From Candidatus Bathyarchaeia archaeon (GTDB taxonomy: Archaea; Thermoproteota; Bathyarchaeia; Bathyarchaeales; Bathycorpusculaceae), in contig JBEKWR010000006.1 of the NCBI GenBank assembly GCA_049512935.1, positions 1 to 64,000 on the forward strand: a DNA stretch of 64,000 nt. Reading direction: 5' to 3'. This document shows positions 1-64,000 of the stretch, piece by piece (the stretch's first letter is position 1; each line of letters begins with the position of its first letter). A program made the translations under genes and the position numbers. The notes beneath the pieces are model-generated. The model was not told the DNA's origin and searched no databases. It saw nothing but the letters and a program-made list of their open reading frames with translations.

Positions 1-662
1 CCAACAAAAAGTGTTTGCGCGGCGCCCTCTACCGTTTTTACTGCGGTGTAGCCGTTGAAGGTTTGAGGCACACCTAAAGCGAGAAAGACGATTGCGGCTA
101 TTATGGCAAGAGGTAGGAAAATTCGTGTGATCGATCTAGTGAAGTCAACGTAGAAGTTGCCCATGTCTTTGGCGTCGGCAACAAAGCCTCGTATGAACGC
201 GATGCCCATGCAAAGGCCTGTTATCGCCGAGGAGAACATTAACCATTGTAGAACGCTTATTTGGCTGAGGTAGGAAAAAGTTGCCTCGCCTGCGTAGTGT
301 TGCAGGTCCGTGTTTGTCGTGAAGGACACTGTTTGCATGAAGGCGAGGTCTGGGCGCACGCCAGGAAAACCCATGGGGTTAAGAGGCAAAACGCCTTGGA
401 AAACCATGATTAGAAAGGCGATAACCATCATAACGACGTTTATCAGCAAACCCGAGAGGAAGTACTGTTTCCAACCCATCGTTTGTTGAGTATTTACGCC
501 TGTGATTTTGTAAATGAAGTTCTCGATGGGATTTAGAATTTTGTCGAGACGGCTTGGTTTTCGCTTAAAGACTCCTGTGATGTAGGGCGCTATGAGCCAA
601 GCTAAAAGTACGGTTACTCCAAGTATAAGAATAACCGTCAGCGCCTGAACTGCGTCGATCAT
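1..662 (-). CDS. kdpA: Potassium-transporting ATPase subunit A (5' part; runs off window start)
   Basis: Own translation from ATG at 662: MIDAVQALTVILILG...IENFIYKITGV...MGWKQY...LPLNPMGFPG...LAFMQTVSFTTNTDLQHYAGEATFSYLSQ, matching the KdpA N-terminal and first pore-loop pattern. Not in the ORF track because it is truncated. Confidence 0.9.
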   Translation of the reverse strand, partial: MIDAVQALTVILILGVTVLLAWLIAPYITGVFKRKPSRLDKILNPIENFIYKITGVNTQQTMGWKQYFLSGLLINVVMMVIAFLIMVFQGVLPLNPMGFPGVRPDLAFMQTVSFTTNTDLQHYAGEATFSYLSQISVLQWLMFSSAITGLCMGIAFIRGFVADAKDMGNFYVDFTRSITRIFLPLAIIAAIVFLALGVPQTFNGYTAVKTVEGAAQTLFV

Positions 663-709
663 TTATTCCGAAACTCCAGATTGCATTTGTGCTCACTATG
701 GCTCCTACC

Positions 710-997
710 TCAATTAGTGGGTGACGCAATAATTGCTTTTTGGCACCTGCGTCCTTTATGCGGCTTCAATATAATAGTGCTTATGGTGCTTTTTACGCCG
801 TTAATTTTCATTATTTGCTTTTGCAGTATGTCGCGAAACTCTTCAAGAGTTGAAGTGCTAACGAGGGTGACGATGTCATATTCGCCTGCGACTTCATAGA
901 CTTCCTCGATGTTTTCAAGCTTTCGCAGAGCAGCTACTACCTGGTCTATTTGAGTCGTGTCGGCGAAGATGTTGACTGACGCTAAGAACTTACTCAT
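710..997 (-). CDS. Stand-alone Lrp/AsnC ligand-binding (RAM) domain protein
   Basis: VEEVYEVAGEYD-like motif (IEEVYEVAGEYDIV...INGVKSTIS); no HTH; likely start MSKFLASV at 997 after GGAGAAGG (track ORF 710..1081). Confidence 0.8.
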   Translation of the reverse strand: MSKFLASVNIFADTTQIDQVVAALRKLENIEEVYEVAGEYDIVTLVSTSTLEEFRDILQKQIMKINGVKSTISTIILKPHKGRRCQKAIIASPTN

Positions 998-1477
998 TGT
1001 GATTCCTTCTCCAATTTGCCTGTAAATCCGAGACTGGAAACGGGCAAGTAGGAAACGAAACGGGACGCCACCGAAATGCAAAACATATGAACGCCATTCA
1101 AGTTCAACATAATAATCAGCAAGTCCTAAAGGAGAGTATTATGGAACCTCTTCTAGGTTCTTTCTCATGTTGTTAAAGAAGGCCAGATCGGAGATTCCTC
1201 TGTTTTTGCCTTGAGGAATTTCAGTTTCAACATAGTTCAATTTTTGACCCTCTTTTTCTCCTTTCACATATGGTTATTTACGCTCTTATATAAGGTTAAT
1301 TGTGATTTGTTCACACTTTTCGATAATGCATGAACTTTTTTGTAAAAAAAGTTGAAAAAAATAGAAAAAAAGCCTAGAAAACCAGAACATCTTTGAAAAT
1401 TCTTTGTTTATGCTGTGTAAATTCTGAGCAAAAGAATCGTTTTAGTAAGTATGGTTTGACACGTTTGTGCGTGTTAG

Positions 1478-3154
1478 TTAATTCTTGGCGCGTTTGTTCA
1501 ATGCGTGCTCATGCTCTTGGACGGATCTGCCTGATGGGTCAGCCATTTTGGCAAACTCCTCGCTCCATCTGAAGGCTGTCGGGGTAGAACAGGCAATTGT
1601 TGGACCAATTGGAACAGTTAAAGCTGCAGAGGGGCAAGTGAAGTAGTTGTCAAAAATCTGCCTGTAGAAGTACTCCTCCTTTGACGCTGGCGTCTGAACC
1701 GGGAACTTAGTTTTAGCCTTGCCCATCATTTCATCCGTAACTGCGCTTTCAGCGTGTTTTTTGAGGTAATCTATCCATCCGTAGCCGACGCCGTCGCTGA
1801 ATTGCTCTTTTTGGCGCCAAAGAATCTCGTCAGGAATGTAGCCTTCAAACGCCTTTCTCAGCACGTACTTTTCGATCTTGTCGCCTGAGCACATTTTCTC
1901 CTGCGGGTCAAAACCCATGGCAAAATCCAAGAACTCCCTGTCCAAAAAGGGCACGCGGGTTTCAACGCCCCAAGCGGCGGTTGCTTTGTTTGCTCGCAAG
2001 CAATCGTATTTGCTCAGCATGAAGAGTTTGCGTACGGTTTCCTCGTAGAATTCCTGCTTGTTTGGTGCTTTGTGGAAGTAGAGGTAGCCGCCGAAGACTT
2101 CGTCTGCGCCTTCGCCTGAGAGGACCATTTTTATGCCCATGGATTTTATTTTTCGAGCCATCAAATACATGGGTGTAGCAGCGCGGATCGTGGTAACGTC
2201 GAAGGTTTCAAGGTGGTAAATGACGTCTCGTATGGCGTCGAAGCCTTCCTGAATGGTAAAAATTATCTCATGATGCACCGTGCCGATGTAGTCTGCGACT
2301 TTCCTTGCGTACTTCAAATCAGGCGAATCAGCCAACCCAACAGCGAACGAGTGCAGACGCGGCCACCACGCCTCCTCCCTGTCTCCAGATTCCACCCGTT
2401 TCTTCCTGTATTTTGAAGCGATGGCAGCAATCAGCGAAGAATCCAGCCCGCCTGAAATAAGAACCCCGTAAGGAACATCAGACATCATTTCTCCCTTAAC
2501 GGATTTCTCCAAAGCTTTTCTAAGGTCCGAGAGAACCAGCTTTTTGGTGGGAATTTTCTCTGCCCATTCAGGCGTGTACCACCTGACAAAATCTTCCCCG
2601 CCGTTTCCCAGTAAGTAGTGTCCAGGCGGGAACTCTTTGACTGTGGTACAGTAGTCGTTTAGGGCTTTCATTTCGCTGGCGACATAAAAGGTTCCTTTGT
2701 CATCCCAGCCGACGTAGAGCGGGATGATGCCGATGTGGTCTCTTGCGACGAAAAACGCGCCTTTGCCCTTGTCGTACAGGACGAAAGCGAACATGCCGTT
2801 TAGCATGTTCAAGAAGTCTGGACCGTACTCGTCGTAAAGATACAGAATTATTTCGCAGTCGGACTTGGTCTGCCACAAATGCTCCTTCTCAAGTTTCCCG
2901 TGAAGAAGCATGTGGTTGTAGATTTCACCGTTCACCGCCAAAACGTTACCGTTAATCCTGTCAAACAAGGGTTGCGCGCCATGCTCAACATCAACAATCG
3001 AGAGCCGCTCATGCGCAAGAACCGCCTTATCATCACTGTAAATGCCGCTCCAATCAGGTCCCCTATGCCTAAGTTTAGTAGCCATTCTCAAGGCTTTGTC
3101 ACGTGCTTGGGGCACGGGCTCAGAAATGTTGAAAATCCCCACTATTCCGCACAT
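1478..3154 (-). CDS. asnB: Asparagine synthetase B (glutamine-hydrolysing)
   Basis: N-terminal MCGI, RHRGPD, NGEIYN, SGGLDSS, SGEGADEVFGGY, RQKEQFSDGVG. Confidence 0.97.
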   Translation of the reverse strand: MCGIVGIFNISEPVPQARDKALRMATKLRHRGPDWSGIYSDDKAVLAHERLSIVDVEHGAQPLFDRINGNVLAVNGEIYNHMLLHGKLEKEHLWQTKSDCEIILYLYDEYGPDFLNMLNGMFAFVLYDKGKGAFFVARDHIGIIPLYVGWDDKGTFYVASEMKALNDYCTTVKEFPPGHYLLGNGGEDFVRWYTPEWAEKIPTKKLVLSDLRKALEKSVKGEMMSDVPYGVLISGGLDSSLIAAIASKYRKKRVESGDREEAWWPRLHSFAVGLADSPDLKYARKVADYIGTVHHEIIFTIQEGFDAIRDVIYHLETFDVTTIRAATPMYLMARKIKSMGIKMVLSGEGADEVFGGYLYFHKAPNKQEFYEETVRKLFMLSKYDCLRANKATAAWGVETRVPFLDREFLDFAMGFDPQEKMCSGDKIEKYVLRKAFEGYIPDEILWRQKEQFSDGVGYGWIDYLKKHAESAVTDEMMGKAKTKFPVQTPASKEEYFYRQIFDNYFTCPSAALTVPIGPTIACSTPTAFRWSEEFAKMADPSGRSVQEHEHALNKRAKN

Positions 3155-3299
3155 AATTTCAACTCCTAGAGGCTTAAACAGATATTTTAAGGTAGATCTG
3201 AAAAAGAGAGGCTTTAGATAAGGAAATGCAGGGCATCCGAATTGTAGCTAAAAAATAAGAAGTTTTGGGATTATACCCAGTCAAACGACAACTGCAGGC

Positions 3300-4796
3300 T
3301 TATTTGCCGCCTGGGTGGGGGAAGATGCGGGATTCTTTGCTTCTTGAGTTGAACGCGAAGTATCCCAGACCGACAGCCATCCATACGGCTACTGCCGCGA
3401 CTGCGATGAACCCAGCGATCTGCGTTGATCCGCCGCCTATCGACGCCAGCCAAATGACCGCAACCAGCATGACGATGTTTGCCGCGAGACCTGCTAGCGG
3501 AATCACGTATTTTGTCAGGATTGAACGTCTTTCTTTGGAGAGCGCGTACACCGCTATTAGGCATGTGACACCGTACAGCATGAACGTTCCGAAGTTGGAC
3601 AGGTAAGTGATTGCACTCAAGTTCGTCAACGACAACACACCGAAAGCGCCTATGCCAGCAGTCACAAGAGTCAACACCCAAATGCCGATGGCGGGAGTGC
3701 CGTATCTCAGGTTGAGTTTTCCAAGCGGTTCAGGAACCTCTGCATCTCGACTGATTGCATATGTCACTCTTACGCCCGTGTTCATGCATGAAAGCGTTGT
3801 GCCAAGGATTGCAGCTGCGACGACCGCGGCGACGACAAGCATGATGAGGAAGCCGCCTCCGCCGAACAGCCCGTTAACCGATCGGGTTATCATGTCTCCT
3901 ACAGGCGAGCCTGAAGCCGCTGCGGAACTGAACGTGTAGTTTGAGTTGATCCACGCCTGCATGCCATAGTACTCCAGCAAGTAGCAGAATGCTCCCTGTA
4001 TCACCAGTGAGAGGATGATTGCTTTAGGAACATCTTTGGGGTTTTTCGCTTCAGCCGTCAACGCGGTGACCGACTCGAAACCAACAAGAACCAGAATGGC
4101 GATGGTTGCTTGAAAGAGCATGTGAGCTGCGCTGCTTGGAATCACCACGCTAATAGGGTTCGAGTAGTAGAACGTCACGTGCTGAGGGTTCATGAAGCGG
4201 TAAGCCAAAGCAATACCCGTTACGCCGACAAGCATGGCGATCTGCGCGATGTTGATCATAAGGTTTGTCCGCGTGGAACCGTTGATTCCTCTGTAAGCTA
4301 TGAAACCCACCGCTACGGCGAACAGAATCACGATTGCAACTTCAGTCAACGGAGCTATTACGATGCCTACTGTGCCCAATATGTAAGTGATGAAGAAACC
4401 CATCATCGCCACCATCACACCGGGATAAACCCAGTAGTAAAGGTGGGAAAGCCAGCCTACAATGAACTTCGCGTTTCTCGCTGTTTTGTTGCTGCTGCCT
4501 CGGTCAAGCAGTGCACGCTGCGCAAAGTAGTATGAGCTCCCTGCCCCCGCGTCTGGGTAACGGCGAGAGAGCCAAGAGTAGGAAGCAGCAGTTAGAAATG
4601 ACAATATCAATGCTAGGAAAAGGCCTGTCCATATGTCGGGAGCCGTGGATGCTCCTGAAGGATCCACCTGGGCAGCCTGCAATTCGTAAGTGAGCCAGAG
4701 AAATGCACCCGGCGCTATTAACGCCATGGCGTTGATGGTTAACCCTGAGAGGCTAAGTGTTTTCTTGAATTGGGGCGCGTTTTGTTCAGCAGCCAC
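3300..4796 (-). CDS. APC-family amino acid permease
   Basis: About 12 hydrophobic segments; GAGSSY, GFESVTALTAEAKNP, RVTYAISRD motifs. Confidence 0.88.
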   Translation of the reverse strand: MAAEQNAPQFKKTLSLSGLTINAMALIAPGAFLWLTYELQAAQVDPSGASTAPDIWTGLFLALILSFLTAASYSWLSRRYPDAGAGSSYYFAQRALLDRGSSNKTARNAKFIVGWLSHLYYWVYPGVMVAMMGFFITYILGTVGIVIAPLTEVAIVILFAVAVGFIAYRGINGSTRTNLMINIAQIAMLVGVTGIALAYRFMNPQHVTFYYSNPISVVIPSSAAHMLFQATIAILVLVGFESVTALTAEAKNPKDVPKAIILSLVIQGAFCYLLEYYGMQAWINSNYTFSSAAASGSPVGDMITRSVNGLFGGGGFLIMLVVAAVVAAAILGTTLSCMNTGVRVTYAISRDAEVPEPLGKLNLRYGTPAIGIWVLTLVTAGIGAFGVLSLTNLSAITYLSNFGTFMLYGVTCLIAVYALSKERRSILTKYVIPLAGLAANIVMLVAVIWLASIGGGSTQIAGFIAVAAVAVWMAVGLGYFAFNSRSKESRIFPHPGGK

Positions 4797-5205
4797 CCTA
4801 CTTTACCCCCAGGACTCTTTTGTTGTACATGACGTGGGGTTGTCTTTGAGCGTCTAGAACGATTACTTCTTCAATGTTCCGTTTAGCCTCTTTAGTAACT
4901 TTTTTCAACTGTAACACCGATTATATTTTTGAAAAGAGTGTGTTCAAATAAATATAAATGTAGTTAATACTTGTTCATAACTTTTATGAAAAACTCGCCT
5001 GATTTACAAAAATATCACCAATACCTAGACAATTGATGTATTAGCGGCAAAAAACTTTCAAGTCCACCAGCCAGCTAAGCGGAAAACCAAACAATCCAAA
5101 CAGAACCCAAACTTAAAGTACCCGAGCCTCGGGGCTACAAATCCCCTCCTAAACCAACTCTTCAATCCCCAAAATGAAAGTTCCAGGCTTTTACAGGGAA
5201 GGGGC

Positions 5206-5508
5206 TCATTGGCTTTCCGTGAGCTGCATGAATTGCTTCTTTGTCAGTCCTTCACCCGGCTCGGCGTCCAGCCTCTTGTGCACTTTGCCTTTTTTGAAGA
5301 GAATAACCGTTGGGTAGTAGTCGATTTGGTATTTGTCGCACACGTCAGGTTTATCATCAATCAGGACGCTTATGCACTCATCGGGGTTGCGTTTTGCATA
5401 TTCCTTAAAGACCGGGAGGAACGCCTGTGAAAAATGGCACCATGAAGCGTAAAACAGCACGAACGCCTTCTCCTTTGACGCCACTTCCCGCTCAAAATCA
5501 TCAACCAT
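5206..5508 (-). CDS. Thioredoxin-fold protein with CxxS site
   Basis: FYASWCHFS and YPTVILFKKG. Confidence 0.8.
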   Translation of the reverse strand: MVDDFEREVASKEKAFVLFYASWCHFSQAFLPVFKEYAKRNPDECISVLIDDKPDVCDKYQIDYYPTVILFKKGKVHKRLDAEPGEGLTKKQFMQLTESQ

Positions 5509-5509
5509 T

Positions 5510-6214
5510 TCACGTCACCTCTCTGTCCTCTTCAGGATAGTGGCTGCTGTCGCAGAACGGTTTATTCGTCGATTTCCCGCATCGGCAAAGAGTCATACGG
5601 TTCCGCACCTCGTAGAGCTTTCCGTCCGCAGAGTAAACTGGGATTCCGCCGCGGATCCAAAACGGTCCGCTGGTTTCTTTGCTTGGGTCTTCGATGACGC
5701 CGATCGACTTTTCCAGTGCGGGCTCGATCGCGGCGCCAGTTTTCTTGTTGTAAGCCACGAGCCTGCCAGAGGGGCATTCGGAGCAGTTTTCGATGACGTT
5801 TTTCTTTGCCTCGGATTTGTCTGTGCGGTAGATCATGTCCCAAACGTCTCCTCCTCGGTGGCAGAAACGTGCGGAAGCGCAAAGAATCACCGCGTCCTTC
5901 ATCTTCAAGTCTGGGCCGTCGTATTCCTGCGCTATCTTCTCGTAAGGTTCATTGTCGCTGACCTCTGTCCCGTCGAACTTGGCGCTGAAGTGCCTGCCAT
6001 CGCAGAAGGGCTTTTTGCCTGATAGCCCACATCGACATAAGGCGTAACTCTGCGACGTTTTGAGCCGTTCTCCGAAAAGCCACTGGATCGGAGTTCCCGT
6101 CCCATCGCATTTAATAATCATGGGAAACAGAGGAATACCTCCAGAAACCAGAAGTGGACCGTTCTTTGTGACTTTAATGTAGCTGTCAACAGTTTTGTCA
6201 GGGGTGCTTTCCAA
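5510..6214 (-). CDS. CDGSH iron-sulfur domain protein (two CDGSH domains around a ferredoxin-like domain)
   Basis: LCRCGLSGKKPFCDGRH and LCRCGKSTNKPFCDSSH; central CASARFC...CPSGRL. Confidence 0.9.
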   Translation of the reverse strand: MESTPDKTVDSYIKVTKNGPLLVSGGIPLFPMIIKCDGTGTPIQWLFGERLKTSQSYALCRCGLSGKKPFCDGRHFSAKFDGTEVSDNEPYEKIAQEYDGPDLKMKDAVILCASARFCHRGGDVWDMIYRTDKSEAKKNVIENCSECPSGRLVAYNKKTGAAIEPALEKSIGVIEDPSKETSGPFWIRGGIPVYSADGKLYEVRNRMTLCRCGKSTNKPFCDSSHYPEEDREVT

Positions 6215-6320
6215 AATTGCAGCCTCCCATTTATTCTATGAAAAATGACGGTAATAAGGTTACTTTAACTTGCATCGCTAAGCTGGCTAAGAACGCCGTA
6301 GGCAGCGAACAGTTGCGTGT

Positions 6321-6803
6321 TTACTGGATGTCTAGCGTTTCGTACTGAAGAACTATTTCCTCTATTAAGGGCACGCCTGAATGGCTATCCAATTTTCCCA
6401 GGCGCCAACTGCTTGGCCAAGCGTTTATCAAGTTCAGTCTTAAAGTTTCATTTCCCTTCCTGTCGATCACTATTACGGACATGTTCCTCTTCGCGTCGTC
6501 CCCGTTGATGACCTGTTTTGTCCAGTTCCACAAGTCCTTGTTACCCGCGCTGCACATGACTGGATTCCGCAAGATAAGCGGTCCATAATGGATCAAGCCG
6601 GGAACTGTTTTGGAAACGGGAGGCATATCCGTTCCTTCCCTGAAATCTTGAACTTCAATGTTAACGCAGAGCCCTTCAACCTCCCTGAAGCCAGTGTTCG
6701 TTATACCGTCAATTTCAACGCGGAACCTGTGTCTGCCGCAAACGTTCAACAAGCTACCAACCGCTGTCATACTTAACCCCCAAACAATAAAACAAGAATG
6801 CAA
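6321..6803 (-). CDS. Phage tail-tube protein (T4 gp19-like / contractile injection system tube family)
   Basis: FRVEIDGI..GFREVEGL..E...REG...PG..YG..L...LWNW......RN.S..V.D..G....NL.NAWPS.W......IEEI.L.YE pattern. Confidence 0.8.
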   Translation of the reverse strand: MHSCFIVWGLSMTAVGSLLNVCGRHRFRVEIDGITNTGFREVEGLCVNIEVQDFREGTDMPPVSKTVPGLIHYGPLILRNPVMCSAGNKDLWNWTKQVINGDDAKRNMSVIVIDRKGNETLRLNLINAWPSSWRLGKLDSHSGVPLIEEIVLQYETLDIQ

Positions 6804-6927
6804 CGTTTTGCATTATAAAATTTTCGCAAAGAAATGAACTGTTCCATTCACTCGTTAAGAGACAATTAATTATTTGATTTCGGGAAGTTTATATTTTGCA
6901 ACACTGGCATTATTCTGGTGGGAAAAA

Positions 6928-7194
6928 ATGGGCACCGAAGTGGTTGTGGACAGCAAAGGACGCGTGTTAATCCCGAAAAACCTTCGAGATAAGGTCGGGT
7001 TGAAAGCGGGGGGAAAGGCTCGTCTGCAATTAGAAAAAGGGAAGATAGTAATTTTGCCGCCAACATCGCCTGAAGACTTCATCAGGGAAATGGAAGGATG
7101 CATCAAAGAAGGAACCCCAACACTTGACCCTCTGGAAATAAAGAAAATGTGGGAACCAAACGGATCGCAGGCAAACTCAAGTTCGAAGTCATAG
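6928..7194 (+). CDS. AbrB/MazE/SpoVT-family DNA-binding protein (orphan antitoxin-like)
   Basis: VDSKGRVLIPKNLRDKVGL; likely ATG at 6928 (track ORF from 6874). Confidence 0.8.
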   Translation: MGTEVVVDSKGRVLIPKNLRDKVGLKAGGKARLQLEKGKIVILPPTSPEDFIREMEGCIKEGTPTLDPLEIKKMWEPNGSQANSSSKS

Positions 7195-7240
7195 ATTCCG
7201 TAGAAATGAAACCGTAGCTTTTCACAAAAGAAAGAGGGAC

Positions 7241-8740
7241 TTATTGCAGTTCTGTGATTTCTGAGCGTCTTATTTGACGTCTGGCTATTCCCGCGAAGAC
7301 CTTGTAGAACTGCTTGAGGGGAACCCTGTACCCCTTGTCCATGAAGGACATGTCAAGCAGGTTGTCTACCCAGCGGAGGCTGTGTTCCGCGCATTTGTAC
7401 ATCAGTTCCTCGTGAAGCTTGTTGACCTGCGTCTCCCTGAACCAATCCTTGTTTTTCAATCTGCCTAGCGGAACGAAGAAGAGTGGCACGATTAGGCTTC
7501 GGCAATCCTTTACGTCGTCCAGCAGCTCCATGGTTTTTATGATGTCGTCTTCTGTTTCTTCAGGAAGACCAACAATAAGCGTAGCTGCAGGGATCAGCTT
7601 GTGGTCATGCATTACACCGAAGCCTTGACGGGCAACCTGAGGCCATTCCTCAGCCTTGAACGGAAAGGCTTTCGCGGGCATAATTCTCTTGGCAAGTGCT
7701 GCTGAGCCTGTTTCAAGCCCGATTTCTGCTCCCCACCATGCTTGCTTTTGCAGTATGATTTCTGAGAGTTTGCCGACGAGCTGGGGTTTTGAGGCGACGG
7801 CGGCTAAGGAGCAGTGGCTCCAACTTATCGCCTGAACCCTGCTCATCACCATCTCATGAAGCTTCAGCAGTTTTTCATCGTTCGGCACGGCGTTTTGGGA
7901 GCCGTACAGCATGACGTCCTCAGAATGTAAACAAATGACCTTTTCTTTGCCGACTTCAACGTTGACGGCTATTTCCCGAAGTACCTTATCAAGAGGGTAC
8001 CAACGCAGCGGTCTGAGCGTCACGTTGCAGAATTCGCAGCCTCTACAGCAGCCCCTTCCAAGCTCCACCAAGCCGTTAACAGACGGGTGCACGATGTCAG
8101 GTATATCCTCCAATTTGGGCGCGTCCTTGGCTGAAACTTCAACGTGAGGCGGCAACGGCTCGCCGTTTAAGGCGGCTTTGAAAAGTTTTCCGATAATGTT
8201 TTCCGCTTCGCCTTCAACCACGCAGTCTATCGCCTTTTTTTCCACAAGCTGGGGCCTGTAGTTGAATTGCCAAGCGCCTGGGCCGCCCACGATTATTTTC
8301 GCTCCGTTTCGTTTTGCTTCCCTGATGACGGGGCTTGTAACTAACCCTTGGAAGTGTCTCGCCAAGAAAGGCTCTTTCTTGAACACGGAGGCTAAGGTTG
8401 TTGAAGCAGGACCGAACCCGAAGGGATCCATGGTGTGAACGCCGATAACCTTCGCAGTTTTCACGTATTTTCGCAGGTGCTGCGGGCTGACCGTCAGGAC
8501 GTTGAAGCCTTCTTTAAGCAGCTGCGCCTCAATTTTTCTTAACCCGTAGGGCGCGGCAGTCGGCAACCCCTTCTTCGTCCTTATCGGCGGAAAAAACAGG
8601 TAGCTATAGACTACGTCTGGGATGAAGTTGGATGGGGCGCATGTGCCGAAACCTAAGAACTCGTTGCCGTGGTAGTTGCTCATCAGAGTTCTGTCGGCTG
8701 TTAAGATTACTTCTGGACTGGGGTTTGCCATGCTCACCAT
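7241..8740 (-). CDS. Radical SAM protein with N-terminal B12-binding-like domain
   Basis: GRGCCRGCEFC (CxxxCxxC), IIVGGPG, GLETGS, IVGLPEET. Confidence 0.85.
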   Translation of the reverse strand: MVSMANPSPEVILTADRTLMSNYHGNEFLGFGTCAPSNFIPDVVYSYLFFPPIRTKKGLPTAAPYGLRKIEAQLLKEGFNVLTVSPQHLRKYVKTAKVIGVHTMDPFGFGPASTTLASVFKKEPFLARHFQGLVTSPVIREAKRNGAKIIVGGPGAWQFNYRPQLVEKKAIDCVVEGEAENIIGKLFKAALNGEPLPPHVEVSAKDAPKLEDIPDIVHPSVNGLVELGRGCCRGCEFCNVTLRPLRWYPLDKVLREIAVNVEVGKEKVICLHSEDVMLYGSQNAVPNDEKLLKLHEMVMSRVQAISWSHCSLAAVASKPQLVGKLSEIILQKQAWWGAEIGLETGSAALAKRIMPAKAFPFKAEEWPQVARQGFGVMHDHKLIPAATLIVGLPEETEDDIIKTMELLDDVKDCRSLIVPLFFVPLGRLKNKDWFRETQVNKLHEELMYKCAEHSLRWVDNLLDMSFMDKGYRVPLKQFYKVFAGIARRQIRRSEITELQ

Positions 8741-9059
8741 CTGGTTAAACAGTTTTTTAGGGATTGAATAGGCTATTCTACTTAGCGATAGGGCTTATAA
8801 CATTTTTGTTGCATGCAAGCAAATAAACGCTACATCGGCATGTAGCTTTGCGCTCATTCATAAATGCGCTGTGTCGAGGGTCTTATCTTGCAAAAATTTT
8901 TGCTCATGCACCCAATTGCACATTCGTTAATTTTCCATACGTCGATTGTCTACTTAACTGGCTTTTACCCCAACTAATGTTTACATTATTTCAGTTTTTT
9001 GGCGGTGACGTTTATATATGCCTTGATTTACTAAACAAACGTCACGTAAACGATAGGGT

Positions 9060-9542
9060 GTGAGAAGTTTGGGCTTGAACCCCAAAAAAAGCCCAAAAGA
9101 CAAAGTAGATCCCATAGACCTGCAAATAATAAGAGCGCTCGAAGAGGATTCACGCGTAAGCCTGCGTAAGTTAGCCCAAAGGCTCGGGATAACTCCAAAC
9201 ATCCTGCGCCACCACGTTGAAGCCCTCGAGCAGAGCAGCGTAATTCTCGGGTACGCTCCCGTCGTTGACTCGGCAAAAATGGGGTATGCTCTTACGGCGA
9301 TAATTATGATTCAGATTGAGGGAGGGCACATTTTGGAGGTTGAAAACGAGATAGCGAAAGAGAGTAATGTGCTGTCCGTGTATGACATAACTGGGGAGTA
9401 CGACGCCGTCGTCTTCGCCAAGTTCCGAGATAACCCGAGCCTCAACGCCTTTTTAAAAAGACTGTTAACTGAGCGTTACATAAAAAGAACCACCACGCTC
9501 ATCGCACTCAACGCCGTCAAGGAATACAGCAAAGTTATTTAA
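9060..9542 (+). CDS. Lrp/AsnC-family transcriptional regulator
   Basis: DPIDLQIIRALEEDSR...LAQRLG HTH and VYDITGEYD RAM motif. Confidence 0.92.
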   Translation: MRSLGLNPKKSPKDKVDPIDLQIIRALEEDSRVSLRKLAQRLGITPNILRHHVEALEQSSVILGYAPVVDSAKMGYALTAIIMIQIEGGHILEVENEIAKESNVLSVYDITGEYDAVVFAKFRDNPSLNAFLKRLLTERYIKRTTTLIALNAVKEYSKVI

Positions 9543-9666
9543 TTTAGGTTAAAGCTTCCCATCGCTGAATTCCCTAATTTTTGCAGGTTCAAAATTTCTG
9601 CTGCTCCAAGTTTTTTTTTGAGAATTGTAAAGTTTAATATGGGTTTTGACGTACTGTCCTTAGGGA

Positions 9667-10350
9667 GTGGTGTCTCGTTTGAAAAGTATCAAAGGCATCT
9701 TGGTTGTTGGAGAAAAAAACATTTTTGGCGAGCTATCCCAGATAGTTGACATAGCCGCGGAGGCTAACGCGCTTCTGGAAAAAATGTTCAAAATGGCCCC
9801 CACGGACAGCAAGTTGACTGAAGCTCAGCGTGCAGTCCAGACGCTGCATAGGAAAGCCAGTGAAGTTGGCTTCAAAGTCAGCGAAGACATCACAGGAGGC
9901 GCAGTCAGCCCCAACGTCATCGACAGCCTGCTCGCGTGCGCCGCAACAATCGGCGATGTAGTTCACACGTGCCTTCACATCAGCCGTGAGCTTGATAGAA
10001 TGGCTATAGCGTATTCCGCTGGGCTTGAAATGCACCATGCCGACTGGGACCCTGTGTTTGATAGAATGCTTGAACTCATAGAAAAATCGCTTGCAAAGCT
10101 CAAGCAGGCGCTTCTCTCTTCGGATATGGCCGAGATTTTAAGCCTGCATAAGGAGATACAAGCGTTAGAGGATCGGGGAGACGACATCAAGGATCAAGGG
10201 TTCGACAGGCTGTACGGTATAGCGCCGCAACTGAATTACCTTGAATTTTTCCACTACCAAAAAATGCTGCATAACTGCGAAGACATCCTAAACGGCTGCG
10301 CAGACTTTGCCTCTCTGATTGTGTCTGTGGTTACGTCAATCCTTAAGTGA
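9667..10350 (+). CDS. DUF47 / PhoU-like phosphate transport regulator
   Basis: Helical protein with LEDRGDDIK repeat motif; overlaps the start of a PiT gene. Confidence 0.8.
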   Translation: MVSRLKSIKGILVVGEKNIFGELSQIVDIAAEANALLEKMFKMAPTDSKLTEAQRAVQTLHRKASEVGFKVSEDITGGAVSPNVIDSLLACAATIGDVVHTCLHISRELDRMAIAYSAGLEMHHADWDPVFDRMLELIEKSLAKLKQALLSSDMAEILSLHKEIQALEDRGDDIKDQGFDRLYGIAPQLNYLEFFHYQKMLHNCEDILNGCADFASLIVSVVTSILK

Positions 10351-11270
10351 CCTTGATGATTTGGCTCTCCACCGCAGTTGTCATCTTAACTTTTGCCGCC
10401 GTCATGCTTGTTGCAGGCAACAACCTGTCTGCATGCGTCGGTCCCGCCGTCGGCTCTAGAATCATAACTAAACGGTTCGGGATGCTGATTGGCGCCGCCG
10501 GTTTTTCCCTGGGGCTTATCGTTCAAGGAGCTGGAATGACAAGAACAGTTAATCTGCTGTTGCCAAGCGGCGTCCTGCAGTTTCGGGCTGAAGCCTTGTT
10601 GGTCGCCATACTGATTTTTGTTATCGCCGACTTGATTAGGGCGCCAGTGTCTGTTAGCATGTCGCTTGTCGGGGGTCTTGCAGGCTTGTCAGTTGCACAG
10701 GGCGCTTTTAGAAGCGGCGTGTACGTGGCTGAAGTTGCATTTATGTGGGTTGCAGCTCCCCTTATCGCCATAGCCTTCTCGTTTTACCTCCTCCGAATCA
10801 TCAATAGAAGCAAACCCAAAAATTTTTGGCGGAGACTGCAGATCTACAAGATTCTGCTCATAGCTCTAGCGCTTTCTACCTCGTATGTATTGGGAGCAAA
10901 CACCATTGGCTTGATAGTTGCAACCGGCGGCTTCGACTTAACAACCATTGCCGTGGCGGTCGCCGCGATATTTGTCGGGACGTTCTATTTGAGCGCAGGC
11001 GAAATCCGCAGGGTTTCAGAGGAGCTTTTTCTCATGCGGTACCCTAACGCCATGGCGACCCTGCTTACTTCCACCGTGCTTGTCGAGGCGGCTACGCTTC
11101 TGAAAATTCCTCTTTCCAACACGCAAGCCCTAGCGTCAGCTGTTTTCGGCGCGGGATTATCCTACAAATCCAAGTTTGTCTCAGCGAAACCGTTTCTTTT
11201 GACGGCGTCCACTTGGGTTATCGCGCCTCTTTTGAGCTTCGCAATCGGGCTGATTTTAGGCTCTATTTAG
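10347..11270 (+). CDS. Inorganic phosphate transporter (PiT family)
   Basis: AGNNLSACVG and GANTIG signature repeats, PLSNTQ, multiple TM segments. Confidence 0.85.
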   Translation: MTLMIWLSTAVVILTFAAVMLVAGNNLSACVGPAVGSRIITKRFGMLIGAAGFSLGLIVQGAGMTRTVNLLLPSGVLQFRAEALLVAILIFVIADLIRAPVSVSMSLVGGLAGLSVAQGAFRSGVYVAEVAFMWVAAPLIAIAFSFYLLRIINRSKPKNFWRRLQIYKILLIALALSTSYVLGANTIGLIVATGGFDLTTIAVAVAAIFVGTFYLSAGEIRRVSEELFLMRYPNAMATLLTSTVLVEAATLLKIPLSNTQALASAVFGAGLSYKSKFVSAKPFLLTASTWVIAPLLSFAIGLILGSI

Positions 11271-11465
11271 CTTCGGTGCTTTCTGGGGTTTGGCGTCGTT
11301 TGGGGTATTGGTATGGTCAAATCTAGTTTTCTGATGGCATAGTCCTTTATAGTAGGTGCACGGTCATGTAGTTACAATGCGAGGATCGCATTATTCACTT
11401 TTCTAACCTTTGGATTGGCATTAGTGATTTAGTGACGATTCTAGGCAAATAAAAGAGATAAAGAT

Positions 11466-12425
11466 ATGAGTTTAACTATAGAAGTCCCGAAAGTTAATAG
11501 TCACTTAGCTAATGTGTGCCCTGAATGCACAAGCAAAAATCTTGTCCACGACTACGACACAGGCGAAACCATATGCGGCGACTGCGGTCTTGTCGTGTAT
11601 GAGCAGATGTTAGATAAAGGCCCCGAATGGCGCGCTTTTACGCAAGAAGAAAAAGCCTCGAGAAGCCGCGTTGGTATGCCGACATCGTATTCAATTCATG
11701 ATAAAGGGTTATCCACTTCAATCAGCCAAGTTGACAGAGATGCGTTCGGAAGGAAATTACCCGTTTCCACTCGACTGCAGATGTGGCGTCTTAGGAAATG
11801 GCAAATACGCAGCCGAGTCCACTCATCAACCGACCGAAACCTGGCACAAGCCATGTCTGAACTTGAACGTTTATCAGGCAAAGTTTCCATTTCACCGCAA
11901 ATAAAAGAAAAAGCCTCACTCGTCTACAGAAGAGCACTCGATAAAGGGTTAGTCCGGGGAAGATCAATCAACTCTATCGTCGCAGCCGCGCTTTATGCAA
12001 CTTGCCGTAAAAGTGGCGCGCCCAGAACCCTCAGCGAAATCGCTGAAGCAAGCCTTGTCGATAAGAAAGATGTTGCACGATGCTATAGAATGCTGCTGCA
12101 AGAACTCGATTTTCACATGCCTGTTGCTGATCCGTTGACGTACGTATCAAAGATTGCTGAGAAAAACGGAATTTCAGGCAAAACACAGGGCGCAGCCATA
12201 AAAATACTTGCAGATGCAAGGCGAAAACGATTTGGGTCAGGAAAAGACCCGTTGGGCCTAGCTGCTGCGGCGCTCTACATAGCTTGTCTTCAGGAGAATG
12301 AAAAGACAACACAAAAAAACATGGCGGAATCTGCTGGAGTCACCGAAGTTACTGTTAGAAACAGGTACAAGTTACTGAAGAAGCAGCTAAACCTCGTGAT
12401 ACCTGAACAAAGAACTATTTCGTAG
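11466..12425 (+). CDS. tfb: Transcription initiation factor IIB
   Basis: Zn ribbon CPEC...CGDCG, GPEWRAF, two cyclin repeats, GVTEVTVRNRYK. Confidence 0.97.
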   Translation: MSLTIEVPKVNSHLANVCPECTSKNLVHDYDTGETICGDCGLVVYEQMLDKGPEWRAFTQEEKASRSRVGMPTSYSIHDKGLSTSISQVDRDAFGRKLPVSTRLQMWRLRKWQIRSRVHSSTDRNLAQAMSELERLSGKVSISPQIKEKASLVYRRALDKGLVRGRSINSIVAAALYATCRKSGAPRTLSEIAEASLVDKKDVARCYRMLLQELDFHMPVADPLTYVSKIAEKNGISGKTQGAAIKILADARRKRFGSGKDPLGLAAAALYIACLQENEKTTQKNMAESAGVTEVTVRNRYKLLKKQLNLVIPEQRTIS

Positions 12426-12741
12426 TTTTCTTTGTTTTGCAACTCCTTTGTTGGTCTTTCAGAGCGTCCTAGGAATCTTTTCGTCCACAACGCATAAAAA
12501 ACTGTGTTAGCTTGATTATAAAGCAAGGAACGGTTTTACGAAGCATATCGTCGTTTCTTTTATGATAAGGGATGAGAAATGAGTAAGAAAGGCGAAACAG
12601 GAGAACAAGATCGGGGAAAACCTCAGCCTCGAAAAAAGAAAGAACGGGAAGATGCCCGTAAAAAGAAGAAACTTGACAGAGCTGAAAGACAAAAATCAAG
12701 AACTTGACGCTAAAAAGTTTAACAGAATAATCATTCTGATG

Positions 12742-12767
12742 AGGTTCAAATCCTGCCCTCCCAACCA
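12742..12767 (+). other. tRNA 3'-end remnant (att-like)
   Basis: AGG-TTCAAAT-CCT T-arm followed by GCCCTCCCAACCA ending in CCA; no 5' half. Confidence 0.55.
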
Positions 12768-12917
12768 AATTTTTCGTTTTTAAACGACTGCAAAGAGCTT
12801 TGAGTTAATGTTAGTGTTTCCAGTTGGGTTTGTTTAAAAGGTTTATTAGCGAAGGTCTTATCAGCGGAGTCTGATATATCAAATCACGCGGAAGATAACA
12901 ACTGTGGAAGGGCTTGA

Positions 12918-13451
12918 TTGAATAATAAAATGCTTGCGATCGGCCTCGTGGTGGTTCTGGCAATTTCAATAGGAATTGTAGCTACGATTTATTTTCAAAA
13001 TCAAAGCATTCATTCCAAATCAAGCAGTAGCGCATATTCCTCAAGCGGCATAACCGACGGCTTGCAACTATCAATTACTCTTCAAGACAACAAGACTGTG
13101 TATTCACTTGGAGAGCAGGTGAATATGACGCTTACAGTTACCAATGTAAGCAACAAAACACAAACATTCGTTAACCTGAACGCAAATGCATCCCTTAATT
13201 ATGTTGTTTACAACAGCAACGATACGCTAATTTATCAAGAATTGTTCGGGGCGGTTCCACCGCAAAACGGAAGCGTAGTACTTGCCCCAAACGAAAACTT
13301 CACTCAAACTCTAGACTGGCCACAGCAAAACATTGAACAGCAATTTCATCAAGTACCTCCAGGAGAATACTGTATTATAGGTGTAACAGGCGTCAATACG
13401 CCACACAAACTTCAGACCGCCCGTTTAAACATAACAATCGTGAACAATTAG
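12918..13451 (+). CDS. Membrane-anchored secreted protein with Ig-like (BsuPI-like) domain
   Basis: N-terminal TM helix; Y..GE.VN.TLTVTN, L.PNE, W.Q, VPPGEY pattern. Confidence 0.6.
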   Translation: MNNKMLAIGLVVVLAISIGIVATIYFQNQSIHSKSSSSAYSSSGITDGLQLSITLQDNKTVYSLGEQVNMTLTVTNVSNKTQTFVNLNANASLNYVVYNSNDTLIYQELFGAVPPQNGSVVLAPNENFTQTLDWPQQNIEQQFHQVPPGEYCIIGVTGVNTPHKLQTARLNITIVNN

Positions 13452-13690
13452 GTAACCAGATTCTTACAATTGCTAATCCTGTAAACAAAAAACAGGCACT
13501 TAATAATGACAAACCTTTAATTGTTTAATTCATGTTTTGTTTCAAGATTTGATAGATACTAATTCTAAATCAAAAGACATTGCCTCTTGAGATTAAGACA
13601 ACCCATAGAAGCCTTTTAAATGAAAAACAGATAACTAAAGTTAACCCCCTTTCTCTTGGCAGAGGTTCTCTTTCGGGAAAAAGAAATGCC

Positions 13691-13719
13691 ATGGGTTCAA
13701 TTCCGATCTCCCAACTCCA
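13691..13719 (+). other. Degenerate tRNA 3'-end remnant (Cys-like, ends TCCA)
   Basis: ATGGG-TTCAATT-CCGAT...CTCCA; resembles remnants at 16587, 44016 and 45028. Confidence 0.5.
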
Positions 13720-13766
13720 AAGTTTGCACAAAATGGTTTCCCGATTTGCAAAGTGTGGCTGTAAAG

Positions 13767-14432
13767 TTAAATCGTGGAAAAGGCGGTGAAATGCTGTGGA
13801 AACGCTTCCATGACAGTTCTTCTTTCTTTGAGTGACGTCATAATTGCTTCTTTCTTGTCTTTCGGGAGTTGAACCCAGACTTCTTTAGCGTTGGGAGCGC
13901 TTATTATTCCTGCAAGCTTCAACAAATGGTCTTCAATTACATGAACTGGTGAATTGAAATCTGGCAATCCGCTTATTACTGCAATAGTCTTGAACGCCTT
14001 TCCTGCTAACGTGCACTCATAAGTCTTGACGCGGTCACTTCCCGCCAGCAACTGGGAAGAAGTCACGGCTATTCCCTGTTCCTTGATTACGGATTCTATG
14101 CTATCAAATAATTCGTCCAATGGAAATTGGTCTTGGTCGATAATAAAAAGAAGACACTCAACCTTTAAGCTGGTAAAATACGATTTTGTTGTTCGGAAAG
14201 CGTCAACATGGTGCCTGTCAGGTTTGACTATTCCAACGATTTTATCCGTTTTCTGGTGCCAAGCCAGGATGCCGGCAATTTCATCTTCGGGAGAGCCATT
14301 GCCGAGAATGATTAATGTGTCAATTTCCGAGGGCACTGAGAGGACAATATCCCTGATGTTGTACGTCAATCTTCCGAGGCGGTGTATGTTAATGGCTGGT
14401 CTGCTTGTGGGGTCTGAGAAGTAAAGCTTCAT
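13767..14432 (-). CDS. Hypothetical protein coupled to an ABC/AAA ATPase (possible TOPRIM-like nuclease partner)
   Basis: Start overlaps the ATPase stop (TAATG); G..PED, FIIDQD and IEDHLL acidic motifs. Confidence 0.5.
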   Translation of the reverse strand: MKLYFSDPTSRPAINIHRLGRLTYNIRDIVLSVPSEIDTLIILGNGSPEDEIAGILAWHQKTDKIVGIVKPDRHHVDAFRTTKSYFTSLKVECLLFIIDQDQFPLDELFDSIESVIKEQGIAVTSSQLLAGSDRVKTYECTLAGKAFKTIAVISGLPDFNSPVHVIEDHLLKLAGIISAPNAKEVWVQLPKDKKEAIMTSLKERRTVMEAFPQHFTAFSTI

Positions 14433-15487
14433 TAAAGCAGTGCCTCAGCAGTTCTCGCATCCACTCCTAAAGCCTTGTAGTTCTCCAAATCTTTCAGCGT
14501 CATCAATTTGGTTTGCAATTCAGAGTTTTTCAAAGAGGTTAGACAAATTTTTGTTTCTTCCTCATTGACGCCGCCAATAACCCTTGCCAACTCCAACGAA
14601 TGAGTAGAAATGATTACTTGGTGCCCACTTTTTATGAGGTCGCTAAACCAATCAGCTATGGTTATGAGCATTCGGGGGTTAAGGTGAGATTCAATGTCGT
14701 CCCAGAGCAACACCTTTGGTTGGTATATTTCAAACAGTATCCTCGTGAGCAAATAACTTTGTATGCCTTCTCCTAGGTCGCCAAGCCGTATCCTTCTACC
14801 ATCCTCTAAGTAAGCGTTAATGTCTAATTGCCCGCCGATTACTGGCTCCATGGTAAAATCAGCATATTGCTCGGGAGACAGCTTTGAGATTTCTTTCGCT
14901 ATACGCTTGGAAACACGTGTATTAACTATACTAGCCCATTCGCGTTTTAGGTACTCATAGGCAGGGCGTGTCAATTTTGGGCTAACTAACAAGGTTTGCT
15001 CACTGAAGACACGGGCATCTGCGATGTTGAGAGACAATCCGTTAACATATACTTCTCCAAAAGACTGCATGGTTTCATTTGCAATCGAAATTTGGCGGTT
15101 TCTTGATTTATTGGAGCGGAAGAAAATCGTCTGTTGCCGTTTAAGCAAATTAAGCTCAACTTGGTTGGAACCTGCTTCGTCGGGATGGTCAAGAGTAATC
15201 GTAATTTTTGCATTATCAGAGGTATAATTATACATCAAAAAAGCGTATCCCTGATAGTCAAGGGTTCGATGAATATAGTATAGCGGTTCTATTGCCTTTG
15301 ATGGAAAGCTTTGAGATTCTGGGATAAAGTAGGGAACATTTCGAAAGGGATTAGGTGCTAAGAATAGTGCCTCAAGGATGGTTGATTTTGCTGCGTTGTT
15401 TGACCCTATGAGGATTGTTAGGGGGTGTAGTTCGATTTTGCCTTTTTCGATGCCTTTGAAGTTTGAGAATTCAACCTCTTTGATCAA
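14432..15487 (-). CDS. ABC-type ATPase (AAA_15/AAA_21-like)
   Basis: IKEVEFSNFKGI, Walker A-like GSNNAAKST, signature LGEG, Walker B LLWDDIESHLNP, H-loop ISTHS; likely TTG start at 15487. Confidence 0.85.
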   Translation of the reverse strand: MIKEVEFSNFKGIEKGKIELHPLTILIGSNNAAKSTILEALFLAPNPFRNVPYFIPESQSFPSKAIEPLYYIHRTLDYQGYAFLMYNYTSDNAKITITLDHPDEAGSNQVELNLLKRQQTIFFRSNKSRNRQISIANETMQSFGEVYVNGLSLNIADARVFSEQTLLVSPKLTRPAYEYLKREWASIVNTRVSKRIAKEISKLSPEQYADFTMEPVIGGQLDINAYLEDGRRIRLGDLGEGIQSYLLTRILFEIYQPKVLLWDDIESHLNPRMLITIADWFSDLIKSGHQVIISTHSLELARVIGGVNEEETKICLTSLKNSELQTKLMTLKDLENYKALGVDARTAEALL

Positions 15488-15617
15488 CTCGATCCCTGTA
15501 CTTGCTAAGACATCGATTTGCTTTATAAAACTAATTGACGCTGACACATTCAAATAATGACAAGTGGTTAAACGCAACTCAAATTAATCTCCGCTATCTT
15601 AAGCCTTAGAGGGCGGG

Positions 15618-16565
15618 ATGAGTATGGGTAAGCTTGAAAGCGAATTAAGTAAACTTGGCTTTGTGCGAAATCGAACAAGCAATTGGAGCCGCAAACATGA
15701 CATAGTTCAGATAGTTCGTTCCTCTGAGCATCCCAAAGTTAGAGTCACATGGCGAGAATATTGGAAAGATTTTCTTGCAATTATCTTTGACTACTCCAAA
15801 ATAGACGGCCCAGTTTGTATTGTGCCGACAAAAGACTTCTTTAATGCCCCTTTTGTTAGCCAGAAGCGTAGGGAACAAGCGTATGTTAACAGTGGTAATT
15901 ATTGGTCGCAGGTTTTCGTTTTTAATGATCCCTTGCCGAGATTGATCCTCAGTTTTTCAAACAGATGGGACGTTCTTGGAGGACAGCGAGGAGAAGTTAA
16001 TGGCTGGCCAGAAACCTCTATGCATCCGCCTCAACTGTCGCCCAATCCTCCTAAGCAGCCGCCTAACTATCCCAGACAACCTTCGCCAGTCAATTTTGAA
16101 GGGCTGTTAAAAGCCTTTAGCGACAAGCATCTTCTCCATTTATATTGTGACCTAATGAAAGAGCTGCGTGAACGTCATATGGCGAGAACGAATAATTTGG
16201 TGGCTGATTACGGCGAGAAAGTAGTCGCAGAGCTATTGAATCTAAAGCTTTCTGTAGGATCAAACAAAGGTTATGATGCAATCGATGAGAAATCAGGAGT
16301 TACATATCAGATTAAGTCAAGACAAGCAACTAAACACAATGGTGCAAGCTCAAAACAGCTTGGAGCTATAAAAGATTTAGATGAAAAACTTTTTGACTAT
16401 TTGATAGCTGTTATCTTCAATGAATTTATGGAACCAAAAGACATATGGCAAATACCCTTCGGCATCATAAGAAAATACTCCACGTTTTCGGAGCGCCAAA
16501 ATGGGCATATCTTGATTTTAGCAGGCGATATTTTGCAAGACGAAGAGGTTAAGAAATTACTGTAA
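15618..16565 (+). CDS. Two-domain protein with C-terminal PD-(D/E)xK restriction-endonuclease-like domain
   Basis: Pro-rich linker, then ADYGE...NKGYDAID...YQIKSR...FDYLIAVIF. Confidence 0.6.
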   Translation: MSMGKLESELSKLGFVRNRTSNWSRKHDIVQIVRSSEHPKVRVTWREYWKDFLAIIFDYSKIDGPVCIVPTKDFFNAPFVSQKRREQAYVNSGNYWSQVFVFNDPLPRLILSFSNRWDVLGGQRGEVNGWPETSMHPPQLSPNPPKQPPNYPRQPSPVNFEGLLKAFSDKHLLHLYCDLMKELRERHMARTNNLVADYGEKVVAELLNLKLSVGSNKGYDAIDEKSGVTYQIKSRQATKHNGASSKQLGAIKDLDEKLFDYLIAVIFNEFMEPKDIWQIPFGIIRKYSTFSERQNGHILILAGDILQDEEVKKLL

Positions 16566-16681
16566 TGCTTTAAAATCCAGTGCTTTATGGGTTCAATTTC
16601 CATAAACAGTTCTTAAGCGGAATCCTGAGCTTTTTGATGAATTGTTTGATTGTTGCTTGGTTTTCTGGGTGGGTCAGGTTG

Positions 16682-17083
16682 TTATGGGGTTTTGTTGTTG
16701 AGGGTTTTTCGGATGTCGTCGATTTTGTCAAGCAGCTTTGTTTCGGTGCTTTCTGGGGGTTTGACGTCGGCTTGGGGTTGGGCGCCGCCTGGTTCTTGAC
16801 CGGCGGGGCTGATTGTGACTTCGAAGATGCAGCCTGTGAGGTCTTTTTCTTCTTGTTTCTGCAGGATTTCCATGGTCAACTTTGGGACAGTGAGGCGTCC
16901 GTCGGCTGCCATTTTGGCGAGGAATTCTTCTTCGCTGTAGCTTTCGGGGCTGAGGGGTTTGAGGGTGACTTTTAGGAGTTGGGTGGGTTCGATTTTGTAG
17001 CGCCAGCGCAGGAGTTTGGGCACTGTGATTCTGTTGTGGCGCTGCATTTTGGTTTTGAACGTTGCACTTTCGGTCAGGGGCAT
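16682..17083 (-). CDS. Tandem AbrB-like DNA-binding protein, copy 1
   Basis: Two AbrB-like motifs (RHNRITVPKLLR; ADGRLTVPKL); ATG at 17083 aligns with the start of copy 2. Confidence 0.75.
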   Translation of the reverse strand: MPLTESATFKTKMQRHNRITVPKLLRWRYKIEPTQLLKVTLKPLSPESYSEEEFLAKMAADGRLTVPKLTMEILQKQEEKDLTGCIFEVTISPAGQEPGGAQPQADVKPPESTETKLLDKIDDIRKTLNNKTP

Positions 17084-17090
17084 GACGCGG

Positions 17091-17180
17091 GCACCTTTTT
17101 CCACCTTTTTTTACCTTTTCCAACCTTTTTAAACCTTTTTACACCTTTCCTAACCTTTTATAACCTTTCCCAACCCTAAC
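17091..17180. repeat. Nine phased 10-bp units (NNACCTTTNN) directly upstream of the AbrB-like gene
   Basis: gcaccttttt ccaccttttt ttaccttttc caaccttttt aaaccttttt acacctttcc taacctttta taacctttcc caaccctaac. Confidence 0.9.
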
Positions 17181-17432
17181 CAGAGCAAAAATCAAGCCCC
17201 AAACCAAAAAAGCAACCCAAAACACAAAAAACCAAAAACCCGACCCCTACCCCCATTTTTACAACCAAAACCCTACACAAAAAGCGCATCGCATACCAGA
17301 CGGAGCCAAGTTTAGGTGAACGCCAGCCGCCGACACACCGTTGGCAGAACAGCTGACGGACACAACACCCGCTAAACGCTAAACAGAACGGCTCTAAGCC
17401 CTAAAGCCAGAGGCAGCCACGCCAGAACGCGT

Positions 17433-17639
17433 TCAAGCGTAACCCATGATGCGCATCACAACCGTCACGCCGAAGCCTAAACCGCAGCCCAGAGCAATCA
17501 TCCGCAACGCAGCCTTGTCAAGAGCAACCGTCGCCGCAAACTCAGGCAGCGCATACAAGAACTCAGACGTAACCAACAGAATTATCGCCGTCACCGCAAG
17601 AAACAGGCTGACGTCGGACAAACCTAACGGAAAAAACAC
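17433..17639 (-). CDS. Small 2-TM membrane protein
   Basis: Two hydrophobic helices; directly follows the 17645..18469 gene. Confidence 0.65.
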   Translation of the reverse strand: MFFPLGLSDVSLFLAVTAIILLVTSEFLYALPEFAATVALDKAALRMIALGCGLGFGVTVVMRIMGYA

Positions 17640-17644
17640 GCCCG

Positions 17645-18469
17645 CTACACCTCAACAAAGTTGAACAGCACTTTAACACCGCAATCGCCAGGCGACAAAA
17701 CCTGCTGGCTAATAACAACCGTTTTACCCGACGCCTTAGCAAGAACGCTCGCAACCGCACTGACCACGGGACAACCCAGCAGGCTAACGCTTTTCATGGG
17801 CGGGTCAGCACGGTACAAACTCTCGTACACAAGACCCTTCGCCTCAAAACACACACCACCCTCAACAACAGACATATCCGCCGACTGAGCCAAATTAAAC
17901 GACTCCGTCAAACAACGAGGCAAAAACTCCAAAAGCTCCTCAAAGTCAACGTGGCTAAAATCACAATGCAACCGCTCCTCCATCTGAGCCATAAGCTCAG
18001 AGCCAGGACACGTCAAAAACACGCCAGCATTCTGCGACCAAAACTTCCCCGCAGCCAACTCGTCAGCCGAAGCCTTCCCATCAAACTTCTCAGAGACAAA
18101 AACAACAGGCTCCTTCAGGTTCTTAAGATACTCGGGAACGCTGAGGTCACGGGAAAAGGGAGGAATGAAGTATCCATGCCCGTTGAACTTCAAATCCCTA
18201 ATCACCCTGTCAAACGTGGAATAAGCCGACTTGGCAGTACCGTCAAGAAGCCCACTTTCAACGTACTTGCCGTCCCTCGCCAAAAGAAAGACGACGCCCC
18301 AAAAAGTCAACCCTAACCCGACGAAAGCCGCAACCTGCAATTCAAAAAAGACAGAGAAGACAAGCACAAGGACCCCCACGACTAAGAACAAGACGGCAAG
18401 CCTCAAAGCGTTACCACGTTTTCCACGGTCAATTTTCAACACAAACACCTTTCGCAAATAAACAAGCAA
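17645..18469 (-). CDS. Hypothetical membrane protein
   Basis: N-terminal TM hairpin and soluble domain ending in GCPVVSAVA. Confidence 0.7.
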   Translation of the reverse strand: MLVYLRKVFVLKIDRGKRGNALRLAVLFLVVGVLVLVFSVFFELQVAAFVGLGLTFWGVVFLLARDGKYVESGLLDGTAKSAYSTFDRVIRDLKFNGHGYFIPPFSRDLSVPEYLKNLKEPVVFVSEKFDGKASADELAAGKFWSQNAGVFLTCPGSELMAQMEERLHCDFSHVDFEELLEFLPRCLTESFNLAQSADMSVVEGGVCFEAKGLVYESLYRADPPMKSVSLLGCPVVSAVASVLAKASGKTVVISQQVLSPGDCGVKVLFNFVEV

Positions 18470-18557
18470 AAAACAAGCACTAACTCAACTGATAGAATAA
18501 TATTAAAAGCGAAGTTTAAGGTTTACAACAAAACCTCCAACGACCCCAAACCGAGCC

Positions 18558-19712
18558 TTAACTTTTCTGCCTAGACAAGCAGTACTCTGAAAGCAACTCT
18601 ATGAATCTCTTGGAAAAATTAGCTTGTGAAAAGCGCTCAGCAATGCGGGCAAGTCGAGAGGCTTCTTGAGGATTCCAATCGTCCATCGACTTTTCCACTA
18701 TTGCCGCCGCTTCTTGAGGAGACTCGTACCTGTAACAGTCAGGAACAAACTCAGGGGCACCACCAGAATTATGAGCCACAGGCGCGCAGCCCATAGCCAT
18801 CGCTTCAGCGATTGAAATCCCAAAATGCTCAAACTTCATAGTGTGCAAGTAAACCTTCGCAGCCCCAAGGTACGACTTAATCTCCTGCCTAGAAGCATTC
18901 GTCAAAATTTGAACACGATCTTCCACGTGCAACTTCTTAATTTTCTGTTTAATCGCCAGAATTATCTGCGGGTCATGGGCTAACCCAATCATAACAAAAC
19001 GAACCTTTTTGTCGGTGAAGCTCGCAATTTCTGGAACTAACTCCATGTTCTTATTCGGACCAAATCTTCCCACGGTAACCACCAGGTTTTCGCGGGAGGC
19101 TTCAAAGTTTCTTGATCCATTCACAAAGAAATAATTCGGCACTGGCGGATAAAGAACCTTAGAATTCAAACCCATAAAACGCATGATTGCTCTTGCAGTA
19201 AAAAAGCTGTTCGCCAGAATCAATTTGTTGTTAACCCGTTCTAAGCTTCTTTCTGAAAGGTTGTAAGGCAACCCTACGACATCTTCAATATGCGGACGCA
19301 ATGTTGAAAAACGGGGTTTATGATTAGAGTCAGGATCGCGGCTCCAGGGAAAATGGAAGTAGCAAACATCAAGCCATGGGAAACAGCAGCACGAGTACGT
19401 GTCCAAAAGCAAGTCAAAATGCGACTTGAGAATAAGAGATCGTATTGCAGATTCATAAATGTGAAATTTGCCTCGAGGCTGCAGAAAAAATGGATCCACA
19501 ATCACTTTAACTGACGGATCCAGCGGTTCACCCATCATTTCTTCAGTTCTGCGCTGGTCAACATCCTTATTAACGCACAAAACTGCCTCGTAACCGTTCT
19601 GAACCAAAGAATTCGCAACAGCCAAAGCGACTATTTCTGCGCCCCCGTAGTAATCGAGGGAGGGATGAAAAATACCGATTTTCATGTTGCTTGACCGCCG
19701 TTTGAGGCACAT
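18558..19712 (-). CDS. Glycosyltransferase family 4 (ALG11-like)
   Basis: HP....GGAE, ANSFFT, VLYPPV, EHFGISIAEAMA. Confidence 0.92.
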   Translation of the reverse strand: MCLKRRSSNMKIGIFHPSLDYYGGAEIVALAVANSLVQNGYEAVLCVNKDVDQRRTEEMMGEPLDPSVKVIVDPFFLQPRGKFHIYESAIRSLILKSHFDLLLDTYSCCCFPWLDVCYFHFPWSRDPDSNHKPRFSTLRPHIEDVVGLPYNLSERSLERVNNKLILANSFFTARAIMRFMGLNSKVLYPPVPNYFFVNGSRNFEASRENLVVTVGRFGPNKNMELVPEIASFTDKKVRFVMIGLAHDPQIILAIKQKIKKLHVEDRVQILTNASRQEIKSYLGAAKVYLHTMKFEHFGISIAEAMAMGCAPVAHNSGGAPEFVPDCYRYESPQEAAAIVEKSMDDWNPQEASRLARIAERFSQANFSKRFIELLSEYCLSRQKS

Positions 19713-19713
19713 T

Positions 19714-21831
19714 CTATTGTCCGCTTGGGAGATAATACACTTGGCTACCGCCGTTTGAATAAATCAGGTCAGTTTGGTTGAGAATTGGCAGTATTGTGTC
19801 GTTCCAAGTTAATTTTTCGTAGTTAACGCTGAGGGGGCTTAAGCCCACGAATTCACCAGAATGTAAAACGGTGGTGTTCGAAAGATCCCCAAAATACCCT
19901 GGGTAGATGGACCCATAAGCTACTAAAGCGTTGTAGAGTCCATAATCAGCGACGAGATTATTCTGGTAGGGAACATTATTTGAAATCCATTCTGAACTGT
20001 ACATGCTGTTGCTGTCGACGTAACCGTAGTTTCCGTACAACTGTAAGGGATCCATTCTGTACCCGCTGAGGGGAATAGACCAGCTCTCGGTTTTGGTTGC
20101 TTCATAAACGAAATTTGTCTGAAAGAGAAAATATGGTACCAGTATGGCAACAACCAGCAGTGAAAACAATATTGTTTTCTCATGTTTGAAGACAAACTTG
20201 ACAGATGTCCACATGCCTATCACGCAGAAAGGCGCTAAGAACATCAACAATATGTGATAGAACCGTGTCATGTTCAAAGTGTCAGCTAATCCTGGGACCA
20301 CAATCAACGCCACCAAAAGCGCGGCGGCGAACGCGCTGAACGCTGCGTAGTCTCTATCGAAACGGAAATGCGTCTTCTTCAAAATTAAAGCCACTATGCC
20401 AATTGCAATGAAGATTTCTGTCAAATACGCGAACGCTCGGCTCACAGTGTTTAGCATTGAAGGGGACTGCGCTAAGCCTAATCCGCTTAACACTTCTGTT
20501 CCTCTGGATGCGGGGGTAAAAATCCCGCCAAATTGCGCAGCAACCTGAGCGGCATTCAAGGTGAAACTGTTGAAAACTACTGCACCCGAGGTGAAAATAT
20601 ACCAAGCGAACATCACCACAAAAAGAAAAAGAATCATGCTTGCTTTCAGATTAATGCTTGGACGTTTTAGATAGACCGATGCAAGCCATCCAGCAAAAAT
20701 TAGGAAGAGGAAAATTTCCGCCATTGCATAATGTGACAAGATTAAGCCAAGGCTGAAGATCGCGAAACTTGTGAATTTAACTTCTCCCTTGATTTTTTTG
20801 TTTAATAATACAAGTAGCAATAAGACAAAAAATAATTCAGCGATCATTTCCCGGTTTAACCCAGTTAATTCAGTGAAAAATGTTATGTCAGCCATGAACA
20901 GAAAGGCTGAGAAAAAAGCAAATTTCGTGCCAATGTAAGGCTTCCATAAGAGGTATAATCCGAGCGGGACCAAGGCGAAAATGGCGGGGTAAATTATTTT
21001 GAATACCCATGTGAGAGAAAGCCCCGTCATGTTCGAGTAAACTGTTGGAAGAATGGTGATGCTTAGCATTGAGTTGTATCTGCCGTACACTATGTTAGAA
21101 GCGATTGGGAATACTGGATTCCAGTGGGAAAGGATTTGAGTGGTTGTGGCAACGTAAAGTTCGTTTGCAGAGTCGCTTCCGTAAGGCTGAATGAAGTTAG
21201 ATGTTAATGTAGTTTGAAATAGCAGTGTTATTGCAATTATAAGAATTGCGAAGGGGTAAATGGTTGTAAGTTTTGAGTTGAAAGCCACGACAGTGAACAG
21301 CAGGGCGATTAATGCTATCGCGATTAATAAAAATAGGCTGTTTCCAGTTGCGTTGACAAACCATGATCCTACAAAACTCAAGAGAGGAATTAAAGCTAGG
21401 ACCAAAAAAGATGGGGAAATGATTTGATTTTGAGGATTGACATCTTGCTTTTCTTTTCTCTGTCTAAAGTAAACAATCGCTGTGCCCGCAAGTACAAGTG
21501 TATTTATGAACAAGGACAATGGTAAAGTTGAAAGTGGAAAGCTAAATCCGACAAGTGAATCCAACTCGTTGATTAATAGTCCTGAAAGCATGAGAAAGGC
21601 TACGCTGAAGCCCACTGAGTAAAGTATGGATTCAAGCGTGCCGAGTTGGAGTTTCAAAAGTTTGATGAAGATGAATCCCGGTATGAAGGTCAGATAGATA
21701 ATTCCCACTGTTTCTCTAACGAACGGGAAATTAAGGAAAAGCGAAATGTACATTGTAACTTGTAGAAAAATCACGATGGCTAGAAAGTTCTGTGAAAGAA
21801 GTTTCTGGTCAATACTCATTTTAATGTTCAC
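19714..21831 (-). CDS. Multi-pass membrane protein (DUF2206-like, GT-C/polymerase-like)
   Basis: Many TM helices; GSDSANE, SHY, TRFYHI and C-terminal IYSNG motifs typical of archaeal glycosylation-cluster membrane proteins. Confidence 0.7.
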   Translation of the reverse strand: MNIKMSIDQKLLSQNFLAIVIFLQVTMYISLFLNFPFVRETVGIIYLTFIPGFIFIKLLKLQLGTLESILYSVGFSVAFLMLSGLLINELDSLVGFSFPLSTLPLSLFINTLVLAGTAIVYFRQRKEKQDVNPQNQIISPSFLVLALIPLLSFVGSWFVNATGNSLFLLIAIALIALLFTVVAFNSKLTTIYPFAILIIAITLLFQTTLTSNFIQPYGSDSANELYVATTTQILSHWNPVFPIASNIVYGRYNSMLSITILPTVYSNMTGLSLTWVFKIIYPAIFALVPLGLYLLWKPYIGTKFAFFSAFLFMADITFFTELTGLNREMIAELFFVLLLLVLLNKKIKGEVKFTSFAIFSLGLILSHYAMAEIFLFLIFAGWLASVYLKRPSINLKASMILFLFVVMFAWYIFTSGAVVFNSFTLNAAQVAAQFGGIFTPASRGTEVLSGLGLAQSPSMLNTVSRAFAYLTEIFIAIGIVALILKKTHFRFDRDYAAFSAFAAALLVALIVVPGLADTLNMTRFYHILLMFLAPFCVIGMWTSVKFVFKHEKTILFSLLVVAILVPYFLFQTNFVYEATKTESWSIPLSGYRMDPLQLYGNYGYVDSNSMYSSEWISNNVPYQNNLVADYGLYNALVAYGSIYPGYFGDLSNTTVLHSGEFVGLSPLSVNYEKLTWNDTILPILNQTDLIYSNGGSQVYYLPSGQ

Positions 21832-22185
21832 CGAAAAAGCAACTATTCTCTATTATCTGCGGCTAATTTCAGCGCCATTTTAGCCGTTCAAAAATGGACT
21901 TGCTCAATAAGCGCAAGTTTTTGTACTCTTTGCGTTCCTTGCGCTCTAATTTGCTCTTCAAACGCAATGATTTATCCGCTTAGCTGGAGGTAGCTATGGC
22001 TTTGGCAGCTTGCTGATTAGTGGAGCATACGTTTGGTATCATGCTTACTGCGCTTCGCAAACTTGTCAAGTGGACTTCGCAAGATCTTCGCTAAAGTTGA
22101 CAACGCACGTTAACGGGTTTTTCAAAAACTTATAAAACTGATTAAAGCGATAGAGGGGCTTCGAGATTCAGGAAGAGAGAGAAAA

Positions 22186-23946
22186 ATGAAAACACATACG
22201 ATAGGGAACACACTAAAAGCCATAAATCTTAGGAAATTTGCAAAGCCAGCAGTTCTATGCATAAGTGCATTGTTCATCATAAGCATGCTGTCAATGTTCG
22301 CTTCAACTGGAGTTCAGGGTGCGTCGGCGACGTTGCCGCTGCACACAACGGGAGCCCAGATTCTGGACTCAAACAACAACGTCGTAAACATCCGCGGCAT
22401 GGGCATAGCAGGCTACCTGCCCGACCTCATACTCTGGGGACAAGGCGGCAGCGACAACTGGGGCGATCAATGGACAGCAGCTTCAAGCACAGCCGCAACG
22501 CAGACGCTCCAGGAGCTGTCAAGCACGTGGCACGTCAACATGCTAAGGCTGTTCATCTACCCCGAATGGTGGTGGCTAAACACCGTAACGCCCTCGGCGG
22601 AGTCAGGATCAGGCTACAGCACCGCGCCGGTAAGCACGCAGACATTCGTTGAAACACTGGCCAGCGAAGCAGAACAGTACGGCATCTACCTTGACATAGT
22701 TCCGTACCAGCTCACGGCGCACGAGGGAAGCTTCAGCAGCGACCCCTACATGACGCCAAACCAGGGCGGAGCCCAAGGCTTACCAATGATGAACAACTGG
22801 GACTCTGCGGGCCAAAGCTTCATCGCAAGCACTGGCCTGACCGAGCAGGCGTTCTGGACACAGTACTGGACGTCAATGGCAAACGCGTTCAAAGCTTATC
22901 CCAACGTGATCTTCGAAGCGTGGAACGAACCCAGCACAGGAAGCAACAGCAACACCATACCCACCGGGTACATCAGCTATCTCACAACGATGTACGACGC
23001 CATCAGAGCCACGGGAGCAACAAATTTGATCATGATGCAGTGGCAGATGGGATGGGAACCCAACGGCTGGGGACAAACCGACGCTTGGGCAGCACAAATC
23101 AACACCGCACTAGGCGGAAGCCCAACCAACATCGTATACACAACACACCTGTACTACTACTCGCCCTCGGACTTAACGCCCTACTGGAACCAGAACGGTC
23201 TGGACTCCAGCTCAGGAGGCGTACCCATGACCGAGACGCAGATACAGACGCAGCTTCAAGGACTCCAGGCAAGCATGGGCGTTACGGCGCCGCTGGTTAT
23301 GAACGAGGAAGGCGACTGCAGCTCAGGAACAAGCAACATACAGAACGACTACACATGGTGGAACAACCTGCTTCAGGCGCAGAACGCTTTGGGTATCGGC
23401 GCAGGCGCGTACTACTGGCTAAGCAGTAGCGGCCTAGGCGGAACCTTCGACGGCGAAGAACTCCTAACAAGCGGATACACGCCGAACACGTTCGGAACAG
23501 ACTACATCAACGCCTACACGGCAACAACAAGCCCAACGCCCACACCGACCGCAACGCCAACGCCATCTCCAACACCCACACCAACGCCTACACCTACACC
23601 GACCGCTACTCCAACACCAACTCCAATGCCTAGTCCAACTCCAGCGCCAACTCCAACTCCGACGGCGACACCAACCCCGATTCCCACACCAACTCCAACC
23701 TCAGTGCCTACGCCTAATCCAACGCCAACTCCGACTTCACATCCTACGCCAAACCCAACTTCCGCACCAACACCAAGCCCTACCGCGACACCTAAACCAG
23801 CTTCATCCACACCAGCGCCTACTGCCTCTCCTAAACCGCAACATGCCAACTTCGCTACCAATCGACATCATAGAGGAGGGAGACAACACGGAACAATGTT
23901 TGCATTCCCATTCATGTTCGTCTTCAAATTCCCTTTTTCTTTTTAG
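22186..23946 (+). CDS. Secreted GH5-family glycoside hydrolase with Pro/Thr-rich tail
   Basis: Signal peptide; LHTTG.QILD, NMLRL, FEAWNEP (acid/base Glu), HLY, VMNEEG (nucleophile Glu). Confidence 0.85.
23525..23835 (+). repeat. Coding (PT)n low-complexity repeat
   Basis: [14 protein letters not shown]... about 100 codons. Confidence 0.9.
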
Positions 23947-23998
23947 ATAAAAAATTAAGAAATCTCGATTTTGCTTCAGGAACTTGAAAAGGCAAATA

Positions 23999-24592
23999 TT
24001 AATTTTTTGGGCTGAATTTGTCTATGAAAATATCTATGTCTTTATAGAAATAGTCGCGGTTTGCAGCTATTTCTTGGTCAGGCCAATTCCACCACGCTAT
24101 CTTAAGAAGTTTAGCTCTTTGCTCTTCATCGTAGCGGTAACGCTTAACTTTCGCAGGAACGCCAGCGGCAACGGCGAATGCTGGAACATCACGAGAAACG
24201 ACTGCGCCCGCCCCAATTATGGAGCCGTCACCGATCCTTACTCCTGGAAGAATGACCGTGTTTACTCCTACCCAAACATCGCTGCCGATAATAACGTGGT
24301 TACGTTTCAGCGGCAAAGAGTACTCTTTTTTCCAGCCGCCATAAAGTGCTGCTACGGGAAACGTTGATACTCTGAGTCGTTCATGTTGCTTTTCCTCAGG
24401 GATGTGCCCGTTATTCGGGACTATAATACAATTTCTTCCAAAGGAACAGTAGTTTCCGATTATCACGGTATCGTAAGGTGAACCGTTCACAATGTAAGGT
24501 AGACCCCAGCAATGTCTACCAATTTTCACGTTGGCTTTTGGAAACTTCCGCATTTGAAGTAGGTTGGTCAATATAACTGATAAGCTAACCAT
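23999..24592 (-). CDS. CatB-related hexapeptide-repeat O-acetyltransferase
   Basis: IGNYCS, IIGSDVWVG, IGDGSIIGAGAVV, GVPAKV.RYR, WWNW. Confidence 0.9.
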   Translation of the reverse strand: MVSLSVILTNLLQMRKFPKANVKIGRHCWGLPYIVNGSPYDTVIIGNYCSFGRNCIIVPNNGHIPEEKQHERLRVSTFPVAALYGGWKKEYSLPLKRNHVIIGSDVWVGVNTVILPGVRIGDGSIIGAGAVVSRDVPAFAVAAGVPAKVKRYRYDEEQRAKLLKIAWWNWPDQEIAANRDYFYKDIDIFIDKFSPKN

Positions 24593-24631
24593 TCTAACTT
24601 ACCCGATTTCCTAGAACCAGTGGAACTCTGC

Positions 24632-25567
24632 TTACTTTTTGTTGCTGGAAGCCCAAAATCTGAGTTTGAAATCTTGGATTTGCCCCTTCATGAAACCGAA
24701 AGTCCAAGCCGCACGTTTTAACCCGTAATGAAAAGGCAAAAGAAAGACAGTCTTTTTGCCCAAAAACCTGTAAGCTTGAAAGGAATAAAAAATGCCTGCA
24801 ACAAAACCTCCGATTGGTGTCATGCGAGGTAATGAGAATGCGCCTTTTGTTTGACGAAAGGTTCTCTGAGAGCCGTACCCGTACCAGAAATATTTTTTCC
24901 ACAGATCTTTAGGCTTCGATAATCCGCCATGCAGCTCGATTAGTTCCGCCGTATTGGGTCTTATCAGCCAGCCTGCTTTCCTAATTCTGAAAACTAAGTC
25001 AGTGTCTTCACCCGAACCACTGATGCGCTCGTCAAACCCATTTACCTGCCTTAAGGCTTTGACTCTGAAAGTCGAGCCGCCAGCGCCGATCAGCTTGTCA
25101 GTTTTCCAAATGAAACTTCTGGGCTTAAGGAAATTTAGTTGGTCAACAATGTTGGGAATAACTTCAAGGTTTAGCATCATGTTGTCGGGCACAATTTTGA
25201 ATATTCCTGCAGTCACCCCCACTTTGGGATTTTTCTCCATGACGCTGATCTGCTCCTTAACGTAACCACTTGTCAACACCTCATCGGCATCAACAAAAAG
25301 CAGGTATCTTCCGTCTGCGTTATTTACTATTAAGTTTCTTGCGTGCCCCAAACCTCTTGACGAGTTTTGGAAAAATTTTGCCTTCTCGCCGAGAACACGT
25401 GTATAATCTTTGATAATTTTGGAGGTTTTATCTCTGCTTCCATCGTCTACGAATATTATTTGTAATCGTTCATGGGGAAAATCTTGGTTGATTACGCTTT
25501 CAACGGCGTTTCGAAGCATATTCTCTCCATTACGCACACAAATGCCGACGGTAACAAGAGTTTCCAT
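24632..25567 (-). CDS. Glycosyltransferase family 2
   Basis: VDDGSRD, ARN, FVDAD, GFDE, GED. Confidence 0.92.
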   Translation of the reverse strand: METLVTVGICVRNGENMLRNAVESVINQDFPHERLQIIFVDDGSRDKTSKIIKDYTRVLGEKAKFFQNSSRGLGHARNLIVNNADGRYLLFVDADEVLTSGYVKEQISVMEKNPKVGVTAGIFKIVPDNMMLNLEVIPNIVDQLNFLKPRSFIWKTDKLIGAGGSTFRVKALRQVNGFDERISGSGEDTDLVFRIRKAGWLIRPNTAELIELHGGLSKPKDLWKKYFWYGYGSQRTFRQTKGAFSLPRMTPIGGFVAGIFYSFQAYRFLGKKTVFLLPFHYGLKRAAWTFGFMKGQIQDFKLRFWASSNKK

Positions 25568-25625
25568 GCTTAACCACCGTCAAAAGTGTCTAACGCCAGT
25601 CACGAAAAGAGAGCTGAATTGATTT

Positions 25626-26582
25626 CTATCGCGTTGAAGCTAATCTGTGACTTTTCATAAATCCTAAGAACCAAGCTATTCTTTTGAAGACATAATGAAT
25701 GGGCAGCAAGACAGCCGCCTTCTGATAGGTTAACTTGTATGCTTTAGGAACCCTAGCAATTTCCGCGGCTACAGCAACTGGAGGCAACAACTTTGCGATG
25801 TTAACCATGTCACGGTTTTTGCTTAGCAGAGATTGCCAACCGTAACCGTGCCAGAAATACTCATCCCAAAGAGACCGCCAAGTTTGACGACGCTTCTCAT
25901 AGAAAACGGCGTTTGTAACGTAAAGCTTCCAACCTTGCTCCCGCACGCGGTATTCTGCATCCATGTCTTCACCGACGCCCTTAAAGTTCTCATCAAAACC
26001 GCCGGCTTCTCTTATGGCCTGAGTTCGGTAAATACAGCCAGATGTTCCAAGGAATTTCGAGTCTGTTTCTCCTTCATCATGGAAATTCACGAGAAACTCC
26101 ATGTTCTCAAGAGCGGCTACAAGATTATCTGCCCTGTTCAGGGCATACTTACCTTTTCCAATTCCGACAAAGGGATAAGCGTTCATGAAGTCAACCTGTT
26201 TGCGGATAAAATCACTTGGCAATTCCATGTCGCCGTCAACCCAAACGACATAGCGCCCCAAGGCATTTTGAACAACTGTCTGCCTTGCTTTTCCTAAACC
26301 TTGATTTTCAAAGAAAAATCTGTGTTTAATACCCGCATTGAGTAATCGTTCCTTAATGAGCGGGACTGTTCTGTCGCGGCTTTGTCCATCCACAACTAGG
26401 AGCTCCATTAGTTCAAGCGGATAATCCTGAGAGATTATGCCATCGACCGATTTCTCGATAGTGGCTTCTGAGTTTTTAACGCATAAACCCACAGTAACTT
26501 CCACGTCAGCTGGCAGTCGGCTCATCAAGTTTCCCCCTTTCAGATCAGGTGATAAGATGACAAATTTTCCGCAGTCAACCAA
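25626..26582 (-). CDS. Glycosyltransferase family 2
   Basis: VDGQSRD, WVDGD, GGFDE, GED; paralogue of the adjacent GT2. Confidence 0.92.
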   Translation of the reverse strand: MVDCGKFVILSPDLKGGNLMSRLPADVEVTVGLCVKNSEATIEKSVDGIISQDYPLELMELLVVDGQSRDRTVPLIKERLLNAGIKHRFFFENQGLGKARQTVVQNALGRYVVWVDGDMELPSDFIRKQVDFMNAYPFVGIGKGKYALNRADNLVAALENMEFLVNFHDEGETDSKFLGTSGCIYRTQAIREAGGFDENFKGVGEDMDAEYRVREQGWKLYVTNAVFYEKRRQTWRSLWDEYFWHGYGWQSLLSKNRDMVNIAKLLPPVAVAAEIARVPKAYKLTYQKAAVLLPIHYVFKRIAWFLGFMKSHRLASTR

Positions 26583-27700
26583 ACACGGTCATCAGGCTTT
26601 GACCACAACGAAAACTTTTGACCAAATAGAATCGCAAAGATTGACACAAAAAGCAGGATATTATTTTCAAGAATCTGATAAATGTAGAACCTTACTTGAG
26701 GTGCAAGCAGAAGCAAAGAGAAAATTAAGAGCAGAGGGTAAGACACCACAAGATAGAGTGTTAGCGCCGAAAAGACGACGAAAGCGATGGGTGACACGAG
26801 GTAAAGAAGCGTATTCGGAACCACAATGCTTTTTGTTGACTTAACTTTTTTCTTAGCTAACAAATCAAGATACTTGGCGAAAACCCTGATTAACTGATTT
26901 ATTCTTCGGAGCTTAATGCTAATCTTGCCTTGGAAAGTTGTTGGGAAGCTGGAGTAGAATTTTGCTTCTTTTACGAGCATAGCCCTATAATTATTTTCGA
27001 TTAGACCAATTATTGTGCCGCAGTCGTCTGAGCCGGTTGCGTAAGGGTCAAACTTTTTGAGAGCCTCTTTTCGGAAGGCGCTGAAGCCGCCCTCAAGGAA
27101 AACGGTTGATCCAGCCTTAGATTCTCCAACCCTGAGATAATTTGCAGATTTTAGGTAGCGTTCCTCCATCCGCGTTATCCAGGTTTGTTTTGAATTGAAA
27201 AGAATTTTTGGTCCACCGATAGCGCCAACCGATGGGTCGGCTAAGTAAGGAACAGCCTTCTCAAGGATGTCTGAAGGCCAAAAGCAGTCGGCATCTGATA
27301 TTATGATTACATCGCCATTGCAGCAGGTCAATGCTTCGTTTAAGGCTTGGGATTTTCCATGCCTTTCGCTTTCAACCATTAACTTGATGTTTACGTCTTT
27401 CTTATTTTCTGAAAAATCCCGGATTATTCTAACGGTGTCGTCGGCAGAGTTGCTGTCAACGATGACGATTTGCACGAGGTCTTTTGGGTAGGTTAACTTG
27501 CTTGAGTTTTCCAGCTTGTAGCGGATTATGCCAGCTTCATTATATGTTGGGATGATGATCGATACCTTAGGCTTGTAGGCGTAATCGACCCTTGTAGGCC
27601 AAGACGCGTTGGATTTGTGCTTCATGTACAAAAAAATGAATGCAGGAGGCCCCAGAGCTAAAGCCCCGAATGCGAACCAGATTGCTAAGAAAAGAAGCAT
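26540..27700 (-). CDS. Membrane glycosyltransferase family 2 (PgaC/IcaA-like architecture)
   Basis: N- and C-terminal TMs; IIPTYNE, GKSQALN, SDAD, SDD. Confidence 0.88.
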   Translation of the reverse strand: MLLFLAIWFAFGALALGPPAFIFLYMKHKSNASWPTRVDYAYKPKVSIIIPTYNEAGIIRYKLENSSKLTYPKDLVQIVIVDSNSADDTVRIIRDFSENKKDVNIKLMVESERHGKSQALNEALTCCNGDVIIISDADCFWPSDILEKAVPYLADPSVGAIGGPKILFNSKQTWITRMEERYLKSANYLRVGESKAGSTVFLEGGFSAFRKEALKKFDPYATGSDDCGTIIGLIENNYRAMLVKEAKFYSSFPTTFQGKISIKLRRINQLIRVFAKYLDLLAKKKVKSTKSIVVPNTLLYLVSPIAFVVFSALTLYLVVSYPLLLIFSLLLLAPQVRFYIYQILENNILLFVSIFAILFGQKFSLWSKPDDRVWLTAENLSSYHLI

Positions 27701-27727
27701 TAGATTCCCACTTTGAAGCAGTTGAGG

Positions 27728-28660
27728 TTATTTTTCCAGAAACGGCGGCAAAACGTCGCCGGATACAGCCGTGTAAGCTTTTAGCATTTTCAGCTGCATC
27801 CCCCACGAAAGCGAGTGAACAAGGTGGTTGTAATGCGGAAAGCTTTTTATGGCTTCAGCCATTTTAATTCCGTCTTCAATTACGCTTATGTTTTTCATTT
27901 CACCGAGTTTTTCTTTTGCAGCCAAATTGATGTAGGGAATTTTTTTTGGATTAAAACTCATGAGCTTGGCTGCCACAAAATCATTTGCCAGCACATCATC
28001 GCTGGCCATTACGATTCCTAGCCTCTTTGGACATGAGCCTCTGACAATTAAGCCGTCAACCACAACTATGTCTGACTTAACAATTTTATTTGCAGCAACA
28101 ATCACATTTACGATGTTGTCATGGTAAGAATATTTTCTCGGTTTTGATATCGCGCCGAAAATGTTTTTCATGCCGCAGGTAACGCCGATAAAATTGTGCG
28201 TTTTCAGTTTAGGAACATTGATTATTAAATCAGCGTTCAAGAGAGCCTCGTTAAAGGGCAGAGTTACCTCGGTTTTGCCTACTTTGACGGTTTTTTCAAC
28301 TACGTTTCCCTCGCTTAAGTTCATCAAGTTAACGTTGTTTCTTAGGCATAATTCGTCATACTCCAAAATGCTGAAGGCATACTTTGTCTTCATGGCTGAC
28401 GCGTCTGCTTCCGCAACTGTAATGTTAACATCTTTGCCAATTCTCTCTCGAAGGTATTTTATTACAGCGCAAACAACGCGGCCGTCAGTAGTTTCGCCTG
28501 TTGAGGCGTCCCAGTAATAGCAAAGGTTAGGCTTGATGAAGACGTTTTTAATGCCTGCAAAATAGTGATTTAAGCTGTCAATCGCCCTCTTGACAACAAC
28601 GTCAATTTCGCTGTTGGAGAACCGTTGACTCTTAACCGATGAGAGAATAACCTTTGACAT
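27728..28660 (-). CDS. DUF362 domain protein, copy 1
   Basis: IKPNLC, TT, INVPKLKTH, GMKNIFG, VDG, DVLAND. Confidence 0.85.
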   Translation of the reverse strand: MSKVILSSVKSQRFSNSEIDVVVKRAIDSLNHYFAGIKNVFIKPNLCYYWDASTGETTDGRVVCAVIKYLRERIGKDVNITVAEADASAMKTKYAFSILEYDELCLRNNVNLMNLSEGNVVEKTVKVGKTEVTLPFNEALLNADLIINVPKLKTHNFIGVTCGMKNIFGAISKPRKYSYHDNIVNVIVAANKIVKSDIVVVDGLIVRGSCPKRLGIVMASDDVLANDFVAAKLMSFNPKKIPYINLAAKEKLGEMKNISVIEDGIKMAEAIKSFPHYNHLVHSLSWGMQLKMLKAYTAVSGDVLPPFLEK

Positions 28661-29761
28661 CTACTTGACCTCATTTAAGAGATAGTTTGCTTCAACCTGT
28701 TGCATTTCATCAAACGATTTGTCGCTGGAGCGCATTTTGTTCAGTTTATAGGCTGAATCAATTATTCTCATAACCTTCAACTGTTCATCTAATGAAATCG
28801 GAAAATCAGAACCATGCTTTAACGCGTCGAAAAACATGTCCATTATCGTGTAGAAAGAAGAGTAATAGTAAGTGTAAGAAAGGTAACTTAGCCTTCGCAT
28901 CGCGACTTTTCGCATGAGATTAAGCATTCCTTCTTTAACGGCGTTTACGCGCGGATCATTTGGAATATAATGGTCAGTTGAGTCAAAACCGACTGTTCCG
29001 TGCATGTTAACTCTGAAGTTGAAATCTGGGAAAATCGATTTTGAAAACCAGCCGACGTTCACAATTCCTGTGTAATCGTTGCTTTTTGATCTTAAAACTA
29101 ACGTGCCAGCGTCTTCAACGGGCAAATGCATTTTATGATCCAAGTTTGAGTAAGTAACGTTGAAATCGCCCATCAACCAGCTTAAAAGATCTATCAGGTG
29201 GTAGCCTAAATCCAAAAGTGCTCCGCCGCCAGCTAATTCCTTGCTTAGCCACCACTCGGGAACTGGGACAGGCACAACAGCGTGTGAAATAGGCCCGTTA
29301 AGAATCAATTCAGACATAGCTATTTGCGGGTCACCGATTTCTCCGTTATCCAGCTTTTTCTTAAGCTTCTGGACGCACGGGAAATAACGATAGTTTACAC
29401 CAACAAACATTCTCACATTTTCTTTATCAACCTTACTTACTATTTCCTGAGCTTCAGCAAGAGTGCGGGAAATGGGCTTGTCCAAAAAGATGCTCAGGCC
29501 ATTTTCAGCAGCGTAAAAAACGCCTTCTTTCTTTAAGAAATTCGGCAACGATATAATGACGGCATCCAACTTTTCGGCGTCGATCAATCTTGTGTAATTG
29601 TTGTAAGTTTTAACGTGGAATCTTTCAGCATAACAACGGTTTTTTTCACTTTTGTCAGCTCCAGCCACAACTTTAACTCCATTCACACGCATGGCATTAA
29701 GAAGGTGAAGTTGACCCATGTGTCCCAAACCAATAATTCCAACTTTTATCAAAATTCTCAA
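28661..29761 (-). CDS. Gfo/Idh/MocA oxidoreductase, copy 1
   Basis: GIIGLGHMG, DKP, GGGALLDLGYHLID. Confidence 0.92.
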   Translation of the reverse strand: MRILIKVGIIGLGHMGQLHLLNAMRVNGVKVVAGADKSEKNRCYAERFHVKTYNNYTRLIDAEKLDAVIISLPNFLKKEGVFYAAENGLSIFLDKPISRTLAEAQEIVSKVDKENVRMFVGVNYRYFPCVQKLKKKLDNGEIGDPQIAMSELILNGPISHAVVPVPVPEWWLSKELAGGGALLDLGYHLIDLLSWLMGDFNVTYSNLDHKMHLPVEDAGTLVLRSKSNDYTGIVNVGWFSKSIFPDFNFRVNMHGTVGFDSTDHYIPNDPRVNAVKEGMLNLMRKVAMRRLSYLSYTYYYSSFYTIMDMFFDALKHGSDFPISLDEQLKVMRIIDSAYKLNKMRSSDKSFDEMQQVEANYLLNEVK

Positions 29762-29827
29762 CCCGGAAAAATTACTGACTTACGCTACCAAAACTGAAAA
29801 GATTGAAAAGTCATCCTGCGTAATTCC

Positions 29828-30595
29828 TTAAAACTTTACACTTTCCGAGAGAATTCTCTTCATTATCCCCAAACCATGTCTGAGCTTAAGCTTTTTATCG
29901 CCCAGCCTAATTCGATAATCAATCGGAATTTCCACAATTCGGTAACCTTTACGCCCCACTGCCGCGTTCATTTCGGCTTCCACATCGAAACCTTTGCTTT
30001 TAGGTTTCCACTCGTCGAGTATTTCGCTTCGAACAATGCGGAGACCAGACAGAGGATCACCGAGTTTGATGCCGTTCAGTACTAACTGAGCAAACGCAAG
30101 CATTTTGTTGCCTAAGTAAAACGAGTTTGTCATCGATTTACCCAGGTTGTGTTCGCCTTTGAACCTGTTTCCGATGACCATGCCCACATCAGGGTTTTGC
30201 TCTAAAACCTCGACCATTCTCGGAATGTACTCAGCAGGATAAGTGAAATCGGCATCAATAAAAACGACGAAGGGGACTTTTGAGCTTAGATTTTGGAAAC
30301 CCTGAAACATTGCGTCTCCTTTTCCTTGTCCCTCTTGAAGCAAAACGTCTGCACCCATATTTTTCGCTATTTCAATGGTCCTGTCAGCGCTGTTACCGTC
30401 CACGATGACCAAATAAGGATTATCAAGAACTTTTTGTAGTTCATCAATGGTCGGCCCTATTCCTTCTTCTTCGTTGAGCGTCGCGATGACCACTGATACA
30501 TTTGACCGATACTCCTTGGCGATTTTTGAGTCTACACTGTCTCTATCAGTAAGAGAAGAAATAACAACTGGGGTATTTAATCGAATTTCAGTCAT
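29828..30595 (-). CDS. GT2, dolichol-phosphate glycosyltransferase-like
   Basis: ATLNEE, GKG, DADFTYP, IGNR, DPLSG, FDVEAE, EIPIDY. Confidence 0.9.
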   Translation of the reverse strand: MTEIRLNTPVVISSLTDRDSVDSKIAKEYRSNVSVVIATLNEEEGIGPTIDELQKVLDNPYLVIVDGNSADRTIEIAKNMGADVLLQEGQGKGDAMFQGFQNLSSKVPFVVFIDADFTYPAEYIPRMVEVLEQNPDVGMVIGNRFKGEHNLGKSMTNSFYLGNKMLAFAQLVLNGIKLGDPLSGLRIVRSEILDEWKPKSKGFDVEAEMNAAVGRKGYRIVEIPIDYRIRLGDKKLKLRHGLGIMKRILSESVKF

Positions 30596-30777
30596 AAAAA
30601 GAACCCCAAAAACATAAAAATAGTACTATAAGATAGGCACCAAACCGCGCATTTAAAGCTGTAAGTATTAAAGCTACCGAACAATAAACAGATGTTCTAT
30701 ATCTTTTTCAGCAATATACTTGATATTGCATTCTCAACCGGACAGGGCAGATAAAAGGCAATTAGACAAAACCTATT

Positions 30778-31461
30778 TCATTTGTAGAAGATCTCTGTCT
30801 TCTTGAGATGCCGCGCAACATCAACAACCTTAACAACGGGTTTTTTCTGATTGCTTACGTATATGAAAATTTCGCTCCTGAACTTTTCGATTGCCTGCCT
30901 CTTAATATCCAAGTACTTTGAGATATCAACGGTTCTCGTTCGGTTGCTTAAAGAGCCGAGCACTTTTTCGAGTGTTGGCCCGACGCGCGAAAGTTTGTGT
31001 GTAATAGAATACTGAAACCCTCGATTTTCCAAGTTAAATTTTTTGAGGCAGCGTCTAATTACCCTGTTTGCGGCTTGATGATCAGGATGACCATCTCGTT
31101 TTATTGGGAAATAAACCTCATCTGGCAAATGGCCTTCAATAAAAGCAGCTACGGCTTGCTCAACTTCTTCCTCGTGTTTTTCAAGAGTAGAATCCTCGAA
31201 ATCAAAGAAAAACAGGTTGCTCTGCGGAACGCCCAATACAGAAACAGCTTCAGTCACTTCTTCTTCTCGAATTTTCTTTATTTCTTCTGGACTTGGGTTT
31301 GAAGTTATGTTAAAGTTCTTTGAGAATGCATGCCTGCCGTCAGTCAAGATCACGACAAATACGTTGTAACCTTCACTCATTCTTTTTGCTATTGTTCCCC
31401 CGCAACCGAGAGTCTCATCATCCGGATGCGGAGCAAAAACAATTGCCGTTCTTTCATTCAT
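30778..31461 (-). CDS. PIG-L/LmbE-family deacetylase
   Basis: APHPDDE and HPDH motifs. Confidence 0.93.
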   Translation of the reverse strand: MNERTAIVFAPHPDDETLGCGGTIAKRMSEGYNVFVVILTDGRHAFSKNFNITSNPSPEEIKKIREEEVTEAVSVLGVPQSNLFFFDFEDSTLEKHEEEVEQAVAAFIEGHLPDEVYFPIKRDGHPDHQAANRVIRRCLKKFNLENRGFQYSITHKLSRVGPTLEKVLGSLSNRTRTVDISKYLDIKRQAIEKFRSEIFIYVSNQKKPVVKVVDVARHLKKTEIFYK

Positions 31462-31587
31462 AGCAGGTGGTCCTGTTACAAAATTAAAATCGATAACTTG
31501 AGCTCATTTGCGTTTCAATCAACTTGTAAAAAGAAGGAGTAAATGAAGGAAGGCTGTCGGAGAAGAAGTGGTTATCAAAAGGTTATT

Positions 31588-32715
31588 TTATCTAATTGTC
31601 TTCAGGGAAAGCCCTATTTTGGTCGCGAAATTCTCAACTGTTTCTCCCCACGTGACCCAGTCGTAAAGCTCGCTAGTTATTTTTTTGTGAACAAGCCTTA
31701 CTTCAAAGTTTTTTCTGTACTTATTCGTCCACTGCAACTTGTAAGGTTCAAGTCCCCTGGTCATGTCGTATTCTGTGAATCCCTTTTCTATGCATTCTCT
31801 TAAAAGAAACATGATCATTAGATTGCCGACAGAGAAACTGGAATATTTCGGAAGAAAACCAGCGAGGTAATAGTACATTTTTTGATAATACTCAAATGTG
31901 TATTGAGATGCAACGGGTTCCCCGTCTACCATGAGAAAATAGATGCCAAGCCAACGGTTCTGCGCAAAGGACTCCGCCACGTCCATGTGGAAATCTCGAA
32001 AAGTGTCCTCAGCGAAAGCTCCAGGCTTACCCTGTGAACCCCATTTCGCCTCATGCAGTCTGATGAAAAGATCCATCGCTTCTTTAGCAGAGAACCCTGC
32101 TTCGTCAAATCTCTTTAAATCTAAGGTATGACCTGTTTGAATTTTTCTCAGGTAACGATTTAGGTTTTGCCTCAGATTCCGCCTAAAAGTCTTCTTCAAG
32201 CTTTCGAATTTTTTCGGCAACTCTACGTAGGGGCATAGATTACAGACTCTTTCTTTCATCTCCAGTTTCAAAGAAGGATCCGCAAATAGCCGTCTTGAAT
32301 AACTTGTACTTTCAGGAATTTCTTTTAGTTCAATCCAATCCCAATCTTCGACTCCATTAAGATAATCTATTATGCTCCTTACAACCGCCCTTTCCTTTTT
32401 GCAAATGATGAAATTGTTATAGTCAGAATGGCGCGTTCCCAGGAATTCTATTTTCCTAATTGAGCCGAAAGCGGGCAGCTTATACTTGGACAGCATCATT
32501 GGGGCGATGCCCAGAACCCGGTTGTTTTCTTCGACTTTCAAGAGAAGAAGTTTTCTTTGCCCACCGAAATGCTTCCACCATGTTGATAACCAATCCAATG
32601 TCAAGAAAACGTTGTTGCCAAATCGGTTTTCTTCAAGAACTTGATTCCATTCTTTTCGAACACTCTCAAAGTCGCTAACTTCAGTTACTCTCACGCTGCC
32701 ATCCAACTCCCGCAA
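31588..32715 (-). CDS. GNAT acyltransferase (CelD/BcsL-like), copy 1
   Basis: WLSTWW, DY, CPY, YYLAGF, DMTRG.EPYK.QW. Confidence 0.85.
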   Translation of the reverse strand: MRELDGSVRVTEVSDFESVRKEWNQVLEENRFGNNVFLTLDWLSTWWKHFGGQRKLLLLKVEENNRVLGIAPMMLSKYKLPAFGSIRKIEFLGTRHSDYNNFIICKKERAVVRSIIDYLNGVEDWDWIELKEIPESTSYSRRLFADPSLKLEMKERVCNLCPYVELPKKFESLKKTFRRNLRQNLNRYLRKIQTGHTLDLKRFDEAGFSAKEAMDLFIRLHEAKWGSQGKPGAFAEDTFRDFHMDVAESFAQNRWLGIYFLMVDGEPVASQYTFEYYQKMYYYLAGFLPKYSSFSVGNLMIMFLLRECIEKGFTEYDMTRGLEPYKLQWTNKYRKNFEVRLVHKKITSELYDWVTWGETVENFATKIGLSLKTIR

Positions 32716-32727
32716 CTGTTTGCCAAT

Positions 32728-33606
32728 TCAATGTTCGCTGAAAATCTGTAGATAAATATTGGCGGCTGTCGCTCGCAAATCGTCTTTTAGGGTTTTGCTT
32801 GGAAATTGACTCTTGAAATAACTAAATTCGCCGACTGGAGAAAAACTCGAAATGCCAATTCCCTTTTTTGCCGCTAAGACAATCGCCCCAATTGATTTCG
32901 GAGCCAATCCCATCATCTGAGAAACCGCGCTATCCGCCGAGACAGGATCTTCGCTTGACATCACTAAGTTCAACCGTTTAGTGTATTTTCCAACCACTAC
33001 TAAACCGTCAAGAACAACAAGATGAGTCTTAACACTTTCATTTATTGCAACGATGGCATCGTCCAACACTTTGTGATAAATGAACTTATTCTGGTAGGCG
33101 TTGCATCCATAGAAGTTTTTTAGTGCACAACTGATTTTGACAACTTCCATGTACTTCGGCTTAGGAACATTAACGACCAGATCGGCTTCAGAAAAAAGTT
33201 CAGGAATATGAAACTTGAAGTCGCGTCCCCGAATTGTTTTATTAACGACTCTGTACTTCATGTTGCACAGGTTGACCAGAGTCACCCTTTTCTCAGCAGC
33301 CATCTCATCGTACCCAAGCATGCTGAACGCATTTTTGCATGTCATTGCTGAAGCGTCCGATTCAACTACAAGAATTTCTGAAGCGCCCAATTTTTCCCTA
33401 AAAACGTCAATTAAGGCACCAACAAACCGTGGGTCAGTTACCTCGCCAGTTGATGGATGATAGTAGTAGCACATGTTTGGCTTGATTACAATCTTCTTGG
33501 CTTTTTTGCCAAAATCGAATTTGATTAGTTCCAGCGATTCCACGATTGCTTTCTTTAAGAGTTCAGGCTCGGCGCTTTGAGCACGAACAAAACTGACAAG
33601 ACTCAA
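32728..33606 (-). CDS. DUF362 domain protein, copy 2
   Basis: IKPNMC, TDP, VNVPKPK, ALKNFYG, DPVSAD. Confidence 0.85.
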   Translation of the reverse strand: MSLVSFVRAQSAEPELLKKAIVESLELIKFDFGKKAKKIVIKPNMCYYYHPSTGEVTDPRFVGALIDVFREKLGASEILVVESDASAMTCKNAFSMLGYDEMAAEKRVTLVNLCNMKYRVVNKTIRGRDFKFHIPELFSEADLVVNVPKPKYMEVVKISCALKNFYGCNAYQNKFIYHKVLDDAIVAINESVKTHLVVLDGLVVVGKYTKRLNLVMSSEDPVSADSAVSQMMGLAPKSIGAIVLAAKKGIGISSFSPVGEFSYFKSQFPSKTLKDDLRATAANIYLQIFSEH

Positions 33607-33630
33607 AACATGTTTCCCCCAGTTTGCTTC

Positions 33631-34620
33631 TTACATCACTGTTTTTGCGTTTCTGTAAGCTGATGATATAGCCTGCAGGCTGCGCATGCTTTCTTCCCCT
33701 GACGGCTGCGGTTGTTTATCCGCTAACAGGCAATTGACGAAATGTTGCAGTTCTAAACTGTATGGATCGTTTTTCCCACGCCCGATTTTTTTCACGATAC
33801 CTTTCAGTATCATGCTTGAAGTGCTTTCGGGAGCCAACCGAACTAATGTGTTTTTAGCTGTGCCGCAAACTTGAATTGATTGAATATAACCTTTTGAAAA
33901 CCAGCCGACTTTTACAGTTGCAACGGGGCCATTCTCAAATTGCAGTATGCATGTTGCTGCGTCGTCTAATTCTGTTCTGAACATGTACTTCAGGTAGCAG
34001 TCCACGGAAGAAACTTGTCCAAAGTACCATATGAACAGGTCTATGAGATGGGAGCCTAAATCCATTAGAGCCCCTCCTCCTACAAGTTCTTTGTTAAGCC
34101 ACCACGAGGGCACTTTGACAGGCCCAACGCTGTCATTTCTCGGGGAAAACGGTCCGCCGCTTATGTTCGTAGCTTCAGCTATTTCCACCTCACCAAAAAA
34201 ACCGTCCGCTATTTGATCATGGACCCTTTTTAGAACTGGGTCAAACCTCATGTCATACCCTACCATTAATCTAACAGAGTTCCTCTTGACCGCAGAGAGA
34301 ATTTTCTCGCCCTCATCCACAGTTCTCGCGAAAGGTTTCTCCAAAAGAATGTGCTTTCCAGCTTCAGCTGATTTCACGGCAGCTTCTTCGTGGAGAAAAT
34401 TGGGCAAACTAATAATGACGCCGGCAATGTCATCATCTTTAAGAAGATCGTCATATTTCTCGAACACCTTCGGAATTCCCAAGTTTCTCGCTCTGCTTCG
34501 CGCTTTCACAGATAGGTCTGCGACAGCCTCGATTCTCGCTGTTTTCAACTTTTTTGAGTTAAGAAGGAGCAATCGTCCTTCGTTTCCGAAACCGATAATT
34601 CCTAAATTAATTTGCTTCAA
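33631..34620 (-). CDS. Gfo/Idh/MocA oxidoreductase, copy 2
   Basis: GIIGFG, HILLEKP, GGGALMDLGSHLID. Confidence 0.92.
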   Translation of the reverse strand: MKQINLGIIGFGNEGRLLLLNSKKLKTARIEAVADLSVKARSRARNLGIPKVFEKYDDLLKDDDIAGVIISLPNFLHEEAAVKSAEAGKHILLEKPFARTVDEGEKILSAVKRNSVRLMVGYDMRFDPVLKRVHDQIADGFFGEVEIAEATNISGGPFSPRNDSVGPVKVPSWWLNKELVGGGALMDLGSHLIDLFIWYFGQVSSVDCYLKYMFRTELDDAATCILQFENGPVATVKVGWFSKGYIQSIQVCGTAKNTLVRLAPESTSSMILKGIVKKIGRGKNDPYSLELQHFVNCLLADKQPQPSGEESMRSLQAISSAYRNAKTVM

Positions 34621-34701
34621 AACACGACCTCACGGGCTTTTATTCCAAGATTTTAGAGTTAAACGATTTTTAAATAAAAACTGGTCTTTGAGAGAGACAA
34701 G

Positions 34702-35946
34702 TCAAAAGCTAACTCTCGGAGGACTCCAAGCGCGGCTCTTGTCTCTTAACACATGGACTAAGCCAGAAGGGGATAGGGCGATTCGGAAGAGGAATGGTAA
34801 AGGGTCATTCGCTTCGAACAAGTCATAAAACAAACCGGGTTCGTAAAACTTAAGCCAGTTTACAAGCAACTTTAAGTCGCGAATCTTCCCGTCGGAATTC
34901 CCTGGGAACCCCTTGATTAGACTTACTAGGTAAAAGAGCTCTTGCTCCAATAATCTTCCTTTGACACCTACTTTGTAGTTGAAAGTTCCGTCGGTGTCTC
35001 CGTCCACCGCTATTTTGTAAAGCAAATATGGAAAGTCAACTCCAGCTTTGACTGCAACACAGAGCGATCCCCAGAAACGTGGATTTATCTCCATTAATTT
35101 AGGAATGTTGTCTCGGGGGTCAAGTCTAAACTCAACTTCAGCGATTCCATGCCAATTTAATTTTTCAAGCAGCCTTTCAGCATACATTTTCATGGTTGGA
35201 TCTAATGGAACAGTTTCACGGTAACAACTGTTTCCGCCATTACGTGGCCACGCTCTTTGAACTTTTATGCAGCAAAAGGCTCTCGGTCTTCCTTCGTTGT
35301 ACACTGTGGCGATTGAATAGTTGAACCCTGGAACGTACTCTTGAATTAACGGGTATGGAAAATATTGATGAATGCTGTTGTAGGTCGCGATAAGCTCGGA
35401 AGGAGAGTTAACGAATCCGCCCCGCCTATCGAGGGCGCGATCTTTTTGCCACACCATCGACCAACGTGGCTTAACAACACAGGGATAGCTCATTTCTCTG
35501 GCGGCAACGTTTAGTTCGGCTGAATTCTTCACAAAACGCGTCAGTGGAACTGGAACCCCGTTTTCTTCCGCCAAGTCAAGCGTTGAACGTTTATCAAAAC
35601 ATGTAAGAATCGATTCGTGACTGGGAATTGGCAGCTTAATGTATGGGGTTAACCTGTCTCTGTTTTTGGAGATCGGCATAAGCGACCATTCAGAAAGCGG
35701 AAAAAACACCTCAAACTTTATTTTTTTTACGATTTTTTCTACTGCCTGAAACCAGTCATTTTCAAGGCTAGTCGATGGGACCAAAAACTGTCTGCGGCAA
35801 TACTTAGAAAAACGGGAAGTATGCACAGGAAAACTTGTCATGACCGCCGTGTTTATGTTCTTTTTTTCCAGCGACCTCATGATCGGAAGACAGGTAGGAT
35901 TGTAGCCCTCCGGAATTAAAACGCCGCCGCTTGACATTTTGAGCAC
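34702..35946 (-). CDS. ATP-grasp ligase
   Basis: DK, YPCVVKP, LIQEYVPG, EVEF, MEINPRFWGS. Confidence 0.9.
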   Translation of the reverse strand: MLKMSSGGVLIPEGYNPTCLPIMRSLEKKNINTAVMTSFPVHTSRFSKYCRRQFLVPSTSLENDWFQAVEKIVKKIKFEVFFPLSEWSLMPISKNRDRLTPYIKLPIPSHESILTCFDKRSTLDLAEENGVPVPLTRFVKNSAELNVAAREMSYPCVVKPRWSMVWQKDRALDRRGGFVNSPSELIATYNSIHQYFPYPLIQEYVPGFNYSIATVYNEGRPRAFCCIKVQRAWPRNGGNSCYRETVPLDPTMKMYAERLLEKLNWHGIAEVEFRLDPRDNIPKLMEINPRFWGSLCVAVKAGVDFPYLLYKIAVDGDTDGTFNYKVGVKGRLLEQELFYLVSLIKGFPGNSDGKIRDLKLLVNWLKFYEPGLFYDLFEANDPLPFLFRIALSPSGLVHVLRDKSRAWSPPRVSF

Positions 35947-36094
35947 AACCGATTTGGGGTTTAAGTCAGGTTTTGATTAGCCTATAACCGCTTTTATCTT
36001 CCCACCAAGACATTCTATGCATGCTTCATTCCAACGAGTGACGAGTTCCTTGTCAACGGCTCGGAGACCCAACGTATAGAATTAGACTGTTAAT

Positions 36095-36169
36095 TGGAGC
36101 CAGGGGTCGGATTTGCACCGACATAAACAGCTCTGCAGGCCGTCGCTTTCTTTACTCAGCCACCCCGGC
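36095..36169 (-). tRNA. tRNA-Cys(GCA), copy A
   Basis: Cloverleaf: acceptor GCCGGGG/CCCTGGC, anticodon arm ACGGC-CTGCAGA-GCTGT, T-arm GTCGG-TGCAAAT-CCGAC, U73 and encoded CCA. Confidence 0.9.
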
Positions 36170-36435
36170 AAACAAATTTTTTTACTCTGAAAAAACTTGA
36201 CATTTAGCGCTTGAAAAGGTCTGCTTTCAGGGCAGCTTCGGGCTTGCCGTAGTTGTTGTTGATGTTGTTGTTGATGATACAATTGTTTTCGCCGCAAGCC
36301 TCAACGTCTACGGCAGTCTTAACGTCGGGTTGTTGATGATGAAGGACACTTTTCCTTCTTGAAAAAACTCCGGAGTCAAGGCACCTTAAATTGAGCCTTA
36401 CGAATTTGAAGGCCTCTGCTATCACCGCAATTGTT

Positions 36436-37128
36436 TTAGTTTTTTGCAGTAAGAATTGCGTATATCCTGACCGTCGCCCATTTCTCTTTAAACTGAGCAT
36501 CATACTGACCGACATCTGTAACTTCGTAACCATGGCTAGTCAACAACTCAAGCATGGCATTGTAACCTTTAAGATGAATCGAGCGCATAGCCGCGGACTC
36601 CTCAACGAATGGACTTGCCATGGAAGGCGCCTTTTCTATGCTTCTATTAGTCTCCAGAAAGAAGACGCGAGGTTTGTTAACGTCCAACAATTTGCCCATT
36701 AAATCCAGAAAAGACAACTGACAACATAACTCGAAAGCGCCAAGGAGAAGAAATACCGAAAAGCCACGATCTACATCAGATTGAACTTTCAAGTTTTCAT
36801 AAGAAGAAAGTATCCACTTGCCGTCTGGATAGATTTTTCTCAGATCTTTTATGGCTTGGCGGTTATCATCAAAGCCGGTAATTTGGTACCCTGATTTTAA
36901 CAAAGGTCCAGCTAACGGAGAATAACCACAAATTATATCCAAGAAATTATCGCCTGATTTAAGATTTGGCCTAATGATGTCAAAAAGGGTGTCCCCTCTA
37001 AAGCTAACACCTTTAAGATAGGGATACTCGTACCGAGCGGTAATCTTTTTTAAAATTGCCAATGCCGGCTTTTCCAAATGTAAAAATCGCAGAGCCTCAA
37101 AACCCCAATTTTTTATTGTTTGGCTCAC
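36436..37128 (-). CDS. Class I SAM-dependent methyltransferase-like protein
   Basis: FLDIICG motif I-like, followed by ITGFD. Confidence 0.6.
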   Translation of the reverse strand: MSQTIKNWGFEALRFLHLEKPALAILKKITARYEYPYLKGVSFRGDTLFDIIRPNLKSGDNFLDIICGYSPLAGPLLKSGYQITGFDDNRQAIKDLRKIYPDGKWILSSYENLKVQSDVDRGFSVFLLLGAFELCCQLSFLDLMGKLLDVNKPRVFFLETNRSIEKAPSMASPFVEESAAMRSIHLKGYNAMLELLTSHGYEVTDVGQYDAQFKEKWATVRIYAILTAKN

Positions 37129-37252
37129 TTTGTTTATCTCCTAAAATCACCGATAAATCTTCACTTTTTACTTTGCTTCAAAAATAAATGCCCTTGGACC
37201 TTGCGGCAGCGTTTTTTCGCGAGCCAAATAGCCCAATGGTTTTTTAATTCAA

Positions 37253-38365
37253 TCATTGAATTTTCGCCGTGGAAAGACGTTTTCCAAGACTGTTGATCAG
37301 AGGCGTTAACGAGTCTTTAGTTTTGATAAAGTCGTAGACTACTGGAACTATTCTCTTTTTTATAGCCCTTACTTCCTTGTTGTTCCTTATCAAGGTATTC
37401 CATTGCTGCTTGTAGCTTTCATCGCCTCTCATGAAATCAAATTCTCTTAATCCGTTTTCAATAGAGTTCTTAATCGAGTACAAAAAGAGAATATGGCCTA
37501 CACGATAATCGGAATATTTCGGGTCAAATCCCGTAAGGTAGTTGAACATCTTATTTCTGTACTTGAAAGCGTAAATTGCCGAAACAGGTTCATCATTTAA
37601 TGTTAGAAAGCTCAGATTCAACCAACCCTTTTCAGCGAAAGATCTTGCGACGTTTAGATGGAAATCTCTGAATTTAGGGTCTGAGAAAGCTCCGACGCGT
37701 TCTTCTGACTCCCACTTTATTTGATGTAAATAAAAGAATGTCTTCATTGCCTTGTCAAGAGTATCTAAATTGTTATGAATGCAGAAATTGACTTTGAAAT
37801 CATTTTTTAATCTCTTTTCCCATCTGCGCATGTTTCTACGCCAGTTGGAGCCCAGACCTTGGAAGTAATCTTCAAACTTAGTTGGCAAAATGATGTATGG
37901 GCAAATGTGGAGGTTTCTTTCCGCCAATTTGAGTTTTTTTGTGGAGCAAGCATTGAGGGCCTTTATTGTCTCAGAGTCTTCGGGAACATCTACAAACTCG
38001 ATGCAGTCCCAAGGCAAGGCTTTGCTATTCGCGTAATCCACCATCATCTTTGCACATTCTTCTTTCTGTTCCGTTAAAAGAAAAGTTTGATAGTCAGCTG
38101 CTGGTGTTCCCATGAACTCCATTTTTTTCAATTTGAGACCTGCCAATTTATAACTTGAACTCATTAGAGGGGCTGCAGCAATTAGTTTTCCTTCATCCTT
38201 GACAGTGATCAGGCACAATATTCTATCGTCGCCAAAGTGTTCCCACCAAGTGGAAAGCCACTCCCACGTAAGGAATATGTGGTTATCGCCGCTTCTTTGA
38301 AGAGCATCGTTCCATTCCGTTTTATAGTTCAAAAATTGCCCAAAGGTTAATTCGTCTACCTTCAT
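37253..38365 (-). CDS. GNAT acyltransferase (CelD/BcsL-like), copy 2
   Basis: FLTWEWLSTWW, ADY, CPY, GFDP, FDFMRGDESYK. Confidence 0.87.
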   Translation of the reverse strand: MKVDELTFGQFLNYKTEWNDALQRSGDNHIFLTWEWLSTWWEHFGDDRILCLITVKDEGKLIAAAPLMSSSYKLAGLKLKKMEFMGTPAADYQTFLLTEQKEECAKMMVDYANSKALPWDCIEFVDVPEDSETIKALNACSTKKLKLAERNLHICPYIILPTKFEDYFQGLGSNWRRNMRRWEKRLKNDFKVNFCIHNNLDTLDKAMKTFFYLHQIKWESEERVGAFSDPKFRDFHLNVARSFAEKGWLNLSFLTLNDEPVSAIYAFKYRNKMFNYLTGFDPKYSDYRVGHILFLYSIKNSIENGLREFDFMRGDESYKQQWNTLIRNNKEVRAIKKRIVPVVYDFIKTKDSLTPLINSLGKRLSTAKIQ

Positions 38366-38393
38366 GCTGTTTTCCTCGCATTAACATTGCTTT

Positions 38394-39557
38394 CTAAATT
38401 TCTGATTTGCAAATTACGTTCAATTCTCCCCGCAAACATTCCTCGTAGATATTGATAGTTATTTCGGCAACTTTGTCCCAAGAGAACTTTTCAGCCCTTC
38501 TTCTCGCCGTGTTCGATAATCTTTCTCTTAAGGGCGGGTCGTCAAGTAACTTTACCATGGCTGAGGCGAGCGCCTGGGGATCACTTGGCGGAACAAGTAA
38601 TCCTCCTTCTCCTAAATACTCGGGAATACCACCGATGTTTGATGCGATAATCGGAGTTGCATTTGCCATTGCCCGCGCGACGACACTGCTTCCCGACACA
38701 CTGACCGTGTTGACTGCCAGGGTGAAAACGCTTTCTTGCATCTTTCGATCGAATTCTGCCTCGCTGATTCTGTTTCCCCAAACGAGCAAATCGGCTACAC
38801 CGAAGTTCATCGCCGCTTTAATCGCTTCATTTTTTTCTGAGTCACTGTAGATGCCATAAATGTGTAAGTGTATCTCCCTGCTTTGATCTCTCAGTATTTT
38901 CATCGATTGCAGAATTGTCCAAAATCCTTTGGCGCTTTTTGGGGATCCAAAGAAGGTAATCTCTTCGCGAGATGTTTTTAGCAGGGGCGGCAATCTTGCT
39001 CCGTGAGGAACTAACCTTATTTTACCTTCCGGGACAGATAAAGAAATCATCTTTCGCTTCATTTCATTTGAGTGAACAATTATTCTGTCGGCTTTTCTGT
39101 ACGACCTACTATAGAAACTGAACTTGTTCAGCGGGTCAATGGAGTGAACTGTGACTACGCGCTTCTTTTCCGAGGGGATAGAAAGAAGCCCGAAAAGCGA
39201 GCTTACTCCAAACGATTGTGACGCGCTTAACTGATAATGAATTATGTCGTCGCTTTTGCATTTTGTCAAGTAAGCGACTCCCCTTAATGATTCAAGGAGC
39301 AAAGAAGTTGCAGAAAGCAACATGTGAAGAGCCCGAGGACTAGAAGCCTTTTCAACCGAGGGTACGTATGAAGGAAAGGAAACAAATTTGCAAACGCTTT
39401 GAAGAAAATTCTTTCTTCCAGAATAGCGGTTGCAGCAGCCGCAATGAGATGAGACCACCTGCCATTCTACCTTGGCGCTTGAGGCATTCTGCAAATTCGC
39501 CGAATAGTTCGCCATCGAGATGTCCTTGTACCAGCAAGTGATCAACGCGACCTTCAT
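38394..39557 (-). CDS. Glycosyltransferase family 4
   Basis: TVH, VPHG, KG, AMA..TPIIASNIGGIPE, FSW. Confidence 0.85.
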   Translation of the reverse strand: MKVALITCWYKDISMANYSANLQNASSAKVEWQVVSSHCGCCNRYSGRKNFLQSVCKFVSFPSYVPSVEKASSPRALHMLLSATSLLLESLRGVAYLTKCKSDDIIHYQLSASQSFGVSSLFGLLSIPSEKKRVVTVHSIDPLNKFSFYSRSYRKADRIIVHSNEMKRKMISLSVPEGKIRLVPHGARLPPLLKTSREEITFFGSPKSAKGFWTILQSMKILRDQSREIHLHIYGIYSDSEKNEAIKAAMNFGVADLLVWGNRISEAEFDRKMQESVFTLAVNTVSVSGSSVVARAMANATPIIASNIGGIPEYLGEGGLLVPPSDPQALASAMVKLLDDPPLRERLSNTARRRAEKFSWDKVAEITINIYEECLRGELNVICKSEI

Positions 39558-39654
39558 GGTAAGTTCAACTCTTCAGGTTAACCTTGACCGAATTTTTCAA
39601 GGGCATTGACCATTCTAACCTCCAACAAATCGATGAGGAATTTATCATTGATGA

Positions 39655-39729
39655 TGGAGCCAGGGGTCAGATTTGCACCGGCGTAAACGGCTCTGCAGGC
39701 CGTCGCTTCCTTTACTCAGCGACCCCGGC
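39655..39729 (-). tRNA. tRNA-Cys(GCA), copy B (T-stem mismatch)
   Basis: Same cloverleaf as copy A; T-stem GCCGG/CTGAC has a C-A mismatch. Confidence 0.8.
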
Positions 39730-39803
39730 TCTTCATCTTGAGCGCTCAGCAATTAAGCTTGGAAAAAACCGCTTTATCATTTGCGGAGCAGATTTCATAA
39801 TAA

Positions 39804-40421
39804 TTAGCTGACAATTGGCGAGGTCATGTTCAACCAAAGGCTTACATAGCGTTGGTCATACTGGAAAGTGTTAGTTGTGTCGTTGAAGATCCACAGTTCA
39901 AAAAACAGGTTTCCATAAAATCCGTTTCTTTGGGAATCCCACGTTATCGTTGTTGAGCTTAGGCTTAACGGGAAACCGTTCAAAATAACGTTTTTCATGT
40001 CGAGTTGGTTAATGTTTTTCAGGTCAGGCATGAAGTAAAAGAAAAAGGAAACATTGATCGGTAATTCTAACGCTTCATTATTGGCTACGCAAAATGAAAT
40101 GTTGCCTAAAGATGGAAGATTGCTGCTTGTTTGGTTGAAACTGTTTGGTGCAGATTGTGTTTGGTTCCTGAATTTTACTTCTATCTGATAGTAAGCAAAG
40201 GATCCTAAATTGTTGTCGACGTCTATGTATAAGGGGTAATTTTGTCCAATTGTACCGTTGTAGGGGTAAGTGGCGTTGTGGTAAGCGCCCAAAATCGATA
40301 ATTCGGTAAGGTGAGTGGTTTGCGGAACTATTGTGAGACGTTGAATAGCAGGCGAAGCGGTGAATAATGCTAAAAACACAGTTACTACAAGTATAAGCGT
40401 TTTGTACTGTTGGGTCGCCAT
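39804..40421 (-). CDS. DUF1616-like membrane protein
   Basis: N-terminal TM, TELSILG, YP, C-terminal LWLN. Confidence 0.65.
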   Translation of the reverse strand: MATQQYKTLILVVTVFLALFTASPAIQRLTIVPQTTHLTELSILGAYHNATYPYNGTIGQNYPLYIDVDNNLGSFAYYQIEVKFRNQTQSAPNSFNQTSSNLPSLGNISFCVANNEALELPINVSFFFYFMPDLKNINQLDMKNVILNGFPLSLSSTTITWDSQRNGFYGNLFFELWIFNDTTNTFQYDQRYVSLWLNMTSPIVS

Positions 40422-40886
40422 TCAACTTTTCCTGCCTTTCCTGCTTAAAATAAACCAAGCAGCTATTCCAACGCTTAAGACAGCTACAGAACCTATTATC
40501 GACAGAATAACAATTACTAGGTTTTGAGTATCGTTATTGTTGGCGTTTTGTTGTAGGGCTGTTGCTTGGGAAATTAAGCCGCTTAGCTCGTTTTGGCTTT
40601 GAACCGCGTACGTGTAGGCTGAACTGTAATCGTTAGCAGCGTAAGCTAGTTGAGCTTCAGACAGCAATCCTGATGCCTTGTTAAGAGTAGCCGTTAATTG
40701 GTCTACGTTCGCTCCTGCGGCTTGCGCTTGCTTGGTCGCGTCATAACAGCTTTTGAGGGTGTTTTGCGCTGAAATAATCGCTGACTTGGCGTCGTTTGGG
40801 TCGGCGAAGACTTGAGAAGAGAAAAGTGCAGTGGCTACGAAGAGGATCATGATTGCTGCTGCACAAGCTCTTACGCCTTTACTCAA
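40422..40886 (-). CDS. Hypothetical secreted helical protein with C-terminal TM anchor
   Basis: Signal peptide, Ala/Gln-rich helices, C-terminal TM and basic tail. Confidence 0.7.
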   Translation of the reverse strand: MSKGVRACAAAIMILFVATALFSSQVFADPNDAKSAIISAQNTLKSCYDATKQAQAAGANVDQLTATLNKASGLLSEAQLAYAANDYSSAYTYAVQSQNELSGLISQATALQQNANNNDTQNLVIVILSIIGSVAVLSVGIAAWFILSRKGRKS

Positions 40887-40907
40887 AACGCGACACCGCT
40901 GAAAGAA

Positions 40908-41261
40908 TTAGACATCCATTGGTTGTTGCACTGATTCTTCTAGGAATTGCTTGACTGGGCACAAGTTTTCTAGGGCTTTCCTTTTCACTGAAAAATCGTT
41001 AAGGTGCTTTTCCATGGTTTTGCTGCAGCGGGCGTATTCCTTGTAAGCGTCCAAATACTCGTGGCCTTTAACTGTTAATTTGTAGCGTTGATCATGGTTT
41101 TCGAAGGTGATGAGCAAGGCGTCGGTGACTTCGTTTAGGTACCGTTGAAGAACCTTGTAGCTTAGATTTGCTTGATACATTATCTGAGTTTTTTTAGCGT
41201 CTTGACTTGCGACGTTAAGAATGTCAGCTATTATGTCTAGTCTATCTCTATAATTACCCAA
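40908..41261 (-). CDS. Winged-helix transcriptional regulator (archaeal HTH_45-like)
   Basis: RDRLDIIADIL...KTQIMYQANLSY...YL...Y.LT.KG. Confidence 0.85.
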   Translation of the reverse strand: MGNYRDRLDIIADILNVASQDAKKTQIMYQANLSYKVLQRYLNEVTDALLITFENHDQRYKLTVKGHEYLDAYKEYARCSKTMEKHLNDFSVKRKALENLCPVKQFLEESVQQPMDV

Positions 41262-41301
41262 GCGATATTTCCCCTGAAAAATTACATAAAATTATTGAAA
41301 C

Positions 41302-41683
41302 TTAGATGTGAAGCCAGCCTCTTCCGTTTTTCTTGAATTGTTGTCTTTCTTTCTTTACTTCAGAATCGGGTTGAAGCCTTTTTCGTTGTGATTTTTGGCT
41401 GGTGATGTTCATTTTTACAAATTTTGTCCATCCGCCAACGTGTGGGTCTGGAGGGATGAATCTTTCGGCGTTTAAGACTTCGTGCTCTTCGAGGATTTCT
41501 TTAAAGTTTAGGGCTTTGAAATCGCGTGTTGCGTGGATTATGGTGCCTTTGTCGACGAAGAGCTGATTATAGTCGTTGAGTGCTATGCCTTCGGCTCTGA
41601 CTTTGTCATCTATCCTTTCGCGCCAGAGCCTTTTCCACTCGACTCTTAACTCTTCGACGAACTCTTTTTGTTTTATGGACATT
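41302..41683 (-). CDS. Hypothetical protein
   Basis: ORF 41302..41775; likely ATG (MSIKQKE) after GGAGG. Confidence 0.6.
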
Positions 41684-42108
41684 GCTACCAAAATCCCTCC
41701 ATGGCAGAAGTGGATTAGAAAAAACAAGTTTAGCCTGTTGTTGTTGACAAAACTATGGTGAGGACTGGTCCTCAAAATAATTAGAGTCTGGACGGCTTAT
41801 TTAAATTGACAGGATAAATTGTTCTATTCTTATCAAAAATTAGGAGTTTTTTTCTGTATCTTATTTCATTTTGTGGGTGATTATGTTATTGATTGCTATA
41901 GAACAAAGCCGTGTTCTTAATAGAAGAATCCTAGGCATGTTGCCTGTGGCGAGTGTGTTGCTGTTTGGAACACGTGTTTCGTTGGTTGAAGCTGCATTAG
42001 TAGGTGAATTTAATGATTCTATTAATGGTTATCCCTTGCTTCTTTACGTGTTTAGCTAGCTTGCAACGTTTAAATTCCACTTTGAGCATTTAGTCAGAAG
42101 GGATTATT

Positions 42109-43290
42109 ATGGCAAGGCAAATTTTTGCTGAAGATGTGTATTCGAAGGGCTTTAGCGGAGTTCAAGAGAACGATACGCTTTCCCGATGTTTAGAAGCGTT
42201 TGAAAAAGGAAGGCCGCCTGTCTTAGCTGTCTTAAATGACAAAGGAAAGTATGAAGGCATGATTACTCGCCGCGCGATTTTAAGGTCAAGATTGGACCTT
42301 AACGCCTCAAAAGTTAAGACGCTCATGAAGACTGCTCCTCCTGTGACTGTTGATTTTTCGCTTAGTAAAATGGCGAAGTTGATGATTGAGAGCGGGTTGA
42401 GGCAGCTTCCGGTTTTTGACAAGAGCAAGCTTTTGGGTTTTGTCACGGATGAGAACATTATTCATGCCGCCGTGATGCTGGAGTGGGGTGCCTCTAAGGT
42501 TGAGACGATTATGACTCGTGCGCCGCACACTCTTGAGGCTGACCGTTCTGTGGGTGCGGTTCTGAGTGTGATGCGTGAATACGGTGTCTCGCATGTTCCG
42601 ATCATGGAGGGCGGGAGGCTTGTGGGCATGATTAGTATTCAGGATATTTTGGAGAATATCTATTGGCCGCAGAGGCGTCAGACGACGGGGGACATTGTTG
42701 GGGAGAAGATTGAGACTTTGAGCGTTGCGGCTAAAGGCATCATGAGTCGGCCTGCGGTTACGGTTGATCCGCAGACGAGTTTGCGGGATGCTGAGAAGGC
42801 GATGCATGATCATGACATTTCCTGTTTGGCGATTACGTCGAACGAGCGGCTTGTGGGTGTTGTGACGAAGCTTGATTTTTTGGAGCCTATCAGCCAGTTG
42901 GAGGTGGCGGAGCGTAAGTTGTCGGTGCAGTTCGGTGTTAAGGAGGTGGAGATTTCGCCTGAGCAGCAGGCTTTCATGATGGAGGAGTTTGACTCGTTCA
43001 CGCGTAAGTATGAGGGCGCGTTCCAGCTGGGCACGTTGTTTGTGTACATGAAGAGTCATGGCAACACGAGTTTGCGTGGGACGCCGATGATTCAGTGTCG
43101 TCTGCAGTTTAGGACGGTTCGGGGCACTTTTGTCAGTGCGAGTGAAGGGTGGGGTGTTGAGCCCACGTTCAAGGTGGCTCTGGAGCGCCTCGACCGTAGG
43201 CTGCTGCGCAGCAAAGAGCTGCTGGCTTACAACCCCAGGTACGCGAGAGACTACCTGCGCAAGATCGGGCTGCCCCAGGAAGAATCATAA
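42109..43290 (+). CDS. Four-CBS-domain protein with C-terminal HPF/RaiA-like domain (putative ribosome hibernation factor)
   Basis: Four CBS motifs; C-terminal pattern LFVYMK...CRLQFRT.RGTFVSASEGW...FKVALERLDRRL. Confidence 0.7.
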   Translation: MARQIFAEDVYSKGFSGVQENDTLSRCLEAFEKGRPPVLAVLNDKGKYEGMITRRAILRSRLDLNASKVKTLMKTAPPVTVDFSLSKMAKLMIESGLRQLPVFDKSKLLGFVTDENIIHAAVMLEWGASKVETIMTRAPHTLEADRSVGAVLSVMREYGVSHVPIMEGGRLVGMISIQDILENIYWPQRRQTTGDIVGEKIETLSVAAKGIMSRPAVTVDPQTSLRDAEKAMHDHDISCLAITSNERLVGVVTKLDFLEPISQLEVAERKLSVQFGVKEVEISPEQQAFMMEEFDSFTRKYEGAFQLGTLFVYMKSHGNTSLRGTPMIQCRLQFRTVRGTFVSASEGWGVEPTFKVALERLDRRLLRSKELLAYNPRYARDYLRKIGLPQEES

Positions 43291-43440
43291 GCGTAGCCCT
43301 CCCCTTTTTCCCTGTTTGTTTTTAGGCTTGATGCTTTTTGTGTAGGTTTTTGGTTGTAAAAATGGGGGTAGGGGTCGGGTTTCTGGTTTTTTGTGTTTTG
43401 GGTTGCTTTTTTGGTTTAGAGCTTGGATTGGGCTCAGGTT

Positions 43441-43530
43441 AGGGTTGGGAAAGGCTAGAAAAGGTCTAAAAAGGTGTAAAAAGGTTTAAAACGATACGGA
43501 AAGATACAGAACGATACGGAAAGGTGCACC
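43441..43530. repeat. Phased 10-bp array upstream of AbrB-like copy 2
   Basis: agggttggga aaggctagaa aaggtctaaa aaggtgtaaa aaggtttaaa acgatacgga aagatacaga acgatacgga aaggtgcacc. Confidence 0.88.
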
Positions 43531-43534
43531 ATAC

Positions 43535-43939
43535 ATGCCGCTGAATGAGCAAGCAACATTCAAAACCAAACTGCAACGCCACAACAGGCTCACCGTCCCC
43601 AAACTCCTGCGGTGGCGCTACAAAATCGAACCCACCCAACTCCTAAAAGTCACCGTTAAACCGCTCAGCCCGCAGAGCTTCGGCGAAGAAGAAGAATTCC
43701 TCGCCAAAATGGCAGCCGACGGACGCCTCACCGTCCCGAAACTGACCATGGAAATCCTCCAAAAACAAGAAGAAAAAGACCTCACAGGCAGCATCTTCGA
43801 AGTAACAATCAACCCAGCAGACGAAGAGCCAAGCCGCGCCCAACCCTCAGCCGACGCTAGACCCCAAGAAAGCACCGAAACAAAACTCCTCGGCAAAATC
43901 AACGACATCCGAAAAAGCCTCAACAACAAAACCCCATAG
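43535..43939 (+). CDS. Tandem AbrB-like DNA-binding protein, copy 2
   Basis: Close paralogue of 16682..17083. Confidence 0.78.
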   Translation: MPLNEQATFKTKLQRHNRLTVPKLLRWRYKIEPTQLLKVTVKPLSPQSFGEEEEFLAKMAADGRLTVPKLTMEILQKQEEKDLTGSIFEVTINPADEEPSRAQPSADARPQESTETKLLGKINDIRKSLNNKTP

Positions 43940-44015
43940 CACTACCCTTCCTCAAAGACCCAGAGAACCAAGTAGGAACCAAACAATTCATCAAAAAGCT
44001 TGGTACTTAGCTAAA

Positions 44016-44065
44016 GAGCTTCGGATGGGAATTGAACCCGTCTATAACAGCTCTGCAGAGTTGTC
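44016..44065 (-). pseudogene. Degenerate tRNA-Cys 3' portion (anticodon loop to discriminator)
   Basis: Minus strand: CTGCAGA-GCTGT...ACGGG-TTCAATT-CCCAT-CCGAAGC-T. Confidence 0.65.
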
Positions 44066-44100
44066 TATTGTTGATGCAAGCGTTTAGGCTTAGTGGTCGT

Positions 44101-44433
44101 TTAGTCTGTCGTTTTTTTTCCCGCTCTCTTGTAGAAGTTCTTCATGTCTTCCTCTAAATCTTCTCTATCGTATTGAGAGACCGTTTTCTTCTGCTTGAAA
44201 TAGTCCATCATCTCTCTAACAGACACGCCAGAGTCCATTGCAGCCCGCTCCAAAGTTATTGATCCATCAGCATAACGTTTCGCCGCGTACTCTTTCTTCC
44301 AGTCCATCACAGCCTTGTAGAGGAGCTTTCTAAGTACAGTTGAGCGGTCTGTTTGCTCCACGCCCTCTATCTTCTTAATGTCCGATACTAAGGTTTCAGG
44401 CAGTCTTGCAGCAACCATCTCTTCCTTCTTCAT
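44101..44433 (-). CDS. UPF0175-like antitoxin (RHH + HTH)
   Basis: ARLPE...DRSTVLRKLL; Y..G.ITLERAA..SGVS. Confidence 0.8.
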   Translation of the reverse strand: MKKEEMVAARLPETLVSDIKKIEGVEQTDRSTVLRKLLYKAVMDWKKEYAAKRYADGSITLERAAMDSGVSVREMMDYFKQKKTVSQYDREDLEEDMKNFYKRAGKKTTD

Positions 44434-44948
44434 TTTCTCACCTTCCTAGCCATGTTAATAATCTCAGTTGTAACATCCGTAGATATCCACATCACCTTTG
44501 CCAGTTTAGCAAAGTCTTCAACCAACTCATCGTAATTAATCAGTTTACAAACGAACGCTTCGTACAACACCATAACGGTGCCTCTATACTCCAAATCCCA
44601 ACTCTTCGCAATGGCTCGGGCTTCTTTATCATCGAGTATTATGAGTGCTTTTTCATCTTTTGCAAGAGTTAAAGCTTCAGCCTCGCCTAAACCAATCCTC
44701 ATCTCACCAATTAGCCTCTGCACTGTTTCATCTTGGCTCTCTGTTGGTTCGGTTACTGTGATCCAGCCTTCCTCAATGGCTTTTTCAATTTCTAAAGCAT
44801 CACTGGCGCCAAGCTCCTTTCCTTTGTCCACACTTTCAACCTTCACTGAGTGCGAGATTATGACTGTACCGTAAAGATCCCGTAGCAGTTTTAGCCTTCC
44901 GATCTTAGCTAAACAGATTAACGGTGACGTATTCGATGTTACTTTCAT
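44430..44948 (-). CDS. PIN-domain protein (DUF3368-like)
   Basis: SNTSPLI.LAKIG.L.LL, GEAEAL.LA, LDDKEAR, GT. Confidence 0.88.
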   Translation of the reverse strand: MKVTSNTSPLICLAKIGRLKLLRDLYGTVIISHSVKVESVDKGKELGASDALEIEKAIEEGWITVTEPTESQDETVQRLIGEMRIGLGEAEALTLAKDEKALIILDDKEARAIAKSWDLEYRGTVMVLYEAFVCKLINYDELVEDFAKLAKVMWISTDVTTEIINMARKVRK

Positions 44949-45027
44949 ACATTAATTATTGCGAAAATAAGATATTTAAATGTTAACAATCTACACAAAT
45001 GTTAACAAACTCATCTAGGCACATTAA

Positions 45028-45053
45028 GAGCGGTGGATGGGAATTGAACCCAT
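45028..45053 (-). other. tRNA 3'-end remnant (att-like, Cys-type U73)
   Basis: Minus strand: ATGGG-TTCAATT-CCCAT perfect T-arm, then CCACCGC-T. Confidence 0.65.
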
Positions 45054-45220
45054 AAAATTTGGTGGTTCAGGTTTTTGTGAAATTAATAGGTTTTTGACCG
45101 TTGAAAGTGCGGTTTTTTTCAAGCAATATTTATATCAAAAGCGCTGCAATTCGTACCAATTAAACTGTATGTCGCCGCGCACGGTCTGTTCGGTGCGATG
45201 GGAACCCTTGGTGTGAACGT

Positions 45221-46159
45221 ATGCCGTTTAAAACCGTAAAGAAGGATGCGGCAGATGCCTTAACGATAGAATGGGGTTTGCAAGTTAAAAATTACAAGTT
45301 AACCCTTGACAAGAAACGCTGCGTCAGCTGCCAAATATGCAGTTTAGCCTGCCCGAAAGAGGCGATAACAGTGCAGAAGCAGCCTAAAGTTGCGGGGGAA
45401 AAAGCCAAAAGAGCCAAAGTCGACGTTGACTTGGCGAAGTGCAATTTCTGCGGAATCTGCGACGTCACATGCCCCTACGGCGCAATCAGGGTTACTTTGA
45501 ACGACAAGCACGAGCTTAACCTTCTGGCGAAGGACAGCTTTCCACAGCTTGTCAGGGACATAAAAGTTGACACGCGCCACTGCACCAAAGAATGCGTCGA
45601 ATGCGAAACAGCCTGTCCCTTAGGGTTGATAACGGTGTCTAAAGTCGGTTTTGACGGCAAACCAGTGGAAAACGTTGATGCCCTGTCGCCGAGCGCTAAA
45701 GACCGCGTTCAGGTTAGCCTCGCCATCAAAAGCGAGTACTGCCCAACTTGCAGGGTGTGCGAGTTCAAATGCAGCCCAGGCACCATAAAAGTCAAGAAAG
45801 CCTACGACGGCGTAATCGCCATCACACAGGAAAAATGCCCAGAAGGCTGCACAGACTGCCTTGACGTTTGCCCAATCCCAGGCGCGCTTGTTCTCGAAGA
45901 AGACAAGAAAGTTCATGTTAACGATTTGTTCTGCACTTACTGCGGCGCATGCAAAAACGTTTGCCCCGTTCCCGAAGCCCTCATGGTTAAACGCACGGCA
46001 ATACACCACACACCCATCCATTCAGGCGCGTGGAACAAAGCCTTAGAAAGATTAACCTCGCCAGCTGACGCGGCTAAAGAGTTCCGAAGCGTGGCTGGTG
46101 AGAGCAGGCGCAAGGCAGTAGGTAAAAGATTCCCAGCCTTTGAGGAGACGGAAAAATGA
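45221..46159 (+). CDS. Polyferredoxin (MvhB/FwdF-like, about six 4Fe-4S motifs)
   Basis: Repeated CxxCxxCxxxCP motifs; directly upstream of hdrA. Confidence 0.9.
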
Positions 46160-46205
46160 GCACATCACAAACTTCCAAAAGATTCAACTTAGAGGAGATA
46201 ATGAA

Positions 46206-48713
46206 ATGAGCAAACCAGAAGCCCCAAAACAACCCGAAACCCAAAAACCAGAAGAACTGCGGATCGGCGTTTTCATCTGCCACTGCGGCATGAACATCGC
46301 AGGAACCGTGGACGTACCATCAGTCGCCGAGTACGCAAGAACCATACCCGACGTAGTCTACGTTAAAGAAAACCGCTACACCTGCGCTGACCCGGGACAA
46401 GAAGAAATCAGAAAAGCAATAAAAGAACAAAAATTGAACCGTGTCGTCGTAGCCGCTTGTAGCCCAAGGATGCATGAGCCAACATTTCGGAAAACCGTAA
46501 GTGAAGCAGGGTTAAATCCCTATGTGTTTGAAATGGCGAACATACGCGAGTTCGCTTCTTGGTGCCATCCCAATGCTCCAAAAGAAGCCACAGCAAAAGC
46601 AAAAGATATCGTAAGGATGGCTGTCGCCAAGGCGAGGCTGCTTAAGCCTCTTGAAACCATGGAGGTTCCTGTAACCAAAAACGCCTTGGTTATCGGCGGC
46701 GGCATTGCCGGCATCAACTCCGCTCTGGATTTGGCGAATATGGGGTTCCAAGTATACCTTGTCGAGAAGAACACGAGCATAGGAGGACACATGGCACAGC
46801 TCGACAAGACTTTTCCGACTTTGGATTGCAGCATATGAATTGAAGGACCTAGGATGGTGGAGGTAAATCGCCATCCTAAGGTCCAAGTAATAACCAATGC
46901 GGACATCCTCAGTGTGGAGGGGTTTGTAGGCAATTTCAAAGTTAAGGTCCGCAAGAACCCAAAGTACGTTGATGCCAAAAAATGTACTGGCTGCGGGGAA
47001 TGCAAAGACGCCTGCCCAATAGAATATCCCAATGAGTGGGATATGAACTTAGGCGTAAGAAAAGCCATCTCCATTCCGTTTGACCAAGCAGTGCCTCTGA
47101 TCTACTCGATAAACAGGGATTACTGCATAGAGTGCTTCAAATGCGTGGATGCCTGTGGTGCGCGTGAAGCCATCAACTTTGACCAAAAGCCCGAAGAAGT
47201 TGAATTGGACGTTGGAGCAATCATTGTAACAACGGGTTGTGACATTTATCTACCATATGATGACGCCACGTACGGCTATGGAAGATACGATAACGTAGTT
47301 ACAGCTTTGGAGTTTGAGAGACTCATCACAGCGGGCGGTCCAACAAGTGGACACGTAGTCCGCTCATCCGATGGAAAGACACCGAAAAGCGTTGCCATCA
47401 TTCAATGCGTCGGTTCAAGGGACGTAAACAAGTACGAATACTGTTCAGGTTTCTGCTGCATGTATGGGCTCAAAGAAGCCATCCTTCTGAAAGAACATTA
47501 CCATGATGACGTGGAAGTCTACATTTTCTACATGGATATGCGCACTCCCGCCAAAGGTTATGAAGAATTCTATCGACGAGCCCGTGAAAAGGGAATTACC
47601 TTCGTCATGGGAAAGCCGTCCCGAATAATGGAAGACCCAAAGACCAAAAATTTGATTATCCGAGCAGAGGACACGAAGCTGGGGCAGCCCATCGAAGTCG
47701 AAGCGGAGATGGTTGTGTTAAGCACAGCCGCCATACCGAGTAAGGGAGCCGAAGAATTGGCCAGCATCCTCCACATAACGCGAGGGTCAGACGGGTTCTT
47801 CATGGAAAGTCACCCGAAACTCAAACCAATGGACACGCCTATGGACGGAGTATTCCTAGCAGGTGCTTGCCAAGGACCAAAGGACATACCCTACAGCGTA
47901 GCCCAAGGAAGCGGCGCGGCTTCAAGAGCTGCCACCATTCTTTCGCAGCCGAAATGGAAGATAGAACCGATTGTCTCCATCGTTGACGTCGCCAAATGCA
48001 GAAACCCGAAAGCAAAGTGCGGTGTATGCGTGAAAAGCTGCCCCTTCGGAGCCATAACCGCGGTTGAGGGGCAACCAGCCCAGATCAACGCAGCTCAGTG
48101 CCATGGCTGCGGAACATGCGTTGCTGAATGCCCACAAGACGCCATAACCCAGATGCACTTTACGGATGAACAAATAACCTCACAAATCAGAGCCGCGCTG
48201 GAAAGGGACCCTGAAGACATTATACTGACGTTTATGTGTAACTGGTGAGGTTACGCCGGCGCGGACCGAGCGGGGACGAGCCGGCTTGAATACCCTCCGA
48301 CGACGAGGGCTATTCGGGTAATGTGCACAGGACGGGTAGACAGAGACTTCGTCATGGAAGCCTTTAGACTGGGAGCCGGAGGCGTATTGATTACCGCCTG
48401 CCATCTTCCCAACGACTGCCACTACATCTCTGGAAACGTCAGGATGAAAGCGCGCATGGATGCCTTAGCTGGCATGCTTCAAAAGCTTGGATTGAGCCCG
48501 CATAGATTCAGGGTTGAGTACGTTTCGTCAGCTGAAGGAGAGAAATTCGTCAGCATCATCAAGGAAATGACTAGTCAAATGCAAGCTTTAGGCAAAGACA
48601 AGATACTCGCGGAAAACGCAAAGCTTCGACCAACCTTAGAGAACATGCTGAAACGCAAAGCAGCCGCCCCAGCCCCTGCAGCTAAACCCGCCGATCAAGC
48701 ACCCGCAAAGTAG
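46206..48713 (+). CDS. hdrA: HdrA-MvhD fusion selenoprotein (835 aa; Sec at residues 211 and 681)
   Basis: Track ORFs 46140.., 46854.. and 48321.. are one frame broken only by TGA at 46836-38 ([18 protein letters not shown]) and 48246-48 (FMCNW-U-GYAGAD). HdrA motifs [30 protein letters not shown]; MvhD motifs MCTGRV, CHY. ATG 46206 has a GGAG RBS. Confidence 0.92.
46845..46884 (+). promoter_or_regulatory. Candidate Sec-recoding hairpin 6 nt 3' of the first UGA
   Basis: GGACCT-AGGATGGTG-loop(GAGGTAAAT)-CGCCATCCT-A-AGGTCC: 15 bp, one G-U, one bulged A. Confidence 0.7.
48255..48285 (+). promoter_or_regulatory. Candidate Sec-recoding hairpin 6 nt 3' of the second UGA
   Basis: GCCGGC/GCCGGC 6-bp GC stem, G-A mismatch, CG/CG, internal loop, CC-GAGC-GG. 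Confidence 0.5.
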
Positions 48714-49114
48714 GCAAAGAATTGGCTCCTGAGCCATTGCGGTTGGGTGGAAGGTTCTTGTGGCAGTATGGGCTGTTCGATACGGATATCTTTAGCCTTG
48801 GCGGTAAGCTCAACACCTAGAGCCTTGACTTTCTGGGTCTTGTCATCTATAATAGCTCACTTTCAACATGTATAATCAACTTATCTTTTTGTGAATTGGC
48901 TAACTGTTAAGAGTCAACTAATGTCAGGAAGTGCCTGCAGATCCTTTCCTCGATTATCTAAAGCACAAGTTTTAAAAACAAATTAAACAATACCAGAATT
49001 TGTCCTCTATTTAATTGCTGAAGGACTGGGAAGATAATCCGATCCAGATGGAAATGCCTCACAATTCTCTGTTTAATACTTATCTTAGTCGCAAGCTTAG
49101 GTTTACCCGCTAAA

Positions 49115-50215
49115 GTGAAAGCACAATCAAATGGATTAACCCAACAGATTCCGCCGATGGACTTACACCCCGTAACGACTCAGCCTCAGCCTGATGGCGG
49201 CTTCATTAAAGATTGTGGTGTTTCTCAAGACGATGTCTGCAGCTCAAGCTGGATGGTATGGAGGGATTACACGCAGATGGGCAACCCGCTAACTGAGAAA
49301 CTGGAGGGTGGCTTTGGAGAAACCGTCAACGGAACTGAGTTTACTCTGGGCTTCGGTCTAACCTCATTTATTCCTCCACCCCAAGCCCCAAATATTCCGG
49401 TGGGAACGATAAGCCAGACAACAGACAACCCATGCGGAATCTGGATAAGCTGCCAGTACGGAGCATTCCCAATCTGGCTCTACAATGCCACAGACGTGAC
49501 AACAAATTCAGGTCAGGTCACAACAGTCAATGGGTTGCCGAGTGTCACACTTAATGAGACATTCAGCAACATCCAGCTCGACACAGGCGGGCACGGTGAC
49601 TCCACAGTGAATCTTGTTGTAAGCCAACAAATAACTGGTAACGCCACCACCATGATAGCTCAAGTCAATGTCTACGCCGACCTGAGCAACATGCACTTTT
49701 ACCTGCCTGACGGCACAGAGATACCGCAGGGCACCGACTACTCACTTAACCTCCTGTGGATAACTGGATTATCCAATGGAACCGAGTCGGCACAGCTCGG
49801 ATACTTTACTGCTTATCCATATACAATCATCGGGAACTCATTATACTTCATTGTGAACGGCGAAGTAGGCAACATTGCAGGCATAACTTTAAGCGACAAA
49901 TACGTGGAAAGCCAAGGTGCAAATCAAATGTCAAGCCGCCAAGCACAAGTCCAGTTCATAAGCACTAACGCAACTGTGGGTGCACATCGTGCACCAGAGT
50001 GCCTCTGTCTCCAAACGTTCCCAAACCTGACCTACGGAGTTACTACTAGCGTGCAGAGCGACCCCACCATCTACATGAACCATGCATTAATGTCGACTCT
50101 TCCCCTAATCACTCTCATTGTTGTCGTGGCTGTTGTAATTGCTGCATGCGTCGTTCTTTTCCGATATCGAAAAAGATTCAGGAAGGGAGCTAAAAAAATA
50201 AATGCCGAAACTTAA
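49115..50215 (+). CDS. Hypothetical secreted/surface protein with C-terminal TM anchor
   Basis: Thr/Asn-rich ectodomain, C-terminal TM then RYRKRFRK; open frame extends upstream through a signal-peptide-like stretch to about 49034. Confidence 0.75.
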   Translation: MKAQSNGLTQQIPPMDLHPVTTQPQPDGGFIKDCGVSQDDVCSSSWMVWRDYTQMGNPLTEKLEGGFGETVNGTEFTLGFGLTSFIPPPQAPNIPVGTISQTTDNPCGIWISCQYGAFPIWLYNATDVTTNSGQVTTVNGLPSVTLNETFSNIQLDTGGHGDSTVNLVVSQQITGNATTMIAQVNVYADLSNMHFYLPDGTEIPQGTDYSLNLLWITGLSNGTESAQLGYFTAYPYTIIGNSLYFIVNGEVGNIAGITLSDKYVESQGANQMSSRQAQVQFISTNATVGAHRAPECLCLQTFPNLTYGVTTSVQSDPTIYMNHALMSTLPLITLIVVVAVVIAACVVLFRYRKRFRKGAKKINAET

Positions 50216-50302
50216 TGCTTAATGAAATCCCAAGCTTGTGGCTTGATAGTATTCTGGGACTTTTCTTAATCTAATCATTAAAATCACCCAACGCGCGTTT
50301 CT

Positions 50303-50475
50303 GAGCGGAATATGTCTATGTTGCCGAGTGAATACAGAAATCGCACTGCGAGAAAAATTATTCAGCAGCTGAAGGCATCAATCGGGGCGTCCCACGGCTA
50401 GGCGGTCATAGCATCGGACTTCAAATCCGGTGAGCCCGCAAGGTCTCGGAATCCGATTCCCCTTGGACGCCGCCA
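50303..50475 (+). repeat. Direct repeat copy 1 (upstream region + tRNA-Sec); partner 51341..51514
   Basis: Both begin GAGCGGAATATGT...CGAGTGAATACAGAAATCGCACT and end at the tRNA CCA. Confidence 0.9.
50386..50475 (+). tRNA. selC: tRNA-Sec(UCA), copy 1 (D- and T-stem mismatches; variant or pseudogene)
   Basis: 90 nt, anticodon TCA at 50421-23; 4 differences from copy 2. Confidence 0.8.
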
Positions 50476-50504
50476 CTATACCACTGCAAAATCTGGCAAG
50501 AAAT

Positions 50505-50942
50505 TCACTTGAAAGGATTTACGACGTTTAGAAAGTTATATTTCTTGAAGTCATCAACATTTTCTGTATAAATGCATTCCACTTTGTCATCTTTGGCTGT
50601 GACCGCCATGGCGCAGTCGAAAATCTTGCCTTTAGTCACTTTCATTTCCTTCGTTAACCTCAAAACGTCCATGACTGCATTCGATGCTGGATTGATCTTC
50701 TCGATTTCGCGGCATTCCCAAAAGTCGAGGCATACATTTACGGCTTCACTTAATTTCATTGGAGACTCCACTCTCTTGGGATTCGTGATTACCGCAAAAA
50801 ATTCATATATCACTTGTGCAGTCAAACATGCATCAAGTTTTCCAGTCATCGCATCCTCAATTACGGCGCTGGCGCGTTTCTGAAAAGGAGATGACTTGTT
50901 ATGGGCGTGAACAAGGATATTGGTGTCAAGTAATGTCTTCGT
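50505..50942 (-). CDS. VapC-like PIN toxin; full domain starts at an ACG codon (50942)
   Basis: Frame extends upstream of the track ORF to (M)KTLLDTNILVHA; ...EFFAVIT...IFDC.....IYTENVDDF. Confidence 0.8.
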   Translation of the reverse strand, partial: TKTLLDTNILVHAHNKSSPFQKRASAVIEDAMTGKLDACLTAQVIYEFFAVITNPKRVESPMKLSEAVNVCLDFWECREIEKINPASNAVMDVLRLTKEMKVTKGKIFDCAMAVTAKDDKVECIYTENVDDFKKYNFLNVVNPFK

Positions 50943-51168
50943 AGATTTCCTCTCGCGAAAGTTTCCCTTTTATTTTCCCTAAGTCAGGTGGATTCTTAAG
51001 TCTTTTAAGAATTCGGGCTGCTGCATCGCAGCTGCGTGCAATTTCCAATTTGGCTACCCCTTTCTCGACAACCTCGATGCGCAATACGTCGCCTTCAGCT
51101 AGTCCCAGCCGTTCTTGGACTTCGCGTGGGAGGTATACCTTATCTTTATAGAACGTGGTTTCAGTCAT
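50926..51168 (-). CDS. AbrB/VapB-like antitoxin
   Basis: KVYLPREVQERLGLAEGD; C-terminal LSREEIYED; overlaps the PIN gene. Confidence 0.85.
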   Translation of the reverse strand: MTETTFYKDKVYLPREVQERLGLAEGDVLRIEVVEKGVAKLEIARSCDAAARILKRLKNPPDLGKIKGKLSREEIYEDIT

Positions 51169-51424
51169 GCACTCATCATTTACCCAATAAGTTGGGCAAA
51201 ATATAAGCGTTTACCCAAAGACTCACCCAAACCCTTGTGAAAACGAGTAGCAAGAAGCTTGAAAGATTCGATTGAAAGATAAAGCCCGAAGGATAATTAA
51301 TGAACGCTGCAGAAGCTTAAAATGGGTCTACAGCGGTCCAGAGCGGAATATGTTTATTTTGGCGAGTGAATACAGAAATCGCACTTCGAGACAAATTGCT
51401 TCATAGCTGAAAGCACCAGTTGAG

Positions 51425-51514
51425 GGCGTCCCACGGCTAGGTGGTCCTAGCATCGGACTTCAAATCCGGTGAGCCCGCAAGGTCTCGGGGTCCGATTCCC
51501 CTTGGACGCCGCCA
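51425..51514 (+). tRNA. selC: tRNA-Sec(UCA), copy 2 (intact 9/4 archaeal-eukaryotic fold)
   Basis: 90 nt. Acceptor GGCGTCCCA/TTGGACGCC (9 bp, one C-U); D-stem GCTAGG-TGGT-CCTAGC; anticodon arm ATCGGA-CTTCAAA-TCCGGT; long variable arm with GCAA loop; T-arm GGGG-TCCGATT-CCCC; G73 and CCA. Confidence 0.95.
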
Positions 51515-51574
51515 TCGCTCACAGTTTCAAAACAGCTCAGAATGAGTTCTCAATAACCAGCATGATGGGCTCGG

Positions 51575-52006
51575 TTGTCACAAGACATAAAAACAATTGA
51601 GGATACCTTACTGGGTATGAAGAGCCGTTCGCTAAAGGGCGAATCCCCGTCTCAGCTGATAGATGCGAGAATCAAGGAGCTTGGCGACTGGCGAGGCGAG
51701 ATGCTCTTACACCTCCGTGCTCTCATCAAGCAAGCCGATCCCGGAATCGTTGAAGAATGGAAGTGGGGGATTCCTGTGTGGTCTCACAATGGATTGGTCT
51801 GCACAGGCGAGACGTACAAGAGCGTCGTGAAGATGACTTTCTCCAAGGGTGCCTCGTTGAAAGACCCCTCGCACCTCTTCAATTCGAGCCTCGAAGGTAA
51901 TACAAGGCGCGCCATTGACTTCCATGAGGGTGACGAGGTTAACGAGAAGGCTCTGATTGCTCTTGTTCGTGCAGCCGTGGCTGCGAATGCCTCGACCCGT
52001 GTCTAG
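51575..52006 (+). CDS. DUF1801 (YdhG-like) protein
   Basis: DWRGE.L..LR.LI..ADP.I.EEWKWG.PVW...F.KGA.L.DP..LFN.SLEG. Confidence 0.88.
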   Translation: MSQDIKTIEDTLLGMKSRSLKGESPSQLIDARIKELGDWRGEMLLHLRALIKQADPGIVEEWKWGIPVWSHNGLVCTGETYKSVVKMTFSKGASLKDPSHLFNSSLEGNTRRAIDFHEGDEVNEKALIALVRAAVAANASTRV

Positions 52007-52064
52007 TGTGCCAAACTTCGATAGCTCCCTCTCCTTGCTGAACGGAATGGTCCAGAGGAAGTGA

Positions 52065-53396
52065 TCACGTCACTGTTTTCAAAACGGTGTCTAACCTCTC
52101 TGCTGCTGTGGTGATTTCGTTTTTTTGTATTCCTATGCTGGCGTCGAAGTTGATGTAGGATGAGACGTACTGTGGGCAGCACACTCCGAAATCGTTTTTT
52201 TCCAGCGCTCTTGCGCCGTTGACCCTTGCCGCGTACAAGGCTTTGCCTATTTTCTTGGCGTCTCTTCCATCTAGCGTCATAGCCACGGATATTGGATTGT
52301 AAACATTCAGTATTCGCTGTCCGTGCCTCTCCGCCACCGCCTTGAGGGATGATTCAAGGAACCGCCTGTTTTCTTCCTGCTGGGTTCTCAGCTTCTCGTA
52401 CCCGTCTAATCCTATCGACAGTACGGCTGCTAGGAACTGCGCTATGGGAGCGGCTGTTGCCCTTCCCGCGTAGATTTCAGACACGGCGTCTAGGAATTCT
52501 TCGTTGGGCGCGGCGACTATTGCTCCTCCGACTGGGGTTAGGAAATTCTTGTCTGTGCTCTGGATTATGGCGTCCACGCGTCCTGCGTCGATTGCGCCTC
52601 TTACGAGTTTCATGATTTCGCGGCTCTGCACTCCGAAGGCGTTGTTTATGATATGCGGCACTTTCTTCTCCTGTGCGATCTTTGCGATTTCTTTGATTTT
52701 ATCTGGTTCTCTGGGTGAAAAGAAAGTGGTTGTTGACAGAATCGCGGCGGTATTTTCGTTAACTGCTTTTTCTATCTCTTCTGGGGGAACGTTCACTGCG
52801 TCTCCGCAGACTTCTCCTGCCACTATTCTTTCTTGAAGACCTGCAAGATGAATCGCCTTCAGTGGAGTTTTAAGGTCAATCTGTGGGTAAACAACCTCTT
52901 TTCCCCCAGTTTGGTTTCTTGCGGCGCACAAGGCAAGAGCAAGCGTCATTCCTGTTGCCACAGGAAAAACCACCGCCTTCTTGATGTTTGGAACCCCGAA
53001 CCTTTTCATGGCGTCAGTTGCCAATTTGTTAGCGAAATAATACATGAGAGACCCACCTGCCGCCTTAGGCTGGGCTTCGGTCAGGTCACCTGACCTTCCT
53101 ACCCCATGATGAAATCCAAATGCCAGCTTTGAAACCACTGGAGAAGCAACCCTGCCCTCGCGTTCGCCTAAGAAAACTGCTTTGCTGTCCTTGTCCGAAT
53201 CCATTGCAGACAGCAGATTCAGCAGCGTTTCGATTTGGCTGTCTTTCCAGCCTTCTTTTGGTATTCTTCTTTGCTCGAAAAGTAGTTTTATCGACTGGGA
53301 CTCTGTGCCCAGCACTGTCAAGCCCCTTTCAAGTATGCTCTTTGGGATTGTGTCCTTCAACTTATCAAACGGCAACATAAAACATACCTTTAGCAC
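52065..53396 (-). CDS. spcS: O-phosphoseryl-tRNA(Sec) selenium transferase (SepSecS)
   Basis: GEREGRV, HGVGRSGDL..AQPKAAG, PVATGM, HIINNAFG, IQSTDKNFLTPVGG (PLP Lys), YAGRA. Confidence 0.95.
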   Translation of the reverse strand: MLKVCFMLPFDKLKDTIPKSILERGLTVLGTESQSIKLLFEQRRIPKEGWKDSQIETLLNLLSAMDSDKDSKAVFLGEREGRVASPVVSKLAFGFHHGVGRSGDLTEAQPKAAGGSLMYYFANKLATDAMKRFGVPNIKKAVVFPVATGMTLALALCAARNQTGGKEVVYPQIDLKTPLKAIHLAGLQERIVAGEVCGDAVNVPPEEIEKAVNENTAAILSTTTFFSPREPDKIKEIAKIAQEKKVPHIINNAFGVQSREIMKLVRGAIDAGRVDAIIQSTDKNFLTPVGGAIVAAPNEEFLDAVSEIYAGRATAAPIAQFLAAVLSIGLDGYEKLRTQQEENRRFLESSLKAVAERHGQRILNVYNPISVAMTLDGRDAKKIGKALYAARVNGARALEKNDFGVCCPQYVSSYINFDASIGIQKNEITTAAERLDTVLKTVT

Positions 53397-53528
53397 TGTC
53401 GGGCTCCCGATTTGTCTTTCCCTGTATATAAATTGTTAGTTTTGGCATCGTGGAGTCTGACGCGACTTGACTACATTTGCTGGCATTTAGGGGATGCAAC
53501 CACTTGATAAGCCTTAAATAGCGTTCTC

Positions 53529-53771
53529 TTGCACAATAAGTATGCAGTGATGGCAATGGGAAGAATAATAATCATAGATGACGATTCTCCCACAACCAGA
53601 GGAAAATTGATAACTTGCCCGATATGCAATGGTACAGGAAAATGCAAACCTTGTAAAGGTACAGGTACTGTTTGGGATAGAAGAGGTCCTTTTATAACAA
53701 ATAATTGCGAGGGCTGCGGTGGAACTGGTAACTGCCCAAGATGTCACGGTGACCGATACATTAGAGTCTAA
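53529..53771 (+). CDS. Small DnaJ-type CxxCxGxG zinc-finger protein
   Basis: CPICNGTG, CKPCKGTG, CEGCGGTG, CPRCHG. Confidence 0.75.
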   Translation: MHNKYAVMAMGRIIIIDDDSPTTRGKLITCPICNGTGKCKPCKGTGTVWDRRGPFITNNCEGCGGTGNCPRCHGDRYIRV

Positions 53772-53775
53772 CAGG

Positions 53776-53976
53776 AGTGTTGCATTGGCAAAACCTAAAG
53801 TCATCACTCTCGATCAAATGAAAAACGAATTGTCTAAAACTTATTGTGATGTCCATACGTGCAGTCGAATGGCAGAACTTATTTTTAAAACTGAGGATAA
53901 TGAGTTGTGGCTTTGTTTCTGCAAGAATCATGATCCAAGAAACTGGAAACCAGTCTATCCCACATCTAAGAAATAA
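53776..53976 (+). CDS. Small hypothetical Cys/His protein (start approximate)
   Basis: CDVHTC...FCKNH; follows the zinc-finger gene after AGGAG; track ORF 53719..53976. Confidence 0.45.
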   Translation, partial: SVALAKPKVITLDQMKNELSKTYCDVHTCSRMAELIFKTEDNELWLCFCKNHDPRNWKPVYPTSKK

Positions 53977-54127
53977 CTTGTAAATCTCAAAGCTAAACTT
54001 TGATTATCTAAATATTGTTACTTGTTCGTTAATTCAAACAGGCACACCTCCATTAAACGCCTTTGGCGAGCCCGATGCTCGACACAATTATAAACCCAAG
54101 ACGGCATAGACAACTGGGGAAAACAGG

Positions 54128-56323
54128 GTGTCGCAGAGTTATCCTTACCTGCTTATAATGTGCGGATTGCCTAGTTCAGGAAAGACCACCATCAGCAAAA
54201 ACGTCGCCTCCCTGCTTGAGGACAAACACGAGATATCGACCATGGTCATCAGCTCGGACGATTTTCGGGACATGCTCTCGTACAGCTCCAAAGGATTCAA
54301 GCCTGAGCGGGAAGCGTCGGTGAAGGCTCTTTATGAGAAGGCGATTGCAACTGGTTTGGAAGCTGGTTTTCTCGTCATCAGCGATGACTTAAACTACTAC
54401 AAATCGATGAGGAGCGAGCTTAGGCAGATTGCTAAACGGTCAGGCTCCGACTACGACATTGTCTTTGTTGATACACCCGTTGAGGTAGCCGTCAAATGGA
54501 ACCAAGAACGAGGGTCGCCGATACCGCAGTCCCTCATTGAGGAAATCAATCAGAAACTTGACCCGCCCAAAGGCGACTACAAATGGGACACTCCCCTCGC
54601 CGTTGTCGACCCAAGCAAGCAAAGCTTAGAGGGAATCGCCAGTGCCATCGTTACTGCGGTTCTGAAGAGGCTGGAAAACCCGATTAGGTCCAAGCCCAAA
54701 AAAGTTGTGGAAGACGAGAAATCACTGAGGGCAAGAGGCATTGAGCGGGAAACCCGAAAAGCCATGATGGAGGTCATGACGCGGTACAAGAACCCGGACT
54801 TGGGCATTTCTCTTTCCGCCATCAGAAAAGAAGTGGTGCACAAGGCGCTGGCGGACGGCTTGAAGCCTGTAGATGCGGTCGAATTGTTCCTCAGGGAAGC
54901 CAATGCGGTCGCAAAAAGTTACGCCGTGACTGAAGGCAAGGGCCTCATTCCCGTTCATGTGGGTCTTTTCGGGCATGTTGACCACGGCAAGACAATGATT
55001 GCCCGGCAGCTAACTGAGAAACCTTCGACGGCTGCATTGGACAAGGCACCGGACTCCGCCCGCCGTGGAATGACGCTGGACATGGGCTTCTCCGCTTTCA
55101 CCTTAGGTCCGTACCTGGCTACTCTCGTCGACTTGCCGGGGCACTTCAGCTTGGTCAGGCATGCGGTGGCGGGCGCCAACATAATTGACGCGGCGGTGCT
55201 GGTTGTGTCCGCCGACCTCGGATTGCAGGTTCAGAGCGTGGAGCATTTCGCAATAATCAAAGACGTGGGAATAAAGAATCTTGTAGTTGCCCTCAACAAG
55301 GTTGATTTGGCGTCCAAAGAGAGAATTGATGAAGTCAAGACAAAAGTCAAGCTTCTCCTAAAGGGAACTCCATACGAGAACGCAAAGATTGTGGAGGTCT
55401 CAGCCTTAACTGGCAAGGGAATTGATGAACTCAAACGCGCCTTGCAAGATTCCATCAGTCCACCCATTCGCCAGTGGAATGGCCCGTTCAAGATGCCTAT
55501 CGACCACGCATTCACCATAGCCGGAGTAGGAACTGTCTTAACTGGCACGATTCACCGTGGGAAAGTTAAGGTGAAAGACACCGTTGAAATCAAGCCCATC
55601 GACAAAAAAGGTCAAGTGCGTTCGCTGCGGTCATTCGGCGAGGACAAAGAGGAAGCTATCGCTGGAGACAGGGTAGGCGTCGCCGTCAAAGACCTAAAAC
55701 CTGATGACGCTCACAGGGGTTACGTAGCCGTTTCTCCTGGCTCCATCAGTTCTACCCGCCGAGTGATAATCGAGTTGGAAGTGGACAAGTACTATCTGCG
55801 TCCGTTGACGCCGTACAGCGATGTAGATGTGTTTGTTGGGTCTTATGAAGTGCTGGGAAACGTTGTGCCCGGCGCCGTGGAAGACGGCAAGTTCGTTGTG
55901 AAGCCGTCGGTGAAGGCTCCTGAAAAATGCCTAGTTTACATAGAACTCAGACAACAAGTCGTGGCGGAAAGAGGAGACCACATGCTCTTGATGAACCCTG
56001 GACTCCAAGCCCGCGAATTCCGAATAATCGGCGGAGGAAGAATCACTGAGACAGACAGCAAACTGGAATTCTTCTCAAAAAAGACCAAACAGGGAACTGC
56101 AGGACAAAAAAGAGAAGCCGACGAGTACTCAGTGACGGGTCTCTTTGGCACCTCGGAAGCTGCCTCCAAATTCGTGGGAAAACAAGTTGTTACAGCAACG
56201 GGAGTTACAGGCGAAATCAGGGCTTCGCTGTCATTGGGCGAAGTTTCAGTCAAGTTCAAAGAACCCGTGCACGAAGGCGAAAAAGTATTTCTCTACGTCT
56301 ACAAGAAGTTAAAAATCAAATAG
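54128..56323 (+). CDS. selB: Fusion of L-seryl-tRNA(Sec) kinase (PSTK) and Sec-specific elongation factor SelB
   Basis: N-terminal ~270 aa: CGLPSSGKTT, SSDDFR, DDLNYYKSMR, WN.ERG, YKWDTP. C-terminal: GHVDHGKT, RGMTLDMGF, DLPGH, NKVD, PIDHAF, VRSL, FRIIG and a short archaeal-type domain IV. Confidence 0.92.
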   Translation: MSQSYPYLLIMCGLPSSGKTTISKNVASLLEDKHEISTMVISSDDFRDMLSYSSKGFKPEREASVKALYEKAIATGLEAGFLVISDDLNYYKSMRSELRQIAKRSGSDYDIVFVDTPVEVAVKWNQERGSPIPQSLIEEINQKLDPPKGDYKWDTPLAVVDPSKQSLEGIASAIVTAVLKRLENPIRSKPKKVVEDEKSLRARGIERETRKAMMEVMTRYKNPDLGISLSAIRKEVVHKALADGLKPVDAVELFLREANAVAKSYAVTEGKGLIPVHVGLFGHVDHGKTMIARQLTEKPSTAALDKAPDSARRGMTLDMGFSAFTLGPYLATLVDLPGHFSLVRHAVAGANIIDAAVLVVSADLGLQVQSVEHFAIIKDVGIKNLVVALNKVDLASKERIDEVKTKVKLLLKGTPYENAKIVEVSALTGKGIDELKRALQDSISPPIRQWNGPFKMPIDHAFTIAGVGTVLTGTIHRGKVKVKDTVEIKPIDKKGQVRSLRSFGEDKEEAIAGDRVGVAVKDLKPDDAHRGYVAVSPGSISSTRRVIIELEVDKYYLRPLTPYSDVDVFVGSYEVLGNVVPGAVEDGKFVVKPSVKAPEKCLVYIELRQQVVAERGDHMLLMNPGLQAREFRIIGGGRITETDSKLEFFSKKTKQGTAGQKREADEYSVTGLFGTSEAASKFVGKQVVTATGVTGEIRASLSLGEVSVKFKEPVHEGEKVFLYVYKKLKIK

Positions 56324-56549
56324 CCAGTTTCCTTATACGCCGAATCTCCTTCAGTCAGAAACAACATTTCCGCAGTTTAGCGCTCAAAGTATCGGTGATG
56401 TAAGCATGAGCCTGCATAAGATCGGCAGCATGGAGGTCAGACATCCAAGCGATTGAAACGGTATGACGTCTTAACGGTTTTTTCCATATCAATTAAAATA
56501 TAACTTACGAGCAAGGTTTTCCACAGTATTGATATAGCATTGTCGAAGG

Positions 56550-58694
56550 ATGAGGGAAGGAGACATGAACAAAATAACCAAACCAACCACTGTTATCTTA
56601 ACAGTCTCAATCATAATAGTATTATTGGTGTCCCTTGGAACACTAAACATCTCTCGAGCATTTCAAGCATCTGGTTTAAACGCGAACCTTACGCTTTACG
56701 CTTCTGCAGGCGACCAAAACTCCGGAAGTGACACCGCCCAGGTATATGTCACAGGCGGCACTGGGCCACACTTGACTTTCAACTGGTATGTTAACAGTGA
56801 ATATGTTCAAACGAACTATGGCGATTATGCTTCGGTCGGCGATTACGCGTACGGTTATTTTGATTTCGCGTTTTCCTTCTCGGATCTTAACCTCGGCTCA
56901 AACACCATTTCCTGTGAAGTCACGGACAGCGCTTCCAATGAGGTCACGGCGACTGCAGGTTTCTATTTATACCCTCCACTCTCAGTGACCGTTTCACCTA
57001 ACCCTGAAACTGTAGATTCGGGTCAATCTGCCACGTTTACCGCCGATGTATCAGGCGGTTCAGGGTCTTATTCGTACCAGTGGACTTCTCAAAGTGCCGC
57101 GCCAGTTGGTGGTACGACATCTTCAACGCTTACTTGCACCGCCCCAACTGTTGTGCAAACCACTCAATACGCTGTTTATGTAAAGGTGACCGACGCCCTT
57201 CCCGCCTGCGACGGACTCAGCCTCTGTGATTCTTCTCTCACGCCAAACCTCACAGTTAATCCTCTACCAACCGCCACTGTTTCTCCTGCCAGCGCCAATT
57301 TGGCTGTTGGATCAACTCAGCAATTCAGTGTTCTTTCAGCGAGCGGCGGCACAGGGTCGCTGAGTTATGAATGGTACGTCAACAACCATGACCATGGCAC
57401 CGGTTACGATACTGGTGATTCAGGCCCAATTTACTATTACACTGCCGCACCCGACGACGCTACCTTCACACCAAGCGTTTACGTCGAGGTTACTGACAGC
57501 CTCGGTGGAATTGGCGATTCCAACTATGCAAGCGTAAACGTGAACTCCGCTTCTTCTGTCAGTGTTACTGTTTCTCCAGATCCTTGCACTATGTATGTCG
57601 GAGGCACCCAGACTTTCACGGCTTCAGCCACAGGCGGCACGGGATCCTATACTTACGACTGGTATCTCAACGGCGCTGATACTGGACAAACTGGTTCAAC
57701 TTTCGATTATACTGCTCAAGCAGGAGACGTTAACACTCCACCCAGCATTTACGTAGTCGCATGGGACACCAATCTCAATGGTGGGACATCTAACACTCCC
57801 ACCATAACCGTAAATCCTTTCACCGCAATTGTTTCCCCAAGCGCTTGGACCATGGACGTTGGGCAAGTGCAAACATTCACGGCTTCTGTCTACGGCGGTA
57901 CCCCACCGTTCGATATCGAATGGTACGTCAGCAACAGTTTTTATGGTTCCGACGTCAATGTTCAATCAGGAGGAACGTCTTTTGACTACATTGCTCAATC
58001 CCAGGACACCAGCTATCCACCCAGTATTTATGCCATCGTTACTGACAGCAGTACCCCACAGTTACAGGCTACTTCTAACGTGGCGACAATCACAGTGAGC
58101 TTTGGTCCTGTTAACCAGGCGAGCACAGGAGCGAGCGGCACCGTGCAAGGCGGCTCTGTAACGATAGATGAGTCATCAACAACAGGTGTCTCCGCAACCA
58201 TCTCAACTCCCACAGGAACTCCTCTACCGGACGGCACACAGATTGATGTTAACTCAGCGTCTTACGGAAGCACCCCGCCAGCGGAGGTAACTACACCGCC
58301 GCCCATATCTATAACTGGCGGAGGAACGGCGATCTATTATGATGTTTCGGTTTCACAAGGCGGCGGCGCTCCTTTGGGGTCAAACGTTAATGTTCAAGTA
58401 AGCTTTACCGACCCAAGCATCACCAGCTCAAGCACCATAGCGTATTGGGATGCCTCTACTAGCAGTTGGATTCAAGTGACTCCCACAGTCTTCACAGCTC
58501 CCGACACAATATCCGGCAGCATCCCTGCATCCGCTTTAACAGGAACACCCATCGTAGTAGGCTCTCCACAACCTGTTTTCGTCGCACCCGAATACTCCAT
58601 CGGCGCCCTCCTCGCCGTAATCGCATGCTTCGCAGCCTTCATCGCAATTCGCAAACCACACGCCCCCGCCTTGCTAAACCGCAGCAAATACTAA
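56550..58694 (+). CDS. Cell-surface protein with tandem Ig/PKD-like repeats and a PEF-CTERM-like anchor
   Basis: Signal peptide; repeated V.VSP...G..QTFTA...GG.G.Y.Y.WY.N units; C-terminal VAPEY + TM + RK. Confidence 0.8.
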   Translation: MREGDMNKITKPTTVILTVSIIIVLLVSLGTLNISRAFQASGLNANLTLYASAGDQNSGSDTAQVYVTGGTGPHLTFNWYVNSEYVQTNYGDYASVGDYAYGYFDFAFSFSDLNLGSNTISCEVTDSASNEVTATAGFYLYPPLSVTVSPNPETVDSGQSATFTADVSGGSGSYSYQWTSQSAAPVGGTTSSTLTCTAPTVVQTTQYAVYVKVTDALPACDGLSLCDSSLTPNLTVNPLPTATVSPASANLAVGSTQQFSVLSASGGTGSLSYEWYVNNHDHGTGYDTGDSGPIYYYTAAPDDATFTPSVYVEVTDSLGGIGDSNYASVNVNSASSVSVTVSPDPCTMYVGGTQTFTASATGGTGSYTYDWYLNGADTGQTGSTFDYTAQAGDVNTPPSIYVVAWDTNLNGGTSNTPTITVNPFTAIVSPSAWTMDVGQVQTFTASVYGGTPPFDIEWYVSNSFYGSDVNVQSGGTSFDYIAQSQDTSYPPSIYAIVTDSSTPQLQATSNVATITVSFGPVNQASTGASGTVQGGSVTIDESSTTGVSATISTPTGTPLPDGTQIDVNSASYGSTPPAEVTTPPPISITGGGTAIYYDVSVSQGGGAPLGSNVNVQVSFTDPSITSSSTIAYWDASTSSWIQVTPTVFTAPDTISGSIPASALTGTPIVVGSPQPVFVAPEYSIGALLAVIACFAAFIAIRKPHAPALLNRSKY

Positions 58695-58778
58695 GCTGGC
58701 GCTCGTCACAAAACTCCAAGCAAGTCCTTGAAAACATGCTAAAACGCAATTAAAAACCCATTTTCTTTTTCCCCTGTT

Positions 58779-58982
58779 TTAGGACTTGCTTGTTTTCTTA
58801 AACCATGCTATGCCTATCACGATGACTGTTAGAGCTGCAGCGGCGGCGACTGGGTTGATGCCTGGCGCGGTAATGTAGGTTTCAGCGAGAAGCGCCGCTA
58901 CAGTTATGAGCGAAACCGCGATTACCGTGCCCACGGCGATGGTTTTGTTGCTCACCTTAACGTCAACCTGCCTGTTCTGCAC
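58779..58982 (-). CDS. Small 2-TM membrane protein
   Basis: Two hydrophobic helices and a basic tail. Confidence 0.55.
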   Translation of the reverse strand: MQNRQVDVKVSNKTIAVGTVIAVSLITVAALLAETYITAPGINPVAAAAALTVIVIGIAWFKKTSKS

Positions 58983-59112
58983 GGATAAAAAACAGGTTTT
59001 TGATTTAATTCTACGCTTTAGAACAGCATGTTCAGTTAGTAGGACACTTTTGCCCAGAAAGTTTCTTAGGCAAGAAAAATTTTGTTTATAAACGTTTAAA
59101 AGGGAAAAAGGT

Positions 59113-59409
59113 TTAGTCTTCTTCGTCGAATCCGCGGTTTTTGATTTTAAGCTGGTTTTCTTTTTCGCCGATGACTCTGAACCGTTCTGTCAGGTCATGC
59201 TTGTGCAGAAACTTCTTTACAGTTATCTTCACGTACTTCTTGCTTAGTGCTTCGCCTTCGCCTTTCACCGTGACAACTTGCTCTGCCGTGGACACTTCCC
59301 CGCCTGTTTTCTCCTTCAGGAAATCTGACAGCTTCGAAACCAGGTCCTTCTCCTCGTGTTTAAGATCTGACGCGTCGACTTTCATCTCAACAACTTTTGA
59401 TTCACTCAT
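59113..59409 (-). CDS. rpl22e: Ribosomal protein eL22 (L22e) homologue
   Basis: VDAS...DFLKEK...VTV....SKKYVKITVKKFLHKHDL.ERFRVI resembles eukaryotic SKRYLKYLTKKYLKK.NLRDWLRVV; ATG 59409 after GAGGTG. Confidence 0.8.
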   Translation of the reverse strand: MSESKVVEMKVDASDLKHEEKDLVSKLSDFLKEKTGGEVSTAEQVVTVKGEGEALSKKYVKITVKKFLHKHDLTERFRVIGEKENQLKIKNRGFDEED

Positions 59410-59587
59410 ATTCAATTCACCTCGGTTCACGTGCGCCCATAAGCTCATGTTTAGCAATGCATCTCACTAAAGCTTCACTGATAAGTTTTCCGCTGCCAAC
59501 CCACCCGCACATCCAAAAGAAAAGCAACGAAAACGTCAACCTATGCCATTTTGGGTGCAGCACAACCTAGCGGGAAAATGTTGGGGG

Positions 59588-60346
59588 CTAACTCTTTTGG
59601 CTTCTTGTGAAGTACGCGGAAAAAATCGCTAACCTGTCAATGGGGTAGAAAATAAGCATTGAGTAACATTTTGTTTTGCGTACGACGGCTACGGCGCGAA
59701 TCGGGCTGGTCAGCAGCAGCCGAAAACAGTTCACCTTGTCCCTTCCACTGTAGGACGGCAACGAAAGCATGTGTATGCGAAGGTCATGCTGAATGGTCTC
59801 GCCTAAGCCAGCTCTTGTAATATGGTCGGAGACAACGTCTGAGAGGACAACCCACTTGTACCCCGCTTGCCGCATCCGCGCGGGACTGGAAGACTCGCAG
59901 AAACCAAACCGTTTCACGACGTCGGTTCGGCAGAGGTTGTTGTCGACGCTGCGCTTGTCAGGTCTGTTCTGGTACTCGTAAGCGTCAAGCTTGCGCAGCC
60001 TCGGCTCGGTGGAAAGACGTATGCCCTGGACAACGCCGACATGCGGGTCTTTCATGGCTTCAAAGGCTTTGCGCCACCAGTCACGGCTCAAAAGCACGTC
60101 ATGCTCGAAGCTGGCGAAGAGTGGCGTGGAAACGAGGCTCAGCGCCGTCTGCTTGTTAGCCTGTAACCCCCTGCCTCTGTTAAAGTGGACTTCCCAACCG
60201 AACTCCTTAGCGATCTTCACAGTCTGGTCCGTGCTGTGGTCGTCGCTGATGATTTTTCGGTTGACGCACTCGGCAGGTATTACCTCGGAGATTCTTTGAA
60301 GCACGGCTGGCAAAAGTTTTTCACTGTTAAAAGTCCACATAATCAA
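59588..60346 (-). CDS. Glycosyltransferase family 2
   Basis: TFNSE, SDDHSTDQT..IA, FEHDV. Confidence 0.8.
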   Translation of the reverse strand: MIMWTFNSEKLLPAVLQRISEVIPAECVNRKIISDDHSTDQTVKIAKEFGWEVHFNRGRGLQANKQTALSLVSTPLFASFEHDVLLSRDWWRKAFEAMKDPHVGVVQGIRLSTEPRLRKLDAYEYQNRPDKRSVDNNLCRTDVVKRFGFCESSSPARMRQAGYKWVVLSDVVSDHITRAGLGETIQHDLRIHMLSLPSYSGRDKVNCFRLLLTSPIRAVAVVRKTKCYSMLIFYPIDRLAIFSAYFTRSQKS

Positions 60347-60748
60347 GTCGATTTTGCCTATTTTCGCCGTTTCAGAATCACCTGCTTAACGTTTTCCAAA
60401 CTTTTCGGGTTGGACTTTGCTGATAGCAATGGCAAAAAACTTGTATTTATCAGTTGCTAACAAATCGCCAAGTTCACTTTTAACAGGGCGGCAATCTGAA
60501 AGCCGACGCAATCGATGGATTGCTTGTGCTCATCATGCATCGTGAAGAGGGCTCAGCCAACCAAGAAACGTTGACTGTTGCCGTTTTGGTTTTTTCGTCA
60601 GTTCGCCCGTCGAGTCAATATCACCGCCGAAAGGCTCAGTGACTCTAGTGCTCATCATCCAAACCATAAATTGAGCGGCAATCCTTAAGACTGTTACGGC
60701 AGATTTCTTCATCGAAACTTGCAATGGAATATTTTGCAGGTGTTATTC

Positions 60749-61084
60749 TCACTCGTTGTCTAAAATTTCTTGAAGGAGAGGCTTTAACGGAGGTAATTCG
60801 CATTTTGCCGTGTCCCATAGATCTTTGAACTCGACTTTAGGGTATTCATGGGCTAAGAAGTTTCTTGCGGATTTCATTCTTGCCCAGGGAATTTGGTTGT
60901 ATTTCTGTCTTATTTCGAGTGGAATCAGCTTCACGTTTTCGCCTATGAGTAGCAGATTCATGGAAACAGCTTTTATCGCCATTTTGTTTTGGAGGAAGCC
61001 CTCGTATGTCAGGTTTTTAGTGAATTCCTCGACTTCTAAGATCGCTTCAAGAATTTCGTTAATGTACACTTTGAAGTTTTTCAT
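60749..61084 (-). CDS. HEPN (DUF86) toxin
   Basis: IGE..K, IPW, RNFLAHEY (Rx4H). Confidence 0.92.
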   Translation of the reverse strand: MKNFKVYINEILEAILEVEEFTKNLTYEGFLQNKMAIKAVSMNLLLIGENVKLIPLEIRQKYNQIPWARMKSARNFLAHEYPKVEFKDLWDTAKCELPPLKPLLQEILDNE

Positions 61085-61374
61085 ACAGTAACTATCTCAT
61101 TTAGAACTTGGTTTTTTATCATCGGCAAAAGAGCGCCTTTTTGTACAAGGTCGATCTTTAATCCCAGTTTCTTTCTGATGAATTGCTGTACCTCAATGAA
61201 CTTATAGAGACCAATCGGCTGCGAAAACGTCACCAATATGTCCAAATCGCTGTTGTTGGTTTGTTGTCCTCGCGAGTAGGAACCAAATATAGCTATCGTG
61301 TCGACCTTGTAGCGCCTTTTGAGCTCTGGCTTGAGTTCCTGCAACTCAGCTTTGAGTTCTTCCAATGATCTCAT
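61081..61374 (-). CDS. MNT nucleotidyltransferase antitoxin
   Basis: FGSYSRG.....SDLDILV, KIDLV. Confidence 0.93.
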   Translation of the reverse strand: MRSLEELKAELQELKPELKRRYKVDTIAIFGSYSRGQQTNNSDLDILVTFSQPIGLYKFIEVQQFIRKKLGLKIDLVQKGALLPMIKNQVLNEIVTV

Positions 61375-61533
61375 TCCAAGCCACCTTCGGTTAACAGGGT
61401 AATTATTACGTTAACCAATATTTATTTTCGCCTTCGGTGTGTGCGTTTAACGCACTTTATCAGGCAATGCATTTGCGGAGTATTGTTTTTATTTTCCGCA
61501 AGTGTTCTCCCTTTCAAGGAAGTTGATCTGGCT

Positions 61534-62055
61534 ATGGATCTTTTGGAAATCATCCGAAACAGGCGAAGCATAAGAGCCTACAAGAGCGAAGACTTGCCAG
61601 AGGGCACCGTTGAGAAACTTCTTGAAGCCGCAAGGTGGGCGCCTTCAGCTGGAAACGTTCAGCCATGGGCGTTCGTCGTCGCCGCCACACATAACATGAA
61701 GCTAAACCTCTCTGTGGCGGCTTACGGGCAGAAGCAAGTTGAGGAAGCCTCGGTTGTGATCATTGTTTGCGCCGATGAAGCACGCGCGGAAGAAAGTTAC
61801 GGGTTACGGGGAAAGACCCTTTTTTGCTTACAGGATACCGCCGCAGCGATTCAAAACATCCTCCTGTCCGCCCACGCTCTGGGTTTGGGCTCATGCTGGG
61901 TCGGCGCCTTCAAGGAGGAACAAGTGCGGAAAGCGGTGAACGCGCCCAAGAACATGCGACCAGTCGCGTTGATTCCCGTCGGGACCCCTGATGAGACTCC
62001 TGAGGCTCGGGTTAGGCGCCCGTTAAGCGAGATAATGCACAGAGAAACCTTTTGA
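61534..62055 (+). CDS. Nitroreductase family protein
   Basis: RRSIRAY, APSAGNVQPW, GLGSCW; likely ATG 61534. Confidence 0.92.
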   Translation: MDLLEIIRNRRSIRAYKSEDLPEGTVEKLLEAARWAPSAGNVQPWAFVVAATHNMKLNLSVAAYGQKQVEEASVVIIVCADEARAEESYGLRGKTLFCLQDTAAAIQNILLSAHALGLGSCWVGAFKEEQVRKAVNAPKNMRPVALIPVGTPDETPEARVRRPLSEIMHRETF

Positions 62056-62183
62056 CACCAGCCAAAAACGAAAAGTCGAAGCGTCGGCAGAAAAAGCATA
62101 TATGACTTAAACCCCACTCTTCTTGAAAGACACACAGGTGAAACAAGACGGCTTCGTCTAACGCTGAAGAAAACAACAATGAG

Positions 62184-63290
62184 ATGGTGGTTACACCTTG
62201 GGAAGTGAAAGGCAAAGTTGACTATGAACGCCTTATCCGAGAATTCGGCACCCAACCGCTCACCCCCCAGCTTCTTGAAAGAGTGGAAAAGCACACGGGC
62301 AAACTGCACTTGCAGCTTGAGAGGCAAATTTTCTTCAGCCACCGCGACCTAGACACCGTGCTTGACCTCTACGACCAAGGCGTCAAATTCGTTCTTTACA
62401 CGGGCAGAGGACCCTCAGGGCCAGTGCACATCGGGCATCTTGTCCCGTGGATTTTCACCCTTCACATACAACAAAAATTCAATACGCGACTCTACTTCCA
62501 GATGACAGACGACGAAAAATTCTTGATTGATGATGATGCCAACCTCAAGGAAACGGGGAAATACGCCTACGAAAACGCGCTCGACCTCATCGCGCTGGGC
62601 TTCAAACCCGAAAACACCTTCATAATCTACGACACACAAGACATCGACCTCCTCTACGACATCACCCTTGAAGTGGCGAAACGCATCACTTACAGCACGG
62701 CGCGCAGCAGCTTCGGCTTCCAAGACAGTACAAACATCGGCTGGGTAATGTGGCCAGCCATCCAAGCCGCGCCATGTTTCATCCACAAAAAACTCACGGG
62801 CGAAAACGTCCCAGCGCTCATCCCCGCAGCCATCGACCAGGACCCGTACTGGAGAGTAACCCGCGACATAGCCCAGAAACTCGGCTACTACAAACCCGCG
62901 CAAATCCACTGCCGCTTTCTGCCTGGTCTGGGGCAAGGCGGAAAAATGAGCGCGTCAATGCCTGAAACCAGCATTTTCACCATGGACCCGCCTGACGTGG
63001 TTAAGAAGAAGATTTGGAACGCTTTCACAGGCGGCAAGGGGACGGCGGCTGAGCAGCGGAAAGAGGGCGCTGACCCGACGGTGTGCAGCATCTTCCAGTA
63101 CTACTTCTACCTGTTTGAGGAGGACAGCAGCAAGCTTGCGGAGCGGGAACGTCGATGTCGAGGCGGCGAAATTCTGTGCGGCGAATGCAAGAAAGACATC
63201 GCAGAAAAACTCAACCGTTTCCTCGAGCAGCACAGGGAACGACGGGAGAAAGCTAAAGACGTCATCGAACAATACCATATAAAGCGGTAG
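62184..63290 (+). CDS. trpS: Tryptophanyl-tRNA synthetase (archaeal/eukaryotic type)
   Basis: VTPWEV, YTGRGPS, HIGH, TDDEK, AIDQDPY, KMSAS, CGECK. Confidence 0.97.
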   Translation: MVVTPWEVKGKVDYERLIREFGTQPLTPQLLERVEKHTGKLHLQLERQIFFSHRDLDTVLDLYDQGVKFVLYTGRGPSGPVHIGHLVPWIFTLHIQQKFNTRLYFQMTDDEKFLIDDDANLKETGKYAYENALDLIALGFKPENTFIIYDTQDIDLLYDITLEVAKRITYSTARSSFGFQDSTNIGWVMWPAIQAAPCFIHKKLTGENVPALIPAAIDQDPYWRVTRDIAQKLGYYKPAQIHCRFLPGLGQGGKMSASMPETSIFTMDPPDVVKKKIWNAFTGGKGTAAEQRKEGADPTVCSIFQYYFYLFEEDSSKLAERERRCRGGEILCGECKKDIAEKLNRFLEQHRERREKAKDVIEQYHIKR

Positions 63291-63365
63291 ATGACGGTTC
63301 TTTTCAGGTTTTCAAGCGTGGCGGCTGAAAAGTATTTTAGGCAGGTATGAAAATCATACTAGCAG

Positions 63366-63671
63366 TTGATTTGGATGCAGGAAGAACCTGAAATCGCGGT
63401 TGTCGGAACCAAAGGTCAAATAGTTATCCCGCAGCGAATGCGAAAAGAATTGGCGATCAAGCCCAACACCAAGCTATGCGTGTACAAAAGGGACGATAAA
63501 CTGGTTATCATGAAGCTCGCTGTCTCCCCCTTAGATGATATGAAAGCGCTTTTCAAAGAAATAGACAAACAGAACAGAGGAAAAAAGAAGCCAGCCGAGA
63601 ACGAGATTTTGGAGGATATCCAGCAATATAGACGGGAGAAAAGAGCTAAGGAAAACAAATGCGCCGAGTAG
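63366..63671 (+). CDS. AbrB-family antitoxin
   Basis: VGTKGQIVIPQRMRKELAI. Confidence 0.88.
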   Translation: MIWMQEEPEIAVVGTKGQIVIPQRMRKELAIKPNTKLCVYKRDDKLVIMKLAVSPLDDMKALFKEIDKQNRGKKKPAENEILEDIQQYRREKRAKENKCAE

Positions 63672-64000
63672 TTGTCGACACAAACGTTCTGGTTTCAGCG
63701 GCTATTTGGGGCGGCAAACCCCGAGAGCTTTTGCTCAAGTTGCTCGAGCACGATGTAGTGATATCTTCACCCCAACTGGTTGCTGAGTTATCTGATGTTC
63801 TTGCTAGGCGCGAATCCCTTGTAGGTAATGTTCAAACAAAACGATTCGTTAGAGATTTTGTGCAACAAGCCGAAATGACGAAAGATACAGCCAGATTCAA
63901 ACTGGTCTTGGATGATCCCGATGACAATGTCATTTTGGATGCTGCTTACTCCGGAAAAGCAGATTACATTGTCACTGGCGATAAGCATCTACTCGCCCTA
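63659..64000 (+). CDS. PIN-domain toxin (partial, runs off window end)
   Basis: Own translation: MRRVVVDTNVLVSA...DDPDDN..LDAA..GKADYIVTGDKHLL. Confidence 0.9.
   Translation, partial: MRRVVVDTNVLVSAAIWGGKPRELLLKLLEHDVVISSPQLVAELSDVLARRESLVGNVQTKRFVRDFVQQAEMTKDTARFKLVLDDPDDNVILDAAYSGKADYIVTGDKHLLAL

What the first reader, a model, noticed from the sequence alone, without database searches (positions are those of the whole stretch)
54128..56323. PSTK-SelB fusion: tRNA-Sec kinase and Sec elongation factor in one 731-aa polypeptide
Seen: one uninterrupted ORF with an N-terminal P-loop kinase carrying PSTK motifs (GLPSSGKTT, DDLNYYKSMR, WDTP, helical C-terminal part). It joins at ...EGKGLIPVHVGLFGHVDHGKT to a translational GTPase with SelB-type pocket residues (DMGF, IDH, VRS). 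Established: these are separate proteins in Methanococcales and eukaryotes, acting before and after SepSecS. Inference: the fusion could channel tRNA-Sec between charging and delivery, perhaps in a complex with SepSecS. I do not know of a described example.
Basis: partly seen in the sequence, partly recalled or inferred. Interest (0 to 1): 0.85.

Follow-up and report, generated by a model that had tools for sequence, protein, structure and literature searches.

The report
Known PSTK–SelB fusion in Bathyarchaeia
One gene of this uncultured archaeon joins the kinase that starts selenocysteine synthesis to the factor that carries selenocysteine to the ribosome; the fusion is real and in use, but it was already described in 2022.

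Summary
Window 54128-56323 (+) is one uninterrupted 731-aa ORF. Residues 1-~262 are a full-length PSTK, and residues ~275-731 are a full four-domain archaeal SelB. Contigs from three independent runs cross the junction without indels. 118 of 120 listed homologues carry both domains.

It is the genome's only PSTK and only SelB. It sits beside tRNA-Sec, SepSecS and an HdrA-MvhD gene with two conserved in-frame TGA codons.

Mukai et al. [quoted passage not shown]

- SepCysS, the enzyme the fusion was proposed to shield against, was found in only 1 of 18 fusion-bearing Bathyarchaeia genomes. The class sample gave 30 of 121.
- All 26 fused PSTK domains fall on one side of one branch.
- The junction is 22 residues long in 48 of 54 sequences.

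The functional reason for the fusion remains untested. Novelty: already known.

The parts
54128..56323 (+). PSTK-aSelB fusion gene, 731 aa, GTG start, stop included
   Evidence: Single open frame. Both domain sets found. It is the only PSTK and only SelB in the genome. The junction is bridged by independent contigs.
54128..54913 (+). PSTK half, residues 1-262: P-loop kinase domain (about 1-183), flexible internal linker (188-194, low pLDDT), helical C-terminal tRNA-binding domain (197-262)
   Evidence: Aligns to M. jannaschii PSTK 3ADB/3A4L over query residues 6-258 and chain residues 6-245 of about 260, E 7e-28. K19, T20, D44 and R128 match Mj K17, S18, D41 and R120. AF2 helices at 197-220, 223-243 and 247-262.
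54893..54949 (+). Junction, residues 256-274: end of the last PSTK helix plus a short coil
   Evidence: Low sequence conservation (0.42) but fixed length. F254-to-H277 spacing is 22 residues in 48 of 54 fused proteins, range 20-23. AF2 coil at 263-273; pLDDT is about 68 for residues 261-270.
54950..56320 (+). aSelB half, residues 275-731: GTPase domain, domains II and III, and domain IV
   Evidence: Aligns to M. maripaludis SelB 4AC9 chain residues 20-475, E 4e-75. TIGR00475 is above its cut-off. GHVDHGKT, DLPGH and NKVD are present. D459, H460 and R515 are conserved and match Asp191, His192 and Arg247.
54080..54127 (+). Conserved upstream segment with a TATA-like AATTATAAA and a G-rich stretch before the GTG; likely own promoter and ribosome-binding site (inference)
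   Evidence: This is the only part of the 731-nt spacer conserved between the window and genome G187.
52065..53396 (-). SepSecS (O-phosphoseryl-tRNA(Sec) selenium transferase), divergently oriented. The real start is probably the ATG at 53378, giving 437 aa.
   Evidence: TIGR03531 scores 483.5 bits against a cut-off of 225. Pfam SepSecS E 2e-116. Most homologues are 437 aa.
51425..51511 (+). tRNA-Sec (anticodon UCA) with discriminator G
   Evidence: ARAGORN. Rfam RF01852 scores 64.5 bits against 47. Sequence read.
46140..48713 (+). HdrA-MvhD (FlpD) fusion selenoprotein gene with two in-frame TGA codons (46836-46838 and 48246-48248); a client of the Sec machinery
   Evidence: 857-aa frame when TGA is read through. 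FlpD E 5e-45 plus Fer4 and FAD domains. Both TGA codons are kept in 4 of 4 orthologues and are Cys codons in paralogues.

Best explanation
The ORF encodes a genuine bifunctional protein of a Bathyarchaeia archaeon. [quoted passage not shown]

Shown here: both halves are full length. Their catalytic and specificity residues are kept across fused homologues down to about 40% identity. The protein is the genome's only PSTK and only SelB. The rest of the pathway (tRNA-Sec, SepSecS, SelD) and a selenoprotein gene with conserved UGA codons are present.

Inferred pathway:
1. SerRS charges tRNA-Sec with serine.
2. The PSTK half phosphorylates it.
3. SepSecS, encoded next door, converts Sep to Sec using selenophosphate from SelD.
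4. The SelB half binds Sec-tRNA-Sec with GTP and delivers it to UGA codons, for example in the neighbouring HdrA-MvhD mRNA.

Why the two are fused is inference, and I put it at about 0.4. The link would keep the scarce tRNA-Sec in a closed circuit. The PSTK tRNA-binding surfaces would hold the tRNA body beside SelB, so that the first and last handlers are present 1:1 and at high local concentration. Mischarged Ser- or Sep-tRNA-Sec would then rarely escape.

The architecture itself is already published (Mukai et al. 2022). The confidence figure below is for the identity of the protein, not for the reason it is fused.
For: Identity of the two halves:
- Single ORF.
- KTI12/PSTK plus GTP_EFTU, D2 and aSelB_III domains.
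- selB model above its cut-off and selen_PSTK the best kinase model.
- Full-length alignment to solved M. jannaschii PSTK and M. maripaludis SelB.
- Among PSTK residues shown by mutagenesis to matter (PMC2275090, abstract and passages), G14, K17, S18, D41 and R120 correspond to G16, K19, T20, D44 and R128. G16 is read from the alignment; its conservation was not tallied.
- The aSelB pocket residues Asp191, His192 and Arg247 (PMC3037878, passage) correspond to D459, H460 and R515. In the 54 fused proteins, H460 and R515 are invariant; D459 varies, with at least one sequence carrying Ser.

The fusion is real and the pathway is in use:
- 118 of 120 listed homologues carry both PF08433 and PF00009.
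- The junction is bridged by contigs of independent runs with no indels.
- No second PSTK or SelB in the genome. SelD is present.
- tRNA-Sec and SepSecS are adjacent.
- The selenoprotein gene has TGA conserved in 4 of 4 orthologues and Cys codons in paralogues.

Bearing on why it is fused:
- 19 uninterrupted fused ORFs among GTDB species genomes.
- SepSecS sits next to the fusion in 8 of 9 loci. In the four distant loci it lies directly downstream in the same direction, overlapping the fusion gene's end by one base (1658/1659) in L026.
- Junction length is fixed at 22 residues in 48 of 54 sequences although the sequence varies.
Against: - No biochemical or expression data exist for this protein. 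No RNA run holds it, which is a blank rather than evidence.
- TIGR03574 scores 145 bits, below its curated cut-off of 290.5.
- The proximal Arg of the RNxxR motif is Trp (W124). This is also the commonest residue in stand-alone homologues (96 of 127), and the R116A mutant keeps most of its activity.
- The two fused activities are not consecutive steps, since SepSecS acts between them. Simple two-step channelling therefore cannot be the whole story.
- AF2 gives pTM 0.66 and no fixed inter-half geometry could be read out.
- A fixed linker length among related sequences could be inherited rather than selected.
- Never reverting to split genes may reflect how hard gene fission is, not selection for the fusion.
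Confidence: 0.9

Rival explanations
1. The published rationale. The fusion exists to shield Sep-tRNA-Sec from SepCysS in organisms that have the SepRS-SepCysS cysteine route but lack the SepCysE adaptor (Mukai et al. 2022).
For: - Proposed in PMC8762117 and repeated in PMC9499178 (passages).
- The Archaeoglobaceae genome with the fusion (G301) does have SepCysS at 504 bits.
- One close Bathyarchaeia relative (G306) has it too, at 553 bits.
Against: - This genome is 93% complete. Its best SepRS match is 50 bits against a cut-off of 381, and its best SepCysS match is 39 bits against 365. An ordinary CysRS is present at 509 bits.
- SepCysS was over the cut-off in 0 of 9 fusion-bearing genomes of the class sample, 0 of 4 more and 1 of 5 more. 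That is 1 of 18 Bathyarchaeia in total.
- The model does detect SepCysS in this class: 30 of 121 sampled genomes, none of them in families f1, f4, f24 or f32 that carry the fusion.
- Caveats: the groups are defined by the feature counted, kin are not independent, completeness of G302-G310 is unknown, and SepRS was searched only in G000.
Confidence: 0.07
2. Neutral fusion. Loss of the stop codon between adjacent, co-transcribed PSTK and aSelB genes produced a harmless bifunctional protein. It persists because fission is unlikely, and the two halves work independently.
For: - Sifarchaeum has PSTK directly upstream of aSelB in separate frames. A Promethearchaeota-labelled MAG has only one in-frame TGA between them.
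- These PSTKs belong to the same larger group as the fused clade.
- The fusion appears to have arisen once: 26 of 26 fused rows lie on one side of a branch, SH-aLRT 98.
- pTM of 0.66 gives no sign of tight packing between the halves.
Against: - The fusion is kept down to about 40% identity and in 19 species-level genomes.
- It was apparently transferred as a unit to an Archaeoglobaceae genome that nests inside the Bathyarchaeia sequences.
- Junction length is fixed at 22 residues in 48 of 54 sequences, while the internal PSTK linker varies from 21 to 25.
Confidence: 0.3
3. The N-terminal half is a Kti12-like or other P-loop kinase without PSTK activity, for example a tRNA-modification ATPase or a regulator of SelB.
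For: - The Pfam family is named KTI12 and covers both Kti12 and PSTK.
- The PSTK equivalog cut-off is not reached.
- W124 stands in place of the proximal Arg.
Against: - The only KTI12-family chains found in the PDB at E <= 0.001 are M. jannaschii PSTK. The other 13 hits are APS kinases, Pnkp1 and designed proteins.
- The C-terminal tRNA-binding domain is present.
- It is the only KTI12-family gene in a genome that has tRNA-Sec, SepSecS, SelD and selenoprotein genes, so another PSTK would otherwise be missing.
- Its nearest stand-alone relatives include Asgard PSTKs that sit next to aSelB.
Confidence: 0.03
4. Assembly or gene-calling artefact that merges two neighbouring genes.
For: - Two related assemblies do show frameshifts inside the gene (L035 = G232, and L037).
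Against: - Contigs of X2, X3 and X4, and of X1, cross the junction with no gaps.
- 116 of 120 listed clusters from JGI, ENA, NCBI and Logan are 683-741 aa long.
- 19 uninterrupted ORFs in other genomes.
Confidence: 0.01

Closest known systems
PSTK-aSelB fusion of Bathyarchaeota and one Archaeoglobus species (Mukai et al., Front Genet 2022, PMC8762117; review PMC9499178)
   Same: Same architecture, same lineage and the same kind of gene cluster: tRNA-Sec, SepSecS, the fusion and a selenoprotein gene. The nearest named homologues are Bathyarchaeota or Bathyarchaeia MAGs. This window is a member of that described class.
   Different: The paper links the fusion to SepRS-SepCysS without SepCysE. 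This genome has neither SepRS nor SepCysS. Only 1 of 18 fusion-bearing Bathyarchaeia genomes searched has SepCysS. I could not see the paper's supplementary figures, which may list which Bathyarchaeota have SepCysS.
Methanocaldococcus jannaschii PSTK (PDB 3ADB, 3A4L)
   Same: Alignment over the whole enzyme, including the C-terminal domain. The P-loop, the Walker B Asp and the distal Arg are kept.
   Different: It is a stand-alone protein; the solved chains are 259-260 residues. The proximal Arg116 is Trp124 here, which is the commoner state among homologues. Identity was not printed; the score is 101 bits, E 7e-28.
Methanococcus maripaludis aSelB (PDB 4AC9)
   Same: Four-domain alignment over chain residues 20-475. 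GTPase motifs and the Asp191/His192/Arg247 pocket are kept.
   Different: It is a stand-alone protein with no N-terminal kinase.
Adjacent or stop-separated PSTK and aSelB genes of Sifarchaeia (mentioned in PMC8762117)
   Same: Same gene order, PSTK then aSelB. The PSTKs belong to the same larger group in the tree.
   Different: These are separate frames (Sifarchaeum, L047) or a single in-frame TGA (L044), not one ORF.
Transsulfursome (SepRS-SepCysE-SepCysS) and transamidosome
   Same: They work in a similar way. Enzymes of an indirect aminoacyl-tRNA route are held together so that the mischarged tRNA is not released (described in PMC8762117).
   Different: Those are non-covalent complexes of consecutive enzymes. 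Here the first and last handlers are joined covalently and the middle enzyme is separate. No complex has been shown.
CysNC/NodQ (EF-Tu-like GTPase fused to APS kinase)
   Same: A translational-type GTPase and a P-loop kinase in one chain. NF004035 gives a weak hit.
   Different: The domain order is reversed, and the score is 91 bits against a cut-off of 715. It is a sulfate-activation enzyme. This protein is not a member.

Membership tests
PSTK (L-seryl-tRNA(Sec) kinase; TIGR03574, Pfam PF08433) | P-loop GxP(G/A)xGK(S/T) (PMC2275090) | tested here: met
   GLPSSGKT at residues 13-20. G13, P15, G18 and K19 are invariant in 54 fused proteins. The fourth position is S, C or A rather than G or A.
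PSTK (L-seryl-tRNA(Sec) kinase; TIGR03574, Pfam PF08433) | Walker B Asp (Mj D41) | tested here: met
   D44 aligns with D41. It is D in 7 of 8 fused and 114 of 127 stand-alone homologues.
PSTK (L-seryl-tRNA(Sec) kinase; TIGR03574, Pfam PF08433) | RNxxR motif (Mj R116, R120) | tested here: inconclusive
   The sequence here is W124-N-Q-E-R128. The distal Arg, whose loss has the more severe effect, is invariant. The proximal Arg is Trp, as in 96 of 127 stand-alone homologues; 21 of 127 have Arg.
PSTK (L-seryl-tRNA(Sec) kinase; TIGR03574, Pfam PF08433) | C-terminal tRNA-binding domain after a flexible linker | tested here: met
   The alignment to MjPSTK runs to chain residue 245 of about 260. AF2 gives three helices at 197-262 after a low-pLDDT stretch at 188-194. 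T209 and R210 are invariant.
PSTK (L-seryl-tRNA(Sec) kinase; TIGR03574, Pfam PF08433) | Score above the curated family cut-off | tested here: inconclusive
   Pfam KTI12 scores 126 bits against 22, which is met. NCBIfam TIGR03574 scores 145 bits against 290.5, which is not met.
PSTK (L-seryl-tRNA(Sec) kinase; TIGR03574, Pfam PF08433) | Co-occurrence with SepSecS and tRNA-Sec | tested here: met
   SepSecS and tRNA-Sec lie within 3 kb. SepSecS is adjacent in 8 of 9 loci.
PSTK (L-seryl-tRNA(Sec) kinase; TIGR03574, Pfam PF08433) | Phosphorylates Ser-tRNA(Sec) | not testable with these tools
   Needs an enzyme assay.
Archaeal SelB (TIGR00475) | Score above the curated cut-off | tested here: met
   280.5 bits against 242.25.
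Archaeal SelB (TIGR00475) | Intact GTPase motifs G1, G3 and G4. This distinguishes aSelB from the aSelB-like proteins, whose G domain is less conserved than domains II and III (PMC3037878). | tested here: met
   GHVDHGKT, DLPGH and NKVD are present. G282, H283, G287, K288, T289, P337, G338 and K391 are invariant in 54 sequences; D393 is at 90% or more.
Archaeal SelB (TIGR00475) | Aminoacyl pocket Asp191/His192/Arg247 (M. maripaludis numbering) | tested here: met
   These correspond to D459, H460 and R515 by the 4AC9 alignment, whose chain numbering is offset by 14. In the 54 fused proteins, H460 and R515 are invariant; D459 varies, with at least one sequence carrying Ser. Residue roles are from PMC3037878.
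Archaeal SelB (TIGR00475) | Four domains including domain IV | tested here: met
   The alignment to 4AC9 runs to chain residue 475 of 482. aSelB_III scores 25.8 bits against 19. eEFSec_4th scores only 19 against 27.
Archaeal SelB (TIGR00475) | Binds Sec-tRNA(Sec) and decodes UGA | not testable with these tools
   Indirect support only: selenoprotein genes with conserved TGA codons.
PSTK-aSelB fusion class (Mukai et al. 2022) | Both activities in one ORF | tested here: met
PSTK-aSelB fusion class (Mukai et al. 2022) | Common descent with the other fused genes | tested here: met
   Fused PSTK domains lie on one side of a branch: 20 of 20 (SH-aLRT 98), 22 of 22 (100) and 26 of 26 (98). These are quick trees rooted at the midpoint only.
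PSTK-aSelB fusion class (Mukai et al. 2022) | Associated SepRS-SepCysS system lacking SepCysE (the proposed functional context) | tested here: not met
   No SepRS or SepCysS in this genome. SepCysS was found in 1 of 18 fusion-bearing Bathyarchaeia genomes. This is a proposed context, not a structural criterion, so membership by architecture stands.
CysNC bifunctional sulfate adenylyltransferase subunit 1/APS kinase (NF004035) | GTPase at the N terminus, APS kinase at the C terminus, score above cut-off | tested here: not met
   91 bits against 715, and the domain order is reversed.

The most novel reading that the evidence does not exclude
The fusion does not guard against SepCysS. Instead it acts as a dedicated tRNA-Sec carrier. 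The PSTK half would stay on the body of tRNA-Sec through SepSecS action and hand-over to the SelB half, and perhaps up to the ribosome. This would give SelB a second, tRNA-specific identity check and would let Ser-tRNA-Sec be re-phosphorylated on the spot. That would make it a covalent minimal 'selenosome' in a lineage with no known SECIS-binding protein. The evidence here does not exclude this: 17 of 18 fusion-bearing Bathyarchaeia genomes lack SepCysS, the junction length is fixed, and SepSecS is adjacent to the fusion in 8 of 9 loci, overlapping its end by one base in L026.
Probability: 0.2. Interest if true: 0.6.

Novelty: already known. Interest (0 to 1): 0.3.

Why it matters
PSTK and SelB handle tRNA-Sec at the start and at the end of the archaeal and eukaryotic selenocysteine route. 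A natural covalent link between them suggests the route may run as an assembly, which has long been suspected but not shown for PSTK, SepSecS and SelB.

The architecture is already in print, so this window adds a member rather than a discovery. The useful new point is negative. The one published reason for the fusion, protection from SepCysS, does not fit most genomes that carry it, so its function is still open. The fused protein is a compact, naturally tethered reagent for structural work on tRNA-Sec hand-over.

Tried and rejected
- Complex prediction with SepSecS (alignment A3) and the PSTK half (A2, residues 1-272) scored 0.00 and 0.00 against a mark of 0.32. The verdict was 'no answer' and the controls were not run. 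This is not evidence either way.
- Expression: no RNA holder is listed among the 24 runs. This is a blank only.
- SECIS search: the 147 nt after the HdrA-MvhD stop fold no better than shuffles (z 0.62). Rfam found only the three tRNAs at gathering threshold. I did not pursue a comparative SECIS search.
- Inter-half geometry: AF2 gave mean pLDDT 86.2 and pTM 0.66, but no PAE or coordinates are returned. I could not say whether the halves pack. No fold search was run.
- RNxxR anomaly: I first took W124 for a deviation from PSTK. One search showed Trp is the majority state, so I dropped the idea.
- The small ORFs between SepSecS and the fusion are 53529-53771 (DUF7895, zinc-ribbon-like) and 53719-53976. 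I rejected them as conserved cluster members. They have no tblastn match in eight related loci, and the spacer is not conserved in the same-genus genome G187.
- Cluster names gave almost no taxonomy.
- Literature searches for an experimental study of the fusion found only the two 2022 papers. No biochemical work is in the searchable library. Subscription journals and supplements were not visible.
- SepCysE was not searched, because I had no family accession for it.
- In one search only the top-ranked matches were listed (497 were not). Weak stand-alone PSTK hits in the class sample could therefore have been missed.
Full report
OBSERVATION. The window holds one uninterrupted ORF at 54128-56323 on the + strand, with a GTG start and 731 codons. 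Pfam finds KTI12 at 8-220 (E 2e-36), GTP_EFTU at 277-443, GTP_EFTU_D2 at 468-533 and aSelB_III at 550-641. NCBIfam places the C-terminal part in selB (TIGR00475, 280.5 bits, cut-off 242). Its best kinase model is selen_PSTK (TIGR03574, 145 bits over residues 8-240), which is below that model's cut-off of 290.5.

BOTH HALVES ARE COMPLETE. Residues 6-258 align with the solved M. jannaschii PSTK (3ADB, 3A4L) over chain residues 6-245 of about 260, so the helical C-terminal domain is included (E 7e-28). The only KTI12-family chains among the 15 PDB hits are PSTK. Residues 276-722 align with M. maripaludis SelB (4AC9) over chain residues 20-475 (E 4e-75).

The PSTK residues shown by mutagenesis to matter are G14, K17, S18, D41, R116 and R120 (PMC2275090, abstract and passages). 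Here they correspond to G16, K19, T20, D44, W124 and R128. Trp at the R116 position is not an anomaly. It is the state in 96 of 127 stand-alone homologues, against 21 with Arg. R116A is also the mildest of the mutants that lost activity in that paper.

The aSelB aminoacyl pocket is formed by Asp191, His192 and Arg247 (PMC3037878, passage). These correspond to D459, H460 and R515. In an alignment of 54 fused proteins reaching down to 40% identity, the following are invariant: G13, P15, G18, K19, D86, D87, N89, Y90, R95, W124, R128, W153, D154, T209, R210, the G1 motif, P337, G338, K391, H460 and R515. AlphaFold2 on that alignment gives mean pLDDT 86.2 and pTM 0.66. Low confidence is confined to 188-194 (the PSTK inter-domain linker) and 301-317 (switch I). 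The last PSTK helix spans 247-262, followed by a coil at 263-273 before the first GTPase strand.

NOT AN ARTEFACT. Logan contigs of four runs were laid on 54400-55500. X1 may be the source sample. Records from X1 (54580-55155, 0 differences), X2 (54825-55500, 0), X4 (54774-54991, 0; and 54821-55500 with 30 substitutions and 0 gaps) and X3 (54774-54977, 18 substitutions, 0 gaps) bridge the junction. No indels or joints are listed. Of the 120 best clusters in the 5.8-billion-protein collection, 118 carry both PF08433 and PF00009, and 116 are 683-741 aa long. They come from JGI, ENA, NCBI and Logan assemblies and reach down to 41% identity.

CONTEXT.
- The fusion is the genome's only SelB. The other hits are EF-1-alpha- or eIF2-gamma-like at 35-38% identity.
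- It is also the only convincing KTI12-family gene.
- tRNA-Sec lies at 51425-51511.
- SepSecS lies at 52065-53396 on the opposite strand (TIGR03531, 483.5 bits).
- SelD is present elsewhere in the genome (234 bits).
- Three kb upstream of tRNA-Sec, 46140-48713 reads as an 857-aa HdrA-MvhD fusion if two TGA codons are read through.
- Both TGA codons are TGA in 4 of 4 orthologues in related genomes. They are TGT or TGC in paralogous and distant copies. This is the usual Sec/Cys signature, so the machinery is in use.

IT IS ALREADY DESCRIBED. Mukai et al., Front Genet 2022 (PMC8762117; passages of section 3.4.1, the Fig. [quoted passage not shown] They propose that the fusion protects Sep-tRNA-Sec from SepCysS where SepCysE is missing. 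The review PMC9499178 repeats this. The phrases 'PSTK-SelB' and 'PSTK-aSelB' each occur in exactly one paper of the library. I found no experimental study. The nearest named homologues are Bathyarchaeota or Bathyarchaeia MAGs, so this window is a member of that published class.

DISTRIBUTION AND ORIGIN. In a sample of 301 genomes of the class, a match covering both halves appears in 9: G000, G187, G217, G229, G232 (in two pieces), G103, G110, G037 and G220. That includes only 2 of 15 genomes in the window's own genus. Sec use is therefore rare and patchy.

A scan of GTDB species genomes returned 23 loci with both halves contiguous:
- 19 are uninterrupted fused ORFs. Sixteen are labelled Bathyarchaeota or Bathyarchaeia. 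One is labelled Limnocylindrales and one Nanoarchaeia, at 84-87% identity, so they are probably mis-binned. One is Archaeoglobaceae.
- 2 carry frameshifts.
- 1 has a single in-frame TGA between the halves. It is a Promethearchaeota-labelled MAG.
- 1 has adjacent genes in different frames (Sifarchaeum).

A search of 1.84 billion representatives with the PSTK half found 25 hits below 1e-30. At or below E 1e-45 the listed hits are seven fused proteins of 704-737 aa (three also seen), a 189-aa fragment and one 263-aa stand-alone PSTK. Below that the hits are 250-320-aa stand-alone proteins.

In quick maximum-likelihood trees of the PSTK domain, all fused rows fall on one side of one branch:
- 20 of 20, SH-aLRT 98 (two fused rows were left out by my pattern).
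- 22 of 22, SH-aLRT 100 (stand-alone rows were reduced by hand to 34).
- 26 of 26, SH-aLRT 98.

The Archaeoglobaceae sequence nests among Bathyarchaeia sequences, which suggests transfer of the fused gene. The Sifarchaeum and TGA-separated PSTKs form a neighbouring clade. A single fusion from an adjacent PSTK-aSelB pair is therefore not rejected. The trees are rooted at the midpoint only.

TEST OF THE PUBLISHED RATIONALE. This genome is 93% complete. Its best SepRS match is 50 bits (cut-off 381) and its best SepCysS match is 39 bits (cut-off 365). It has an ordinary CysRS at 509 bits.

SepCysS over the cut-off was found as follows:
- 0 of the 9 fusion-bearing genomes of the class sample.
- 0 of 4 further fusion-bearing Bathyarchaeia genomes.
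- 1 of 5 more (G306).
- In total, 1 of 18.

The model does work in this class. It is over the cut-off in 30 of 121 sampled genomes, none of them in the families that carry the fusion. The Archaeoglobaceae genome does have SepCysS (504 bits), as Mukai et al. reported.

Caveats:
- The groups are defined by the feature counted.
- Kin are not independent.
- Completeness of G302-G310 is unknown.
- SepRS was searched only in G000.
- SepCysE was not searched.

Even so, shielding from SepCysS cannot explain why the fusion is kept in most Bathyarchaeia that have it.

HOW IT MOST LIKELY WORKS. It is shown here that the protein is a bifunctional PSTK-aSelB within a complete, used Sec pathway. The rest is inference.

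The two activities are the first and the last protein handlers of tRNA-Sec after SerRS, and SepSecS acts between them. The link therefore cannot be simple two-step channelling. Three observations suggest more than a neutral accident:
- The spacing between F254 and H277 is 22 residues in 48 of 54 sequences (range 20-23) although the sequence there is poorly conserved. The PSTK internal linker varies from 21 to 25.
- SepSecS lies next to the fusion in 8 of 9 loci. In the four distant lineages it follows directly in the same direction, overlapping the fusion gene's end by one base (1658/1659) in L026.
- The fused state is never reversed within the clade.

My preferred reading, at about 0.4, is a tRNA-Sec holding device. 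The PSTK surfaces keep the tRNA body near SelB, so both handlers are present 1:1 and Ser- or Sep-tRNA-Sec rarely escapes. A neutral fusion is at about 0.3. Shielding from SepCysS in this organism is at about 0.07.

A complex prediction of SepSecS with the PSTK half gave no answer and counts for nothing.

VERDICT. The interpretation as a PSTK-SelB fusion is supported, but the novelty claim is not. The finding is a well-preserved member of a class described in 2022 whose function is still untested.

Noticed in passing
window 46140-48713 (+): HdrA-MvhD (FlpD) fusion gene with two in-frame TGA codons (U233 in DCSIU, U703 in CNWUGY). It is a double selenoprotein. Orthologues keep both TGA codons and paralogues have Cys codons. 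No SECIS-like hairpin stood out in the 3' region.
   Followed up: partly
window 51425-51511 (+): The tRNA-Sec has a 9-bp acceptor stem with a C:U mismatch at the eighth pair, which I take to be position 6:67 in the usual tRNA-Sec numbering (recalled). That is where eukaryotes have U6:U67 (per the review read). It also has a 6-bp D stem with a 4-nt loop, like eukaryotic and unlike typical archaeal tRNA-Sec per the same review.
   Followed up: partly
L044:2034-3992 (Promethearchaeota-labelled MAG): PSTK and aSelB lie in the same frame, separated by a single TGA in the linker (U264 when read through). In a Sec-decoding organism this could be a plain stop between two genes. It could also be a recoded site giving some fused protein. 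Mukai et al. mention stop-split ORFs in Sifarchaeia.
   Followed up: partly
L035 (= G232:C14) and L037: The fused gene is broken by one frameshift (L035) or two (L037) in otherwise 90-95% identical relatives. These are either assembly indels or decaying genes.
   Followed up: no
G306 (genome of L028), C11:19846-20946: This is the only fusion-bearing Bathyarchaeia genome of 18 with a SepCysS over the cut-off (553 bits). The genome is 3.1 Mb against 2.3 Mb for G000, so bin contamination is possible.
   Followed up: no
L030, L033; protein P0121: Fused genes 84-87% identical to the window sit in bins labelled 'Limnocylindrales bacterium' and 'Nanoarchaeia archaeon'. A 44%-identical fused protein (over the PSTK half) is in a 'Methanotrichaceae' bin on a 2.6-kb contig. 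These are probably mis-binned contigs.
   Followed up: no
window 53397-54127: The 731-nt spacer between SepSecS and the fusion is unrelated to that of the same-genus genome G187, except for the last ~50 nt (TATA-like AATTATAAA). In the window it holds two small ORFs, one a CxxC zinc-ribbon (DUF7895) protein at 53529-53771, with no match in eight related loci.
   Followed up: partly
window 36095-36169 and 39655-39729 (-): Two tRNA-Cys(GCA) genes lie 3.5 kb apart in a genome with CysRS and no SepRS or SepCysS.
   Followed up: no
window 52065-53396 (-): The SepSecS ORF as listed starts at a GTG. Most homologues are 437 aa, which points to the ATG six codons downstream (53378). The closest non-Bathyarchaeia SepSecS relatives, at 57-60% identity, are named Asgard: Jordarchaeales, Freyarchaeum and Helarchaeota.
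   Followed up: no
window 56550-58694 (+): A 714-aa Thr/Ser-rich protein with an N-terminal and a C-terminal hydrophobic segment and Ig-like repeats lies directly downstream of the fusion. It has no tblastn match in the eight related loci.
   Followed up: no
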